Part shown: piece by piece, positions 1 to 64,000 of the stretch | How positions within the stretch are numbered: position 1 is the stretch's first letter | Layout of the letters: the number at the start of each line of letters is the position of its first letter | NCBI GenBank assembly: GCA_951406725.2 | Contig: OX597814.1 | Span: 109,306,001-109,370,000, forward strand | DNA: 64,000 nt | Reading direction: 5' to 3' | DNA from: Octopus vulgaris | Lineage: Eukaryota | Made by a program: the position numbers and the translations under genes | Notes under the pieces: generated by a model | Database searches by the model: none | What the model was told of the DNA's origin: nothing | The model's input: only the letters and a program-made list of their open reading frames with translations

Positions 1-473
1 ATTCCAGGAAGTCCCCTCCTTGGATTTTTCCAATAAGTCCTTCATCCATGGAATTTTTCAAGAAGTTCTGATCCCCCTTCATTGACTTTTCCAGAAAACC
101 CCTCTCCTCAGATGTTTCTGTTCTCATCCTCTTCCTCAGAGGCAGAATGAATGAGTGTGCAGATGAATGCTGAATGTGCCAGAAACTGAGGCAGTGAGCA
201 TGCAAAGGTGTATACATGAGTGCGAGAGAAAGTCCTGCAGCTGTGGGAATAAGCTGAGGCAAGTGGATGTGTGCATTCTTTATCCATGATATCAGCAAAA
301 GTTGTCTTGCAGGATTGCATTTTGTGGGAAAATGCCTTGAAAAAAAATAGGAAGTGAATTGTGTCAGGTGTTGTTGTTGTGAGCATTTGCTAACCTTAGC
401 CAGAATAATGACAGTGTGGCATGCTGGCGCATTGCAATGGACAGACAATTTTCTCTATTAACTTTGTGACCAA

Positions 474-868
474 CCAGGCATGGCTGTGTGGTAAGTAGCA
501 TGCATGCTTACCAACTACATGGTCCTGGGTTTAGTCTCACTGTGTGGCACCTTGGGCAAATGTCTTCTACTATAGCATTAGGCCGACCGAAGCCTTATGA
601 GTGGATTTGGTAGGCAGAAACTGAAAGAAGCTCGTCGTATATATATACATATATGTATATGTTTGTGTGTTTATGTTTGTCCCCCAACATCGCTTGACAA
701 CCGATGCTGGTGTGTTTATTGCCCCATAACTTAGCAGTTTAGCAAAAGAGACTGATAGAATAAGTACTAGGCATACAAAGAATAAATCCTGGTGTCGATT
801 TGTTCAACTAAAGGCAGTGCTCCAACATGGCCACAGTCAAATGACTGAAACAAATAAAAGAATAAAGA
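474..868 (+). mobile_element. tRNA-derived SINE family A
   Basis: Head tggctgtgtggtaag...ggttcagtcccac, core ccttgggcaagtgtc, central (TA/TG)n, tail gcatggccgcagtcaaatgactgaaacaagtaaaaga. Confidence 0.85.
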
Positions 869-3179
869 AAAACCTGGGGTCAAACAGGAACAAGTTGTTT
901 CAGGCAAGAGCGCAAAGAGCCTGAGTCAACATCCGACATACACAGAGTCGGGAAAAAGAGCTGAGTGGGCACAGACATGATGTGAACAGTTCTAAAGGCA
1001 TAACATTATGGTGCATGTGTAGAACTGGGTATGTGCCAAGAGAGAAATTGCAGACATTCAAAAGAACTTGTAGCAGAAACCATGCAATTAAAACAGGTGA
1101 GCAATGCGTGTGCATGAAATGTGAAATGCTAATGGCCAACAAGAAAAAATATAAAAATATAGAACATTCAAAAACATATGCATATGTAGCGGCACAAGCA
1201 GTCAGTGCCATATTGGATGAGATCTCGTGGCAGCCATTGCCATTTCTGAGACTGGAGCAAGACCTCACCTGCATCCATTTGCCATGCGTGAGATCACAAT
1301 CAGGCTCGCAATTGGCAAACTGTATATAAGGGCAAAACAGAAACAGATTCATTCCTTTTCTCTCCGCTTCTACGCAGCAGCGCTTGCTGAGCACACTTCA
1401 CTGGCTGGGCCTGTCTGCATGTTGTAACTCCAGAAGCAATGTGCCCACACTAATGGAGATACAACACCACCCACACAGCTTGAGATGGTTGCTGAGAGCC
1501 ACGTACTTCACCTGTTCTGTGAAACTTGTAAATAAACCAGTTGTAAATTGCATTTGTACTTAAAGACTTCTTTCTTCGCCTGCTGGAGCCTGAACTACAC
1601 GAAGAACAAGATATAATGGGAGAAGGTGATATCCTCCCAATATCATAAACCTTGCCTTCCATTATACATATGAATCCAGTTGTTTTAGTGAAGCGAGTCA
1701 TCACAGAATTGAGTGTTACGTGTAAAAAAATGAAGGTGTGCAGCGCAAACAAAACAGAATGAAATAAGCGAAAATGACAAACTTGGCTAGAAAGTTCCCT
1801 GGTCCTGAAAAACTAAAAAGTAGCATTTGAAATGCAAAAATAGGTGCATGCAAAGAAAGTTCAAATCTATGGCTGTCGAAAAAGTTGCCTGTGTGGGCTT
1901 CCATAGAGTTATCCGATTAATTCTTGGTTGGATAACTGTTTGAAATGCTGAATTTACTTATGTCAGTGGTTTCTGTGGTGGATCTGTGCATCGGATTGCA
2001 GTGCATTCTCTGGCATGTCGAAAGTGAATTGTGGGTGTCCATTGTGTCAGCGAGTTCTTTTCCTTTGTGTTGTGTAGTGAAAGTCGTTATTCTTGTCTTC
2101 AATGTGATGAGCATAATGTGAAAGCTGTAATTCTTGAGCTCGGGTCACCAGAACGTAATGATGAAATGGAAAATTTAACCGCAGAACAAAAAATTGTCTT
2201 CATTTTCCAAATGCAATGAAGTTGGTGATGCAGAGACAGTCATGTATTAGAACATCGAGAAGCATATGCAGCAATGGCTGTTAGATGAAGGCTGTAGATC
2301 TTTTAGCTCGGGGTCACCAATTGTAGTAGGAAAGATGTAGCAAAAGATGTTGAGGTAGCAGATGAAAGAGTTATGTGGACAACATCAAAGTAAAACAATG
2401 GGAATGTATCTGATTGTGGTTTAAATAATTTATCTAAACGACACTTGCATTTACTTGTTGTATACACCAAAAAATTCACTACATGATATTACCAACTTAC
2501 TTCAAGCTGGCCAAGAAGGAATTAACAGAGTAAATACTGTGTCAATACAATGAGGTAGAACTGGACATGTTCTGTGTCTGTGTGTGCATTGATTACCCAT
2601 TGGTGTCTGTTTATGTTCTGCATCTGCTACTGTGTTGGGTCGTTCATGCTGAATAATATGGTTCTTTGTTGGCTGCTTGACTAGTGGAAGTTACTTGCTG
2701 GCTGTCTCGCCTGTGGCTATCTGTCTCTGTCATATGTCTGATTGTATTTATAATGGTCTGGACAGCTAGAAGAACAGACATACCACAAAAGTAATTTCTG
2801 TCTATGTAGGTCACCCCCTGTCTACTTGAACCTTAAATGACATGGCCAAAGAAATTTCTTTCATGCCTGTTTGGCCAGTGGTGGATCAGACAAGTGAGAA
2901 TCCTTAGATTCAGTTTCGAATCACAGCTTGGAAAAAAGAAGAGTTAGTTTTTACATCTCTTCAATGTTAGAATCAGTCGCAAAGAAATAATTGTTAGGTT
3001 TATTGTGGTACTTTGACAGATATAACATCTACATCGTTATCAGAAGTGTAGCTAGAATGTGTTTCACCTGAGGCAGCATTTGGGTTCGTCCCTCTACCTC
3101 CCAAATTTTCCCCCACTTTCCAAATTTGCTCCCACCTCCCAAGTTTTCCGTAGCTCCCTAAGTTCATGCCCCATCATGT

Positions 3180-4978
3180 AGTTTGCCACTTATTGCAGGC
3201 TTACACAGCAGTTCCAAAAATGCAGCCCACTTAAAGGACAAACTTTCCCTCAGCTATGCTACTAGAAGGACGGAACAATTTGTTCAGGTTGCCTGCTCCA
3301 TTGACAGAGACAAGTATATGCTATATCCACCATTCTTAATCAAGGATCCTATCTGAAATATGTGAACTCAATCATTCTCACTGACACATTAATGATTCCT
3401 GTGTTTGCATTACATACCTGAAGGATATCGCCGATAACAATGATGTATTTGGAGGGAAGTTTACAGTTTTGGGAGGCATTTTCAGACAATTATTACTCCT
3501 TTTGCTTATAGGAACTCAAGAAGCAATCATTGGCATTCAAAGTAAGAAATATACTTTATGATAATGCTTCAAACAAGCTAAGCAAGAACTTGAGAGCATC
3601 AAAAAGCAAAGATATTTTGTCTCCTGGTGACAACTTGGCTATGGAACTACTAGCCAATTCAATGAGCCACATGCATCAGATAATGGCATTGAAAATTTCA
3701 TTTGTTAGTGGCTCTCTGTTTAAAGATATCTTCAGTAATACATCTCATGAAGAGAGCTGAAGACATGTAATACTTTTGCCAAAGAATTCTGGTTGCTTCT
3801 CAATAAATGAAGAAGTATTTAGTGAAATCCTAGGAGATATTATTACTTATTATAATCCAGATAAAGTACGCTCTGGTGACCCCATTTAATCTGGTCATTA
3901 CTTAGTTGAATTCCTCAATTTATTAAAACCTGTGACAATTGGCTTCAACCCCACGTTTTGCCACATAGAAATTACAATTTGATCATGTGCACAAACCCAT
4001 TTGTTGTCCAATCAACAGCTGTTGTTCACATGATAGTTTGACTAGAACCTTTCATGAACACAGCCTACAAATACAGTTCAATTGAGCATCAAAACCCCAG
4101 AGTGATTCAGTTCCTGGTGGTGTTCACTCCCCACAAATAGCTGTTTGTACAGCTACAACTTGGAACGATCGAAGAAGAAAACACCGCAGCAACAAAAATG
4201 TGTAAAAAATTTGCCGAATGTTGAATTTCTAATGAAGACTTTCTTCACTTGCCATATACGTTGTTTCATCTGAATATTTCTTTAACTTGTAATGCAGGAA
4301 CACCTGCAACAATAAATTATTTTCATCATTTCCTCAAACTCTCAGGAATGCCACTCTCATAAATAACATTTAAGGGCGCGGGGAGCTTGATAATAATGCT
4401 TTTACGTGGCCTTTTGATTTAGGATGAAGTAAAGAAATAGAACAAGTCTTGTATTAGCGATTTATGAACATTCAAGCAAATAACTGGCACTCTTATTGGC
4501 TGGTGTGTTCTCATTCCCTGAGTCAAGCTCACACAAAGTGGTCCCAACTTGCTCTTTAACTTCGAAAGAACTCAGTTCCCAGTTTGTCTTATGCTACGAC
4601 AATGAATAAATCGCAATGACAAACTTTTGATACAGTTGCTGTGAACAGCTGTATGCCGTATTGTCAAGAGTTTGCAAGTAATCGAGCGTTCAAATTCAAT
4701 AGTGGATATCGACAGTCATGGGAAAAAAGGAACGAAAACCCTGACCAAGAATATTGTGTGCAGAGTGATCTTAAGATGAATGAATATTTGAATACACATC
4801 AGAGTTTGATAATTGTTTTTTCAAGTGAATATAGTTATTTTATACATTAATTCCGCATAACACAATTTATAAAAGAAAAAAAAACCCAATTTTAGTGCGA
4901 TCAATAACTTTCAAATATTTAAATCCCAGTTAAAATTATCGAGTACCTTCAAAATCCTATTTTCACAGGTCTTGCTAA
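3180..4978 (+). mobile_element. Degenerate Helitron, Pif1 helicase region and 3' end
   Basis: Frameshifted motifs FGGKFTVLGGIFRQ (~3448-3490), VEFLN (~3905), QFPV..TMNKSQ*QTFD (~4573-4630), LYAVLSRV (~4650); small hairpin plus CTAA|T terminus at 4975-4979. Confidence 0.75.
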
Positions 4979-5351
4979 TCTTATAATAAAGTCATGAGAC
5001 AAGGACTGATGAATCTACATGTCAGATATACTATTCTCGTTTAATCCTCCCCTAAAAAATTAGGATGTCAGACTGTAAAAGAAGGTAACAAGAATACTAA
5101 CCAGAAACGCATTTATCATTTAAAATATTACCAATGATATAGCTATGCATTCATTTTATTCAACCTATCTCACTAGTCAACTTTGCCTTACATTCTTCCA
5201 AGGCTACCAATCAAATTCGTGGTTTTTTGTTTATGCTAAACATCAAAACGTTTTATATTTAGTACCATTATGTCAAGGCTGTTTACAATTTCAGGTCATT
5301 TGTTTAGAGGAGAACTTCTCTCCCTGTTCACCGGAAAGCATGTGATGAAGA

Positions 5352-5560
5352 ATGACAGCTGTTGTGAAGCAATACAATAATGTCTTCTTTAGTTCTTCAG
5401 AAAAGGAAACTGTAGAGATTGTGGAACCTCATTTCATTAATAAGGATTGCAAAGATGTTATCGATCAGGCCAAAGTCCACTTGATGTTGCGGGAGTTTTC
5501 TGAATGCCTCACGACGTGTCTTGAAGGGCTTGATAAATGCAAACGGCTTTCCCATGACGG
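5352..5560 (+). CDS. PEX26: PEX26 (peroxisome assembly protein 26) coding exon 1
   Basis: ATG at 5352; MTAVVKQ...DQAKVHLMLREFSECLTTCLEGL resembles the PEX26 N-terminal helix; GT donor at 5561 (phase 2). An upstream acceptor tttcag ending at 5294 suggests a further 5'-UTR exon. Confidence 0.85.
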
Positions 5561-5647
5561 GTGCGTAAACATCCACTATTTATTTATTTGGAATGGTTTC
5601 TCTGATTTATTTTATATTCAGAGTCACAATTAGGGGGAGAAAAAAAA

Positions 5648-5842
5648 GGTTACTACTTGAGAACAGTGGTCCCGGTGCGCGCATCCGAGCTAGCTAGCCA
5701 TGACTAGTCGATCCTTTGTGTTTTATTTACTTTGTTTAACGAAAATTATTTAGTTTGTGTTTTATTTACTTTGCTAGGTAGTCGTAGAATCGACTAGCTT
5801 GCGCGAGTGCGCGCACCGGGACCACTGTTCTCAAGTGGTACC
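5648..5842. mobile_element. MITE with ~33 bp terminal inverted repeats
   Basis: tactacttgagaacagtggtcccggtgcgcgca (5651-5683) is inverted at 5808-5840; A-runs on both sides; internal 20 bp direct repeat tttgtgttttatttactttg. Confidence 0.85.
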
Positions 5843-6779
5843 AAAAAAAGCTAGGAAACATTTTAAAAATACAGGCCTAAAAGTTTCTAATGTTTTGGGT
5901 GTTTATATTACAAATGCCTGAACGCAAATTTTCGCTTCCAAACTAAAATACATAAACAAGGAAATTTCTTCATGTCTCTCTCTGTTAAGAAACTTTTATT
6001 AACTTTTGTTTCTGGCGACTCGTAACTGTCTCTGTCGATAATGTTGCATCAGTTTAGAATGAAATACAACGCCCAATGAGATACTTTTAGTAATATTAGA
6101 TTTTTTACATCATAACTATACTTTTATTTAAACTTACAATGTAGCCATAACAACTTGGATATTTACTTTAAAACCTGTCAGCTTAAAGCAGGAACTGTCT
6201 CTTGAACTTATGAAATATATTGTAAATAATTAAAAATTAAAGTATTTTGAAGGCTTCGAATTATTTGGTGACTTGAAACGAGGACATATTAACTGAAAGA
6301 ATTATATCGATTTATTTGATTATTATTCCACTGTTATTGTTTAGCCCCAGGTCAGTGAGTCACCAGGCCTATGATCTAATGCGTTTTAGCCACAACTACT
6401 TCCCACACATTTTATTCAGGTGTTATATCAAAAGCAACGTTATTCAATGTGTCCTTCCTTCTTTTGTAAGACGGCAGAGTAGGGTATGGTTAAAGGGGGA
6501 TTTAACTGCTGTTTCTAGTGATTCGAAGTTATTTCGTATTTTGCGAGAAATTTTTAGCAGTTTCATTTTCATGTTCTAAATATCACTTTAAATGTAAAAT
6601 AGATCTTCATTCTTTTTATAAACCATTCTCTAACCTCATTTGTCCCACACCCCCGACAAAGCGTCCCTAATTCAAATATCCTTGTTCACAAATTTCCTTG
6701 TTCACCTGGAATTTGATGAACGAAAAGAATGGAAACGAGTTAAGGAATTTTTAGCTTGAGATTTTTGCATTCCTACATA

Positions 6780-7350
6780 TGTGCCCACCGACAGTCGTAT
6801 AAATTCCGATTATATCGGAATTTATTGTGAAAAAAAAAAGAAAAAAAATTCCGATCGTGCTGTGAAGAGTTTCGGGATATTCACGCGAGTCGGTTTTGTT
6901 TGGTCCTAACTTTCAGGAAAATGGGTAATTTCTATTTTGGTGAAATTTTTCTGTAAATATATTTCAGTGTGTTTAGATTACAATTATATCTGAATTTAAT
7001 ACGAAAAAACAAATTTGGTGGATATACACATCACGTATATATCTACAAAACGAAACTTGAAGTTTCGAGGAAAAAAGTATGATGTGTGCATGCTCACACA
7101 TGCACCAAATTCCGATATAATCGTAATTTACACACTCTGAAAAGTATTTGTAGAAAATTTCTTTAAAAAAATACCCATTTTTCTGGAAGTTACGAGGAAA
7201 CAAAACAGCCGATTCGTGTAAATTTTTCTGAAACTCCTCTTCCCACCACAAAAAAATTTACACAACAAATTCGACATAATTGGAACCCTCAAACGTATTT
7301 CTAGAACATTTCATTAAAAACATCAATTTTTGTGGAGGTGGGGGCACACA
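6780..7350. repeat. Degenerate fold-back repeat
   Basis: About 6880-7000 is an imperfect inverse of about 7105-7222; recurring aattccgat(t)atatcggaatt-type palindromes. Confidence 0.55.
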
Positions 7351-9035
7351 CGTCAGAATACCCAGATTTCATTAAGAATTCGTTCTATTATTTTTGAGAT
7401 GGTAAAATCATTAGCACGATGGACGAAATGCTTAGCACCATTTCGTCTGTCTTTATGGTCTGAATTCAAATTCCGGGGTCAATAAAATAAGTACCAGTTG
7501 AACATTAGGGTTGATGTAATCGACTTGACTCCCCCCCCCCAAATTGCTGGCCTTGTGCCCAAATTCGAAAGAATTATTATTATTCATGGTAAGGTAGAGA
7601 GCTGGCACAATTTACCTTGCGGCATTTCTTCTGATTCTTTACATTTTGAGCTCAAATTCTGCTGAGGTTGACTTTGTCTTTCATCCTTTCAGGATCGATA
7701 AATAAGGTACCATCAAGCACTGGGGTTAATATAATTGATTAGCCCCATCCCCCCCAAAATTCCATATTGCCTTGTGCCTATTATTGAGTGAGAGAGCAAT
7801 GTTTGCCATTAAGTGACACTGGGGTACAAATATCCCAAGTCCTATATACTCGTCTGATAAGGGTACAACAGGCACATGCATCACAACCATACATGTGCAA
7901 TATGGTGACCGCATATCAAGATAAACAGCACATGACCTTGCAGGTGGGGGCCCAGTTACAATTTTCTTCAGGCTGAATAGCCCATCCTGCTTAAAAGGTC
8001 CTTGAATAAGGGTTGTTTAATGATAATGAATGAAGCACCTATGTTTCCTAGGGTAAATGATTGAAACCCTAAAGAATCCATCTCAACACATGGCTATAAT
8101 GCTCCCCCACTGTTCATGATCAGAGATGCATATATCATCAACCACCAAGGGACATGCTCAGCTGGTTATGGTCAAGCAAATTTGTGCTATTGAACAGAGT
8201 ATTTTTCTGTAGCCCATCTTTTTATACCAAGACAAAACGTACATGATAATACTTCCAATCAGTTAAGATTGAAAGCCATGGGAGCCACTGCCTCACATTA
8301 TTTCAGGACATTTTATTATTATGGGTTTTTCCACGAGTAACCTTTTCGAAGTGCCTCCCCCTATTGGGAGTTTTACTTTGTTATATATTTTTGTTGTTAA
8401 CTTGCATTTTTACACGGACTTTCCAAACGGACAAAACCCTTTTGTAACTTTCGTCTTGTATTTTGTCCTTACATGTTTTTATTTGACTTTTGTTAGCCCT
8501 TGTGGCCAATAAACGAATTAGTTATTATTATTATTCAAATTCTGCTAATGTCAGCTTTGCCTTTCTTCCTTTTGGGGTCAATAAATTAAATGCTCACACT
8601 GGTGTTGATGTAATCAACTTGCCCACTCCCCTGAAATTCAGGTCTTGCTAATATGCTCTACCAAGTCTAATAATGTAATCCTAATGCAAAGCAGGTTTCA
8701 CCCTCCCCACTCTGGGTCTTCTCCTAACAAAGCCAAGCAGTCTTTGATTAAAATATGCTTCCACTTCATCAAACTGAAGTTTGTAGCAGTTTTTGCCTGT
8801 GAGCCCAGAAGTATTTTGATATCTATTTTGAAACTGTTTCGTGATGGACTTGTTCTAGAGGATACTTCAGAGGTGAAATTATGAATTATTTTTGGTGATG
8901 CTAGCATGGAAAACATGTTGTTTAAGATGGATGTGCTTATTGGGAGATTTAGCTGCAATTTCTAACAGCTGTTTGGGAATTCATTTAGTGAAATAAAAAG
9001 GAATACTTTTTGTAACTTTATAATATATATATATA

Positions 9036-9917
9036 TGTTGACATGGAGAAAGCCTTTGACAGGGTCCTCCGATCCCTTATCTGGTGGTCAATGAGGAAAC
9101 TAGGGATAGATAAATGGTTAGTGAGAGCTGTGCAAGCCATGTACAGGGATGCTGTCAATAAGGTGAGGGTTGGCAACGAGTACAGTGAAGAAGTCTGGGT
9201 TGAGGTAGGGGGTCCACCAAGGTTCAGTCCTTAGCCCCCTCCTATTTATCATAGTCCTCCAGGCAATAACAGAGGAATTCAAGAGAGGATGTCCCTGGGA
9301 GCTCCTCTATGCTGATGACCTGTCCCTCATAGCAGAATCATTACCAGAACTAGAGAAAAAATTTCAGGTGTGGAAGCAAGGTTTAGAATCAAAGGGCCTT
9401 AGGGTCAATGTCGCAAAGATCAAAGTTCTAGTAAGTAGGAAGGCAAACACATCACACATCCCTTCAGGTAGGTGGTCCTGCTCGATCTGTGAGTTCACAG
9501 CTGTGACTCACATCAGTGTTGCATAACCATCCCACTCCAAAGTTCTCTGGATTGTAGGGCAACATGCTGTGCTTGAGGAGACCTATTGAGTCAAGGACAT
9601 CAAAATCAAATCAAATCACAATCAACTGAAAATTGTAGTTGTGCTAGTGGCATGTAAAAAGCACCACCCGAACGTGGCCAATGCAAGTGCCAACCTGACT
9701 GGCTTCCATGCCGGTGGCATGTAAAAAGCACCATCCGATTGTGGTCGATGCAAGGCCCCTCTAACCCCTGTGCCGGTGGCATGTAAAAAAGCACCCACTA
9801 CACTCTCAGAGTGGCTGGTGTTAGGAAGGGCATCCAGTTGTAGAAACATTGCCAGATCAGACTGGAGCCTGGTGCAGCCTCATGACTTTCCAGTCGAACT
9901 GTCCAACCCATGCTAGC
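9036..9917 (+). mobile_element. RTE-clade LINE fragment (RT domain, deleted, joined to 3' UTR)
   Basis: DMEKAFDRV...HQGSVLSP...LLYADDL with a frameshift. Confidence 0.9.
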
Positions 9918-10062
9918 AATCCAGAGAAGATTCACAAAGAAGATCGTCTCTTTGCAACTAGGAAGCTATGAAGCAAAGAAAAAGGGAGACGTGTGGTGCC
10001 GTGTAAAAGCACTCTGCTCACTCTGTGCAGTGGTTGGTATTAGGAAGGGCATCCAAGCAAAA

Positions 10063-11313
10063 TTGGACAAAATAATGGAAATACCTGAAAATTTCAAACA
10101 AATTTATTTTAATATGGGGTAGGACCACCTTTGACAGTAATTACAGCTTGAATTCTACGAGGTATGGACTCGTACAAAGTCTAAATTGTTTCCAAAGGAA
10201 TTTTTGTCCATTCTTCAGCTAAAACAGTCTCCAGTTCTTGTAGTGATGATGGTGGAGGATATCAACTCCTTACTTGTTTTTCTAAATTGCACCATAAATG
10301 TTCAATAATATTGAGATCTAGGGACTGTGGTGGCCAGATAAGATTTTCAGCTTCACTAGAACGTTCCTCATGCCATTCAGTAACAACTTTAGCTGTGTGA
10401 ATTGGTGCATCATCTTCCTGAAAGATTGCATTTCTCTCCAGAAACAGTTCTGCAACCATAGGATGAATTTGATCAGATAAAATGCTTAAATAGTCTTGAC
10501 TATTAATTCTGCCATGAAGGGAAACCATTGGGCTGGCAGATTTCCAAGATATAACCCCCCCATCCCCGATCATCACAGACCCTCCTCCATGTTTAACAGT
10601 TGGAAGAAGGTAGTCTGGGCCAAATGCTTCTTTTGGCTGTCTCCACACATATACTCGGCCAATGGTCAGAAATAGGGTAAAGGATGACTCGCCTGAGAAA
10701 ATAACATTCTTCCACTGCTCTAGGGACCAATTCTGTAGGTTTTTACTCCACTCTAAATGCTTAGCAACGTTTGTTTTTGAAAGTAGTGGTTTTCTGATTG
10801 CAGCCTTCCCATGAAGTCTGGCTTTGTGCAGCTCCCAGCGAACAGTTTTTGTGGAAACTGAGTTCTCGAGGTGGTCATTAAGCTCTGCGGCAATTTTGTG
10901 ATATTTTCTAACAATTCGCGTAAGAGTCCAACAGTCCCTATGTGAAAGTTTTGGTTTTCTTCTGGAGTTTTATTCCAATGAGGTTTTTTCCTCTTTCTCA
11001 AAGCCTGTCTTTACTTTCGAGACAGTACTTCTTGATGCACCAAACATTTTGGCTGTTTTCACTACGCTAAGGCCTGCTATACAAGCACCAACAATTTGAC
11101 CTCTTTGAAAGTCCGATAGATCTATCATTTTAATGAATTTTAATTACCTTTTTCTGATGATATCTGAAAAGAAACAGCAATTTTAGCAAAACATATTAAG
11201 CAACACTAATAATAAATTAAAAAACACAAAAAAATAAACAAGCTTTCGATGGTTTTATAGATATTTCAAAATTATGATGCTATGTGTTTCCATTATTTTG
11301 TCCAACCCCTCTA
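10063..11313 (-). mobile_element. Tc1-like DNA transposon, decayed
   Basis: TIR ttggacaaaataatggaaa(c/t)ac at both ends, TA at 11312-11313; transposase from ATG at 11128 (MIDLSDFQRGQIVG), with TVKHGGGSVM, FQEDDAPIH and DLNIIEHLW motifs. Confidence 0.92.
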
Positions 11314-11536
11314 TGTTAAGCATACGAAGAACAAAGACTGCAGTGATGTCTTTAGATATCCAGGACCAACATGACATCACCAGTAAAAGTATTAGTGTTA
11401 AAATGATGTGCTTTAGGTGTTCATATTGATAACATGTACATACAGTTTGTATGTGTACATGGTCATAATATATACACACAGTTTGTGATGTATATTGAAG
11501 ATATTTAAATTTATCTTGTGTTTCCCTTTATTTCAG

Positions 11537-11671
11537 AATTTGTTATGAAAGTTTTGTAATTTTGGCAGTACAAGCATACGGTGAACAGAATAAATGGAAA
11601 GAAGTTCTTCCTTTCATTGATAAAATCTATGGAAACATCAGTCAGTGTCCTCCCACAGTGATAAAACTTTG
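11537..11671 (+). CDS. PEX26: PEX26 coding exon 2
   Basis: tttcag acceptor and GTAAGT donor; translates ICYESFVILAVQAYGEQNKWKEVLPFIDKIYGNISQCPPTVIKLC, matching vertebrate PEX26 'GIQALAEMDRWQEVL...LPPKVLELC'. Not in the ORF track. Confidence 0.9.
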
Positions 11672-12399
11672 GTAAGTCCAAAGCCGATTTAGTGATTGTT
11701 TTGTTTTGGGGTTTTTGGTTCCGTTGGCTCCTATCAAACCATCCAACTGATGCAAACAGGGAAAGTGGACATTAACCTTTTCATTACTGGATCACCTCTG
11801 ATCTCCCTCTCTGTTGTGGCAGGACACCTGCTCCTGTCTCTTCATCACACTATAACCTTTCACCCCCACTCTGACACAAGTTCCCCTCCTCAAATGCTCT
11901 GTCCCTCTCATAATTCCTTGTCTTGTGAGTTACTCGGTTACCCTGCCAGTGCTGGTGCCACGTTAAAAGCATCCATCACACACAGTAATGTGGTTGGTAT
12001 CTGGAAGGACATCCAGCTGTGAAAATCTTGCCAAAACTAACCTCGCCTGGGCTTGTGCCACATAAAAAGCACTGGGTCCACTCTGCAGAGTGGTTGGTGT
12101 TTTACATGCCATTGAGCTGACACCAACATCGGCCATGACTACAGTCATCTTGGTCACTTGTCATGGCATCGTTGAGGCCATGACAGGTGACTAAGATCAT
12201 TGGCAATATAAATATATACGTAAAAAGCACCCACTACACTCACTGAGTGGTTGGCGTTAGGAAGGGCATCCAGCCATAGAAACACTGCCAGATCAGACTG
12301 GGCCTGGTGCAGCCTTCTGGCTTCCCAGACCCCAGTTGAACCGTCCAACCCTGCTAAACGATGATGATGATATATACATATATATATATACACATACAT

Positions 12400-12815
12400 A
12401 CTAGCTGAGCATCCTATCTTACCAGGTAATTTTCACAGTAGAATTCCTTGGCAGACTTGTGGAATAACACACCCATATAAGCTGGATTTTCTCCATTTCA
12501 ATGGGGGAGTTTTTCTGTCATCATACCCTTGCAAATGATGAGGGGAAACTTTTTATGAATTCCCCACTTCCAGACCAATTTTGCCCAATTTTTCTTTTTT
12601 TTTTTGTATTTCATACTTAAAAACAATGGGAGATGCTTTTCAGTGAAAACTTTTTTAAATTTTGAAAATTTGTGAATTTTTCAACCCCACTCCTTCACTT
12701 AGTACTGATTTTTGGTCAATGCTTTTCTACGATGAACAATAGGGGATGCCTTTTCAGTAAAAATTAAAAAATTTTGAAAATTTATGAATTTTTCAACCCT
12801 GCTCCATTTACAGAC
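12400..12815 (-). mobile_element. Non-autonomous Helitron-like element
   Basis: Minus-strand hairpin plus CTAG|T end near 12401; internal ~65 bp direct repeat at 12621 and 12735. Confidence 0.55.
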
Positions 12816-13074
12816 AGAATAAATACCAGGCTTCAAAAAAATATAGAACACTTAGGATTGATTTATTTGACTAAAATACCCTAAGGCAGTACCCCAGCAT
12901 GGCCATAATCTAATTAGTGAAGCAAGTAATAAATTAAAAATTTCTAAAATCTCATTTCTTGATGGTCCTAAATGTCGGTCTCGTCTTTGCAATAATTAAT
13001 AAATTTTTAATGTATTTCATGTTTGACATTTAAATGAAATCTATTTTTATAACATTTTGTTGTTTCGCTTTTAG

Positions 13075-13367
13075 CATTGGCCTTTTGTCATGGGTTAAAG
13101 AATACGATGTGGCTCAAAAACAAGCATGTCTGTGGCTGGAGAATCCACAGAACTTGGAGAAGGAACACACAACGGTAGGGAAGCTGGTTGTTGAAGAAGT
13201 CTTATTACCACAAAAGAAATACTTGGAAATTTCGCATTTTGTTGAAAAGATGCTTAAACTGAATCCTGAAGAAAGAAAACAGATACAAAATTTTGTCTCG
13301 GAAGCAAAAAGATACGAAGATAGTAAAATGGAGAAATTTAATAATATCAAAACACCTACAAAGAAAG
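13075..13367 (+). CDS. PEX26: PEX26 coding exon 3
   Basis: ttttag acceptor and GTAAG donor; IGLLSWVKEY...WLENPQN...VEEVLLP matches PEX26 'ILLYSKMQE...WLQDPAN...VQRVLLP'; frame continuous with exon 2. Confidence 0.9.
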
Positions 13368-13480
13368 GTAAGCTCTTTAAAATTTAGTAACATCATCATC
13401 ATCATTTAAGCATTCACTTTTCCATGCTTGCATGGATCGGACAGAATTTATTGAGGCAGATTTTTGTGCAATCAGATGCT

Positions 13481-13986
13481 CAGTTCTATATTTAAGAGAC
13501 AAGGAATTATGTACATTATTTACATTTGACGGATATTTGTCTTCATCTTGTTTGTTGTTAACACAACGTTTCGGCTGATATACCCTCCAGCCTTCATCAG
13601 GTGTCTTGGGGAAATTTCGAACCAGGGTTCTCATTCCTAAGGTATTTTTTGATATTGTTATTATTATTATTCAGGTCACTGTATAGAACTCGGAATCTTG
13701 GGGTTAGTAGCCCATGCTCTTAACCTCTATGCTCACGGGCATATGACATAGTGGTTAAGAGTGTGGGCTACTAACCCCAAGATTCCGAGTTCGATTACAG
13801 GCAGTGATCTGAATAATAATAATCATAATAATAATAATAATAATATCATCGAAAAATACCTTAGGAATGAGAACCCAGGTTCGAAATTTTCCCAAAACAC
13901 CTGATGAAGACTGGAGGGTATATCAGCCAAAATGTTGTGTTAACAACAAACAAGATGAGGACAAATATCCATCAAATGTAAATAAT
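13481..13986 (-). mobile_element. Inverted-dimer tRNA-head/hammerhead retroelement, copy 1
   Basis: Two ~250 bp arms in inverted orientation about a centre near 13735; flanking duplication aatcagatg at 13470-13478 and 13984-13992. Confidence 0.85.
13560..13605 (-). ncRNA. Minimal type I hammerhead ribozyme motif (Penelope-like)
   Basis: Minus-strand RNA GACAC-CUGAUGA-A-GGCUG-GAGGGUAUAU-CAGCC-GAAA-CG-UU-GUGUU: intact core, helix I GACAC/GUGUU, helix II GGCUG/CAGCC, palindromic AACGUU helix III. Confidence 0.75.
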
Positions 13987-14678
13987 CAGATGTCCTTCCT
14001 ATTGCCAACCCTCATCTGTTTGCAAGCAAAGTGATAATTTCACAGCTATCGATGGATGTCTTTCAGTTTCCACCTACGAAACCCACTCAGGGATGTAGTG
14101 GAAAACACCCAAATTGCCATGCAGTGGGACTGAACTCAAAGCCATATGGTTAGAAGGCAAACTTCTTAACCACACTGCCACATATGTATGCTGGCACCCA
14201 TGCTGATGGTACATAAAAAGCACCATTTGAGTGTGGCCAATGCCAGTGCCACCTGACTGGCATCTATGCTGGTGGCATGTAAAAGGCACTCACCACACTC
14301 TCAGACTAGTGGGCATTAGGAAGGGCATCCAGCTGTAGAAACCTTGCCAAATCCGATTGGGGCCTGGTGCAGCCTCCCAGTTTGCCAGTTCTCATTCAAA
14401 CCGTCCAACCCATGCCAGCATGGAAAGTGGACGTTAAACGATGAAACACACACACACACAGAGACAAGGCGTATCAGATTTTTTGAGGTCATTTGTATGA
14501 ATCTAGAAAAAGATCTCATTAAAGTAAAGCAGCATTTGAAAACGAATGGTTACAAAAAATCTGAGAATGCTTTTATCACACCTATTCAAGGACTCCATCA
14601 ATGGCTGCTTCAGTATGAGGTCGAAAGCATTGACACACCTGATTCAAATGATCTTTATCCATTTTGGACATAATGCTG

Positions 14679-14750
14679 GTTATGGCAGACTTGTGCTGAT
14701 TATGGCAGACTTGTGCTGATTATGGCAGACTTGTGCTGGTTATGGCAGAT
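14679..14750. repeat. 20 bp tandem repeat, ~3.5 copies
   Basis: ttatggcagacttgtgctga repeated. Confidence 0.9.
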
Positions 14751-15640
14751 TGTATGGTGTTATGGAGCAGGAGTTAACTGACCTCTCTCTCTCTCTCTCA
14801 ACTATGCCCCATACATAATAGTCCAGTGGATTGAGGTCTGGTGAGCTAGGAGGCCCTGTGTCTGGAAGAACATAATTATGGAGATTGGCTTGCCAGCACA
14901 CTTGGGTTGTCCTAGCCTTATCAGACAGTGAAGAATCCTGCTGGGAGACGTAGGGTCTTCGATTGTGAACCCTGTCTATCCAGGGTCTCACAACTTTCTC
15001 CAACACCTCTGTAGACAGCAGCATTGACTCTTAAGCCCAGTAAAAAAAAAAAGTGAAAAGGCACAACATCTCCTGCATTGTTGACAACTCCCAGAACCAT
15101 AGCACCTTCACAGTTGCTAGGGGTTTAGTATGCATGACCTTTGAAACCTTATCTTGGTCTTTGCATGACCATCTCTTGTTCTTTCTGTTTGCTTTTTAAT
15201 CCTGATTGAAATTTCTCTCATTGGAGAAAAACTAAAGCATTCCAACCTGTTGGTGTTTTGACTTTAACCTGCACTTTGCACAGATTTGATGATTCTCTCT
15301 TACCTCATCTGACTTGAACTGACCCCTCCACATCACATGCAACTGTACCGGATGTCTTCATACACAACTCTTCTGAGGGTCCATTCTGAAAACTTGAGGT
15401 CTTTTGCAATAGTTGTGATTGACTTTCTGGAGTTTTATCAATTATTTCTTGGACATTTTGTACAAAGTCAAGTGTTCTAATGTTATTAGGACCCTATGCT
15501 TGCATTTTGCATTTAGCTGCTCATTTTAGATCCCTGTTGGCAGCTTCCAACTCCTTTTGAACTTTGCCAATGAAAGATCAGACAACTTTCAGTAAGTGAC
15601 CAATCTCTGTATTATCATGCTGTGCTCTCAAGGCAGCAAT
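14750..15640 (-). mobile_element. Tc1/mariner superfamily (maT/DD37D-like) transposase relic
   Basis: LEKVVRPWI...QQDS...PPSSPDLNPLDYYVWG motif; many stops upstream. Confidence 0.8.
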
Positions 15641-15683
15641 TACAGCCCTTTCAATGGCTGAGTCATCCTGATATCTGATATTA

Positions 15684-16078
15684 TCTCTCTATATATAAAG
15701 CTGAAGTTGTCTGTGTATGGCAGGTTTGGTAGCCTCCAACTAACACTATCTCCTCCGAGACCCTGTGGCGGAAGTTGACCAAAATTGAGAGTATGATAGA
15801 AGAAGGCTTGCTCTTCCTCCCATAGAAGAAAAAAATTCAAATCAGACCATGTTAACACCAAAAATTATTTACATCAAAAAGGTGCTTTTTTTTCTATGAA
15901 AATACCTATTTTTTACGATTTTTTGACTGCTGTGTCGCCATTTTTCAGTGTATTTCAACCAGAAAAAATGTTCACTTAAAGAGAATAACAAGCTACATAA
16001 TGCAAAATATTTACTTTTCAAAAATTTCAATTCTAAAGGGTCAAAACAAACCTGAGCAGTGCCGGGCGATACTGCTAG
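15684..16078 (+). mobile_element. Non-autonomous Helitron
   Basis: A|TC start, subterminal GC hairpin cctgagcagtgccggg, CTAG|T end; no TSD. Confidence 0.75.
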
Positions 16079-16169
16079 TTTATCTGAAAAGTAAGGTGAA
16101 AAAAAAAGTAAACCAGAAGAATGTTAGAGCTCTTGAAAGAGATGTCCTCAAAAGACTGATGCACCCTGT

Positions 16170-16274
16170 GTATAGAATGCACCAGTTCTCATCCGATCAC
16201 TAAAGTTAAACAACGTCAAGCTGAGATAAGTACTTAGATGGGTGACTGCTTGGGAAACCTAGGTGCTGTAAGCA
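16170..16274 (+). pseudogene. 5'-truncated 5S rRNA relic
   Basis: gaatgcaccagttctcatccgatcactaaagttaaacaacgtc...agtacttagatgggtgactgcttgggaa...gtgctgtaagc aligns with metazoan 5S from about nt 20 to the end, with CpG-type decay. Confidence 0.85.
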
Positions 16275-16858
16275 TCTCACTTATCCTAAGCGGTGCCCCA
16301 GCATGGCCTGTCTAATGACTGAAACAAGAACACACACACACACACACACACATTTATTTATTTATGTATGTCGCCTTACTGGCACCTGTGCCGGTGGCAT
16401 GTGTAAAAGATTCGAGCGAGGTCGTTGCCAGTACCTCCTGACTGGCCCCAGTGCTGTGGCATGTAGAAGGGCACCATTCGAGCGTGATCATTACCAGCGT
16501 TGCCTTACTGGCACCTGTGCCGGTGGCATGTGTAAAAAGATTTGAGCAAGGTCATTGCCAGTACTGCCTGACTGGCCCCCGTGCCGGTGGCACGTAAAAG
16601 CACCCACTACACTCTTGGAGTGGTTGGCGTTAGGAAGGGCATCCAGCTGTAGAAACTCTGCCAGATCAAGATTGAAGCCTGGTGCAGCCATCTAGTTTGC
16701 CAGTCCTAAGTCAAACCGTCCAACCCATGCTAGCATGGAAAGCAGACGTTAAACGATGAACGAATGTTTATATATTTATTTGTGTGTTAATGTGTTTCTG
16801 TTTACTTTTTTCAATATACAACCTGTTAATGGGCAGAATATTTCAATCCATCTTTCAG

Positions 16859-17002
16859 AAGAAGAGCAGAATGTGATGCTGTCACTGATAGAAAGAATGA
16901 AGGCCTTCTTCCAGTCCTTGTCACCATACTTCCGACATGGTACAGGAAAGGTCCTATTTCTTGGCCTCTCGTTGTATTTGGTCTTCCTCCATCTCAGGGT
17001 CG
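16859..17002 (+). CDS. PEX26: PEX26 coding exon 4 (transmembrane anchor)
   Basis: ctttcag acceptor and GTAAGT donor, phase 1/1; encodes KVLFLGLSLYLVFLHLRV, the hydrophobic tail-anchor segment. Confidence 0.85.
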
Positions 17003-17184
17003 GTAAGTTCTTACGTAATTCAAACTCTTCCACTCTTGAAATCTCACTTTCCTATTTAATGATGGCTTTGGATTTACCTGAGAAGCTTGCTTGAACATGT
17101 CACGTATTTGCATGCCGGAGCCAAACATTAGCACTTCTTGCTAGACGCCATCCTAAACATCTTCCAGACAGTAATCCAAATGCC

Positions 17185-17402
17185 TCTCACCCAACACCAG
17201 TTTAGACATCTTTTATCAGACACCAGTCTAAACACCTCCTGCCAAACATCAAGCTAAAAACCTTCACCAGATGCCGCTCTAAACACTTCTCACCTACCTA
17301 AACACTTCAGACACTAGTTTAAACACCTGCCAAACATCAAGCTAAACACCTTCACCAGATGCCGCTCTAAACACTTCCCACCAATCACCAACCTAAACAC
17401 CT
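17185..17402. repeat. Degenerate minisatellite (ctaaacac-containing units, higher-order duplication)
   Basis: gccaaacatcaagctaaa.accttcaccagatgccgctctaaacactt occurs twice (about 17241 and 17328). Confidence 0.75.
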
Positions 17403-17532
17403 GCTAGTTCTGCCCTGCCTCCATAAACAATGACCATTGAAGACTGGTAACCTCGTCTCTTTCAACAGCACAAACTCTCAGTGACTACATAATCCACATT
17501 TCTCACATTTCCTCATTTTTAACACTTGGTCG

Positions 17533-17771
17533 TTTATTTGTTTCAGTCATTTGACTGCGGTCATGCTGGAGCACCGCCTTTAGTCGAACAAATCGGCCCC
17601 CAGGACTTATTCTTTGTAAGCCCAGTACTTATTCTATTGGGTGTTTTTTGCTGAACTGCTAAGTTATGAGGGACGTAAACATGCCAACATCAGTTGTCAA
17701 GCGATGGCAGGAGGACAAGCACACACACACACGCATGTATGTGTATATATATATATATAAATCTCTGTATA

Positions 17772-17849
<78 letters not shown>

Positions 17850-18008
17850 TAGATACGACGGGCTTCTTCCAGTTTCTGTCTACTAAATCCACTCATAGTG
17901 CTTTGGTTGGCCCAAGGCTATAGTAGAAGACACTTGCCCTTGGTGCCACATAGTGGGACTGAACCTGGAACCATCTGGTTGGAAAGCAAGTTTCTTACCA
18001 CACAGCCA
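17533..18008 (-). mobile_element. SINE family A with long (TA)n
   Basis: Reverse complement of the family A consensus. Confidence 0.85.
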
Positions 18009-18942
18009 CTTTCCTCATTGGACATTTGTTTTTCTTTTCCTCTGCTTAAATCTACTTCATATTTAGCTTCCCATCTTGCTCTTAAACCTCTCTCTTAATT
18101 AATTATTATCATTTCAAATTATGGTGCAAAAAATGTTGGCTGCTATTCTCTTGCTTTTTACTCTGTTGTGATGTACTCTGTTGTGTTGTACTCTGTTGCT
18201 TTGTACTCTAGATGAAGCAGACCACAGACTGATATACAGTTTCATTAGAACGCAATACCATATTTGATGGCATAAAAAGGGTGCACTGGCTTATCAGGTG
18301 CTCCCTAATTTCAGAGGCATATATTCAGGGTGAAACGTTTTTGATGCATTGAAGTAGTGCTGCAGCTCTGCACCTGAAACCATTGAAAGAAGAAAAGAAT
18401 TCAAGTTTTCATTGTGGAGGTGCATGGCTTTTTGGTTAAGGTGTTGCACTTATGGTCATCGGATTGTGGTTTCGATTCCTGGCCTGGGCAGTGTGTTGTG
18501 TTCTTGAGCAAAACACTTCCTTTTACATTGCTTCAGCCCACTCAGCTGGCAAAAGTGAGTAATCTTGTGACAGACCATGCCCCAGGGAGGGAATATATAC
18601 ACTACAGAATCCAAGAAACCAACCTTATGAATCTACGGCTTGGGAAGGAGCCTTTTTCTTTCCCTTTCGAAAGCATGCAATATAGACCTAATTCCACATA
18701 TAGAATCCAGGGTGATGTTCTTTTGAGGGAGGGAAACTATATCTTATATGCCACCAAATATGGTAATTATAGCTTTTCTTTTTGCGGTGCATTTAACTAA
18801 AAATCTTACACTTCTTTATAAATTGACTAATTTTTATTAAAAAATGTTTTGATATTGATTGTGTTGGTTTATTTTTGCTGAAAATAATATTTGTGAAAAT
18901 AACATTTTATACTTAAGAACACTGTATCTATTTTTATTTATA

Positions 18943-19042
18943 ATGCCCACAGGCATATGGCGTAGTGGTTAAGAGTGCGGGCTACTAACCCCAAGATTCC
19001 GATTTCGATTCCAGGCAGTGACCTGAATAATAATAATAATAA
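18943..19042 (+). mobile_element. Solo tRNA-like head of the same element
   Basis: A-box TGGCGTAGTGG and B-box-like TTCGATTCC followed by (AAT)n; closely matches the central head of the dimer family. Confidence 0.75.
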
Positions 19043-20022
19043 TTTTCAATTTTTGTTATTTTGACAAATATGAAATACTGACCAAATAAGTTTTAAACTT
19101 GAGCTGGTCAGCTGGACTTTAAGGTTCCATAAGGTCCCATGATGTTCTCATTTTTAGTAAATTCTATAAAAATTATTAGTAATGGTAGCAGAAAACTTTT
19201 GATTATTTATATAATGTAATATGAACTGACTTACCGACCTGTACCACTTCTCTTATATTCACCTCCCTGTAACAAGAGGGGACACCCTGATGCCTCTTTC
19301 CTTGGCAACTGGGGTAACCACGGATCTCTGCTACTCAAGACACCTGTTCTTGTCTCTCTTTCTTACATCATTCTTTTTAAACCTGACATGGTGCCACCTC
19401 CCTCAATACTGCATCCAACTGTCAAGGGGCCTTGTCTTGTAAGTTACTTGGTGATCCCACTGTTGGTGCCACACCCAGTCCACTCTGTAAAATTGTTGGT
19501 GTTAGGAAGGGCCTCCAGTCATAGAAACCATGCAAAGGCAGGCATTGGCACTTGGTGTAGTCGTCTGGCTTGCCAGCTCCTGTTTAACCTTCCAATCCTT
19601 ACCAGCATGGAAAATGGATATTGAATGATGATGATGATGATGATGTTTTATAAGTTGGTTAAGGAGGGTGCATGGGGTGACCCCATGACCATTGTAGGTT
19701 ATCTCTGTGGCATCTCACAGCATCTGCTTATTCTGATTCCCTACAGTCTTTGTTCAAATTGCAGTGAAGTCAACTTTACCTGTCTTCCTTTCTGGGGTTG
19801 GTTAATAAAATTACTGATGCAGGGCAGAGGAATAAGAGAGCTGTTAGAGGGAGCAGCGGCTAGATGCCTTGTTGTATCTGATAGCTGACAGATTTCTCAA
19901 GACATACAGCACAGTTTAGCTGACTTTCAATGATGTCTGTTTTAAGTATGATACGCAGATTGCTAGTTTGAACTAATACTGCTTTTGTCACAAATAACAA
20001 AAATTTTCTCATTATCTTTCAG

Positions 20023-20111
20023 AATATTCGGTTTTTGGTATAAGGGATATTACACACAAGTTATTTCAAATATATCGGCACCAATTCAAAAGCAATGACT
20101 CAAAGACATGA
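20023..20111 (+). CDS. PEX26: PEX26 last coding exon
   Basis: ctttcag acceptor, phase 1; EYSVFGIRDITHKLFQIYRHQFKSNDSKT then TGA. Spliced CDS is 870 nt (289 aa). AT-rich 3' UTR with AATAAA motifs follows (about 20608 and 20778). Confidence 0.8.
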
Positions 20112-21479
20112 GATGTCAACTCGAGAAATCTCTCTTTCTCTTAATTATCTTCCATAACTTAGCTGCTGTGATCATGATTCATAATTAACAAAGTTGGTAT
20201 CAGTGAGATATAATTCTTTCTCTTACCTATTTTGTAATAATCTCTACACTTGTATATTGTAAACAATAATGTCGGAACTGTATTTTAAAAAAAATATGGT
20301 AAAAATCTTCAATGCTAAAATACTAATGTGAAATTTAAATGCCAGAAGCTTTTCTTTAAGCCTTTAATAAGAACATCTTGCATTTCTTTTTCTGGGATGT
20401 TTTGTCTGCAAAATAATTTTATTGTCTTATTTTCAAAGCATTTAAGAAAAAAATTTTTTACAAGAATAATTAGCATATTTTGTTTTCATTACAAAACAAA
20501 ATATTTTGTTTTGTAAATAATTCACCAAATTGGTACCGGGTTTTTGTTTGTTGGTTTTTGTGTGTGTGGGTGTATAAAAGTTTACTGAAGAATGTAGAAC
20601 TGGTAGAATAAAGAGTACATTCCAAATTGTATGTGTGCTGGGATGTGTGTGTGTGTGTGTGTGTTAGTGAATGGGTGTAACAGAAATTTTGCTGGAAGAC
20701 ATTTGTAAAAGAAAGAAATTATTTCAATTTTATTGACCTTTGTGTCTGATCAATTCTTTTTAAAAGATTTTATTACCCAATAAAATATGTTTAAGATTTT
20801 TGATAAGCCAGAAAATAGAAATATTTCGTAGAAATAGTTGTGAATTTCGCACTAAATTTCATTCATTGACAAATTACTTTCTTTATACCTGACACCATGT
20901 TAAACAGACTGTTTAACATATGTTAAGTAAATGTTAAACAGATATTAAAAAGAAATATTTAGGAATTTATAATTTTTTTTCTCCTAATATTTCATTAAAT
21001 TTAGTTCAGCTCTTTGTCTAGAAAATATAAAGTTTGTTATATTAAAAAATTCTATGGATATTTTAGAACAAGAAATAGTTTTTAAGTAAGCTTTACTTAC
21101 GAATATTTAACTAATAAAATATGGAAAAATAAAATGCATACAAAGGCAAATTTTCAAAGCTGTTCTTATTTTTATTTTTAAATATATTTAAAGATAAAAC
21201 TCTGATTTTTATTGGAGAAGAATGAGTTGCAATTTACGTATGAAAATGTCTATAAAAGGAGTTCCATAAATCAGGAGTTTATTTGCCCAGAATGAAGAAA
21301 TTTTATGAAATTCAAAACCAAGATCTAATTAAGACAGTTCTGAAGCTTTGGTTTTCTTTTTCTTCTTCATAGTTTTGACATTTCCTCAGATATTTCTTAT
21401 AGAGTCCAGATTATATTAAATTGATAATGTTTTAAATTTTCTTTCAATGTTAAAAATGAAAATTGATATGATTAACTTC

Positions 21480-21987
21480 TGTACATTATTTATATTTGAT
21501 GGATATTTGTCCTCATCTTGTTTGTTTTTAACACAACATTTTGGCTGATATACCCTCCAGCCTTCATCAGGTGTCTTGGAGAAATTTCAAACCTGGGTTC
21601 TAATTCCTAAGGTATTTTTCAATGTTATTATTATTATTATTTAGGTCGCTGCTTGGAATCAAACTCGGAATCTTGGGGTTAGTAGCCCACGCTCTTAACC
21701 ACTATGCCATATGCCTTTGGGCTCACAGGCATATGGTATAGAGGTTAAGAGCATGGGCTACTCACCCCAAGATTCTGAGTTCGATTCTAGGCAGTGATCT
21801 TAATAATAATAACATTGAAAAATACCTTAGGAATGAGAACCCAGGTTTGAAATTTCCCCAAGACACCAGATGAAGGCTTGAGGGTATATCAGCTGAAACT
21901 TTGTGTTAACAACAAACAAGATGAGGACAAAATATCTGTCAAATGTAAATAATGTAAATAATTCCTCATCTCTTAAATATAGAACTG
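21480..21987 (+). mobile_element. Inverted-dimer tRNA-head/hammerhead retroelement, copy 2
   Basis: Both heads retained; duplication gattaact(t/c)ctg at 21470-21481 and 21988-21999. Confidence 0.85.
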
Positions 21988-23081
21988 GATTAACTCCTGG
22001 TTGAATTATAAATAAATTTTAAAATTTATAAATAATTGCAAAGATTTTTAACATAAAATATTATAAATATATTTATAATATAATATTTTATAATATAAAT
22101 GAAATATATTTATATTATTATATATTATGTAAAATATTAAAAGCAATAATTTGAGATAGTAAAAGAGCAACAGATGGCTTTTTGATCTTGGTTCTGCTAC
22201 CAATAGATACTGCTTTAATCCTTTTGTTACCATATTTCCATTAAAATTTCATGTAAATTTTAATGAAGCATAAATTATGAAAATTTGATGGAAGATTTTA
22301 ATTTAGAATGGTACAACCCTTTGTTACTGTAATTTCTGTTAAGATTTACTACCTTTGTGTCAATTAATTTTCAAAACAACAAAAAATTCATCAAAATAAC
22401 TTTTTCATTATTAAGCTGGGACATAAATTAAGAAAGAAATTTTGATGGACGATTTCAATGTAGATCACTTTAACCTGTTAGTTACCATATTTTTATTGAA
22501 ATACACAGCCTTTATTTCAATCAATTTTAAAATAATGAAGAATTTATTATGAAAAAAAAAAAAAAAACTTTATTATTGAGCTGGTATTTGGACCATGTAT
22601 TAACAAGGAATTTAAAATTTTGATGGAAGGTTTTCAATCAGATCACTTTACAGTAGGAAGTTTCTATCACAAAACCAACGAACAGCCTGAGGTGGGTTTC
22701 TATCAAAAGGTTTAAGTCTCTTCAGTGGATCTGCTGCTGTTTTCTGTTTCAAATTGGTGTTTATTAATGCCTAGCATCTTTTATCTAAGGAATAATGATG
22801 GTGATGCGAGACATTTATGGGAGAAGTCCATAGTCTCTTGATACCTGCCACACAAACACACTTTTGTCAATGAAAGCAACAAGCTGTGCTGATACATATT
22901 TTTATCATTGAAGCTGAAGTAGATTGGAAGGGATGAGGCTAGGCATCCAGAGAGGGAGAACTGGATCGTTCGATCACTCTTTTTTACAGTAATTCACAGC
23001 TGGAGGTCACGATATAAGATTTTGTTGCCAAAGTTTATATGCAATAAATTTGCTATATTCCTACTAAAGAAAATATTTTAG

Positions 23082-23153
23082 CAATTTTTGGTGTAATGTT
23101 TAGCACTCTGGACTTTGAATCCAGTGATCCAAGTTCAAGTCTCGGTAGAACCT
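23082..23153 (+). pseudogene. tRNA-Gln(TTG) pseudogene
   Basis: tggtgtaatgtttagcactctggactTTGaatccagtgatccaagttcaagtctcggtagaacct is near the canonical tRNA-Gln sequence, but the 5' acceptor strand (caatttt) no longer pairs properly. Confidence 0.85.
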
Positions 23154-25117
23154 GAACTCCTTCAATGCGGTGCCCCACCATGGTTGCAGTCAAATGACTG
23201 AAACAAGTAAAAGGGTAAAAGAATAATTCCTAATGATATCTTATATAAGGTGATTTTATTTAAGCATTAAATGGCTATGAGGGTCCAGTAGAACAAAATA
23301 GGAATCAGAGGGGGGGGGGGGAGTTCCATGTGTGAAAAAGTGGTTGTGAAACACTGCTTTAGCACAAGTTTTGTACAATTCTAAAAAAAACACCACAAAA
23401 AAACCCAACAAAAGCATGTCAGCTCTCTTGCCCATACCACACTCCACCACCACTAATCTCTACTTCCTCATGGACCCTATTAAATCATTGAGATGTTGGT
23501 GTTTTTTCCTCTTCACACTGACAGACTTCAAACTGTTCCTCTGTGATTCATAGACTGCTGCCTCCCCAAAACATTGGAATTTCTCTCTCTTCCTACACCA
23601 ATTACCATTATTTATCTTTTCTTTGATTCTTGTTTCAGATTTAACTTCCATTTTCTGAAAACTGTTGGTTCATTTTTTTTTAATCTCTATATAAAGATTT
23701 CAAACTTTGGCACAAGGCCAGCAATTTAGAGGAGTGTTGGGGGGGGGGGGTCAATTGTATTGACCCTGTGCTCAACTGCTACTTATTTTATTGACCCTGG
23801 AAGGATGAAAGGTGGCTTTAACCTCAGTGGAATTTGAACTCAGAATGTAAAGATGGACAAAATAGCCTTCTTAACCCCAATCACTTAAGAGTACACTGGG
23901 TACTTTTTTCACGGCACCTGTATTGGTGGGGTTGCCTTAAAACTTGCAAAACTATGATCTCCTTTGACTTAGTGGAGCTTCAGTAGAAAGGGGGTGCGGT
24001 TTTATGCTGATGTGAGAAAAGGGGATAGAAGATGGCATTTTACTGTGGAGAAGCTACATGGCTAGCCACATTATAGAAGAAAGAGATGGAAGTGACTGGG
24101 ATGGAGTAGAAAAGAGAGATGAAAATAGTGGTGACAAGGTGTCAGGATGGGCCCTGAAGGTACAAAGGGAGTAGAAATGAGTAGGGGTGTGAGGAAAGGG
24201 AGTGTGGTTGGGTATCGGCCACAGGAGTGTATGGGGAGAGTGAGAGACAGATGAGGAATGGGTTTAGGAGTGGAATATAATGAAGACTAGGTTGAGGAAG
24301 GAGAAGTAGGGAAGAGTAGGTGACAACTGTAGAAATTGAGTAGAGTTGAGGGGTGGATGTAGTGAATAGGAGATAAGGGATGGGGTCCGAAATATCTATT
24401 TTGGCACAAGGGCAGCAATTTCAGAAGAGGGGGAAGATTGATTACATCAACCCCAGCACATAACTGGTACTTATTTTATAGACCCCAAAAGGCAAGTCAA
24501 GCTTTGTGGGGATTTGAACTCAAAATATAGGAATGCACAAAATGCTGGTAAGCATTTTGCCCAGCCTGCTAACAGTTCTGCCGACTCACCGCCTTGGACG
24601 GCACCATATATATTGACTAGAGCATTATAGCATTTTGATTTATGTCTGTTTTCCCATGCTAGCATGTGTTAGAGGAATATATATATATTTGGGGCATCAT
24701 TTTTACAGCCAGATGCCACTCCTGCTGCTAACCCTTGTCTTTCAAGTTAGGGATCTCCTCATCCACATATCTTTAAAGATGAAAAGCCAGCAGACAATCT
24801 GCTACCAGGGGAAATGTCAACAAAGTTATCACTTTTTTTTGGAAAAACACAAATGTAAACGCACACACGTCCACATTGCTATGCTTGTATGGGTCAGTCA
24901 GATTTTGTTGCTACATATTTTATATAGCCAGATGCTTTTCGTGTCACCAACCTTCACTTGTTTCGAAGCAAGGTAATATTTCTCCATGGCCAGGCATGTT
25001 TTCCACAAAATACCAGAAAGGAAAAACATTGCTTTTATAATGGAGCAGCTTATTTACAACACTCACATGCTGACAAGACAAGAGGACATACACACACACA
25101 CACACACATATATAATT

Positions 25118-25428
25118 TTTTCTTTTATTCTTTTACTTGTTTCAGTCACATGACTGCAGCCATGCTGGAGCACTGCTTTTTAGTCGAACAAATTGAGCCC
25201 AGGACTTATTCTTTGTAAGCCTAGTATTCTATCAGTCTCTTTTGCTGAACCACTAAGTTATGGGGACATAGACATGCCACCATCAGTTGTCATGCGATGG
25301 TGGACACACACACACATACGATGGGCTACTTTCAGTTTCCATCTGCCAAATCCACCCACAAGGCTTTGGTCTGCCCAAGGTGCCATGTAGTTAGTAAGCA
25401 AGCTACTTACCGCACAGCCACTCCTGCA
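25118..25428 (-). mobile_element. SINE family A (internally deleted)
   Basis: Reverse complement of family A tail and head. Confidence 0.8.
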
Positions 25429-27904
25429 CCACAAACCCGAACCATACATATTAAATGATTTCAACAGATCACGATTTGATGCTAGGACAAATCAGCTGGT
25501 CTTGACTTATCAAATATTTTATGAAGTGTTTTCGTTAGCAGTTGGGTCTGTTGCAAGTCTGACAAAGCCTTCATCAATGGAATATCCTTTATATAGCATC
25601 ATCACCACTTTAAGTCTTTTGATTTAGATTATTGGTTCCCAAAGGGGGCAGTGGAAAGATTCAGGGGGGGCATTGAAGAAAAGTGGGTTGATAATGGATT
25701 CACCAAAATGAGGTGATAGATGCAAAAAAAAACCCCAAAAAACTATTAATAGATTAATTAGGTTTAAGTTTAATTTGTGAAATACAGTTGATCTGAATTT
25801 GCTGCAGAAAGTGGTCTATACTTGTGATGGGGAGGGGGAGGGGTGCTAGAAATGAGGCCTGGGTGCCAAGGGGGTGGCAGCCAGAAAAAGTTTTGGAACC
25901 ACTGATTTAGATGATCAAAAGTTGTAATGTTGCTTTTGTGTGGTTAGCACAGCCGATGGTACAGCAAACCCTGTGTGTGAACCCTGCTGGGGCCATTACG
26001 ACTTTTTCTAGCTTCTATATTGCATATATGTGTGTGTGTGTGTTTGTATAAATCTCTTGATTCGCCAGAAGTTATAACTTAAAGAACTCAATACAAGTGT
26101 AGAGTATTCTCTAGCATGTTGTAAAAGGCTCTGATTTCTTGTACTCAGTCGCTCAGTAAATGAGTGTTTATGTGTTTATATTATGTGTCTGTGCAAAGCG
26201 GCAAGTTGGCAGAATCGTTAGCACACCGGGCAAAATGCTTAGCAGTATTTCGTCTGTCGACATGTTCTGAGTTCAAATTCTGCCGAGGTCAACTCTGCCT
26301 TTCATCCTTTTGGGGTCAATAAATAAAGTACCAGTTTTACACTGGGGTCGATGTAATCGACCTAATCCCTTTGTCTGTCTTTGTTTGTCCTCTTGTGGGC
26401 AGTAAAGAAATTTATATTATGTGTCTGTGCAGGCGCATGCAAAATGAACATCTGCATACACAGTCGTTTTTAAAAACATTAATGGAGAGTATTAATTAAA
26501 GTTATTAATCAGAAGTATTATTTTGGAACATTGCTTAAACAGCCATGCAATTTGGTGACTTCAACTGTATGCAGTTTATGATGTTTTGTAATAATCTTAG
26601 CACAAGAACCAGAAATGGAATCCGGAGCCTGATCTCGAAACAGCCATTTTCCTACATGTCGTTCTCAAACGAAAGAACTGAATGATAAGTGTTTCTTTCA
26701 AACTTTCATTTCACATTTCAAAAATAATATTCAGGCAGTGGATATTTCAAAAGAAAACCAAGCTCAGATTACTAGCTGATGGTCAGAAATAACTCGGAGT
26801 ACTGGAAATCAGAGTCTTTTAGTTATAATGTATATATATATGTGTGTGTGTGTCAAGGAAGAAGATGAGGAGTCAATGTGGCACAAATTTAATATGCGTT
26901 ACACATATTGCAATGCCATTTTGTTTTGAACCACATTACATGTAATTATGTCTGGCAAAATATTAAATATTAACTGAATAGTCCAAAGTGGCCTATTGAC
27001 TTCCTGGGGCCACTTTTGGCCAAAACTCCTTAACTTTTGAAATGTTCATGTTTAAATATAAACCTTCCATCATAATTTTTTTTAATGAGTCTTTTGTTAT
27101 GCTTTAAACTCTAGTTTAATAGACTTATTAAAAAATTCTTTAAAATTAATTATTTTATTAAACCCCTTCAAATTCTTAATTATTTTTCAGAAGTAATTAA
27201 AACACAGTTGTGATTTTCATTAGAAATTTGGTAACCAAAGAGTCAAAACATTTTTTTAAAAGTAGTATTTTTTTTTTATATATGGATTATAAATGCTTCA
27301 CTCTCATCACTAAACAGTTTAAGAAAGCATTTATGTATGAAGTGAAGTTTCTCAAGTCCAAAATGAATGGACAGTTGCAATTACCAATGTTCAGAAACAG
27401 ATTTTGCTTTATCTTGGGAGGGTCATTATACCAATAAATACACACATGTTGGTTCTGTTTCACTTCTTTTATTATTATTAATCAACTTGTTAACCATTTA
27501 ACAACCAATTAACTAATTGAGTGTTTGATTAATCATATGATCAATCAGTCAACCGGTCATGTTTGTCACTCCTTCCATCACCATCTGTAACCTAATCAAT
27601 GACAGGCTCTCTCTACTCCCCGTTTGTCTATCTTCTAGTTTTCAGATAATTACAATCTATAATTGTATTTTGTGAGAAATGTGATTTCGATTAAAAATTG
27701 AGAAAGTTTCCATGAAGTGAGTGAAACAGATTTCTTGGATACGATGGTTTCATAGATATTGTTGATTAAATTCATTTTGTCTTTGAAACAATTCGGTTCC
27801 TTCTTTTGGCAGCCACCACAAGAGACATGGCATTGTTGAGAAATCTGTCCAAGTTAATCTTAGATAAAATAAACATGTTTTCATTTTATGCTATATAATT
27901 AGTG

Positions 27905-28115
27905 TTTGGAAGTTATAACATATATTTACGACATTGTAAGGTAATTTGGGAGTTAGGATAGATATTTATGACATCATAATGTCATTTAAAAATTATGACT
28001 TATTTATGACATAGTAATGTAGTTTGGGAGTCTAACACATTTGTGACATCATAATGTAATTTGGGAGTTATGACTTATATTTATGACCTCATAATTTGGG
28101 AGTGATGACATTGTA
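27905..28115. repeat. Degenerate minisatellite
   Basis: Recurring tgacatcataatgtaatttgggagtta-like units. Confidence 0.7.
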
Positions 28116-28739
28116 ATGTATTTTTCAGAATGAGTGAGAGGCACTAAAGTTATTTTGCCTAAATCTATGTAAAAATTAATTTTTGAACTAATTGATGTAT
28201 TACAATTAAAATTCTCATATTTTTCTATAACTTTTTCACCGCCATCACCCTCATATATCTGTTGTAAGCTATTCCCACTGCTCTGCTTTATATAATAATA
28301 ATAATTTCTTCTCCATGTAAATGCAATCTTACACATTATTGTTATAAATTTTTTTTTAAAAGAATTTTTTTTATATCAGTTTTTCAATTGCATGGCATCT
28401 CTCCCATTTGCATCTTTAGATGCAGAAACTTGTTGTCCCTAAATAGGTCTCTGGTCGAGACTTGGGCACAGCTTGTATAAAGTGAAGCAAAGGCAAAACA
28501 ACAACAACAATATGCCTTGTTTTTAAATATAGCTTGTTGAAATAAATTTTGAAAAAAAAAAACCTGAAAACTGGTGTTATGCTATTGATTTATATTCGTT
28601 ATTTAGATTTTTTTATTTTTAATTAACTAATTCTGGAAGAAGGGGCAGTGCCCTTCAAGATTGATGTTGGTTAACATTTTGCTGAAACTTGCAAGTAAAA
28701 TGACGAAAATATGAACAGGGATGGAATTTCTGAGGGACA

Positions 28740-28967
28740 TTAACCCTTTTGTTACTGTATTTATTTTGAGATGCTGTGTTTCTTTCAATTAATTTTAAAC
28801 ATAACAAAGAACTTAGTAAAATAACTTAGTTATCATTAAGCTAGTGTTAGGAACATAAATTGTGACTAAGGTTTGGTGGAAGATTTTATTTCAAAACTTA
28901 TGAAAACAAGACATTTGTACTACAGAGCCAGAGCTGCTTTTAGCCAGGTTGATAACAAAAGGATTAA
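28740..28967. mobile_element. piggyBac-like MITE
   Basis: TTAA|cccttttgtta ... taacaaaagga|TTAA; related copies at 22215-22715 and 32205-32510. Confidence 0.75.
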
Positions 28968-29371
28968 TTCTGGTGATCAGATGACAAAAAAACAAAATGG
29001 CACTCCATCAGTTATGACGAGGGTTCCAGTTGATCTGATCTGATTATTTGAACTGCTTGTTTGTGGAATTATTGTGCAAGTGGCTGAGTACTCCACAGAT
29101 ATTTGTATCCTTAATGTAATTCTCTGAGAGAGATTCAGAATGGGACAAGGCTGGCTCCTTTTGAATTACTGGTATAACTCTGTTTTGCCAGCAGAGTGAC
29201 TTGCTCAAGGCCACAATGTGCTGCTGGGTTTCAGACTTCCGACCTTACAATTGTGAGCTGAATATTCCGACCACTAAGATATGTGCCTTCACGGTGATTA
29301 GATGAGAAGAACAGGGGCTTTCAACACGATCTGGCCAGACTGATATGCCCCCCCCCCCCCATTTTATATTT

Positions 29372-30030
29372 CATTCTTTTGTTTCAATCATTTTGATTGC
29401 AGCCATGCTAGAGCACTGCCTCTCGGTTGAACAAATCGACCCCTGGACTTATTCTTTGTAAGCCTAGTACTAAGCAGTTCAGCAAAAGAGTCCGATAGAA
29501 TAAGTTACAGGGATGTAAACACACCAACATCGGTTGTCAAGCAATGATGGGGGTACAAACACACACACACACATATATATATATAACCCATGCTAGCATG
29601 GAAAACGGACGCTAAACGATGATGATATATAAATATATATATATATGATGGACTTCTTTCAGTTTCTTATTTCTTTACTGCCCGCAAGGGGCTACACACA
29701 TAGGGGACAAATGGATTAAGTTGACTACATCGACCCAATGTGTAACTGGTACTTATTTAATCGACCGCAAAAGGATGAAAAGCAAAGTCGACCTTGGCAG
29801 AATTTGAACTCAGAACGTAGCGGCAGATGAAATACCGCTAAGCATTTTGCCCGGCGTGCTAACGTTTCTGCCAGCTCGCCACATTTTTCAGTTTCTGTCT
29901 ACCAAATCCACTCACAAGGCCTTGGTTGGCCCGAGGCTATAGTAGACACTTGCCCAAGGTATCACGAAGTGGAACTGAACCTGGAGTCATGTGGTTGGGA
30001 AGCAAGCTTCTTACCACACAGCCATACCTA
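29372..30030 (-). mobile_element. SINE family A with nested SINE family B (about 29668-29882)
   Basis: Nested copy flanked by tttcagtttct at 29657-29667 and 29886-29896. Confidence 0.85.
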
Positions 30031-30794
30031 TGATTAATAAAACAACACAAAATATTAATTAGAAATATTTTATTTATTTCATTGTTTGGGTTGGGAAATT
30101 TTGATCTTAAAAATTTCACAAAAAAAAAAAACGAGGTAAGAAGGCATCACTAACTTGAAAGACATTGATTATAAATAAACCTGGTTTTAGTCAAAAATCT
30201 AAATAAAAAGAACAAAATTATTAGAGTTAAAAAAAAAAGATTACTTGGACAAGAAAAAAAAAGAATTGTAATTAACAAGTAATTAACACAGAATTTGGTA
30301 CACATTTCATCATGTTGAGAAGAAAACAAAACTGGTAAAGAAAGAATTTTAAACACATAACCTTCAAAATCTCATTAGGTTCGTTCAAATTTTTAAGAAA
30401 TAATTTATCACTAATTAATCAAGCTGGAAAACTGCTACACACAGGAAAAATATAAAAAAAAAAAAAACTTGCACGTTGGTTAGTTCTCCATTGTCCTTTG
30501 TCACCAAAGTCTCTTATTTCACTCCGGACCAGGGTGACACATAAGCGCACACACACGAAAAAATTATTTGTTAGAAGTTTTTTAAAAAATCTTTTTTTTT
30601 AAAAAAAAAAAAAACAGGTGTTTAAAAAAAGGGAAGACTAAAATAGATTCGTTACATTAATTTCAATGAGATAAAAAAAAAAATTCAAAAAGGGATTAAT
30701 ATATTAAAGAGATAAACAAACAACAAAAATTAAGCTCTTTAAATTGTGAAAAACAAAACAAAAACCAAAAAAAAAACTCCATTTATTCTTTAAA

Positions 30795-31030
30795 TGTTGA
30801 GCTACTTTGGTAACAGCTTTAATTAGGGGTATATTACAGTCTATAACATTTAATAGGAGTGTGCTGCTAACAGATCTAATAGGGGCTGGGGCATTACTGT
30901 CTGGTAACAGATTTAATAGGGCTCTATTGCTGTTTCATAAGAATTAAAGGGGTGGATTGCGGTCTGCTAGCAAACTCATTTAAGGGTATATTGCTGTCTG
31001 ATAACAAACTTAATAGGGGTGTATTGCAAT
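30795..31030. repeat. Degenerate ~38 bp minisatellite
   Basis: Recurring taacagatttaatagggg...attgctgtctg units. Confidence 0.7.
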
Positions 31031-31800
31031 CGATGTAATAAGTAAGCATTGTATTCTACAAACACAATCCCAACAAGCCAATCCCGTGACCAGGTTTTCA
31101 TCCCTAAATCTTAACCAGTTCTACTTCACTTCCAGTATTTAATGCTGTTGAATCTATCACACATTATTGCTTCTTTGAAGCTTTCTTTACAGACTGGAAG
31201 ATATCAAAAGAGAAAGATTTGTAGAGAAACAGCAGATCTCAGAAAGCAAGGATTGTCAGTTGAACCCTTATTCAGAACTGACAGACATTTCATGAGAGTC
31301 TCTGAGTGGAGCAATTAGATAACACTGAAGAGAAATTGATTCAGAATAAACGAGATCGTAGTAATTAAAAAGAAGAAATAAATTTAATCTTTATAACACA
31401 AAATACTGGTTCGGAGTTTTTGACACAAGGCTGACAATTCTGGGGTCGGAGGTCCAGTTCATTAACCTGACTCCACTGTCCAACTGTTGCTTATTTTAGT
31501 GACCTCACCCCCAAAGGGTGAAAGGCAAAGTCTACCACAGCAAGATTTGAACTCAGAATGTAAAGATGGATGAAATGCCGCTAAGCATTTTTCCCAGCGT
31601 GCTAACCATTCTGCCAACTCACAACCCGTCTAACAACAAAATACTGAAAAATAAAAATAAAAAGAAATTTGCCAGAATATAGAGGAGGAAGAGGTGACCA
31701 CCGTGACAAGAGTAAAAAATTTTAATCAACTTTTGACACTGATCCACTTGTGACCACCTCTGCTTCTATGATGCAAACATTCCTGTTTTAAAATAACCTA

Positions 31801-32205
31801 TAGGCACAGGAATAGCTGTGTGATAAGTAGCTTGCTTACCAACCACATGGTTCCAGGTTCAGTCCCACTGCGTGGCACCTTAGGCAAGTGTCTTCTACTA
31901 TAACCTCGGGCCGACTAAAGCCTTGTGAGTGGATTTGGTAGACAGAAACTGAAAGAAGCCCGTTGTATATATGTATGTGTGTGTATATGTTTGTGTGTCT
32001 GTGTTTGTCCCCCCAACATTGCTTGACAACCGATGCTGGTGTGTTTATGTCCCTGTAACTTAGTGGTTCGGCAAAAGAGACCGAGAGAATAAGTACTAGG
32101 CTTACAAAGAATGAGTCCTGGGGTCGATTTGCTCAACTAAAGGCGGTGCTCCAGCATGGCCGCAGTCAAATGACTGAAACAAGTAAAAGAGAGTAAAGAG
32201 AGTAA
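31801..32205 (+). mobile_element. SINE family A, full length
   Basis: Complete head, core and tail ending in (gagtaaa) repeats. Confidence 0.9.
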
Positions 32206-35200
32206 ATTTAAAACTTGCCATCAAACTTCCATGGTAACTTTTATAGCAGAGAACCAGTTTGGTAATCACAAAGTTATTTTACTGAATTTGTCATTATTTT
32301 CAAAACTGATTGAAACACAAATAATATATTTCAAGAGAAATTTTGAAACCAATGAAGAATTCAGTAGAATAACTTTGTCGTTAATGAAGCTGGAGTTTGG
32401 AACAGAAATTAACCTGGAATTTTGGTGGAAAGTTTTGGTTGAGGTCAGCCAGAAGTTTGTAACCTAGAACTGGGGGCAGAAGTCTCAGCCAGGTTGGTAT
32501 TAAGGGTTAAATCAAACACAGACAAAACCCTTGATATTTAAATAAATAAAATTAAATAGAGATGTTGTGGTATTCATTATCTTCTCAAGAGCATATTAGT
32601 ACACAGAAAGTAGAGTCAATTCAACTGAGAAGAGAAAATGAAGTCATGATTTAAGATTTCCAGTTGCTGAGACCAAAATTTGTCACCCAACCCAGCCCCA
32701 TTCCATAATCTGGTGTGTGTGGAGGGGATAGTAATGTAGTGTAAAGGTCTCTTATTCTATGTTGGCTGATGGGATCCACAATAAAGATTTCTCTTTAGTT
32801 TCTGTGGCCATGCTGGGGCACCACTTTCTTTTCTTTTTTTTTTTTTACTAACTAGAAAAAAAATATATTTAGTAATTCCTATTTGACCCTTGAAATAAAG
32901 CAATGATCTGAGTTGGAATCAAGTTCTCGAGGACAAGAAATTAAGATTATCACATTAAAAAAAAAAAAAGAAGACAAATTATAAAACTACAACAATTGCT
33001 TGATTTTGTATTTTGGTTTTCAAGATTCTTGATGTGAACCTCTGAGTTGAAACAGATCTTATTGTGCCCCAGGAGGGTCATTGTGCCAATAACCAACACA
33101 CTGATTCTCTTCATTATTATTATCATTATTAGTTGTTATTCTCAGTCTGTTTCATCTGAAACAGAACTGGAGTAACAAGTCCAGGCCATGGAATAACAAG
33201 GATATAATACTGATGAAGACATGAATAACGACAAAAAGACTGATCAATCATCCAATCAATCAATCAGCTGGTTTAGCAAACGACTGATCAAGCAACTGAG
33301 CAGATAATTGATTAATTAATTGACTAATAATAATGGTTTCAGCACAAGGCCGATAATTTTAGGTGGGAATAGATTACACTGACCCCAATTCTCAACTGGT
33401 ACCTTATGTTATTCACCCTGAAAGGGATGAAGGGTAAAGTTGACCTCAATGGGGATACAGAATCAGTGTTTCTTATTGGCAAAAATTACCTCATCCGCCT
33501 ACACACCCAGTATAAAACAGCAAGTGTAAATAGTGGGATAAACCAGGAAATTAAAGGAGAAAATGTGTTCCTATGTGAATGTATTAGAGATAGACAGAAT
33601 TGAATGGTTGATCAATAAAGAGGGAAATAAGCAATAACTAGAGCTGTTTCATATAAATTTTTGAAGTAATAAACATTAATTCAGCTGGATATTATTATTA
33701 TTATTATTATGATTAAGGCAGTGAGCTGGCAGAATCGTTAGCACACTGGACAAAATGCTTACCAGCGTTTCGTCTATCTTTACATTCTGAGTTCAAATTC
33801 TGCCAAGGTTGACTTCGCCTTTCATCCTTTCAGGGTCGATAAATTAAGTACCAGTCTAGTACCTGGGTTGATGTAATCAACAAGTTTTCTCCCCCCAAAT
33901 TTCAGGCCTTGTGCCTTTCGTAGAAAGGATTATTATTATTATTGTTGTGTCAAGCCAGCAGAATTATTAGCATATCAGACAAAATGTATTGTGGCATTTT
34001 TTCCAGCTTAAATCCTGCCAAGGTGGACTTTGCCTTCCTTCCTTTCGGGGTGGTGGTGTTTCCATAAAATAAGGTACCAGTTAAGTACTGAGGTTGATGT
34101 AATTGACTTGCCCTCTAACTCCAAACTTCAGGTTTTGGGCCTTGAGCAGAAGCAGTTATCATTTGTAATTTAACATGTTGGGAAAGTTATTGCCTTGATC
34201 GATCTGTGTGGCGTAAAATGTGTCATGATATATCTAAACAATTTTGAACTGAAGAAACTGGACAATAAAAGAATTCCATCCTGCAATCTACAGACACATC
34301 TGTCCAATCCCAGGCAAAATCAAAATCATAGCAAAATCCAAACCTGGATTCTAATTACATTCAAGCATCCATCGCAAATAGATGCAGCTTCTTTTGTTTT
34401 TAATCCTTTCCTTCAAACACTCGTACATCATGGGAGTGACCATTGTCACATGTAAGAGTAACAAAATCAATATAAAATGCTCTGATATTTTAATTTTAAT
34501 TCTATAAAAGGGAAATGGTGTAAATTTTAACCTATTTTATACTTGCTATTAATGAAACATTGTTGAATTTTAGAGAAAATATTTAGAATATATTTCCATT
34601 TCTTTAAATTAAAATGGAATCAAGGACTTAATAAAAAATAGAGCCATAATCAATGGTTTCAAATTTTGGTACAAGGCCAGCAATTTTAGAAGAGGGAAGT
34701 CAATCACATTGACCCCCCCCCCACCTGTAGTGCCTAACCGATACATATTTTGTTAACCCCAGAAGGATGGAAAGCAAAGTCGACCCTGGTGCAATTTGAA
34801 CTCAGAATATACTGAATTGGAAAAAATATTTTCTCCAATGCTGTAATGCTCCAGTTAGCACAGCACCTAAACATATCTATAATTGATAATATACAGCAAA
34901 TGAAAGGAAAGATTTCAAATTCAAAATCAGTGAGATTCCACAAATAAGACCAGAATATTTCATATTAAAATGTTAGTAATTTCCTTAAAGATATTTTAAG
35001 ACATTTCCCATTTTGTGAAGAAAAAAAAAGTCAAAAAAGGGTAAGAGAGTATCTTAATAAAAGTGTAAAAATAAAAAAAATATTTTGAAACAAAACAAAA
35101 ACTATTGTCAAAGAAATGTAATTCCCTTCTTTCTGAGATCAACCGTTTCTATTTGAGATGAAAAGATTCTCTAATTTCCATTTTTTTTTTGTTGCAGATA

Positions 35201-36104
35201 GGCGAGGGCATGGCCATGCAGTCAAGAAGCTTGTTTTCCAACCATAGAGACTTGGGTTCAGTCCTCCTATACAGAACTTTGAGCAAGTGACTTTCACTTT
35301 AGCCCTAGGCCTACCAAAGCCTTGTAAGTGGATTTGGATAGATGGGAACTGAAAGATGTCTGTTATTAGTGAGTTTGTGTGAATTCTTCTCTTGGTTTCA
35401 TGTAACGGTTGTAAATGAGCCTCACCCTTATACAAGTAGTGTTATTCATTTTCAGTCTTCCATGAAAAACATGTCTGACCATAGGGAAATATTACCTTGC
35501 TTGGAAACAGGCGAAGGTTAGTGACAAGAAGTGCATCCAACTGTGAAAAATCGGCTCCAACAAATTCTATTTGATCCATGCAAGCATGGAAGATTGGACA
35601 TTAAAATGATGGTAATAGTGCTGTGTAAAGAAGCACTGGTGCTGGTGCCACATAAAAAGTATTCTGTCGAGTGGTTGGCATTAGGAAGGGCACCCAGTTA
35701 CAGGAACTGTGCCAAAATGAACAATGGAACCTGGTGCAGTCCTTTGGCTTGCCAGCTCCTGTCAAATCATACAACCCATACCAGCATGGAAAACAGATGT
35801 TAAATGATAATGATGATGATGACAACTGTGGTCTAAAACAACTGAAATCACAGAGATGACCACAGTTGGATTGGCTTGGAATATGGTGAAACCAAAACAT
35901 ACAGTAATACTTGTAGAAGACTTTGCATTTATCAACCCCTCTAATGATAAAGATACTATATTTATATTTAACGAATTGCTACTAAATAATTTATATTTAA
36001 TTCACTATTAGCTGCAAGCATTTTTTTGTCAATACACTCATGAAATAAATATAATTGGTATGAAGAAATACTGGACGACAAAACTTAATAGAAATATTTT
36101 TAAT

Positions 36105-36325
36105 TTAACCCTTTAGCATTTAAACTGGCCATATTGAGCCAAAACATTGACCGGTTTTATATTTAAACCGGCCAGAACTGGCCTCTCACACCTCCCTTAT
36201 CCTAAAAAAATAAACAACCACATCATCAAAATCTATGAGATCTACAAGATAATGCGTAATAATTGAAAACATTGTGAATAAATAAGCATTGCATTTGGTA
36301 TGTAATCTGAATGCTAAAGGGTTAA
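36105..36325. mobile_element. piggyBac-like MITE (second family)
   Basis: TTAA|ccctttagcatt ... aatgctaaaggg|TTAA. Confidence 0.85.
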
Positions 36326-36445
36326 TAGTTAATTAAATTTAAAGATACAGATAAGGAAATAATTTTATTCTCAAACATAGGATAATGCTAATAATATAGC
36401 ATGAACAGGATAAGCTACCCATATTTTGCGGAAAAATCTGTCAGC

Positions 36446-36518
36446 GGCCAGCCATGAGACTTGAACTCACGTCCCTGTGATTATGCATCCAGTGCTTTAC
36501 CATTAAGCTAAACCGACC
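36446..36518 (-). pseudogene. tRNA-like sequence (CAT anticodon position), probably a SINE-type head
   Basis: Cloverleaf with D stem GCTT/AAGC, T stem GTGAG/CTCAT and loop TTCAAGT; wobble-rich acceptor stem, bulged anticodon stem, G instead of U33. Confidence 0.65.
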
Positions 36519-38719
36519 CAACAACAAATTCCTTATCTGTATCTTTTAATACATCTCAATGCTTCTAAAGCAAACTTTGTTTCTTGACTTTCAAAGTAAG
36601 TTGAATTTAACGTAATTAAATTTAATTTCATCTCTGAAAGAAAGTCTTCAGAATTTGGTTTTTCTAAACCTGATGAAGTATAATTTATAGTATTTCTGGA
36701 AATGTTGCTTTCAACTTAGAATTCTTTTGAAATATATATATATATCAAAGAGCAGTAGCACTTAGAGAATTGATTGAAAAAACAAAAAAAAAAACAAACT
36801 AAAAAACACACTAACTCTTTAAGAATAAATTCAAAAAAGAAACAAAAAAATACAGCAAAATTCTACATTTAAACTGAAGTTTACATTTAACATTTTTTCA
36901 GACATAAAATTAAAAAAACACAACAAAAACAATAAATAATATTGAAACATCTCAACCACGAGCAGAATAATAATAATAATAATAATAGTAATCATAATAA
37001 TAATCATAATAATGATGATGATGATGATGATCTGTAAACAAGTGTCACCTGAGTCTACTGGTTGTCAACAGCTGACACTTCCAACACACCCAGCAAAATG
37101 AAGCTGAGATTTTTCACAATAATAATAATAATAATAATAATAATAATTCAAAAGACATACACCATAAAGTATTGCTGAAATATTTCTGTCCTTCAAGGAA
37201 AAAAATTGTGAGGGTTAAGGAACAGAATGTCCCAGGATGGTAGCAAAAATCACAAATGTAAAAAAATAGACAGAGGTAAATTTTGTAAAATAAAAAGAAA
37301 AAGAATATTAAAAGGTGGATTTTATGATGATAAAATGTGAAACGAATAAATAGCGTAAGGTATGTTTTTTTTTGTTGGTGTTTTTCATTTTTTAGAAAAT
37401 GTTGAAATAAAATAAAGTTGGAAAAAAAAAAAAAAAAAGAAAACGGCATCAGATATAAGATGAGTCTTATCAATGCCTGACATCACAGTTTCTGACTAGT
37501 TTGACTAGAAAAGGGGGAAGGGTGGGGAGGTCAATGAAATCCAAGAACTTTTCCTTTCTTTGATTCTAGATCCCAATATTTGATAACAAAAGAAAGTTTC
37601 TTTGTTTAATAAGATTAACGAGTTGCATTGATTTCAACTTGTTTATGATATGCACATTTCTCATGCACTAATTATCTAGAATTCATTTTTCTATTTTTGT
37701 TTTTGAAAAAAAAAAAAAAAAAAAAACCGGGAGAAATTAGAAAATAATTTTCTAGTCTTTCTTTTTTAATTTTCATTATTTTTTTTAAGATCCAACAAAG
37801 TCTTAAAAAAAAAAAACTGAGAGAGAAATTTATGAACAGGAAAAAAAGTATATTTAAAATGTCGAATATATTTCACGAGTTAAATCTGTTTTTGAAAAAG
37901 AAAAAAAAAGACAAATTTAATATTTTATTTGCTTTTTTGTATGTTATTTTCATATTAACTAGGAAACTAAGATTTACAAAGCTGAAGTCTTTTATAAGGC
38001 AATTTAAGAGACAAACGTAAGAAGAGGCTACATGATCTAAAAGATGGAATTATTTCTGAAGACAGGAAGAGGTGGGGATTCGTCTAGAAGTCCTTTCAGT
38101 CTCTTTAGAAATTTATTTATAAATTAAGCTACCTAAAACAAAATTTAATTATTATGTCAATAAAAGTCAATGTTTTGAAATGGTAAACAAAATGTATTTG
38201 CAACCAAATCTGTGTCTGAACGTATAAAAGACAAATATCCAAGGAAATAGAGAGAGCAGGTGAGAATGTTGATGTGGAAAATATAGAAAGGATTTTGTAC
38301 GAATAAAGTAGTCAAGCAGAAATCTGTTTACGCAAGGGAGTTGCATATTAAATACATTAGTTAAGGAGGTGAGTGTGTATATAATGCTAATGTCAGGGTA
38401 AAATATGTAAACTAATTATTTCTGAAGTTTGAAAGCGGATGCAACGGAGAGGAGTCCCAACTAGATGGAAACTCCAAGTGGTTTAAATGCACAATTCTCC
38501 GATATCCAAAGAGCTAAAAAGTGTCAGCAGAAGGGTACCCAGGAATTGTGACCTGGGTGCACCCCCCCACCCTCCGCTGCCCTTACAGTGTAAGAAGTTA
38601 AGGGCTGAAACACTTGCCCGAGGGGAGGTTTCTTCTCTGAAGACCTTCTACTGTTCAGCTCTCTTGAGAGTTTCTTACTGCTAAACATATTCAACGATTT
38701 TCAAATATCTTTTCGTCAT

Positions 38720-38960
38720 TTCCATTCACTCTTGTTACGTGGTCTTGCCAGCAGGGTCTTCTCAGGCATCCTTGGTGGAACACATCAAGCTTTCTCTTGC
38801 TTTCCACAGTGTTCTTTTATGGTTCATACAGAAGTAGCATGAAAGAGTCAGGTCTTTGACAAAGAACATTCATAACCAACACGATTGAGGCCAATAACAC
38901 ATGGCTGGATGCAGAGAAAAGTGAAGCCAACAGAAACCGGTGGCATCAACTTGCTGCCCA
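38720..38960 (-). mobile_element. Old RTE LINE fragment
   Basis: Minus frame TVESKRKLDVFHQGCLRR..WQDHVT, typical of the RTE post-RT region. Confidence 0.6.
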
Positions 38961-39793
38961 ATGTGTTCAAGAGCAAAAGAGCAACTGATACTTGGACATG
39001 CAATTTTAGCAATTGTATATTTAAGAATATCGTTATAAAGATTCATTTTGGTGTGTGTGAATTTACAGAAATATATTTTTAAAATATCATTTAAAACATA
39101 AATGTATTTCTATCTCAATTAATTATAAACTTAATTTTTAATGCTTATTGGTTATTTTTCCAATCTAAAATTCACTAAAAACTAAAATCTATATTTTTGC
39201 TGGTTGGAGAAACAGACCAATGAACCATTTATTAAATTAACTCTGTTGTTCTACAAGGACCTGAAGAGAGAGTATATAATCCAGTGTATAGACTTAGTTG
39301 AATACTTACACATGGATAGAATTCAGAATATACTTATTAATACCGAGAAGAAAATGACATTTTTTTCCTTTTTTTATTATTATTCAAAAGAAGTTGTTAA
39401 ATATATTTGTGCTTTTTTAGAGCCTCAAGTTTTTTTTTTTTTTTGTTCGAGGATCCTCAAATATTGTTTTCTTTTCCGAAGATGAAAAAAAAAAAATTTT
39501 CTTTGATATTCCCCACCAAATATTATTCTGAGATTTCACTTAAAAATAGATGTTTTCATTTCATTTCATATGTTTTATGTTCTTTAATTTCTTTTAAAAA
39601 AAAACACAAACCATGTTTTTTTTTCCTCATTTCTGAAGTGGCTAAAAGATTGAAAAATATTGAGAAAAATCAATGTCTTTAATTTTATTTCTCTAAAATT
39701 TTCTGTGATTTTATCTAAAGATGGCGACAGCGGCGTTGGTGGCATTGGTGGTGATATTTCTCGGGTGCGGTGCAATGAGTTAGAGATGTGAAT

Positions 39794-39962
39794 TTACTTG
39801 TCCTCCGTATTGTTGTTGCTGCTGGGTTTCACCTTGCCGGCAGCTGCGGCTGCTGTGCTCGTTACATCGACATCGTTACTTTCGATATCACGAACTGATG
39901 TGACTGGAGTCATACAATAGAAACATTCCTTCTTGTTCATCATCTGATAAGTGATGCAGTTT
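39794..39962 (-). CDS. RNF123: RNF123 last coding exon, end of RING finger
   Basis: NCITYQMMNKKECFYCMTPVTSVRD...NTEDK then TAA. Confidence 0.95.
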
Positions 39963-41945
39963 CTGAAAGGGACACAATAACTCAGATTGAATGGATAAGA
40001 CGAATCGAAATTAAAAGATTAATGGAGGACAAGATTTATGGTGGTGGTGATAATGGTAATTCATTCCAGAGGGAGAAAGCTGACAACTTGTAGAATCTTT
40101 GAAGATGTAAATCTGTTGGGTTTCATTGCATTGACACATGTAGCATCTGTCATTGCTCTGCTGCTCACACATCATTGTTTAACATCCATTTTCCATGCTA
40201 GCATGGGTTGGACGGTTCGACCAGGGTCTGGGAAGCCAGGAGGCTGCACCAGGCTCCAGTCTGATCTGGCAGTGTTTCTACAGCTGGATGCCCTTCCTAA
40301 TGCCAACCACTCCGAGAGTGTAGTGGGTGCTCTTTACATGCCACCAGCACAGGTGCCAGGGGAGGCTGGCAAATGGACATGATCGGTTGGTGCTTTTTAT
40401 GTGCCATCGGCATGGAAGCCAGTCAAGGCGGCGCTGGCATTGACCACGTATGGGTGCTGTATTTTATGTGCCACTGGCACAGGTATCAGAACTACAATTC
40501 CATTTGATTTTTTGATGTTGTACTCAAACATACAAATGAAGTCCTGACTTCAAACATGAGACGACTTGAAGACAGAGATTCATCAGCTTATTCTGTGTTG
40601 TTAACTCAAAAATCGTTTGTTTATTTGTGGAGGGACAAAGGAAAAGTGGTTGGGGGTGTCTGGATTTGGTGGGGGATTTGTGGTATGCGTAGATAGAAGA
40701 GAAGGGAGGGGGTGAGGTCAGAAGTGAATATGACAGATTTGGCTGCAAGAATAGTGTTTTGTGAAGAATCGTGGGAAAAGAACCAACAGAGAAGGAGATT
40801 TAAGGAAGTTGGAGGAGATGATTGAACAAGGAAGGGAAATGTATGACTTTGTTTAGACACATAACTGCCTGATTGGCCCCCTCCGTGCCAGTGGCACATA
40901 AAAAGCACCATCTGAATGTGGCTGATGCCAGGCCTGCCTGACTGGCTCCCGTGCTGGTGGCATGTAAAAAGCATTATCTGAACGTGATCGATGCTAAGCC
41001 TGCATGACTGGCTCCTGGGCCAGTGGCATGTAAAAAGCACCCACTACACTCTCGAAGTGGTTGGTGTTGGGAAGGGCACCCAGCTCTAGAAACACTGCCA
41101 GATCAGATTGGAGCCTGGTGCAGCCACTGGCACTCCAGACCTCAGTCAAACCATCCAACCCATGACAGCATGGAAAACAGATGTTAAACGATGATGATGA
41201 TGATGATGACAGTTGGCAGCTTCAAAACTCATCTGTCTTCCATGCTGGCATGGGTTGGACGGTTTGACAGGATTTTATAGGTCCAAGGACTGCATCCCAC
41301 TGCTGTGTCTGCTTTCTCACATGGTTCCTATTGCTCGAGGTTGTTCCTTATGTCAACCACCTTACAGTACTTTCCTTCATCGTGTTAGCACTAGCAAAGT
41401 AGCCATGCAGCCTGTAGGACCAAGATCCTCTTCAACTGGGTGGGGTTACAGCAGAGAGGGGAGTGGGAATTGTGTTAGGGAATCAGGAGTTAAAGTATGG
41501 AGAAGGGGATAGAAGGGTACAGGTTGAGGAGTTACATGGTTAGTCATCTTAGAGAAGAGATGGTTGGAGTGATCATGCGGGACTGACCAGGGTAGAGCTG
41601 GAAAGAGATATAAATAGTAATGATGAAGTGTCAGGGTACAGCCTCAAAGTGCAAGGCGAATAGGAGTAGGGAATGTGGGTGAGTAGGGTTTGCAAAGCAT
41701 TTGAAAGAGAGGGGGGGGGGGGGGTTAAAATGGGGAACAAGTGATCAGGGTGAATATAATGAAGAACAAGCGTTGGGGGATGTATCTTTAAATCTTTAGC
41801 TTTTAACTCATATTATTGAAGCAGAAACATGATACAACTAATCGACTAGTGCAACATGTTGGAGGCTAAAGTGTTGCAGGTTTTTAAAATATATCAAGAT
41901 TATAAAATTCATTCAAAAACAAATCATTAAAACATTTGTTAAAAA

Positions 41946-42318
41946 CAGTTCTATATTTAAGAGATGAGGAATTATTTACATTATTTACATTTGACAGATA
42001 TTTGTCCTCATCTTGTTTCTTGTTAACACAACATTTCAGCTGATACACCCTCCAGCCTCCATCAGGTGTCATGGGGAAATTTCAAACCTGGGTTCTCATT
42101 TGTAAGGTGGTCGTCGTCAGCGTCGGCGTCATCATCATCATCATTATTATTATTCAGATCACTGCCTGGAATCGAACTCGGAATCTAGAGGTTAGTAGCG
42201 CATGCTCTTAACCACTACACCATATGCCCAAGATACTTAATGAAGGCTGGAGAGTATATCAGCTGAAATGTTGTGTTAACAACAAACAAGATGAGGACAA
42301 ATATCCGTCAAATGTAAA
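41946..42318 (-). mobile_element. Inverted-dimer element, copy 3 (one head missing)
   Basis: Duplication atttgttaaaaaca at 41934-41947 and 42318-42331; second arm resumes just before the hammerhead. Confidence 0.85.
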
Positions 42319-42369
42319 TTTGTTAAAAACATTTAAAACACTGAATCAGAAACAGAATAAATTTCTTAC

Positions 42370-42455
42370 CGGCATGACTTGTGACCACAAGGATCAAATA
42401 TAACAGAGATGGGATTTGCATAGCAAATAGCACATACGTCTTCATCTTTTAAAGA
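42370..42455 (-). CDS. RNF123: RNF123 exon, first part of RING finger
   Basis: [28 protein letters not shown]; C3HC4 RING pattern. Confidence 0.95.
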
Positions 42456-42519
42456 CTGAAAATAAAGGAGTTCAATTAAAAACATGAACACAACATCCAT
42501 CTATCTATGTCTATATAGA

Positions 42520-43185
42520 AATAATTACAGGGGATATCAAATTATTGGATCAGGTGATGAAAGTTACAGAGGGGGTCATAGCCCCACAAATTAGGGAGAG
42601 TGTTAGCCTAGATGAGATGCAGTTTGGCTTTGTGCCAGGTAGATGCTATATTTCTGGTAAGGCAACTGCAGGAGAAATATCTAGCCAAAAATAAACCTCT
42701 GTACTTGGCTTTTATTGACTTGGAGAAAGCCTTGACAGGGTCTTCTGATCCCTTATCTGGTGGGCGATGCAGAAACTGGGGATAGATGAGTGGTTGGTAA
42801 GAGCTGCACAAGCCCTGTATGCTGTAAGTAAGGTGAGGGTTGGCAACGAGTATAGTGAAGAATTCCAGGCAGAAGAAGGGGTTTACCAAGGATCAGTCCT
42901 CAGCTCCCACTTATTCATCATAGTCCTCCAGGTAATAATAGAGGAATTCAAGACAGGCTGCCCCTGGGAGCTCCTCTATGCTGATGACCTTGCTCTAAAA
43001 GCTGAGTCACTGCCAGAACTGGACGAAGTTTAGGGTGTGGAAGCAAGGTCTAAAATTGAAAGGCCTTAGGGTTAACCTAGCAAAAACCAAAGTCTTAGTA
43101 AGTAGGAAGGCTCTCCAGACCTCAGTCAAACCGTCCAACACATGCAGCATGGAAAACATACATTAAACAATGATGGTGATGATTA
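42520..43185 (+). mobile_element. RTE LINE RT fragment fused to its tail
   Basis: MQFGFVPG, LAFIDLEKA, YQGSVLS and LLYADDL motifs; same family as 9036. Confidence 0.9.
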
Positions 43186-43597
43186 TTGTATCTATCCCTT
43201 TATCTATCATGGTATCAACCATCACTGATCACAATGTGCTTTGCATTGTTTTAGCTTTCCAATGATACTACCCTGCTGGCTCGGTGAGCAGGTCAACATC
43301 TCTCTGATCTGAGGGCTGTTCTGTTGTAGGGTGACCCATTTACAGTTGAGCGGACTGGAACGACATGAAATGAAGTGTTTCACTCAAGAACACAAATCCA
43401 CTCACAAGGCTTTGATTGTCCTGGGGCTCTAGTTGAAGACACTTGCCCAAGGAGCCATGCAATGAGACAGAACACGGAAGCATGCAGTTGGGAAGAAAAC
43501 TTCTTACCACACAGCCACGCCTGTAAACTGACGATGTTTTACTAAGAAAAATTAACTTCAGTTACGTTTAATTGAATTAAATAATTAGCATATTTAC

Positions 43598-43689
43598 CTT
43601 CTGTTGTTTTGACTTATTGTCAATCTCATTTTGTAGATATTCTATCAAGTCTTCAACCTGTTTGATTTCTTCACTGTTTACTTGGCTGA
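43598..43689 (-). CDS. RNF123: RNF123 exon
   Basis: ISQVNSEEIKQVEDLIEYLQNEIDNKSKQQK; AG/GT, phase 1/0. Confidence 0.88.
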
Positions 43690-43873
43690 CTGATAAAACA
43701 ACAACAACAACAAAACCAATGAGCTTTCATCAGATGATATCTTGTGACAAAAGGATGAAACATGTCTGAACACCAGAAGGGTTTCACTCAAGGGTTCATG
43801 GATTTTAAGTGAAGATTACAAAACCACAAACTGGAAGAACCTGCTTGTATGTGTGTGGGGCATTTAGGTATAT

Positions 43874-44102
43874 GGCGGTGAGCTGGCAGAATCGTTAGCA
43901 TGCCGGGCGAAATGCCTAGTGGTATTTCATCTGCCGTTACGTTCTGAGTTCAAATTCCGCCGAGGTCGACTTTGCCTTTCATCCATTCGGGGTCGATAAA
44001 TTAAGTACCAGTTACGCACTGGGGTCGATGTAATCGACTTAATCCACGTGTCTGTCCTTGTTTATCCCCTCTGTGTTTAGCCCCTTGTGGGTAGTAAAGA
44101 AA
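43874..44102 (+). mobile_element. tRNA-derived SINE family B (Meta-like central domain); representative copy
   Basis: Head gagctggcagaatcgttagc...gagttcaaattcc, core gcctttcatcc.ttcggggtcgataaattaagtaccag; TSD taggtatat. Further copies near 7400-7790, 26197-26410, 33716-33930, 48960-49353, 52440-52835, 57745-58535 and 63474-63663. Confidence 0.88.
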
Positions 44103-44911
44103 TAGGTATATGTGGGGTGAAGGCATGTGGCTTAGGTGTTAGAGATATTTGGATCATGATCCGAAGGTTGTGAGTTCAATACCCGGCAGCATGCTGTGTC
44201 CTTGAGAGAGAGATGTTTATTTCATGTGGCTCAGTCCACTTGGCTGGCAAAAATGTGTTGTGCCTGTAATTTAAAGGGGCCAGCATTGTCACATTCTGTG
44301 TGAGGCCGAATCTCCCGGAGAACTACAATAAGGGCCCACATGTCTGTGGAGTGTTCTGTACATTAATTTCACAAGCAGATTGTTCTGCTGATCGGCACAA
44401 CTGGAACCCTCATCATCATAACTGATGGAATGTGTGTCAGTGTGTGTGTGTGTGTATAACCGTGTCTTGACATCATGGGATAGTTGTAAATGAGTGTCAC
44501 CGTCATACAAGGTGTTGTTCATTTCTGATTTAGCCATGGGAAATATTACTTTGCTTTGAAACAAGTGTGACTCTGTGTCAGTTGAGAAATTTAAAGTATA
44601 GAAGGGACAGATATGGGGGCCTTGCAGTAAACACATGGATACCCCAGATGGAGCAGGAGAGTAAGATAGAAAGAGTGATAATGAGAGAGAGAGAGAGGTG
44701 ATGGCGAAGATGTGCCGGGACATGCCCTGTGCATGCTCATCGGTGTCACCAGTGCCAAAAAGTACTGATATCAAAACAGGCTGAATGTCCAATCAGCCAT
44801 GCCACATCATCAGCTCCCAAACAGCTGTGCCCAATTGTCTCATGCTAACTTTGTATGTGTGTGTGTGTGTGTGTGTGTAAGCATAAAAAAGAGAAAACAA
44901 ACAACACCTAC

Positions 44912-45045
44912 TTTCTCTGAGATTAAACTGTTTCTTATAAGTTGTGACATCAATCTCAGCACATTCATCCTGTCCCAGGAGGAAGTTTAAAGAATTTATT
45001 TGGAACAAGGGTTCGGAGAGAAGTACGTTACAAACACGTGAATCC
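44912..45045 (-). CDS. RNF123: RNF123 exon
   Basis: DSRVCNVLLSEPLFQINSLNFLLGQ...QFNLRE; phases match both neighbours. Confidence 0.9.
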
Positions 45046-45289
45046 CTGGACAAAAGGAAACAAAAGAGGAGGAGTTATTGTACAAACACAAACAAAACAT
45101 ATCGTAACAAAAGGTCATTGATTAAATCTTTTATTTAATTATTTCCTTTAAAAACCAACCAATAAATCGTTAATTTACTTTGTTGGGTCTACTTTTCCAT
45201 GACAGTCTGTCTTTGATGAGGTGGAGACCACATTTTGCTTGAGATCTCTTTGATTTGATGCTCTTCCCAGCAGCAATCACTTAGAATGT

Positions 45290-45883
45290 AATACGCTCTT
45301 AAATATGGTTTCTGATTACAAATATCTTGGGTCATACATATCATTATCTGAAAAAGATTTTCTAATTAGAAAGGGTATGGCCTGGTCAGCCTGTAATGAT
45401 ATGCATAAGATCTGGTCATCAAATCTAAGTAGAGATTTCAAACTTAAAATCTTCAAAGCCACAGTCGAACCAATTCTACTATGGCTCAGAAACCTGGACG
45501 TTATCAAAGAAGCTTGAGAGGCGGTTGGATGGAACTTACACTTACCTCCTTATGAGAGCTCAAAATCTCTCATGGAAGCGTCATCCAACCAAAGTACAAA
45601 TATATGGGAAATTACCACCTGTATCATCTCTTGTGAAAGGTAGAAGAGTCCAGTTTGCTGGACATTGTTGTAGAGCTGAAAACGAGGTAATTTCTACTCT
45701 TCTTCTCTGGAAGCCATCTGCTCGTGATACCAGAGGGTGCACACTTTCCTACCCTGATGTAATCTCCAGGGATACAGGCATCCAGTAACAGGACCTCCGT
45801 AATGCTATGATGGACTGTGAAGTCTGGTGTAACATAGTAAATTCCATTGTCTCGACCACGGTTGAACAATGATGATGATGATG
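45290..45883 (+). mobile_element. RTE-type LINE 3' end (second family)
   Basis: YKYLGS...VEPILL/YGSETWTL...RRVQFAGHC; ends in (TGA)n. Confidence 0.88.
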
Positions 45884-46209
45884 AGTGCATTTTATTGTGA
45901 CACCAGCATTAGAAGGGTTGTCATGTTTTATATCAAGATTATTTTCTTTTCTTCTTAATAGGCACAGGCGTGGCTGTGTGGTTAAGAAGCTTGCTTCTCA
46001 ACTGTGTGGGTTCAGATTCAGTCACACTGTATGACACCATGGGCTGATCCTGGGTCAACCAAAGCCTGTCATATGTATATGTGTGTGTGTGTGTGTGTGT
46101 TTGAGTGGAATCTTGTCTAGATACCACATAATACCTTCTAAATCTTTTGAAAGTTAAGATGATCTTGATGGAGGATAAGCCAATAGCTATAATCCCCTGT
46201 AATTCTTAC

Positions 46210-46300
46210 CTCCGTTCTGGATCTTTTGAAGAAAGAATTAACCGAATTAGTATTCCAACAGTTGCTGCAACAATTGGATAATGAGTGACAACTTCCATTC
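46210..46300 (-). CDS. RNF123: RNF123 exon
   Basis: MEVVTHYPIVAATVGILIRLILSSKDPER; AG acceptor and GTAAG donor. Confidence 0.92.
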
Positions 46301-47304
46301 CTACAGAAGAATATACAAAGATATTCACATTAGCAGGGAGAAATCAATGAGGGGTGAACTTTACAAATATACAGAAATATATATATTAATGGTATTATGT
46401 TAAAACATAAGCATGTATATAAAGGTATATCAGCACCACGACTAGTAACACAATCTACTCCAATAAATTTCTTATGACCCATGCAGCCATGGAAAAGAGG
46501 ATATTAGATGGTGGTGCCACCTGTGTGATACCATGTAAAAGTGCGTGTGCATCATCAGGTAAAACACTCATGCGGTGCCATGTAAAAGCACTCAGGACAC
46601 TCTGTATAGTGGTTGGCGTTAGGAAGGGTATCCAGCCATAGACACCATGCCATAACAGACAACCGGAGTCTGGTGCAGCCCTCCAGCTTGTCAGCTCCAG
46701 TCAAACCGTCCAACCCATCCTAGCATGGACTACGTTAAATGATGATGATGAGGAGGATTTTAGTTATCTAAACAAGTAGTGTTATGTACCTTATCCATCC
46801 TCATCAGCATCACCAATTAATATCCATGCTCCATGCTGGCATGGGTTGGAGGGTTTAACAGAATCTTACAAATCCAAGAACTGCATTGAACTCCAATTGT
46901 CTGTTTTGGTAGGGTTTCTATACACTGGGCACCCTTTCCTAACACCAACAACCTCACAGAATGGACTGGGTGTTTTTCTTGTGGCAAAATGGTTCCACAT
47001 CAACTTCAAGGTTCAGGGTTAACAATAGAAGGTATTACTTCATAATTAGTTAAATTAGAAGTTTAATAATTAGATTCATTAAACATATTATTAACCCAAT
47101 GTACTCTGATACTCTCAACAGCTTGATATTGTATGGAGACTCTTGTAACTTTTCTTTAATTACTTTATAATTTCCTATTTAATCTCTGCAGCAATAGTAC
47201 AACTACTGACCCTTAATCTCTTCAGCTACCATCACTGCAGACTCTTAACCTTTGCAGCTAGCACCATTGTTAGCCCTAAGTCATGATACCTAACACTATT
47301 GTTG

Positions 47305-47552
47305 GTACATTATTTACATTTGACGGATATTTTCCTCATCTTGTTTGTTGTTAACACAAGATTTTGGCTGATATACCCTCCAGCCTTTATCAGGTGTCTT
47401 GGGGAAATTTCAAACCTGGGTTCTCAATCCTAAGGTATTTTTCGATGTTGTTGTTGTTGTTATTGTTATTATTCAGGTCACTGCCTGGAATTAAACTCAG
47501 AATCTTGGGGTTAGTAGCCAGCGCTCTTAACTACTACGCCATATGCCCATGG

Positions 47553-47591
<39 letters not shown>

Positions 47592-47758
47592 CAACAACAT
47601 CGAAAAATACCTTAGGAATGAGAACCCAGGTTCAAGACACCTGGTGAAGGCTGGAGGGTATATCAGCCAAAACGTGTTAACAACAAACAAGATGAGGACA
47701 AATATCCGTTAAATGTAAATAATGTACATAATTCCTCATCTCTTAAATATAGAACTGT
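47305..47758 (+). mobile_element. Inverted-dimer element, copy 4 (one head missing)
   Basis: Perfect duplication actattgttggt at 47295-47306 and 47759-47770. Confidence 0.85.
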
Positions 47759-47812
47759 ACTATTGTTGGTTCCTGTATCTTATAGAATTAAAAATAAAAA
47801 GAGATGACAAAC

Positions 47813-47888
47813 CTGGTAAGGGCAATGAAATCACATTTTCAAACATGCCGTTGCGGGTTGCAATTCTATTTAGTATTTGGCACAACAA
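47813..47888 (-). CDS. RNF123: RNF123 exon
   Basis: LLCQILNRIATRNGMFENVISLPLPG; AG/GT. Confidence 0.92.
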
Positions 47889-49397
47889 CTGAAACAGAAA
47901 TTATCATTATTTACACAATTATCAACAATAAATACATGTTGCATTTGTGGCTGAGTAGGTGAGGTGTTACTCAGAATTGCCAGATTGTAGGTTCAATTTC
48001 TGGTGGCATGTTGTGTTTTTGAGCAAAGCACTTTGTTTCAATTCGGTCTGGTGTTATGTAGGGACGAGCACATCAATGAATAGACCCAAATTTCCTCTGT
48101 GTGTTATAAATGGTGACTAAGAGAGGTTGAGGTAGGATTAGCATTTGAACCTCATAAAACCCTCACCAGCAACAACTACTCAAAACAGACCCCAGGAGAG
48201 GAGGGCTGTGGCCTGTGTGGTGCAAAGGGGTAGAAATCACCAACAAAAGGTGGATTTAGCAACATGCTGTTACAGCACATACATCTATACTACTATTATC
48301 ACCACCACCACCATGTAAAAAACACCATTCGAACGTGGTCGATGCCAGTGACCCCTGACTGGCTCCTGTGCCGGTGGCACATATAAAGCACTCATTATAC
48401 TCTCAGAATGGTTGGCATTAGGAAGGGCATCCATCTGTAGAAACCTTGCCAGATCAGATTGGAGCCTGGTGCAGCCACTGGCTCTCCAGATCTCAGTCAA
48501 ACAATCCAACCCATACCAGCAAGGAAAACGGATGTTAAACGATGATGAAGATGTAAAGGGTGCAGCAGAAAAACAAAAATCCATCTTACAGCTTGTCAAA
48601 CATTTTAACAGCAAATGCACAGTGTGCACCAAAGTCGTCATTGTCGCTGTGGTCGTCATCATCTAATGCCTGTTTACCAACGCTGGCATGGGTTGGATGG
48701 TTTGACAGGAGCTGGTAAGGCCAGGTGTCACACCAGGTTCCATTGTTTCTACAGCTGGATGCCATTCTTAGTGCCAACCACCTTACATAGTACACTGGAT
48801 GCTTTTTACATGGCACCAACACCAACAGGGTCATCAAGTACCTTGCAAGACAAAACCCCCTCCACTGGGAATGGGGAGTAGTATTGAGGTGGGTGTGGTT
48901 TTGTACCAGTTGAGAAATTTAAGGCATATAAAAGACAGGACATGGAAGTTAAATAATTCTTTCTCCTGGAAGTACAAGGCCTCAAATTCAGGGGAAGTGA
49001 TTAAGTCAATTACACCAACTCCAGTGTGTAACGGTACTTATTTAATTGACCCCAAAAGGATGAAAAGCAAAGTCGAAATTGGCAGAATTTGGATTCAGAA
49101 CATAGCGGCAGACGAAATACCTATTTCTTTACTACCCACAAGGGGCTAAACACAGAGAGGACAAACAAGGACAGACAAACGGATTAAGTCCATTATATCG
49201 ACCCCAGTGTGTAACTGGTACTTATTTAATCAACCCCGAAAAGATGAAAAGCAAAGTCGACCTTGGTGGAATTTGAACTCAGAACGTAACGGCAGACGAA
49301 ATACCGCTAAGCATTTCGCCCGGTGTGCTAACGATTCTGCCAGCTCGCTGCCTTCATGAAAGTTAAATAATAATGATGATAATGATGAAAGACTTAC

Positions 49398-49586
49398 TTG
49401 TATTAATCTGGTGAGGAGAAGTTCACTTGATGACTTTGAATAATCTGTAAAAAATTCCGGTGAAATGGAGACTATCATCTCGACCACACGGAGAAGAGAG
49501 ATAGTGATTTGAAAGCATGTGGCACAAAACTTAAGTTGACGAGTATCTATAAACCATGGCTCAGTTTTGCTGACTACTTGCTGAAT
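49398..49586 (-). CDS. RNF123: RNF123 exon
   Basis: IQQVVSKTEPWFIDTRQLKFCATCFQITISLLRVVEM...LLLTRLIQ; 189 nt, phase 0/0. Confidence 0.95.
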
Positions 49587-49714
49587 CTGGAATGTGAAGA
49601 AGGACGAAAAGGTAAAAACAAACATTTGATGATAACTCAATCAGACACCACAATAAATAAAAAGGTCCAAGAATATTAAGTAATCATAGTATATATATAA
49701 GTGGACTTTGTAAA

Positions 49715-50482
49715 TAAGAGGTCTGATGAAAAAGTGTTGGGACTGGTGCTATGAAAAGAAATCTACAACACAGATCATCAATTCAGCATTTAATCTCCTT
49801 CAAAGTAGTCCCCTTCGGAAGCCACACACTTAATCCAGTGTTGTTTCCGTTGATGAAAGCATTCTTGGAATTCCAATTTTATAACATTCTCTTCGATTTC
49901 CTTAATGTCTTGAAATCTTGCTGAGGTTTTCCACTATGAAGACTGAGCTTTGGTTTCAGGGTCATAGCCATAGGCCCATGATTTGTCATCTGTTATAACT
50001 GTTTTCAAAAAGTTCTCATCTTCCTTGATGCAATCAAAGAGATCCTGCACAGCTGAAACCCAATCTCTTTGAGATGACCACACTCTAAACACCAAACTTC
50101 CAAGCACTGCCATAAACAACAGAAGTGAGCAAGAACGTTATAACTTAGTGGTCATACATGATAAAGTCCAAATGGCTTAACTCTGCCTATTAAATTTGTT
50201 ATCATAGAAAAAAAAAAAATGTTCCTTCTCAAGCCATGCCAGACTCATAAGGGCCGGTTTCCCAGTTTCTGTAGCGTAGAAATTTCCCACCCGGATGGGA
50301 CGCCGGTCCGTTGCAGGTTTGATCATGTTTGCCAGCTGAGTGAACTGGAGCAACGTGAAATGAAGTGTTTTGCTCATGAACACAACGCATCGCCCGCTCC
50401 AGGAATCGAAACCATAATCTTACAATCATGAGTTCGCCTTCACCATAGCAACAGTCCTGATACTTTTTGATCAGACCATGTA
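49715..50482 (-). mobile_element. Internally deleted mariner with a nested SINE
   Basis: TIRs ta.gaggtctgat.aaaaagt...ggactg at both ends, TA flanks; ITDDKSWAYGYDPETKAQS motif. Confidence 0.85.
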
Positions 50483-51034
50483 AACCCTATTTATTCAGGT
50501 ATAAGTCACTATTTTGTACTCTGTTTTAACTGAGAAAACTAGGGCGTGACTCACCCGCAGGGTAAGGGTAACACTATGAGAAACAAAAGTTGCACTAAGA
50601 TTTAACACTAAATTAGGGGCACGACTTACACCTGAGTAATCATGGGAAATAGATCAAGAAAGGAAACAAACAAGAAGAAAATGTCTTTGATTTTTGCTTC
50701 ATTTCTTTCTTTTTTTTTTTGCATAATATCAAATATGTCTTCCTGTAAGGGTTTGTTAAGATATAATATTCGAAGAATGGAATTGGATGAGAAAAAGAAA
50801 CAAGAAAAAAATCAAAAAGTCATACATTGTTATCATTGACATTATTTAATATCCATTTTCTATGCTGGCATGGGTTGGACGCTTGATATGGAAAGTGGAT
50901 GTTAAATGACAACTTTCAACTTTCTGTTCTTTTTTCTTGTTTCTTTTCCTAATCCAATTCCATCCTTCATCTCTCAAAAGTTATATCTTAATAAACCCTT
51001 ACAAAAAGACATTTTTTTTCGTAAAAAACACATC

Positions 51035-51810
51035 GCGTAGGAGTGGCTATGTGGTAAGTAGCTTGCTTACCAACTACATGGTTCTGGGTTCAGTCCCACT
51101 GCGTGGCACCTTGGGCAAGTGTCTTCTACTATAGTCTCAGGCCGACCAAAGCCTTGTGAGTGGATTTGGTAGACGGAAACTGAAAGAAGCCCATTGTATA
51201 TATATATATATATATATGAGTGTGTATATGTTTGTGTGTCTGTGTTTGTCCCCCAACCCAACATCGCTTGACAACTGATGCTGGTGTGTTTACGTCCCTG
51301 TAACTTAGCGGTTCGGCAAAAGAGACCGATAGAATAAGTACTAGGCTTACAAAGAATAAGCCCTGGGGTCGATTTGCTCGACTAAAGGCAGTGCTCCAGC
51401 ATGGCCACAGTCAAATGACTGAAACAAGTAAAAGGGTATATTTTTTTCTTTTATGTCTTAATTGCTTCAGTCATTAGACTGTGGCCATGCTGGGGCACCA
51501 CCTTGTACTTTTGTTTTGCTTAAAGCCTGGTACTTACTCTATTGGTGTCTTTTGCCAAACTGCTAAGTTACAGGGACATAAATACACCAACTCTGGTTGT
51601 CATGTGAGATGATGGGGAACAAACACAAACACTCACGCGTGCACACACATATACACACACAACAGGCTTCTTTTCAGTTTCCGTCTACCAAATCCACTCA
51701 CAAGGCTTTGGTTGGACCAAGGCTATAGTAAAAGACAAGGTGTCACACAGCAGGACTGAACCTGGAACCATGTAGTTGGGAAACAGACTTCTCAACCACA
51801 CAGACATGCC
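51035..51810. mobile_element. Two family A SINEs, tail to tail
   Basis: Plus copy about 51035-51436; minus copy about 51455-51810. Confidence 0.85.
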
Positions 51811-52059
51811 CTCAAAACACTTCAGTTTACAAGCATTTTCTGAGGTGTGAGATCCAGGAGTCTAATATAACATCCAGAACCACAGAATGCTACATGGGCA
51901 ATCTTAGAATAAGAGTCAGGGCTATTTTAATAAGTTTAAACCTTCACAAACCAGCAGACAAGAGTTATATGGAACAGACTGGTCACTATAGCAACACCAG
52001 TTTGCATGTCATTCCCCACCACCATATATCTGTGTAAAGATAGCAGTTCTATTACTTTT

Positions 52060-52370
52060 TATTTATGTGCCATTTTCAAGCCTAGCCAGGCTCATGGGCC
52101 CGGTTTCCTGGTTTCTGTGGCATATGTGTTCCCCCCAGCTGGACGGGATGCCAGTGCATTGCAGCGTTACTCAAGAAACAGGAAGAGAGAGTGAGAGAAA
52201 GTTGGGGAAAAAGAGTGCAACAGGGGTCGCCACCACCCCCTGCCAGAGCCTCGTGGAGCTTTTAGGTGTTTTCGCTCAATAAATACACACAACGCCTGGT
52301 CAGGGAATCGAAACCGTGATCCTCCGACTGCGAGTCCACTGCCATAACCAATGGGCCATTGCACCTCCAC
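52060..52370 (-). mobile_element. tRNA-derived SINE family C
   Basis: Minus-strand head ggaggtgcaatggccc...ggtttcgattccc. Related heads and cores at 18412-18660 (+), 50217-50445 (-), 44117-44430 (+), 59370-59700 (-) and 28995-29295 (-). Confidence 0.75.
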
Positions 52371-54627
52371 AGCAGTTCTATACCTTCTCCAATTTCTAAT
52401 CCTGTAATCCTAATTCTACACCTTCTCCAATTTCTAATCCTGGTTTCAAAATCTTGTTACAAGGCCAGAAAGTTCTGGGGAGTGAGGAAAGTTGATTACA
52501 TTGACCCCTGAAAGGACAAAAGGTAAAGTTAACCTCAGTGGAATTTGAACTCAGAACGTAAAGACAGACAAAATGCTTCTAACCATTTTGCCTGGCATGC
52601 TAACAATTCTGCCAGCTCACCATCTGACCAATGATAATAATAATCTTTTCTACTGGAAGCACAAGGCCTGAACTTTTAGGGGGAGCAGGGGCTAGTCAAC
52701 TACACTGACCCCAATGCTTGACTGGCACTTATTTAATCGACTCAAGAAAGGATGAAAGCCAAGGTTGAACTCAGGGCTGTATAGATGGATGATGTGCTGC
52801 TTGGCATGCTAATGGTTCTGCCAATTTGCAGCCTTCTAACTTTGAAATATCAAAGAAATACAAAGTAAAAAAACATTAACTGTTTTCAATCGTTTAATAA
52901 GTTTTAGTCTAATGAAATATCATATTTTTAACATAGCCACAAGGTCTGACATAGAGGAGAAAGGTACAGGGGTTAGTTGATTAAACTAACCCTACTATTT
53001 CGCAGGTGCTTTTATATTATTGACCCCAGAGGGATGAGAGGCAGTCTGCCTTAGTGAGATTTGAACACAGAATGTAAAGAGCTGCAAGAAATACCGCAAG
53101 GCATTTTATTTGACACTCCAGCCATTCTAACAATCCATCACCCTAAAAAGTCTAATTAATAATCAATTTTCAATTTCCAGTTGAATGTGTCATTAGTTAT
53201 TCTATATTGATTGATTAAATATCAGATGATTTCCAGCAGCCATTCATCACTGAACTAGAGTTTAAACATTCATGTAATCAATTGAATTTAAGTATTGATA
53301 ATATGTGTATGTGTGTATGTGTACATACACACTCACACACAATCAACATCATTTTAGGGCCCACCTTTCAAGGTATAGATTGGATGGAGCTTGCTGAGAC
53401 AGATTTTCAACAGCTGGGTACCCTTCCTGTCACCAAACTTTATTCGTTTCCAAGCAAGGTAATATTTCTCCATGGCCAGACATGTTCTCTCAGAAGATCA
53501 GAAATGAATGGCACTGCTTGGGATATTACAGTAACACTCATTTACAACTATCATGTGATGTCAACAGAAGCAGACACAAATACACACACACACAATCATC
53601 ATCATCTGATTTCCATGCTGGCATGGGTTCATCATCATTATCATCACCATCATTTAACATTTGTTGTCTATACTGGCATGAGTTGGACGGTTTGACCAGG
53701 GCTGGTAAGCTCGAAGGCTGCACCAAACTCCAGTCCGTTTTGGCATGGTTTTCTATGGCTAGATGCCTTTCCTTATGCCAACCACTCCAAGTGTAATGAG
53801 TGTTTTTACATGCCACCGGCACAGGTACCAATTTGTGTGACACCGGTATCTGCCATGACTGCAATTTTGCTCAGCTTGATGGGTCTTCTTCTCAAGCACG
53901 ACATAATGCCAAAGGTCTTGGCCATTGCCTCCCTGAGGCCCAACACTTCAAAGGAGCTTTTCGGACATACTTGCATATATATATATAATCAAAATAAGCA
54001 GTAAGGATATCCAAAGGTAATGCAGTATGATCGTTTCATGCAACTCCATTTAATTAAACAATGCAAGTATTACATCAGTTTTAAAATGCAGAGCAATCTT
54101 CAGCTGCATATAAATATAGAATTTAGTTAAATTTAAAAGATTCCTTTTTATAGTTATTCCATTTACCAACATCACAAAGAACGTAAGTAGGTAGACAGAG
54201 AAACAAGTTTCATCAACAAAATTCTGGTGCCTTTAACTTAAGTACCATATTCAACTAAATCTAAATTTTTACAGAACTTATATATAGATAGATACATAAG
54301 TATGTATATGTATGTGTCAAGGCATGTCATTTGTTTCCAGTCATCTGTGAAAAACGTCCAATCATGTGGAAATATTACCTTGCTTGGAAACATGTGAGGG
54401 TTGGTGACAGGAAGAGCATCCACCTCAACAAATTTCATCTGACCCATGCAAGCATGGAAAAGTGACGGTGAGAGCGATGATGGTGATGATGATGATGATG
54501 ATGATGATGATGAGGGTAGTTAGTGTTGATGCTGCTGCTGCTGATGGTGGCAACAGTCATGATATACAAATAAGATTATGTAGGGTTTAAGATACTGTTG
54601 ACATTTGTAAGCCACCAAATACATTAC

Positions 54628-54767
54628 CTGTTGCATAATGGCTATAAATTCTGAGAAAGACCAATTCAGTTGACTTAGCATCGTGTCAAGAAAACGGATG
54701 GCACGTTCACGATCTTCTCGTAACATTTCAGATAAAAGATCTTGAAACACTTTTGAAGGACACGGCT
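54628..54767 (-). CDS. RNF123: RNF123 exon
   Basis: KPCPSKVFQDLL...FLDTMLSQLNWSFSEFIAIMQQ; AG/GT. Confidence 0.95.
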
Positions 54768-55916
54768 CTGAAACACAAAGAAAAAGGGATTAACTAATTT
54801 CAATTAACTGATATTAATAAATTTTATGAGAAAATGACGGATCCTCAACATGATTGCTTGCTTTGTTAGTAATAGCAGCCAAATCTCTCTCAAATCACAA
54901 CCTACGGTCGTAAACAAAGAAAGAAAACATCATATTAGACCGATGGTTCTCAACTATTTTTTTTCTCTGTTTTACTCAGATTGGTCCTGGAAGATATTCG
55001 ATATTTAAAAAAATCTAATTAAACTTATAGAATTAAATATTTTTAGGAATGTATAAAAATATTGTTAAAATATTTGGTGATTTAAAGCATAGGCAATATC
55101 TTACACAAATTTTAACAAAAACATCTTATAACAGATCTCCAAAAGTCATATGAACCCCAGGTGAGAACCACAACATTAGATAATCTAAGACGTCCCTTAG
55201 AACATACAATGGCCACAGATAATTTATTCAGCTATAGTGTATCTAGAACTACACTATTCAATGTGTCCGTTACTTTTTAAAGATATAAAGGTGATGGTGG
55301 CACATGAAAAGCACCCACTACACTCTCAGAGTGGTTGGCGTTAGGAAGGGCATCCAGGTGCAGAAACCTTGTCAGATCAGATTGCCAGTCCTCAGTCAAC
55401 CCGTCCAACTTATGCCAGCATGGAAGGTGGATGTTAAATGATGGTGATGATGATGGAAGGTGTTATTTGAGGGAGATTTGGATACTGTTTTTAACAAGGT
55501 GAGTGACCACATAAAGACTCCCTTTAGATGTTTCTCTGAGACAATGGCTGTGATATTAAGGAGCTGGACTGCAAACAACATGAGCAAGGTTCTTTCCTCT
55601 ATTTATGCAGGTTTATTGAACAAATAAGAAAAATGCTATAATTAAGTTGAGAGCCAAAAGGATATGTAAGAGTGAAAAGCAACCAATCTGACAAAATAAA
55701 ATTCTGAGTTAAGAAAAAAGAAGCAGGTCAGAAATATGAGCGGTTTTGACAGATACAATACCATTCTTAGCTCCTTCCATAAGCAATGTAGTGGAGTGAG
55801 TTGGGGAGAGAGGAAGGGTGAGAGGAGAGAATGTGAGTGATGAGGAGGCATGCATTAGAAATGATGAATGATGGAGTGGAAATGACTGATCCTGGAAATA
55901 GCAGTATAAATGGTTT

Positions 55917-56340
55917 GTACATTATTTTCATTTGATGGATATTTGTCCTCATCTTGTTTGTTGTTAATATGTTTCAGCCTTTATCAGGTGTCTTGGGGAA
56001 ATTTTGAACCTGAGTTCTCATTCCTAAGGTATTTTTTGATGTTATTATTATTATTCAGGTCACTGTCTGGAATTGAACTCGGAATCTTGGGGTCAAGAGC
56101 ACGGGCTACTAACCCCAAGATTCTCAGTTCGATCCCAGACAGTGACGACAACGATGACGATGACAACATCGAAAAATACCTTAGGAATGAGAACCCAGGT
56201 TCAAAATTTCCCCAAGACATCTAATGAAGGCTGGAGGGTATATCAGCCGAAACATTCTGTTAACAACAAACAAGATGAGGACAGATATCCATCAAATGTA
56301 AATAATGTAGATAATTCCTCATCTCTTAAATACACAACTG
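55917..56340 (+). mobile_element. Inverted-dimer element, copy 5 (centre partly missing)
   Basis: Duplication taaatggtt(t/g)gta at 55907-55919 and 56341-56353. Confidence 0.85.
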
Positions 56341-56863
56341 TAAATGGTTGGTAATATAGAGACCAGAATGAGACGACTGGGCACAGCTGTTTGAATGCTG
56401 ATGATTTGGCATGGCTGACTGGGCATTTGGCCTGTTCTGGTAACAGCACTGTTTGGCATCAGAGGCAAATGTGCACACACACATACACAGGTGCAGAAAT
56501 ATACACATACTGATAGAGAGGGAGAGAGAAAGTTTATTAATCGAGTATGAGTGACATAAACACTCTTCCTCTCCTCACACACATATAAGCAGAGAGAGGG
56601 AGAGCAAGAGAGAGGTAAGGAGGAAGGGAGAGAACAAGAGAAACATACAAATGAGTCAGTGCCGAAATGTTCATGGGTGTTGTTAGGTAATTCTTCACAC
56701 CCAAGAAATACATTTTCATTCACAAACACAACAGCAGCAGCCAATACCACAACCACAACCAGCAATACCAGTGCCATTGCTCAGTATTACCAATATAGGT
56801 GACTTTATGAAATGGAAATGACAATGTTTTTAGGGAGCTATAAAGCTAAATAAATCCACTTAC

Positions 56864-56954
56864 TCTGAAGGCTTGCAACCCCTAATTCTGTCGTCTGAAG
56901 TTTGGAAGGAACAAGATGTGGGAGGTGTGTGTACCGGTAACCAAAGCCGCAACC
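56864..56954 (-). CDS. RNF123: RNF123 exon
   Basis: GCGFGYRYTHLPHLVPSKLQTTELGVASLQ; AG acceptor and GTAAGT donor. Confidence 0.95.
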
Positions 56955-57209
56955 CTGAAAAGTGATAGGTTTGTCACTGAACAGATTAGTTTCATATTTA
57001 ATAGGTCATTTCATACATACACACACACGCACACACACAAATGCATGAGGTCTCAGAATACATGAAAAATATTTATATAAAATTCCTTTTAGTTTATTAA
57101 TGGTTTTATGAGACATAAATTAGAGAAAATTTTAATATTTTCAAAATTTAATGAAAGCCATAATGTTTATTCACATAAATCCTGAAGGTTTCTATGGTTT
57201 CTTTTCATG

Positions 57210-57685
57210 TTAAGAACTATTATTATTATTGCCTTTGCACAGCTTCTAATGCTGGAGATGTACTATGGTGTCAGCTGTTCACTACCAGTGAGCTAAGGCA
57301 ACACCTCTTAGTTTTTGAGCACCTTCCAGAGTATTTGAGCAATTCCAAGCAGTGCTGTTTTCTTCAAGTGCTCCACCCTTATTGCAGCCCCTATTTGTTC
57401 CATGTACTTCTCAAGATTTTTACTCACTGTTCCCAGAGCTCCGACAATTATTGGTACTACTACCACCTTTTTCATCAACCACAGCTGCTTAACCTCCCAA
57501 GCTAACCTGTCATATCTCTTGACTTTTCTTTCTTCCTTATCGCATACCTTGTCAGCTGGGTCATGCTATATCTATGATCCAGCATCATTTACTTTCTTTC
57601 TCAATTAAGACTATGTCCGGTTTCCTATGCTCTATCTCATGGTCGCTCTGAATCATAAAATCCCACAGGATCTTTGCATTATCAT
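57210..57685 (-). mobile_element. Dong/R4-type LINE 3' fragment
   Basis: KILWDFMIQSDHEIEHRKPDIV motif; ends in (TAA)n on the minus strand. A related 3' UTR piece lies at 37030-37146. Confidence 0.8.
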
Positions 57686-57946
57686 TAAAAAAAAAAATAA
57701 TGCAATAACCACCGCTGCCACCACTACCATCACCATCATCAAGACAGTGAGCTGGCAGAATTGTTAGCACAGTGGGCAAAATGCTTAGCAGGATTTCATC
57801 TGTCTCTATGTTCTGAGTTCAAATTTCACCACAGACAACTTTGCCTTTAATCCTTTTGGAGTCAATAAATTAAGCTCAAGTGAAACACTTGGGTTGACTA
57901 ATCCCCTGCCCCAAAAACTTCAACCTTTGTGCCTTTAGTAGAAAGG

Positions 57947-58005
<59 letters not shown>

Positions 58006-58655
58006 TACTAAGACTGCAAGCTGGCAGAATTGTTTGTGTGTTGGACAAAATGCTCAGAGGTTTACTTTACATTCTGAGGTCAAATCCCACCATGATCAAC
58101 TTTGCCTTTGATCCTTTCAGGGGTTGATAAAATAAAATATCAGTCAAGTACTGGGGTTCAATATAATCAACAAAGCTGCTCATACAAAAATTGCTGGCTT
58201 TGAACGAAAATTTGAAACCAGAACTTGGTACAGCCTTCTGGCTTGCCAGTCTTCGGTCAAACCATCCAACCCATGCCAGCATGGAAAGCGGACGTTAAAC
58301 GATAATGATGATGATTAAAAAAGGTGGCAAGCTGGGAGAATTGTTAGCATACTGGGCGAAATACTTAGCAGTATTTCATCTGCCGCTACATTCTGAGTTC
58401 AAATTTTGCTGGGGTCAACTTTGCTTTTCATCCTTTCGGGGTCAATTTAACAAGTACCAGTTATACACTGGGGCGATGAAATCGACTAGCACCCCCACCC
58501 ACCAATTTCAGGCCTTGTGCCTTTAGTAGAAAGGATTATTATTATTATGATTAAAATATAATTATAAATATGATAATTAATAATACCATTGGTTATTCAG
58601 TTTAATTATGATGGTATGAGGAATAAGAGCTGGTGAAGAAAATATTTCAACTAAC

Positions 58656-58743
58656 CTTCCATATTCGGACCAAAATCCAGTTTGTCTGCGCCCAAGACCG
58701 ATTATCATAAGGTGCTGTAAGGTAGTGCATCATGCTCTTTTTA
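58656..58743 (-). CDS. RNF123: RNF123 exon
   Basis: KKSMMHYLTAPYDNRSWAQTNWILVRIWK contains the RNF123 signature WAQTNWILVR; AG/GT, phase 2/0. Confidence 0.95.
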
Positions 58744-59849
58744 CTGAAAAATATACATAGAATATATGTAGGGTGACATGCCGTGCTTGGGGAGACCTAT
58801 CAGCAATATCAAAATCAAATCAAATGGAAATTGTAGTTGTGAACCCCATGCCGGTAGCACATAAAAAGCACCATCCAAACGTGGCCAATGCCAGTGCCGC
58901 TTTGACTGGCATCTCTGCTGGTGGCATGTAAAAAGCACCCACTACACTCTCGGAGTGGTTGGCATTAGGAATGGCATCCAGCTATAGAAACACAGCCAGA
59001 TCAGATTGGGGCCTGGTGCAGCCTCCTGGCTGCCCAGACCCCAGCCAAACCGTCCAACCTATGCCAGCATGGAAAATGGATGTTAAACAATGATGATGAT
59101 GATGATGATATCATCACCATCATTTTATGTCTGCTTTCCATGCTGGTATGGGTTAGATATTTCAACAGGAGCCAATGGGTCAGAAGGCCAAGTCTTGCTC
59201 TAGCCCCCACTTACACACATTCACTACCCCCACCCTGAAAGGGCCACATACACACACCTCCCACTTTTACCCATCTCTGTACATGGATACTCTCCTGTAC
59301 ATGCACCCCCACCCCCAGACCACTTTCCCTTTTTAAATTCCCTGCCCACATACAACTGCCTTCTCCACTAGTGACTCCATCAGTTATGACAACAAAGTGG
59401 TCAAGTTGATCTGATCAACGGAATAGCCTGTTTGTAAAAATTAATGTGCAAGTGGCTGAGTACTCCACAGACACACATACCCTTAACATAGTTCTCAGGG
59501 AGATTCAGCATGACACAGAATGTGACAAGGCCAGCCCTTTGAAATACAAGTGAAACTCATATTTGCCAGCAGAGTGGACTGGAGTAACGTGAAGTAAAGT
59601 GTCTTGCTGAAGGACACACTGTGCCATTGGGCATCAAACGCATGACCTTATGATTGAGAGCCAAATAACCTTGACCTAACCACCAAGCCACATACTGTCT
59701 CACCTGGCTCCTAACCCCACCTTTTGAATTCATTTTGTTTCCCTTTTCCATCCAGTCACTTCTCTTTCACACTCCGCCTTTACTTTCCTTTTATACCCTA
59801 CAGATAAAGGACTAGTGTCCGAAACATCAAGACCTTCAAGTTATTAAGT

Positions 59850-60655
59850 TCATACTCATACTCGGCAGAGTGTAAGTACCTTGAGAGAAAAGCTGGACCT
59901 AAGAAGCATCAGTTGTGGTGTGCAAGAGAGACGTTTGCACTGGTATGGTCATGTGGCGAGAATGGATGAAGATAGTTGTGTGAAAAAGTGCCACACCCTA
60001 GCGGTTGAGGGAACCTGTGGAAGAGGCAGACCCAGGAAAACCTGGGACGAGGTGGTGAAGCACGACCTTCGAACTTTAGGTCTCACTGAGGAAATGACTA
60101 GAGACCGAGTCCTCTGGAAGTGTGCTGTGCGCGAGAAGACCTGGCAGGACAAGTGAGTGCATAACCCGTGGCCTTCTACATGGGATGGAGCCAGCCTACG
60201 TATGCATACCTTCCCTTCTTGGGACACAAAACTCTACTTGTGAAGACCTGTTGAGGCAAGTGAGGATCAGAATGGAAATCAATCAATGGAAATTGCAGAT
60301 GCGTTACCAGTGCCGGTGGCATGTAAGAGAACCTTCCGTTTCGCGACCGTTGCCAGCACCGCCCCGTTTCGTGTCCGTTGCCAGCCTCGCCTGGCCCTCG
60401 TGCTGGTGGCACATAAAAAGCACCATCCGTTCGTGGCCGTTTGCCAGCTCTGTCTGGCACCTGTGCGGGTGGCACGTAAAAAGCACCCACTACACTCATG
60501 GAGTGGTTGGCGTTAGGAAGGGCATCCAGCCGTAGAAACACTGCCAGATTTGACTGGGCCTGATGAAGCCTTCTGGCTTCACAGACCCCAGTAGAACCGT
60601 CCAACCTATGCTAGCATGGAAAACGGACGCTAAATGATGATGATGATGATGATGA
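59850..60655 (+). mobile_element. RTE LINE 3' end with complete 3' UTR and (GAT)n tail
   Basis: RRLHWYGHVARMDE...GRGRPRKTW; stop at 60156; the UTR is the most abundant repeat in the window. Confidence 0.92.
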
Positions 60656-61420
60656 ACATTTGTTAAAATGTGTCCCTCTGGTAATGTCTGCTTTAATTTT
60701 GAGTTCTGTGGCTGTGTGGCAAGAAGTTTGCTTCTCAACCACATGGTTCTGCTTACAGTCCCACTATGTGACACCTTGGGCAAGTGTCTTTCACTATAGC
60801 CTCAGGCAGACCAAAGCCTCGTGAGTGGATTTGGTAGGCGGAAACTAAAAGAAGCCCTTCTTTAGTGTTTGTGTGTGTGTGTCTTTATTTGTCCACCTCT
60901 CCAAACCACTTGATAATCAGAGTTGGTGGGTCTACGTCCCCATAACTTAGAGGTTTAGTAAAAAGAGACGGCTGATGGCATGTAAAAAGCACCATTTGAG
61001 CATGGTTGATGCCAGTGGCATGTAAAAGACACCCACTATACTCTTGGAATGTAGGCATTAGGAAGAGCATCCAGCTGTAAAACCTTACCAGATCAGATTG
61101 GTGTAGCCTCCTAGCTTGCCAGTCCTCAATCAAACCATCCAATCCATGCCAGCATGGAAAGCAGTCATTAAACAATGATGATGATGGAGTAAGTAGCAGG
61201 CTTTTAAAAAGTAGGTCACGAGGTCAATTCATTCAACTAAAAATTCTTCAAAGTGGTGCCCCAGCATGGCCACAGACTAATGATTGAAACAAGCAAAAGA
61301 TAAGATGACTGTAAACACACACACACACACACATGTATACATACATAAGAAAAATCAAATCAAATCATCATCATCAAACAACGATGATGAATAAAATAAG
61401 GTAGAAAAAAAAAGGCAAAC

Positions 61421-61508
61421 CTTTCCAAAGGTAAATCTTCTAAGACTTCAAGAGAATAAGGAAAACAAGCAAAGCATGCCAAGGCTTGTGTTATATTGTC
61501 CCGTAGAT
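61421..61508 (-). CDS. RNF123: RNF123/KPC1 E3 ligase internal exon (first in window; gene starts beyond the right edge)
   Basis: DLRDNITQALACFACFPYSLEVLEDLPLE resembles RNF123 '[20 protein letters not shown]'; canonical AG/GT. Confidence 0.88.
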
Positions 61509-61608
61509 CTATAAAAGAGAAATAATGAAGTAAATGACAAGAACAGGTTTGTTGCAGAGACACAACAAAAGAGTTCAATTTAAAACAGTCACTCATAAAT
61601 TGAGAAAT

Positions 61609-61655
<47 letters not shown>

Positions 61656-61708
61656 TAATAATAAATAATAATAATAATAAATAATAATAATAAATAATAA
61701 TAATAATA

Positions 61709-61762
<54 letters not shown>

Positions 61763-61788
61763 TATAATAATAATAATAATAATAATAA
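61609..61788. repeat. (TAA)n microsatellite
   Basis: About 180 bp of near-perfect AAT repeats. Confidence 0.95.
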
Positions 61789-61800
61789 TGATGATGAAAA

Positions 61801-63219
61801 ATGACAGAAACATCTAACGTTAATCTTGACCAGCAGAATGTCATAAAAGAACTAGACCCAGCGGAGAGCTACAAGTACCTAGGGGTAATTGAAGGGAATG
61901 GAATAAAGCATTCAGAGATGAAGGAAAAGATCAGGAGAGAATGTTATCGAAGAGTGAGAGCAATACTCAAGACAGAGCTGAATGCAAGAAACAGGATCGA
62001 AGCGATCAATGCATTAGCCATACCAGTCGTGACTTACAGTTTCAATATCGTTAACTGGTCAATTACTGAAATATGTCAGCTCGACAGAAAAATAAGAAAA
62101 CTGTTGACAATGCATAGAATGCACCACCCTAAGGCAGATACAGAACGACTTTATCTGCCAAGAAAAGAGGGAGGCCGTGGTCTTTTGCAACTGGCAATAA
62201 CAATGAAGATTGCTACAATTGGCCTAGACACCTACCTGAAAAAGTCTGAGGATAGGATGTTAAAACTTGTCTCAAAACATGAAAACAAGAAAGCATCATA
62301 CTCAGTAACAAAACAGGCAAAGGAATATCTAAGTGAATTCCGAATACAACAAATTTCGGAATTAGAGATAGACATACAAGAAACAAGCACAGAAAAAGCT
62401 AGGCGCATGAAAACCCGTGCCAAAACTGCGGCCTTAGATATTCTGAATAATAAATGGCAAGAAAAACCTCTCTATGGCAAATACCCAAAGAGAGCGAATA
62501 ATGTAGATATTGACAAAGCCCTGACCCATCAATGGCTAATGGCCTCTGGCTTAAAATCTGAAACAGAAGGGTTTATCATAGCAGTTCAAGATCAATGCCT
62601 ACCAACAAGAAACTACCAGGCCAACATATTAAAGAACGGCAGTAGCCCAACATGTCATGTATGCCAACAACAAAATGAAACCATTGATCATGTAGTCTCC
62701 AAATGCAGTCTTCTAGTGCCTACAGAGTACCTCAACAGGCATGATAGAGCTGCACAATATATTCACTGGGTAATTTGCAAAAACCTGAATTTGCCCCATG
62801 AAAAAAACTGGTGGGAACACAATCCACCTCCAGTGCTTGAAAATGACCACATCTCACTCCTCTGGAACTTCACCATTCAAACTGACAGAAAGATAGATGC
62901 AAATAGGCCAGACATCATATTGAAAGACTTCAGACAAAGAACATGCCTCCTCATTGATATGACTGTACCAATCGATATAAACGTATTTGTCAAGACCTAT
63001 CAAAAACTGAGCAAATATAAAGATCTTGAAATAGAAATCAGCAAAATGTGGAACCTGAAGACTAAAACAATACCTGTTGTCATAGGTGCCCTGGGAATGA
63101 TAGCGAAAGGGGCTGATTGCTACCTAACTCAGATACCAGGAAACCCCAAAATGGCAGAAATTCAAAAGATAGTGCTCATGGGAACTGCTCATATCCTACG
63201 CAAAATACTCTCTATGTAA
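61801..63219 (+). CDS. 5'-truncated ORF of a Dong/R4-clade non-LTR retrotransposon (end of RT, CCHC zinc knuckle, restriction-like endonuclease)
   Basis: Uninterrupted 472 aa: YKYLG, LYLPRKEGGRGL, CHVC..ETIDHVVSKC, RHD, RPD..IDM, KLSKY. 3' UTR to about 63416, then (TAA)n. Confidence 0.92.
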   Translation: MTETSNVNLDQQNVIKELDPAESYKYLGVIEGNGIKHSEMKEKIRRECYRRVRAILKTELNARNRIEAINALAIPVVTYSFNIVNWSITEICQLDRKIRKLLTMHRMHHPKADTERLYLPRKEGGRGLLQLAITMKIATIGLDTYLKKSEDRMLKLVSKHENKKASYSVTKQAKEYLSEFRIQQISELEIDIQETSTEKARRMKTRAKTAALDILNNKWQEKPLYGKYPKRANNVDIDKALTHQWLMASGLKSETEGFIIAVQDQCLPTRNYQANILKNGSSPTCHVCQQQNETIDHVVSKCSLLVPTEYLNRHDRAAQYIHWVICKNLNLPHEKNWWEHNPPPVLENDHISLLWNFTIQTDRKIDANRPDIILKDFRQRTCLLIDMTVPIDINVFVKTYQKLSKYKDLEIEISKMWNLKTKTIPVVIGALGMIAKGADCYLTQIPGNPKMAEIQKIVLMGTAHILRKILSM

Positions 63220-63696
63220 TCCCAAGGTTTAAAACAAACTTTTTTTTTTTTATTTATGTATTAGACATTCACTAATACAACACCAAAAAAAAAAAAACCA
63301 AATATATGGCACACTAGGCATAACAACAACGTGAACTTCCAACCTGTTGTCTCTTGAGGTCTCTGGGTGAGACTTGGAGCCAACTTGTACAGACATAAAG
63401 CAAAAGTCAAACATAGAATAATAATAATAATAATAATAATAATAACTGTCACTACTAATAATAGTAATAATAATCCTTTCTAATATAGGCACAAGGCCTG
63501 AAATTTGAGGGGAGGAGCGACTAGTCGATTACATTGACCCCAGTGTTTTACTGGTACTTATTTTACCGACCCAGAAAGGATGAAATGCAAAGTCGACCTC
63601 AGCAACAGGCGAAATACCGCTAAGTCTTTTGTCCAGCGCGCTAACAATTCTGCCAGTTTGCCATAATAATAATTAATAATAATAATAATAATTAAG

Positions 63697-64000
63697 GCCA
63701 ATAGGCCGGATATATTTGTCAGAGATCATCAAGACAAAAAACACTTTCTAATTGATGTATCAATGCCAACCAATGACAATGTTTCTCTGTAAGAAATGGA
63801 GAAACTTTCAAAATACAAAGACCTGGAAATAGAGGTAAATCGAATGTAGAATCTAAAAACAGAAACAATTTCTATCATTGTAGGCACATTAGGTATGATA
63901 AAAAAATATTCAGACAAATACATAATAAAAACACCAGGACTAACAAGTATACATAACATACAGAAAATAACAATATTATACACTGCACATATCTTACGTA
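63697..64000 (+). mobile_element. Second Dong/R4-type endonuclease fragment, decayed
   Basis: NRPDIFVRD..LIDVSMP..KLSKYKDLEIE with stops; preceded by TAA repeats. Confidence 0.85.

What the first reader, a model, noticed from the sequence alone, without database searches (positions are those of the whole stretch)
13470..13992. Family of palindromic retroelements: two divergent tRNA-like heads, each arm carrying a hammerhead ribozyme
Seen: five copies at 13481-13986, 21480-21987, 41946-42318, 47305-47758 and 55917-56340. Each has one arm [tRNA-like A/B-box head, (AAT)n, body, CUGAUGA...GAAA motif, tail ending tatagaactg] joined head to head to an inverted copy. The inverted copy always stops ~30-40 nt short, near aatgtaaataatgtac. 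Every copy has its own 9-14 bp direct duplication outside both arms, so the whole dimer inserted as one unit. Established: minimal type I hammerheads and inverted partial terminal repeats are hallmarks of Penelope-like elements (PLEs); tRNA heads are hallmarks of SINEs. Inference: a non-coding SINE/retrozyme hybrid, transcribed outward by Pol III from the centre, self-processed by the ribozyme and mobilised in trans by a PLE RT/GIY-YIG enzyme. I cannot tell whether a repeat library already holds the consensus.
Basis: partly seen in the sequence, partly recalled or inferred. Interest (0 to 1): 0.85.

Follow-up and report, generated by a model that had tools for sequence, protein, structure and literature searches.

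The report
Penelope retroelement end with tRNA-like promoter

Summary
The five palindromes and their 9-14 bp target duplications are real, but only 2 of 5 have two full heads, and only 1 of 10 arms keeps an intact hammerhead core. The arm is not a separate SINE/retrozyme hybrid. It is the whole terminal repeat (pLTR) of a Penelope/Poseidon-type element in this genome. The tRNA-like head follows the stop codon by about 30 nt in 20 of 22 copies that reach the stop. The hammerhead and tail encode the first ~51 codons of the protein, and the tail runs into the ORF at 70 sites. The inverted copy, optional ~30-nt tail, hammerhead and variable TSD are textbook Penelope features. New: A/B boxes sit where other Penelope elements carry TATA-type promoters. 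46 of 141 arms start at the tRNA leader, estimated copy number jumps ~8-fold within 40 nt there, and none of 30 copies holding the ORF start extends upstream of it. A distant relative (L317) has its own A/B-box cassette at the same place. Best reading: Pol III-driven short RNAs from the pLTR, inserted by the element's own enzyme (0.65). Pol III use is untested. I found no report in 10 searches; Repbase and Dfam were not checkable.

The parts
13470..13478 (.). Copy 1, left target-site duplication (9 bp)
13481..13735 (-). Copy 1, left arm: pLTR with tail (head 13732-13671, AAT linker, body 13653-13481)
13482..13634 (-). First 51 codons of the PLE ORF, open in this copy (P0241); matches the N-terminus of full-length PLE protein P0123 (12/17 identical, E 1e-5 pairwise)
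   Evidence: continuity into the ORF in L210, L220 and 70 genome junctions
13561..13604 (-). Minimal type I hammerhead: CUGAUGA, extra A, 5-bp stem II, GAAA, palindromic ACGU, GUU cut site, stem I; the only intact core among the ten arms; lies inside the coding frame
   Evidence: motif as in PMC4209133
13481..13510 (-). Optional ~30-nt tail between the two 3' end points
13737..13983 (+). Copy 1, right arm: pLTR without tail (tRNA-like head with A and B boxes 13739-13812, AAT run, body from 13848)
13984..13992 (.). Copy 1, right target-site duplication
21470..21999 (.). Copy 2: short arm (-) 21482-21714, tailed arm (+) 21729-21987, both heads present, 12-bp TSD
41934..42331 (.). Copy 3: tailed arm with head (-) 41946-42227, headless 5'-truncated short arm (+) 42227-42319, 14-bp TSD
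47295..47770 (.). Copy 4: short arm with head (-) 47306-47546, headless tailed arm (+) to 47758, 12-bp TSD
55907..56353 (.). Copy 5: both heads 5'-truncated; short arm (-) 55918-56114 with a deletion in the hammerhead; tailed arm (+) 56091-56340; 13-bp TSD
18945..19043 (+).

Best explanation
[quoted passage not shown] Shown: the unit runs head - (AAT)n - ATG - hammerhead and tail (codons 1-51) - RT - GIY-YIG-type end - stop - 30 nt - next head. 5' ends pile up at a leader 6 nt before the tRNA-like part, in short copies and in copies that hold the ORF start. Inferred: transcription starts at that leader, by Pol III. From a 5' pLTR the RNA can run through the ORF, which lacks TTTT. From a 3' or solo pLTR it gives the short RNA, running into flanking DNA. 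Because PLE reverse transcription starts inside the RNA at two sites about 30 nt apart (shown for another Poseidon element, PMC11167929), the flank is not copied and the two arm lengths result. The inverted arm is made during insertion from the same template: by fold-back of the cDNA at the self-complementary leader, or by priming from both nicked strands. Staggered nicks give the ~12-bp TSD around the whole unit. The hammerhead is carried along and is probably not needed to define the template. The family is old (about 5% diverged) and probably inactive.
For: Partner: in 30 RT-thumb loci, 22 reach the stop codon and 20 of these continue into the head; 27 of 30 carry some pLTR part; 17 have an inverted body upstream (junction). 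L188 holds a 569-aa open RT-EN frame with an inverted 5' pLTR. The tail continues into the ORF at 70 exact sites, control 0, and the arm's frame matches P0123's N-terminus. 5' pile-up: exact 22-mer counts are EN 546, stop 890, head start 3,735, ATG 7,993, tail 6,367; after rough match-rate correction about 1,200, 1,750, 14,200, 21,800 and 13,600. That is ~8-fold over 40 nt, against 1.4-fold over the previous 360 nt. 46 of 141 arms start at head positions <=8 and 8 extend upstream. Of 30 head-ascertained loci, 25 end within 8 nt of the probe and 5 continue into the UTR, 3 of them near-identical duplicates. None of 30 tail-to-ORF copies has the previous ORF upstream on the same strand, and the two with a full head begin at the leader. 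The head aligns to genomic tRNA-Arg/Thr at 48-49 of 74 positions (score 18 vs shuffled maximum 7); 11 of 17 copies score >=7.9 bits with a tRNA HMM at 30-95 nt after the stop. No run of four T among 2,640 columns by commonest letter (about 4 expected from base content, my arithmetic); the genome's Neptune ORF has 9. Relative L317 (40% aa identity) has A and B boxes, an AAT-rich stretch and a hammerhead at the same place; shuffles give 0.0001 for that interval and 0.0015 for the whole unit. End asymmetry: 54 long/short, 3 short/short, 1 long/long. Paired arms agree at 3 variant sites: 45/49, 31/35 and 20/22 against 38.5, 22.7 and 11.4 expected.
Against: No direct evidence of the polymerase or the start site. 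A second pile-up (26 of 141 arms) lies at the AAT/body border, which is not a start site, so sequence features alone can create pile-ups. The T-run signal is weak: synonymous-codon shuffles of four natural ORF pieces give P 0.12-0.60, G runs are depleted too, L317's unit holds 2 TTTT runs, and several relatives also have few. Seven other PLE families with a readable stop-to-hammerhead interval lack the boxes, and the tree does not join L317 to this family (quick tree). The strict box pattern finds only 2 of 17 decayed family copies, so absence in relatives is a soft result. A fourth variant (3-nt deletion) is not shared between arms (21/34 vs 18.8). How an uncapped Pol III RNA would be translated is unexplained. 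Pfam GIY-YIG does not hit the family's C-terminus.
Confidence: 0.65

Rival explanations
1. A tRNA-derived SINE once landed in the 3' UTR of this PLE and is a passenger. The element is transcribed by Pol II (a start near the head, or host read-through), and the short copies are ordinary 5'-truncated PLE insertions that pile up because RT stalls or folds back at the leader hairpin.
For: Head plus (AAT)n looks like a complete small SINE, and head-only copies exist (window 18945-19043, L153). Described Penelope promoters are Pol II type (PMC2377424 abstract; PMC3846280 passages), and palindromes at pLTR 5' ends are known (PMC3846280). A non-start pile-up exists at the AAT border.
Against: A stall would be expected at the 3' edge of the tRNA-like structure, not 6 nt beyond its 5' end, where Pol III usually starts (own knowledge). 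0 of 30 copies holding the ORF start extend past the leader. A and B boxes fit the consensus while the acceptor stem is poor. An unrelated A/B cassette sits at the same place in L317.
Confidence: 0.25
2. One reading: a separate non-coding SINE/retrozyme dimer with two fixed heads, transcribed outward, cut by its ribozymes and moved in trans.
For: 76 of 115 insertions are head-to-head; TSDs enclose both arms; short copies far outnumber coding copies.
Against: The arm is identical in layout to the PLE's own pLTR and is coding. Only 16 of 76 dimers have two heads and the junctions vary. Coding copies carry the same inverted arm. 1 of 141 arms begins at the cut site. The two hammerheads lie on opposite strands, so they cannot form the tandem dimer that minimal hammerheads need (PMC4209133).
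Confidence: 0.05
3. A MITE-like DNA transposon with long terminal inverted repeats.
For: Palindromic shape with flanking duplications.
Against: Ends are unequal in 54 of 58 classed cases, TSD length varies (8-20 bp among the 39 good scores), and single arms, partial tandems and RT-coding copies share the sequence.
Confidence: 0.01

Closest known systems
EN+ Penelope-like elements, Penelope/Poseidon type (Poseidon_Ac of Anolis, PMC11167929; Adineta Penelope families, PMC3846280; PMC8557442 Fig. 2)
   Same: RT plus C-terminal nuclease ORF; pLTR holding the first codons; hammerhead at the ORF start; partial tandems; inverted 5'-truncated copy; optional 30-40 nt tail; TSD of about 8-14 bp around the whole insert.
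   Different: The pLTR begins with a tRNA-like A/B-box cassette instead of a TATA/Inr or LINE-type Pol II promoter. pLTR-only copies starting at that cassette outnumber stop-codon-bearing copies about 8:1.
Schistosoma Sm-alpha / Sj-alpha SINE-like repeats (as reviewed in PMC6765202)
   Same: A Pol III-type promoter followed by a type I hammerhead in a short non-autonomous repeat.
   Different: Those are described as tandem repeats released by the ribozyme, with no coding parent named in the passages I read. Here the unit is the end of a coding PLE, inserts as inverted pairs or singles, and shows no ends at the cut site.
Animal non-LTR retrozymes as PLE pLTR derivatives (bioRxiv 10.64898/2026.07.22.740005; PMC7761336)
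   Same: Short, hammerhead-bearing, derived from a pLTR.
   Different: Those are defined as head-to-tail arrays with circular RNA; no tRNA head or inverted form is described in the parts I read.
tRNA-derived SINEs; TRIMp3 elements Helenus, Ajax, Cassandra (PMC10886601)
   Same: A small-RNA-derived Pol III promoter inside a terminal repeat or head.
   Different: Those are non-autonomous, and that paper argues the autonomous partner must use Pol II and should not share the repeat. Here the autonomous element itself carries the cassette.

Membership tests
EN+ Penelope-like element | ORF with PLE-type reverse transcriptase | tested here: met
   L188 569 aa: RVT_1 E 2.7e-6, just under the cut-off; 2,923 homologues of 7,999 scored, with RT and PLE-associated domains; weak TERT and group II RT hits
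EN+ Penelope-like element | C-terminal GIY-YIG endonuclease | tested here: inconclusive
   No Pfam GIY-YIG hit for L188 or L194; 1 of 13 relatives at E 0.23; no BLASTP match to the Neptune domain. A VYSIPCSCG..Y.G.T..L..R..EH stretch is visible (its reading as GIY-YIG is recalled), and P0189, P0193 and P0216 carry precomputed PF01541
EN+ Penelope-like element | pLTR overlapping the ORF start, in partial tandems | tested here: met
EN+ Penelope-like element | Inverted 5'-truncated copy and optional 30-40 nt tail | tested here: met
   54 of 58 classed dimers are long/short; short ends lie 25-37 nt before the long end
EN+ Penelope-like element | Minimal type I hammerhead in the pLTR | tested here: met
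   Motif, stems I and II and palindromic ACGU; cleavage not tested; fold z-score only -0.95
Penelope/Poseidon clade | C-terminal EN without the Neptune/Nematis linker zinc finger; phylogenetic placement | tested here: inconclusive
   No linker Cys motif in L188, whereas L061 has one; the quick tree separates it from the Neptune-like rows at 100; no named Poseidon reference was available
tRNA-derived SINE | tRNA-like head with A and B boxes | tested here: met
tRNA-derived SINE | Transcription by RNA polymerase III | not testable with these tools
   Only indirect: 5' pile-up at the leader, no TTTT
tRNA-derived SINE | Separate non-coding element sharing only its 3' end with a LINE | tested here: not met
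   The whole arm is the PLE's pLTR and is partly coding
Non-LTR retrozyme | Head-to-tail arrays with two or more same-strand hammerheads; unit RNA bounded by the cut site | tested here: not met
   76 inverted, 37 single, 2 mixed of 115; a few partial tandems; 1 of 141 5' ends at the cut
Non-LTR retrozyme | Circular RNA | not tested
   No small or circular RNA library was laid
Sm-alpha-type repeat | Sequence relationship to Sm-alpha | not testable with these tools
MITE / DNA transposon | Equal terminal inverted repeats and fixed TSD length | tested here: not met

The most novel reading that the evidence does not exclude
An autonomous, protein-coding retrotransposon is transcribed from a captured tRNA promoter by RNA polymerase III over its whole 2.6-kb terminator-free unit. 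The same promoter turns each terminal repeat into a SINE mobilised by its own parent. This has arisen at least twice among Penelope-like elements (this family and L317) and would explain how Pol III-plus-hammerhead repeats such as Sm-alpha originate.
Probability: 0.3. Interest if true: 0.85.

Novelty: new variant of a known kind. Interest (0 to 1): 0.62.

Why it matters
If Pol III drives this pLTR, it gives a route to SINE birth in which head and mobilising end never belonged to two elements, and a PLE-moved SINE with a known parent. It may also mean a coding retroelement runs on Pol III, which PMC10886601 argues should not happen for autonomous LTR elements. Independently of the promoter, 10,000-20,000 short copies are a natural record of PLE insertion: one long and one short end in 54 of 58 dimers, both arms from one template, the leader on either arm, and no ends at the ribozyme cut. 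These extend the in vitro results for Poseidon_Ac and constrain how the inverted repeat forms, which is still open. Repeat libraries would likely split this family into a 'SINE' and a 'Penelope'.

Tried and rejected
Young 781-aa Neptune-like PLE (L061-L066) as partner: rejected; no shared end, and its hammerhead is a U3-A8 variant. GIY-YIG family search: none of 30 loci matched the arm beyond AAT runs and one 17-nt edge match. Rfam and ARAGORN at default settings miss both head and ribozyme; relaxed ARAGORN gives only a poor cloverleaf. The isotype is unsettled: Arg and Thr tie among the 25 distinct tRNA genes compared, which do not cover all isotypes. A loose CTGATGA..GAAA pattern is not significant in the window (4 hits vs 1.6). 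RNA: no RNA holder listed. Laying two unstranded RNA-seq runs of 'organism B' (possibly another species) and two contig sets on L182 gave 9,542 of 12.9 million and 7,195 of 12.0 million records laid and no place where many molecules begin or end; such libraries cannot show a short Pol III RNA, so this is no evidence either way. Relatives with DNA: P0123 alone found none; viral contigs none; phages none. My first box scans had faulty patterns (positive control 2 of 11, 0 of 17); one search is the corrected one, still only 2 of 17. The L317 shuffle values come from the pattern, which L317 matches under both versions. Identity with octopus SINE OR2 is unlikely, since PMC4758252 lists it as a CORE SINE; OK and OR1 could not be compared (one search found no paper). 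The careful tree did not finish; the quick tree was used. No earlier scan findings were returned.

Full report
Observation. Each has one arm that ends in TATAGAACTG and one that stops about 30 nt earlier, and each has its own 9-14 bp duplication outside both arms. Three details are wrong. Only copies 1 and 2 have two near-complete heads; copies 3 and 4 have one, and copy 5 has two truncated ones. Only 1 of 10 arms keeps an intact hammerhead core. The arm is partly coding. A sixth, head-only copy lies at 18945-19043.

Host and abundance. G000 has 2.8 Gb in 227 contigs. I take it for an octopus from recalled SINE resemblance and size; this is untested. A 39-mer of the ribozyme has 1,512 exact matches, control 0. 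Sixty evenly chosen 10-kb stretches held 5 body-bearing loci (6 with a second reference), which suggests roughly 2-3 x 10^4 loci with wide error. Arms differ about 5% from the commonest letter per column.

Architecture across the genome. I classed 115 distinct insertions from the window and five locus sets: 76 head-to-head, 37 single-armed, 2 mixed. Four of the sets were picked by probes, so these shares are not unbiased. Among the 76, 16 have both heads, 47 one and 13 none. Where both outer ends could be classed, 54 are long/short, 3 short/short and 1 long/long; 18 had an end that could not be classed. 39 of the 54 have a TSD score >=8, against 1.7% in mismatched pairs; most TSDs are 9-14 bp. 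This matches the described Penelope layout: inverted 5'-truncated pLTR, optional 30-40 nt tail, 8-10 bp TSD, pLTR holding the first codons (PMC3846280 and PMC8557442, passages read).

The parent element. The genome's young Neptune-like PLE shares nothing with the arm. A different PLE fragment in a random stretch (L117) led to a second family. Of its 30 best RT loci, 22 reach the stop codon and 20 of those continue, 30 nt later, into the tRNA-like head, AAT run, hammerhead and tail. One of the two exceptions (L185) keeps the leader and then has a deletion. L188 has a 569-aa open RT-to-C-terminus frame and an inverted pLTR at its 5' side. At the other end the tail runs straight into the ORF in L210 and L220 and at 70 exact sites genome-wide. 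The window's own copy 1 left arm reads as 51 open codons from an ATG 20 nt into the body, and these match the N-terminus of an 847-aa relative, P0123. So head, ribozyme and tail are one pLTR, and the ribozyme lies in coding sequence, as in Poseidon_Ac (PMC11167929, parts 1-2 of 4 read). The nuclease domain is recognisable by eye and through relatives but not by Pfam. The clade name rests on the missing linker zinc finger and a quick tree without named references.

The head. It aligns to genomic tRNA-Arg and tRNA-Thr genes at 48-49 of 74 positions, well above shuffles. A and B boxes fit the consensus (consensus recalled), and the acceptor stem is poor. Genome-wide 22-mer counts rise from 890 at the stop codon to 3,735 at the head start 38 nt away; the nuclease probe 360 nt further up gives 546, the ATG probe 7,993 and the tail probe 6,367. 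Corrected roughly for match rate these are 1,750, 14,200, 1,200, 21,800 and 13,600. In sets not picked by the head, 46 of 141 arms start at the head's first 8 positions, 8 reach upstream, 26 start at the AAT/body border and 1 at the ribozyme cut. In the head-picked set, 25 of 30 end within 8 nt of the probe. Of 30 copies with the tail-to-ORF junction, none carries the previous ORF upstream on the same strand, and the two with a full head start at the leader. The simplest reading is that both long and short RNAs start at this leader. Pol III is the natural polymerase for A/B boxes, but this is inference.

Terminators. By commonest letter, 2,640 columns of the unit hold 12 runs of three T and none of four; the Neptune ORF of equal T content has 9. 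This is compatible with Pol III read-through but weak. Codon shuffles of four natural pieces give P 0.12-0.60, G runs are also scarce, and 12 related ORF pieces range from 0 to 8.

A second case. Among relatives with DNA, L317 has A and B boxes, an AAT-rich stretch and a hammerhead between stop and ORF start. Shuffles hit in 0.01% for that interval and 0.15% for the unit. Its stop-to-hammerhead stretch has no TTTT, whereas seven other families have 1-10 and no boxes. Its full unit has two TTTT, and it also has a TATA-like word. The tree does not join it to this family, so convergence and shared ancestry both stay open. The box pattern is insensitive on decayed copies (2 of 17 family copies).

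How the palindrome forms. Paired arms agree at three variant sites (45/49, 31/35, 20/22; expected 38.5, 22.7, 11.4) but not at a 3-nt deletion (21/34 vs 18.8). They therefore come from one template or one from the other; later conversion between arms cannot be excluded. The leader is self-complementary, and many junctions are palindromes through it. It lies on the long arm in 8, the short arm in 10, both in 3 and neither in 33 of 54 dimers, so either arm can be primary. Fold-back of the cDNA and priming from both nicked strands both fit. Poseidon_Ac nicks and extends both strands, starts at two internal sites that bound the tail, and does not need ribozyme cleavage in vitro (PMC11167929), which agrees with the end pattern here.

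Expression. Nothing decisive; see Tried and rejected.

Literature. Ten searches returned no paper describing a tRNA-derived box in a PLE pLTR or this family; the library lacks most subscription journals. Seen: PMC4209133 parts 1-2 of 4; bioRxiv 10.64898/2026.07.22.740005 parts 1-3 of 5 (its supplements are closed); PMC13282606 part 1 of 3 and a term search of its one supplement (no hammerhead or Poseidon); passages of PMC10886601, PMC4758252, PMC6765202, PMC8967140 and PMC7761336; the abstract of PMC2377424. Ohshima and Okada 1994 and the Sm-alpha papers were not seen. Repbase, Dfam and published repeat libraries could not be checked and may hold the consensus under a Penelope or SINE label.

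Verdict. Identity as a PLE pLTR is shown (about 0.95). A start site at the tRNA leader is strongly suggested. Pol III as the source of the short copies is likely (0.65). Pol III transcription of the whole coding unit is possible (0.3). The palindrome, tail, ribozyme and TSD are known Penelope traits; the tRNA-type promoter inside an autonomous pLTR is the new part. New variant of a known kind, interest 0.62.

Noticed in passing
L317 1531-1596 and 4322-4387 (boxes), 1684 and 4475 (hammerheads): A PLE from a metagenome contig, 40% identical in protein, has its own tRNA-like A/B cassette, AAT-rich stretch and hammerhead between stop codon and ORF start. Its two repeats are 100% identical, so the tandem may be an assembly product.
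   Followed up: partly
L061-L066 (e.g. G000:C16:20834800-20841500): A very young Neptune-like PLE: 781-aa RT/GIY-YIG frame open in many copies 98-99% alike, a second upstream frame of 330-480 aa, and a U3-A8 variant hammerhead.
   Followed up: partly
L097 2312-4508: A 359-bp tandem repeat with a type I hammerhead in each unit, five units on one strand and two inverted: a retrozyme-like array.
   Followed up: no
L149 7657-8147; L133; L108 9954; L137 141-964: Two further short families with head-to-head hammerhead pairs and no tRNA head seen by eye, so the inverted form is general for PLE-type ends in this genome.
   Followed up: no
window 61798-63219 (+): A 473-aa C-terminal part of a LINE (weak zf-RVT hit) between (AAT)n runs, likely Dong/R4 type (recalled). 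Similar LINE pieces interrupt the AAT linker of some family copies (L178, L096, L084).
   Followed up: partly
window 16155-16274 (+): A 5S rRNA-like sequence (Rfam 56.4 bits, above the gathering score) with several unpaired positions: pseudogene or SINE3 head.
   Followed up: no
window 10262-10969 (-): A 235-aa frame resembling a Tc1/mariner transposase (recalled motifs).
   Followed up: no
whole window: Five body-bearing insertions in 64 kb, against 5-6 in 600 kb of evenly chosen genome stretches: about eight- to nine-fold local excess, unexplained.
   Followed up: no
L346, L347, L356, L349, L341, L348: Copies in which a piece of ORF start is joined directly to a head start, as if RT jumped from the 5' end of a short RNA to another RNA; three copies (L346, L347, L360) break at the same ORF position.
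   Followed up: partly

Follow-up and report, generated by a model that had tools for sequence, protein, structure and literature searches.

An intact minimal hammerhead in an octopus tRNA-headed repeat, probably inserted as inverted pairs by a Penelope-like protein

The gene that hosts the motif described here is PEX26, identified in the window (the whole 64-kb stretch of Octopus vulgaris DNA that was analysed) by a Pfam match (PF07163, E = 1.2e-6) and by 100% identity to an Octopus sinensis protein. Four plus-strand exons could be mapped (Table 1), and a back-to-back pair of short repeats, pair A, falls between 13366 and 16855; the pair is therefore intronic and the intact hammerhead motif in its left arm is antisense to PEX26, as a first-pass annotation of this DNA had said with respect to the pre-mRNA. 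The same annotation had described the sense copy in the right arm as broken, and this copy indeed carries G12>A, C15.2>U and an A–C mismatch in helix II. The strand difference between the intact and the broken copy is a single case.

Several other features accompany the pair in this gene. A Tc1/mariner transposase fragment (DDE_3 and HTH_Tnp_Tc3_2; 10262–10969, minus strand) lies in a PEX26 intron, and a 5S rRNA-like copy shares the intron of pair A. It belongs to a set of 5S rRNA-like and tRNA-like sequences at 16155–16274 (+), 23089–23145 (+), 36446–36517 (−) and 44128 (+), which probably represent pseudogenes or heads that belong to other SINE families. The right arm of pair A runs in the sense of PEX26, and a GT donor-like site is present near the short end (13975–13986, +) and at the corresponding place in other arms. 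In Octopus, two gene models unrelated to each other (P0001 and P0002) start with the peptide of the repeat and leave the repeat at the same point, beside this site; sense arms of the repeat may be exonized.

Pair A is one of five back-to-back pairs in the window, which also contains one solo head. An arm comprises about 85 nt of tRNA-like head, then an (AAT/AAC)n tract, then a part of about 170 nt that resembles a Penelope pseudo-LTR (pLTR) and includes the hammerhead; the total is about 270 nt. An open reading frame (ORF) for reverse transcriptase (RT) plus GIY-YIG is absent from every pair; the element is non-autonomous.

Table 1 Coordinates of the hammerhead motif, its carrier repeats and the host gene exons in the window
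Feature	Position	Strand	Remarks
Minimal type I hammerhead	13560..13605	-	5 bp in each of helices I and II; extra A; ACGU as helix III, with no loop
Helix I, 5′ strand	13605-13601	-	Direct reading
Core CUGAUGA	13600-13594	-	Direct reading
Extra A, between 9 and 10.1	13593	-	Direct reading
Helix II, 5 bp	13592-13588 with 13577-13573	-	Loop of 10 nt
GAAA	13572-13569	-	Direct reading
C15.2/G16.2/U16.1	13568-13566	-	Direct reading
U17	13565	-	Predicted cut site 13565/13564
Helix I, 3′ strand	13564-13560	-	5 bp, the outermost being G-U
Palindromic ACGU, helix III	13569-13566	-	Loop-less
Pair A long arm	13481..13732	-	5′-truncated tRNA-like head, (AAT)n, pLTR-like part with hammerhead, tail
Tail of about 31 nt, long arm of each pair only	13481..13511	-	Read ends at 13481 versus 13512/13513
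Pair A short arm	13731..13986	+	Full-length head, damaged boxes; no tail
Dead hammerhead, pair A short arm	13896-13941	+	Substrate half intact
Pair A target duplication, left	13470..13478	+	9 bp
Pair A target duplication, right	13984..13992	+	9 bp; overlaps short arm end by 3 nt
Pair B	21480..21987		Short arm left, long right; right head (21734) with intact A/B boxes; 12-bp duplication (1 mismatch)
Pair C	41946..42319		Long arm left, intact A/B boxes (42222, -); 14-bp duplication
Pair C short arm	within 41946..42319		Truncated to just before hammerhead
Pair D	47305..47757		Short arm left, full head; long arm truncated at (AAT)n; 12-bp duplication
Pair E	55916..56340		Both heads truncated, joined at short shared sequence; 13-bp duplication (1 mismatch)
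Solo tRNA-like head with (AAT)n	18945..19043	+	No pLTR-like part
PEX26 exon	5352-5561	+	Mapped to protein, 98-100%
PEX26 exon	11538-11669	+	Mapped to protein, 98-100%
PEX26 exon, upstream of pair A	13070..13366	+	Mapped to protein, 98-100%; Pfam
PEX26 exon, next after pair A	16855-17001	+	Mapped to protein, 98-100%

Read directly from the minus strand, the left arm of pair A holds an intact minimal type I hammerhead as first described, with the core CUGANGA, GAAA and UH, helices I and II, a palindromic loop-less helix III and an extra nucleotide. A type I descriptor-like search, of the kind the earlier annotation had called for, gave this single match in 64 kb and none in 100 dinucleotide shuffles. 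Rfam returned no hammerhead at gathering level over the 64-kb window and none even at E ≤ 10 over 13470–14000; its miRNA matches at the element are far below gathering and reflect the hairpin only. Helix III had been read as the palindrome AACGUU: the loop-less palindrome stands, but its pairing part is ACGU (4 bp in the dimer), A14 and U17 belonging to the core.

These features place the motif in an already published class, the PLE-type minimal hammerheads, for which an additional residue separating position 9 from 10.1, a palindromic 15.2–16.2 and a helix I of 4–5 bp have been described (Cervera and de la Pena 2014, PMC4209133). The activity of the octopus motif is a prediction. According to that description monomers do not cleave and dimers cleave weakly, and the motifs occur as opposite-strand pairs 100–700 bp apart (PMC4209133); this bears out the earlier expectations that the octopus motif would need a second copy and that an extra A between A9 and G10.1 is tolerated in some natural cases.

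The nine other arms of the window had been reported as broken, often at CpGs, and all nine are lesioned in the core, helix II or helix III, each of them being hit by a substitution or deletion within CCGAAACG. Among the ten decayed arms helices I and II show no covariation. In the DNA contigs of run X1, the four CpG positions of the hammerhead differ in 12–18% of the depth and four other CpG positions in 13–15%, a similarity which indicates that the family majority has an intact core. Within the window, 3 of 17 hammerhead CpGs survive versus 11 of 27 elsewhere (p = 0.18), and neutral decay predicts 0.65 intact arms in ten where one was observed. The single intact arm thus needs no selection, and selection that keeps the antisense copy intact is an unnecessary assumption. 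Against plain neutral decay, non-CpG core positions differ more often than others (8/95 versus 50/1528; p = 0.017, post hoc), which may be chance or may weakly suggest that active cores are selected against. The intact hammerhead is a survivor in one old, decaying copy and by itself of little import. The free core position N7 (13596 in the window) shows a transversion in 17% of DNA run X1 versus 4–5% in three other runs, behaving as a subfamily variant would.

More can be learned from the carrier. A target duplication of 9, 12, 14, 12 and 13 bp (pairs A to E), with no or one mismatch, flanks all five pairs, against a best of 10 nt with one mismatch in 20 cross-paired flanks; because a single duplication encloses both arms, each pair represents one insertion. 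The arms are unequal in every pair, one ending at a fixed far point and the other 30–38 nt earlier. The short end overlaps the duplication by 2–4 nt in 5/5 pairs and the long end in 1/5, being otherwise flush or followed by 1–2 extra bases, in a scan that favours extension of the overlap and with ends set by eye. Both ends are fixed, non-repetitive points, 53 and 84 nt after the cut site, with no simple-repeat or poly(A) tail. A small hairpin that surrounds the short end scores no better than shuffled sequence (z = 0.42).

The same two ends recur in read ends from other sequencing runs. Two RNA runs (X23, 8051 matched of 12,895,792 reads; X24, 6578 of 11,974,664; the reads being about 6% of each run) have loose ends at 13481 versus 13512/13513 in numbers of 1366 versus 1333 and 1183 versus 881, respectively. 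In the DNA contigs of X1 (38,971 matched of 35,842,385), ends at 13481 (332), 13506 (232) and 13512 (179) are among the best supported, and joints of 13529–13675 to 13733–13740, among the best 15 of 168, correspond to variably truncated inverted arms. One joint to the opposite strand, 13527/13556, occurs in 66 and 50 RNA reads and points to a single copy that is well expressed and whose inverted arms are very short.

A MITE, or a foldback DNA transposon whose terminal inverted repeats are long, would likewise be nearly palindromic and lie within a duplication, as each element here does. We regard this reading as scarcely credible, given ends that are unequal by 30–38 nt, duplications that range from 9 to 14 bp, centres cut at different points and the presence of a tRNA-like head and a hammerhead; a MITE is largely refuted.

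The centres of the pairs differ: both heads are whole in B, one or both are truncated in A, C, D and E, and the arms join at 1–5 shared bases. Nine arms extend as far as the pLTR-like part. In eight of them this part begins at one shared position behind the microsatellite, the ninth (C_L) being rearranged there, and this constant junction between head and pLTR makes the composite the unit. None of the five insertions is a direct tandem. Divergence at non-CpG positions is 6.2% between the arms of one pair versus 7.0% to other arms, which gives no evidence of a shared template molecule for both arms. Scaled from one pair per 13 kb, a 2.8-Gb genome (PMC13282606) would hold about 2 × 10^5 pairs, an order-of-magnitude figure from five pairs that all come from one 64-kb window.

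At 61798–63219 (+), between long (AAT)n tracts, lies a 473-aa open frame with a zf-RVT match (E = 5.7e-5). This frame resembles the 3′ part of a Dong/R4-type LINE. An ordinary LINE might have mobilized a SINE that was inverted through twin priming, which does not duplicate the 3′ end, or each SINE might later and independently have received its own Penelope fragment within the (AAT)n tract. Besides this frame, the solo head with its (AAT)n end and the preference of PLEs for microsatellites (PMC8557442) speak for these two routes. Both are nevertheless very improbable and are contradicted by the 3′ end in both arms, by the constant junction after the microsatellite and by the single duplication around both arms; moreover, the element ends without a simple-repeat 3′ tail.

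The insertions of the window resemble those of PLEs. An inverted, 5′-truncated adjacent copy and a tail of 30–40 bp on one end have been singled out as PLE hallmarks that are not seen with LINE-type priming (Craig 2021, PMC8557442), and all five octopus pairs have a tail at one end and an inverted, 5′-truncated copy at the 5′ end. How PLEs form inverted copies and tails was termed undefined in that account (PMC8557442). The lizard PLE protein PAc has since been described as cutting and extending both strands, with two internal start sites that bound the tail (Frangieh 2024, PMC11167929).

The head resembles a Pol III unit. A and B boxes lie 45 nt apart, the tRNA spacing, in two heads (21734, +; 42222, −), and an A/B-box scan gave four matches in the window, one of them an Rfam tRNA match with 44-nt spacing, versus none in 30 Markov controls. 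T4 runs occur in sense in 1/10 arms and in antisense in 8/10. ARAGORN found no tRNA genes, Rfam did not call the head a tRNA, the head does not fold as a cloverleaf and blastn of the head against phages produced chance matches only. The head may resemble tRNA-Arg. It is likely a Pol III unit, as predicted from these boxes, with a transcription that would fit internal priming from read-through RNA with a random 3′ flank. The solo head shows no clear duplication and may be the parent short retroposon.

Alternatively, the element could be Penelope-mobilized with the tRNA-like head as passive cargo, derived from a PLE master that captured a SINE, was transcribed by Pol II read-through and left 5′-truncated copies of about 270 nt. 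Reads fall equally on both strands, so that a Pol III transcript is not seen, a solo head exists and PLE copies are usually 5′-truncated (PMC8557442). We still think this unlikely: full-length arms start 5–6 nt before the tRNA-like start, both in the window and in the loose-end consensus of all four runs (the fourth, X15, being putative RNA contigs), nothing further upstream is shared, and sense-strand T4 runs are nearly absent.

We therefore consider it probable that the carrier is a tRNA head joined through (AAT)n to a Penelope-like terminal repeat, a predicted Pol III unit that a Penelope-like protein inserts as back-to-back pairs. Under this proposal, a short tRNA-derived element ending in (AAT)n would have gained a Penelope pseudo-LTR, giving a Pol III unit without a T4 terminator that would read into the flank. 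By analogy with PAc (PMC11167929), the protein would nick both target strands about 9–14 bp apart, and reverse transcription would begin at two internal sites of the RNA, separated by about 31 nt, and would need no defined RNA 3′ end. One cDNA would start at the far site, yielding the long arm with its tail, and the other at the near site, yielding the short arm with its overlap of 2–4 nt, which is the pattern seen in the DNA; the two would then meet head to head, often truncated, within one duplication, as the DNA also displays. The hammerhead would be passed on as part of the terminal repeat. It would have to dimerize in order to cut, likely with the aid of protein, and would likely be dispensable for insertion; its genomic copies decay at CpGs. 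A pair within a host pre-mRNA would form a predicted hairpin of 130–220 bp, which would conceal the ribozyme and would probably undergo editing by ADAR.

A sister family, accessible to us as spurious translations only, has the same two ends. Of 74 ends, 45 were classed as long, 24 as short and 5 remained unclassified by a regular expression, several of the ‘short’ rows being misread long ones. This family occurs as direct tandems with units of about 126 nt (P0004–P0007, P0134, P0135 and P0203), and in four proteins an in-frame run continues past the long end into one conserved ORF. We presume this ORF to be a PLE N-terminus; it had no match in Pfam, PHROGs, NCBIfam, PDB or Atlas searches, and protein searches for an autonomous element sharing the 3′ end returned fragments only.

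What, then, might the ribozyme do? The first-pass annotation had proposed that the two outward transcripts of one element supply both partners in trans, with cleavage between 13565 and 13564. In its fullest form, the two transcripts would dimerize through ACGU and cut each other, with consequences at the locus or for insertion. All 14 base pairs between two such molecules are geometrically possible, including when the partners are the arms of pair A, and in a young pair whose heads are both intact, two RNAs joined as a hammerhead dimer could feed two-ended insertion. The subfamily-like N7 variant in X1 and, in the sister family, an apparent C–G for U–A swap in helix II, inferred from translations only, lean the same way.

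At pair A several observations speak against the proposal. The core of the right arm is dead, and the right arm is thus unable to cut the intact arm at 13565/13564, so that at most one-way cutting would remain, by the intact left arm on the right-arm substrate. Neither head passes the A/B-box scan; in the head of the intact arm, the A box was removed by the central junction and the B box has a deletion. In a transcript across the pair, 43–45 of the 46 motif bases are predicted to pair with the other arm (folds of about −340 and −330 kcal/mol for the plus and minus strands), and read-through RNA would bury the motif. In calculations with no tertiary terms, the active dimer fold (−20.7 kcal/mol) is less stable than either a pair of free monomers (−25.2) or a misfolded dimer (−29.2). 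Read ends do not pile up at the cut site or elsewhere in the X23 and X24 RNA reads, a weak argument against cleavage at 13565/13564 since such libraries seldom keep these ends, and no arm ends at 13564 among the best 15 of 168 joints. In the lizard system, a dimer is predicted for PAc, insertion in vitro proceeds normally when the ribozyme is mutated, and the hammerhead itself needs the protein (PMC11167929). A trans partnership within pair A is accordingly unlikely, and a role for dimer cutting at the locus or in insertion is improbable.

The same core also turned up in 81 metagenome loci (82 matches, 54 distinct). Helix I reached at least 4 bp with other sequences in 8 of the 54 distinct motifs, versus 0.96 in shuffled pairings, and 36 of the 54 have G at position 17 in the register used. 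The exact octopus motif had no match in the metagenome contigs, nor did related hammerhead patterns in viral or prokaryote contigs. Among 62 oriented matches with 600 nt of upstream sequence, two independent loci (L023, the same as L064, and L075) have GIY-YIG-like frames that end 130–360 nt upstream of the core on the same strand. These frames may represent a PLE GIY-YIG region; three profile libraries were silent on them. Pfam scans of six long ORFs near metagenome motifs gave one WD40, one RT 2.7 kb downstream and four without a family; by Pfam, none of these six is a PLE ORF. An unrelated metagenome contig (L039:1253–1835) carries the same core as a divergent inverted pair with 177-nt arms of 94% identity, a parallel to the pairs of the window with no evident tRNA head.

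Back-to-back pairs are also hairpins. The pairs make up 3.5% of the window bases, but of the 50-mers that have an inverted match no more than about 4 kb away they account for 104 of 161 at 48/50, for 564 of 918 at 45/50 and for 758 of 1598 at 43/50; their share of inverted matches drops to 21–37% with BLAST within 10 kb. A near-perfect hairpin of 82 nt (95%) at 17770–17851 lies outside the repeat family. Octopus has been described as one of the two most hyper-edited species, with an unusual share of near-perfect hairpins, in a study with no repeat annotation (Porath 2017, PMC5625713), and the heavily edited lizard Penelope of the same study offers a precedent for edited Penelope hairpins (PMC5625713).

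Among the positions listed, A>G changes number 25 and 27 in the two RNA runs versus 8 in the DNA run, and 21 in the putative RNA contigs X15; T>C changes number 35 in each RNA run versus 7 in the DNA run, and 10 in X15. Six positions picked from the best 40 of 145 show 11–35% in X23 and X24 versus 0.2–9.6% in DNA. This excess is likely A-to-I editing on both strands, in a comparison with unmatched DNA in which the RNA and DNA runs carry different species labels.

A broader claim is more tentative, and we hold it with rather less than even confidence: the repeat would be a Pol III SINE partnered with a PLE instead of a LINE, present in Octopus in copies on the order of 10^5 and almost always inserted as one long and one short arm, back to back. 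If true, the family would document, across a whole genome, how a dimeric PLE protein primes from two ends, and would be a leading source of the near-perfect hairpins that underlie hyper-editing in octopus. A short family whose duplications each enclose one long and one short arm, with 2–4 nt of target overlap at every short end, would let the formation of PLE inverted copies and tails be tested on very many events.

The repeat family is probably already in Repbase, Dfam or the O. vulgaris repeat library under some label, and its sequence may be catalogued even if its anatomy is undescribed. SINE heads occur on LINE tails. In LTR elements, too, tRNA or SINE heads are known (PMC10886601). Our literature search returned neither a tRNA-headed element that bears the insertion signature of PLEs nor a hammerhead from octopus; Schistosoma SM-alpha comes nearest. 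At the level of the ribozyme, the octopus motif shares with the published minimal hammerheads (PMC4209133) the lack of loop 3, the palindromic 15.2–16.2, the extra nucleotide and the short helix I, as well as the arrangement in opposite-strand pairs a few hundred bases apart; the dimer-dependent weak activity is theirs and is predicted here. It differs in a helix II of 5–6 bp, as against the 7–8 bp described for Schistosoma, and in a carrier that is a tRNA-headed non-coding element.

The carrier itself can be set beside several families. Ohshima and Okada are said to have reported in 1994 that the octopus SINEs OK, OR1 and OR2 are tRNA-derived and abundant. The present repeat is likewise a tRNA-derived, abundant retroposon. 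OR2 is listed as a CORE-SINE (PMC4758252), and no CORE domain is evident by eye in the window repeat. In its workings the repeat resembles both a non-autonomous PLE and a SINE. Compared with SINEs, the repeat lacks a LINE-derived 3′ end; compared with retrozymes, it lacks tandem units. Non-LTR retrozymes (PMC7229834; bioRxiv 10.64898/2026.07.22.740005) and non-autonomous Chlamys elements, MRC1 among them (PMC8557442), are similarly non-coding, PLE-related and proposed borrowers of PLE enzymes, as the 2026 preprint argues for retrozymes (bioRxiv 10.64898/2026.07.22.740005). They are direct tandems, the retrozymes yielding circular RNAs, and the descriptions at hand mention no tRNA head.

Schistosoma SM-alpha and Sj-alpha (PMC6765202) come close in layout, being short non-coding retroposons in which a Pol III promoter precedes a type I hammerhead; they are described as head-to-tail tandems from which monomers are cut out in vitro. 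Unlike them, the octopus repeat combines a minimal core with a back-to-back arrangement, a tail of PLE type and duplications of 9–14 bp, and keeps its head upstream of an uncut ribozyme. With Penelope and Poseidon insertions, as far as these have been described (PMC8557442; PMC11167929), it shares the inverted 5′-truncated copy by the 5′ end, the 30–40 nt tail on one end, the two ends downstream of the hammerhead and the AT-rich targets. It departs from Penelope and Poseidon PLEs in having no ORF, about 270 nt per arm, a Pol III-type head and an inverted pair in 5/5 insertions. The likely novelty resides in a tRNA head on a Penelope terminal repeat, in asymmetric inverted pairs that were probably mobilized by Penelope.
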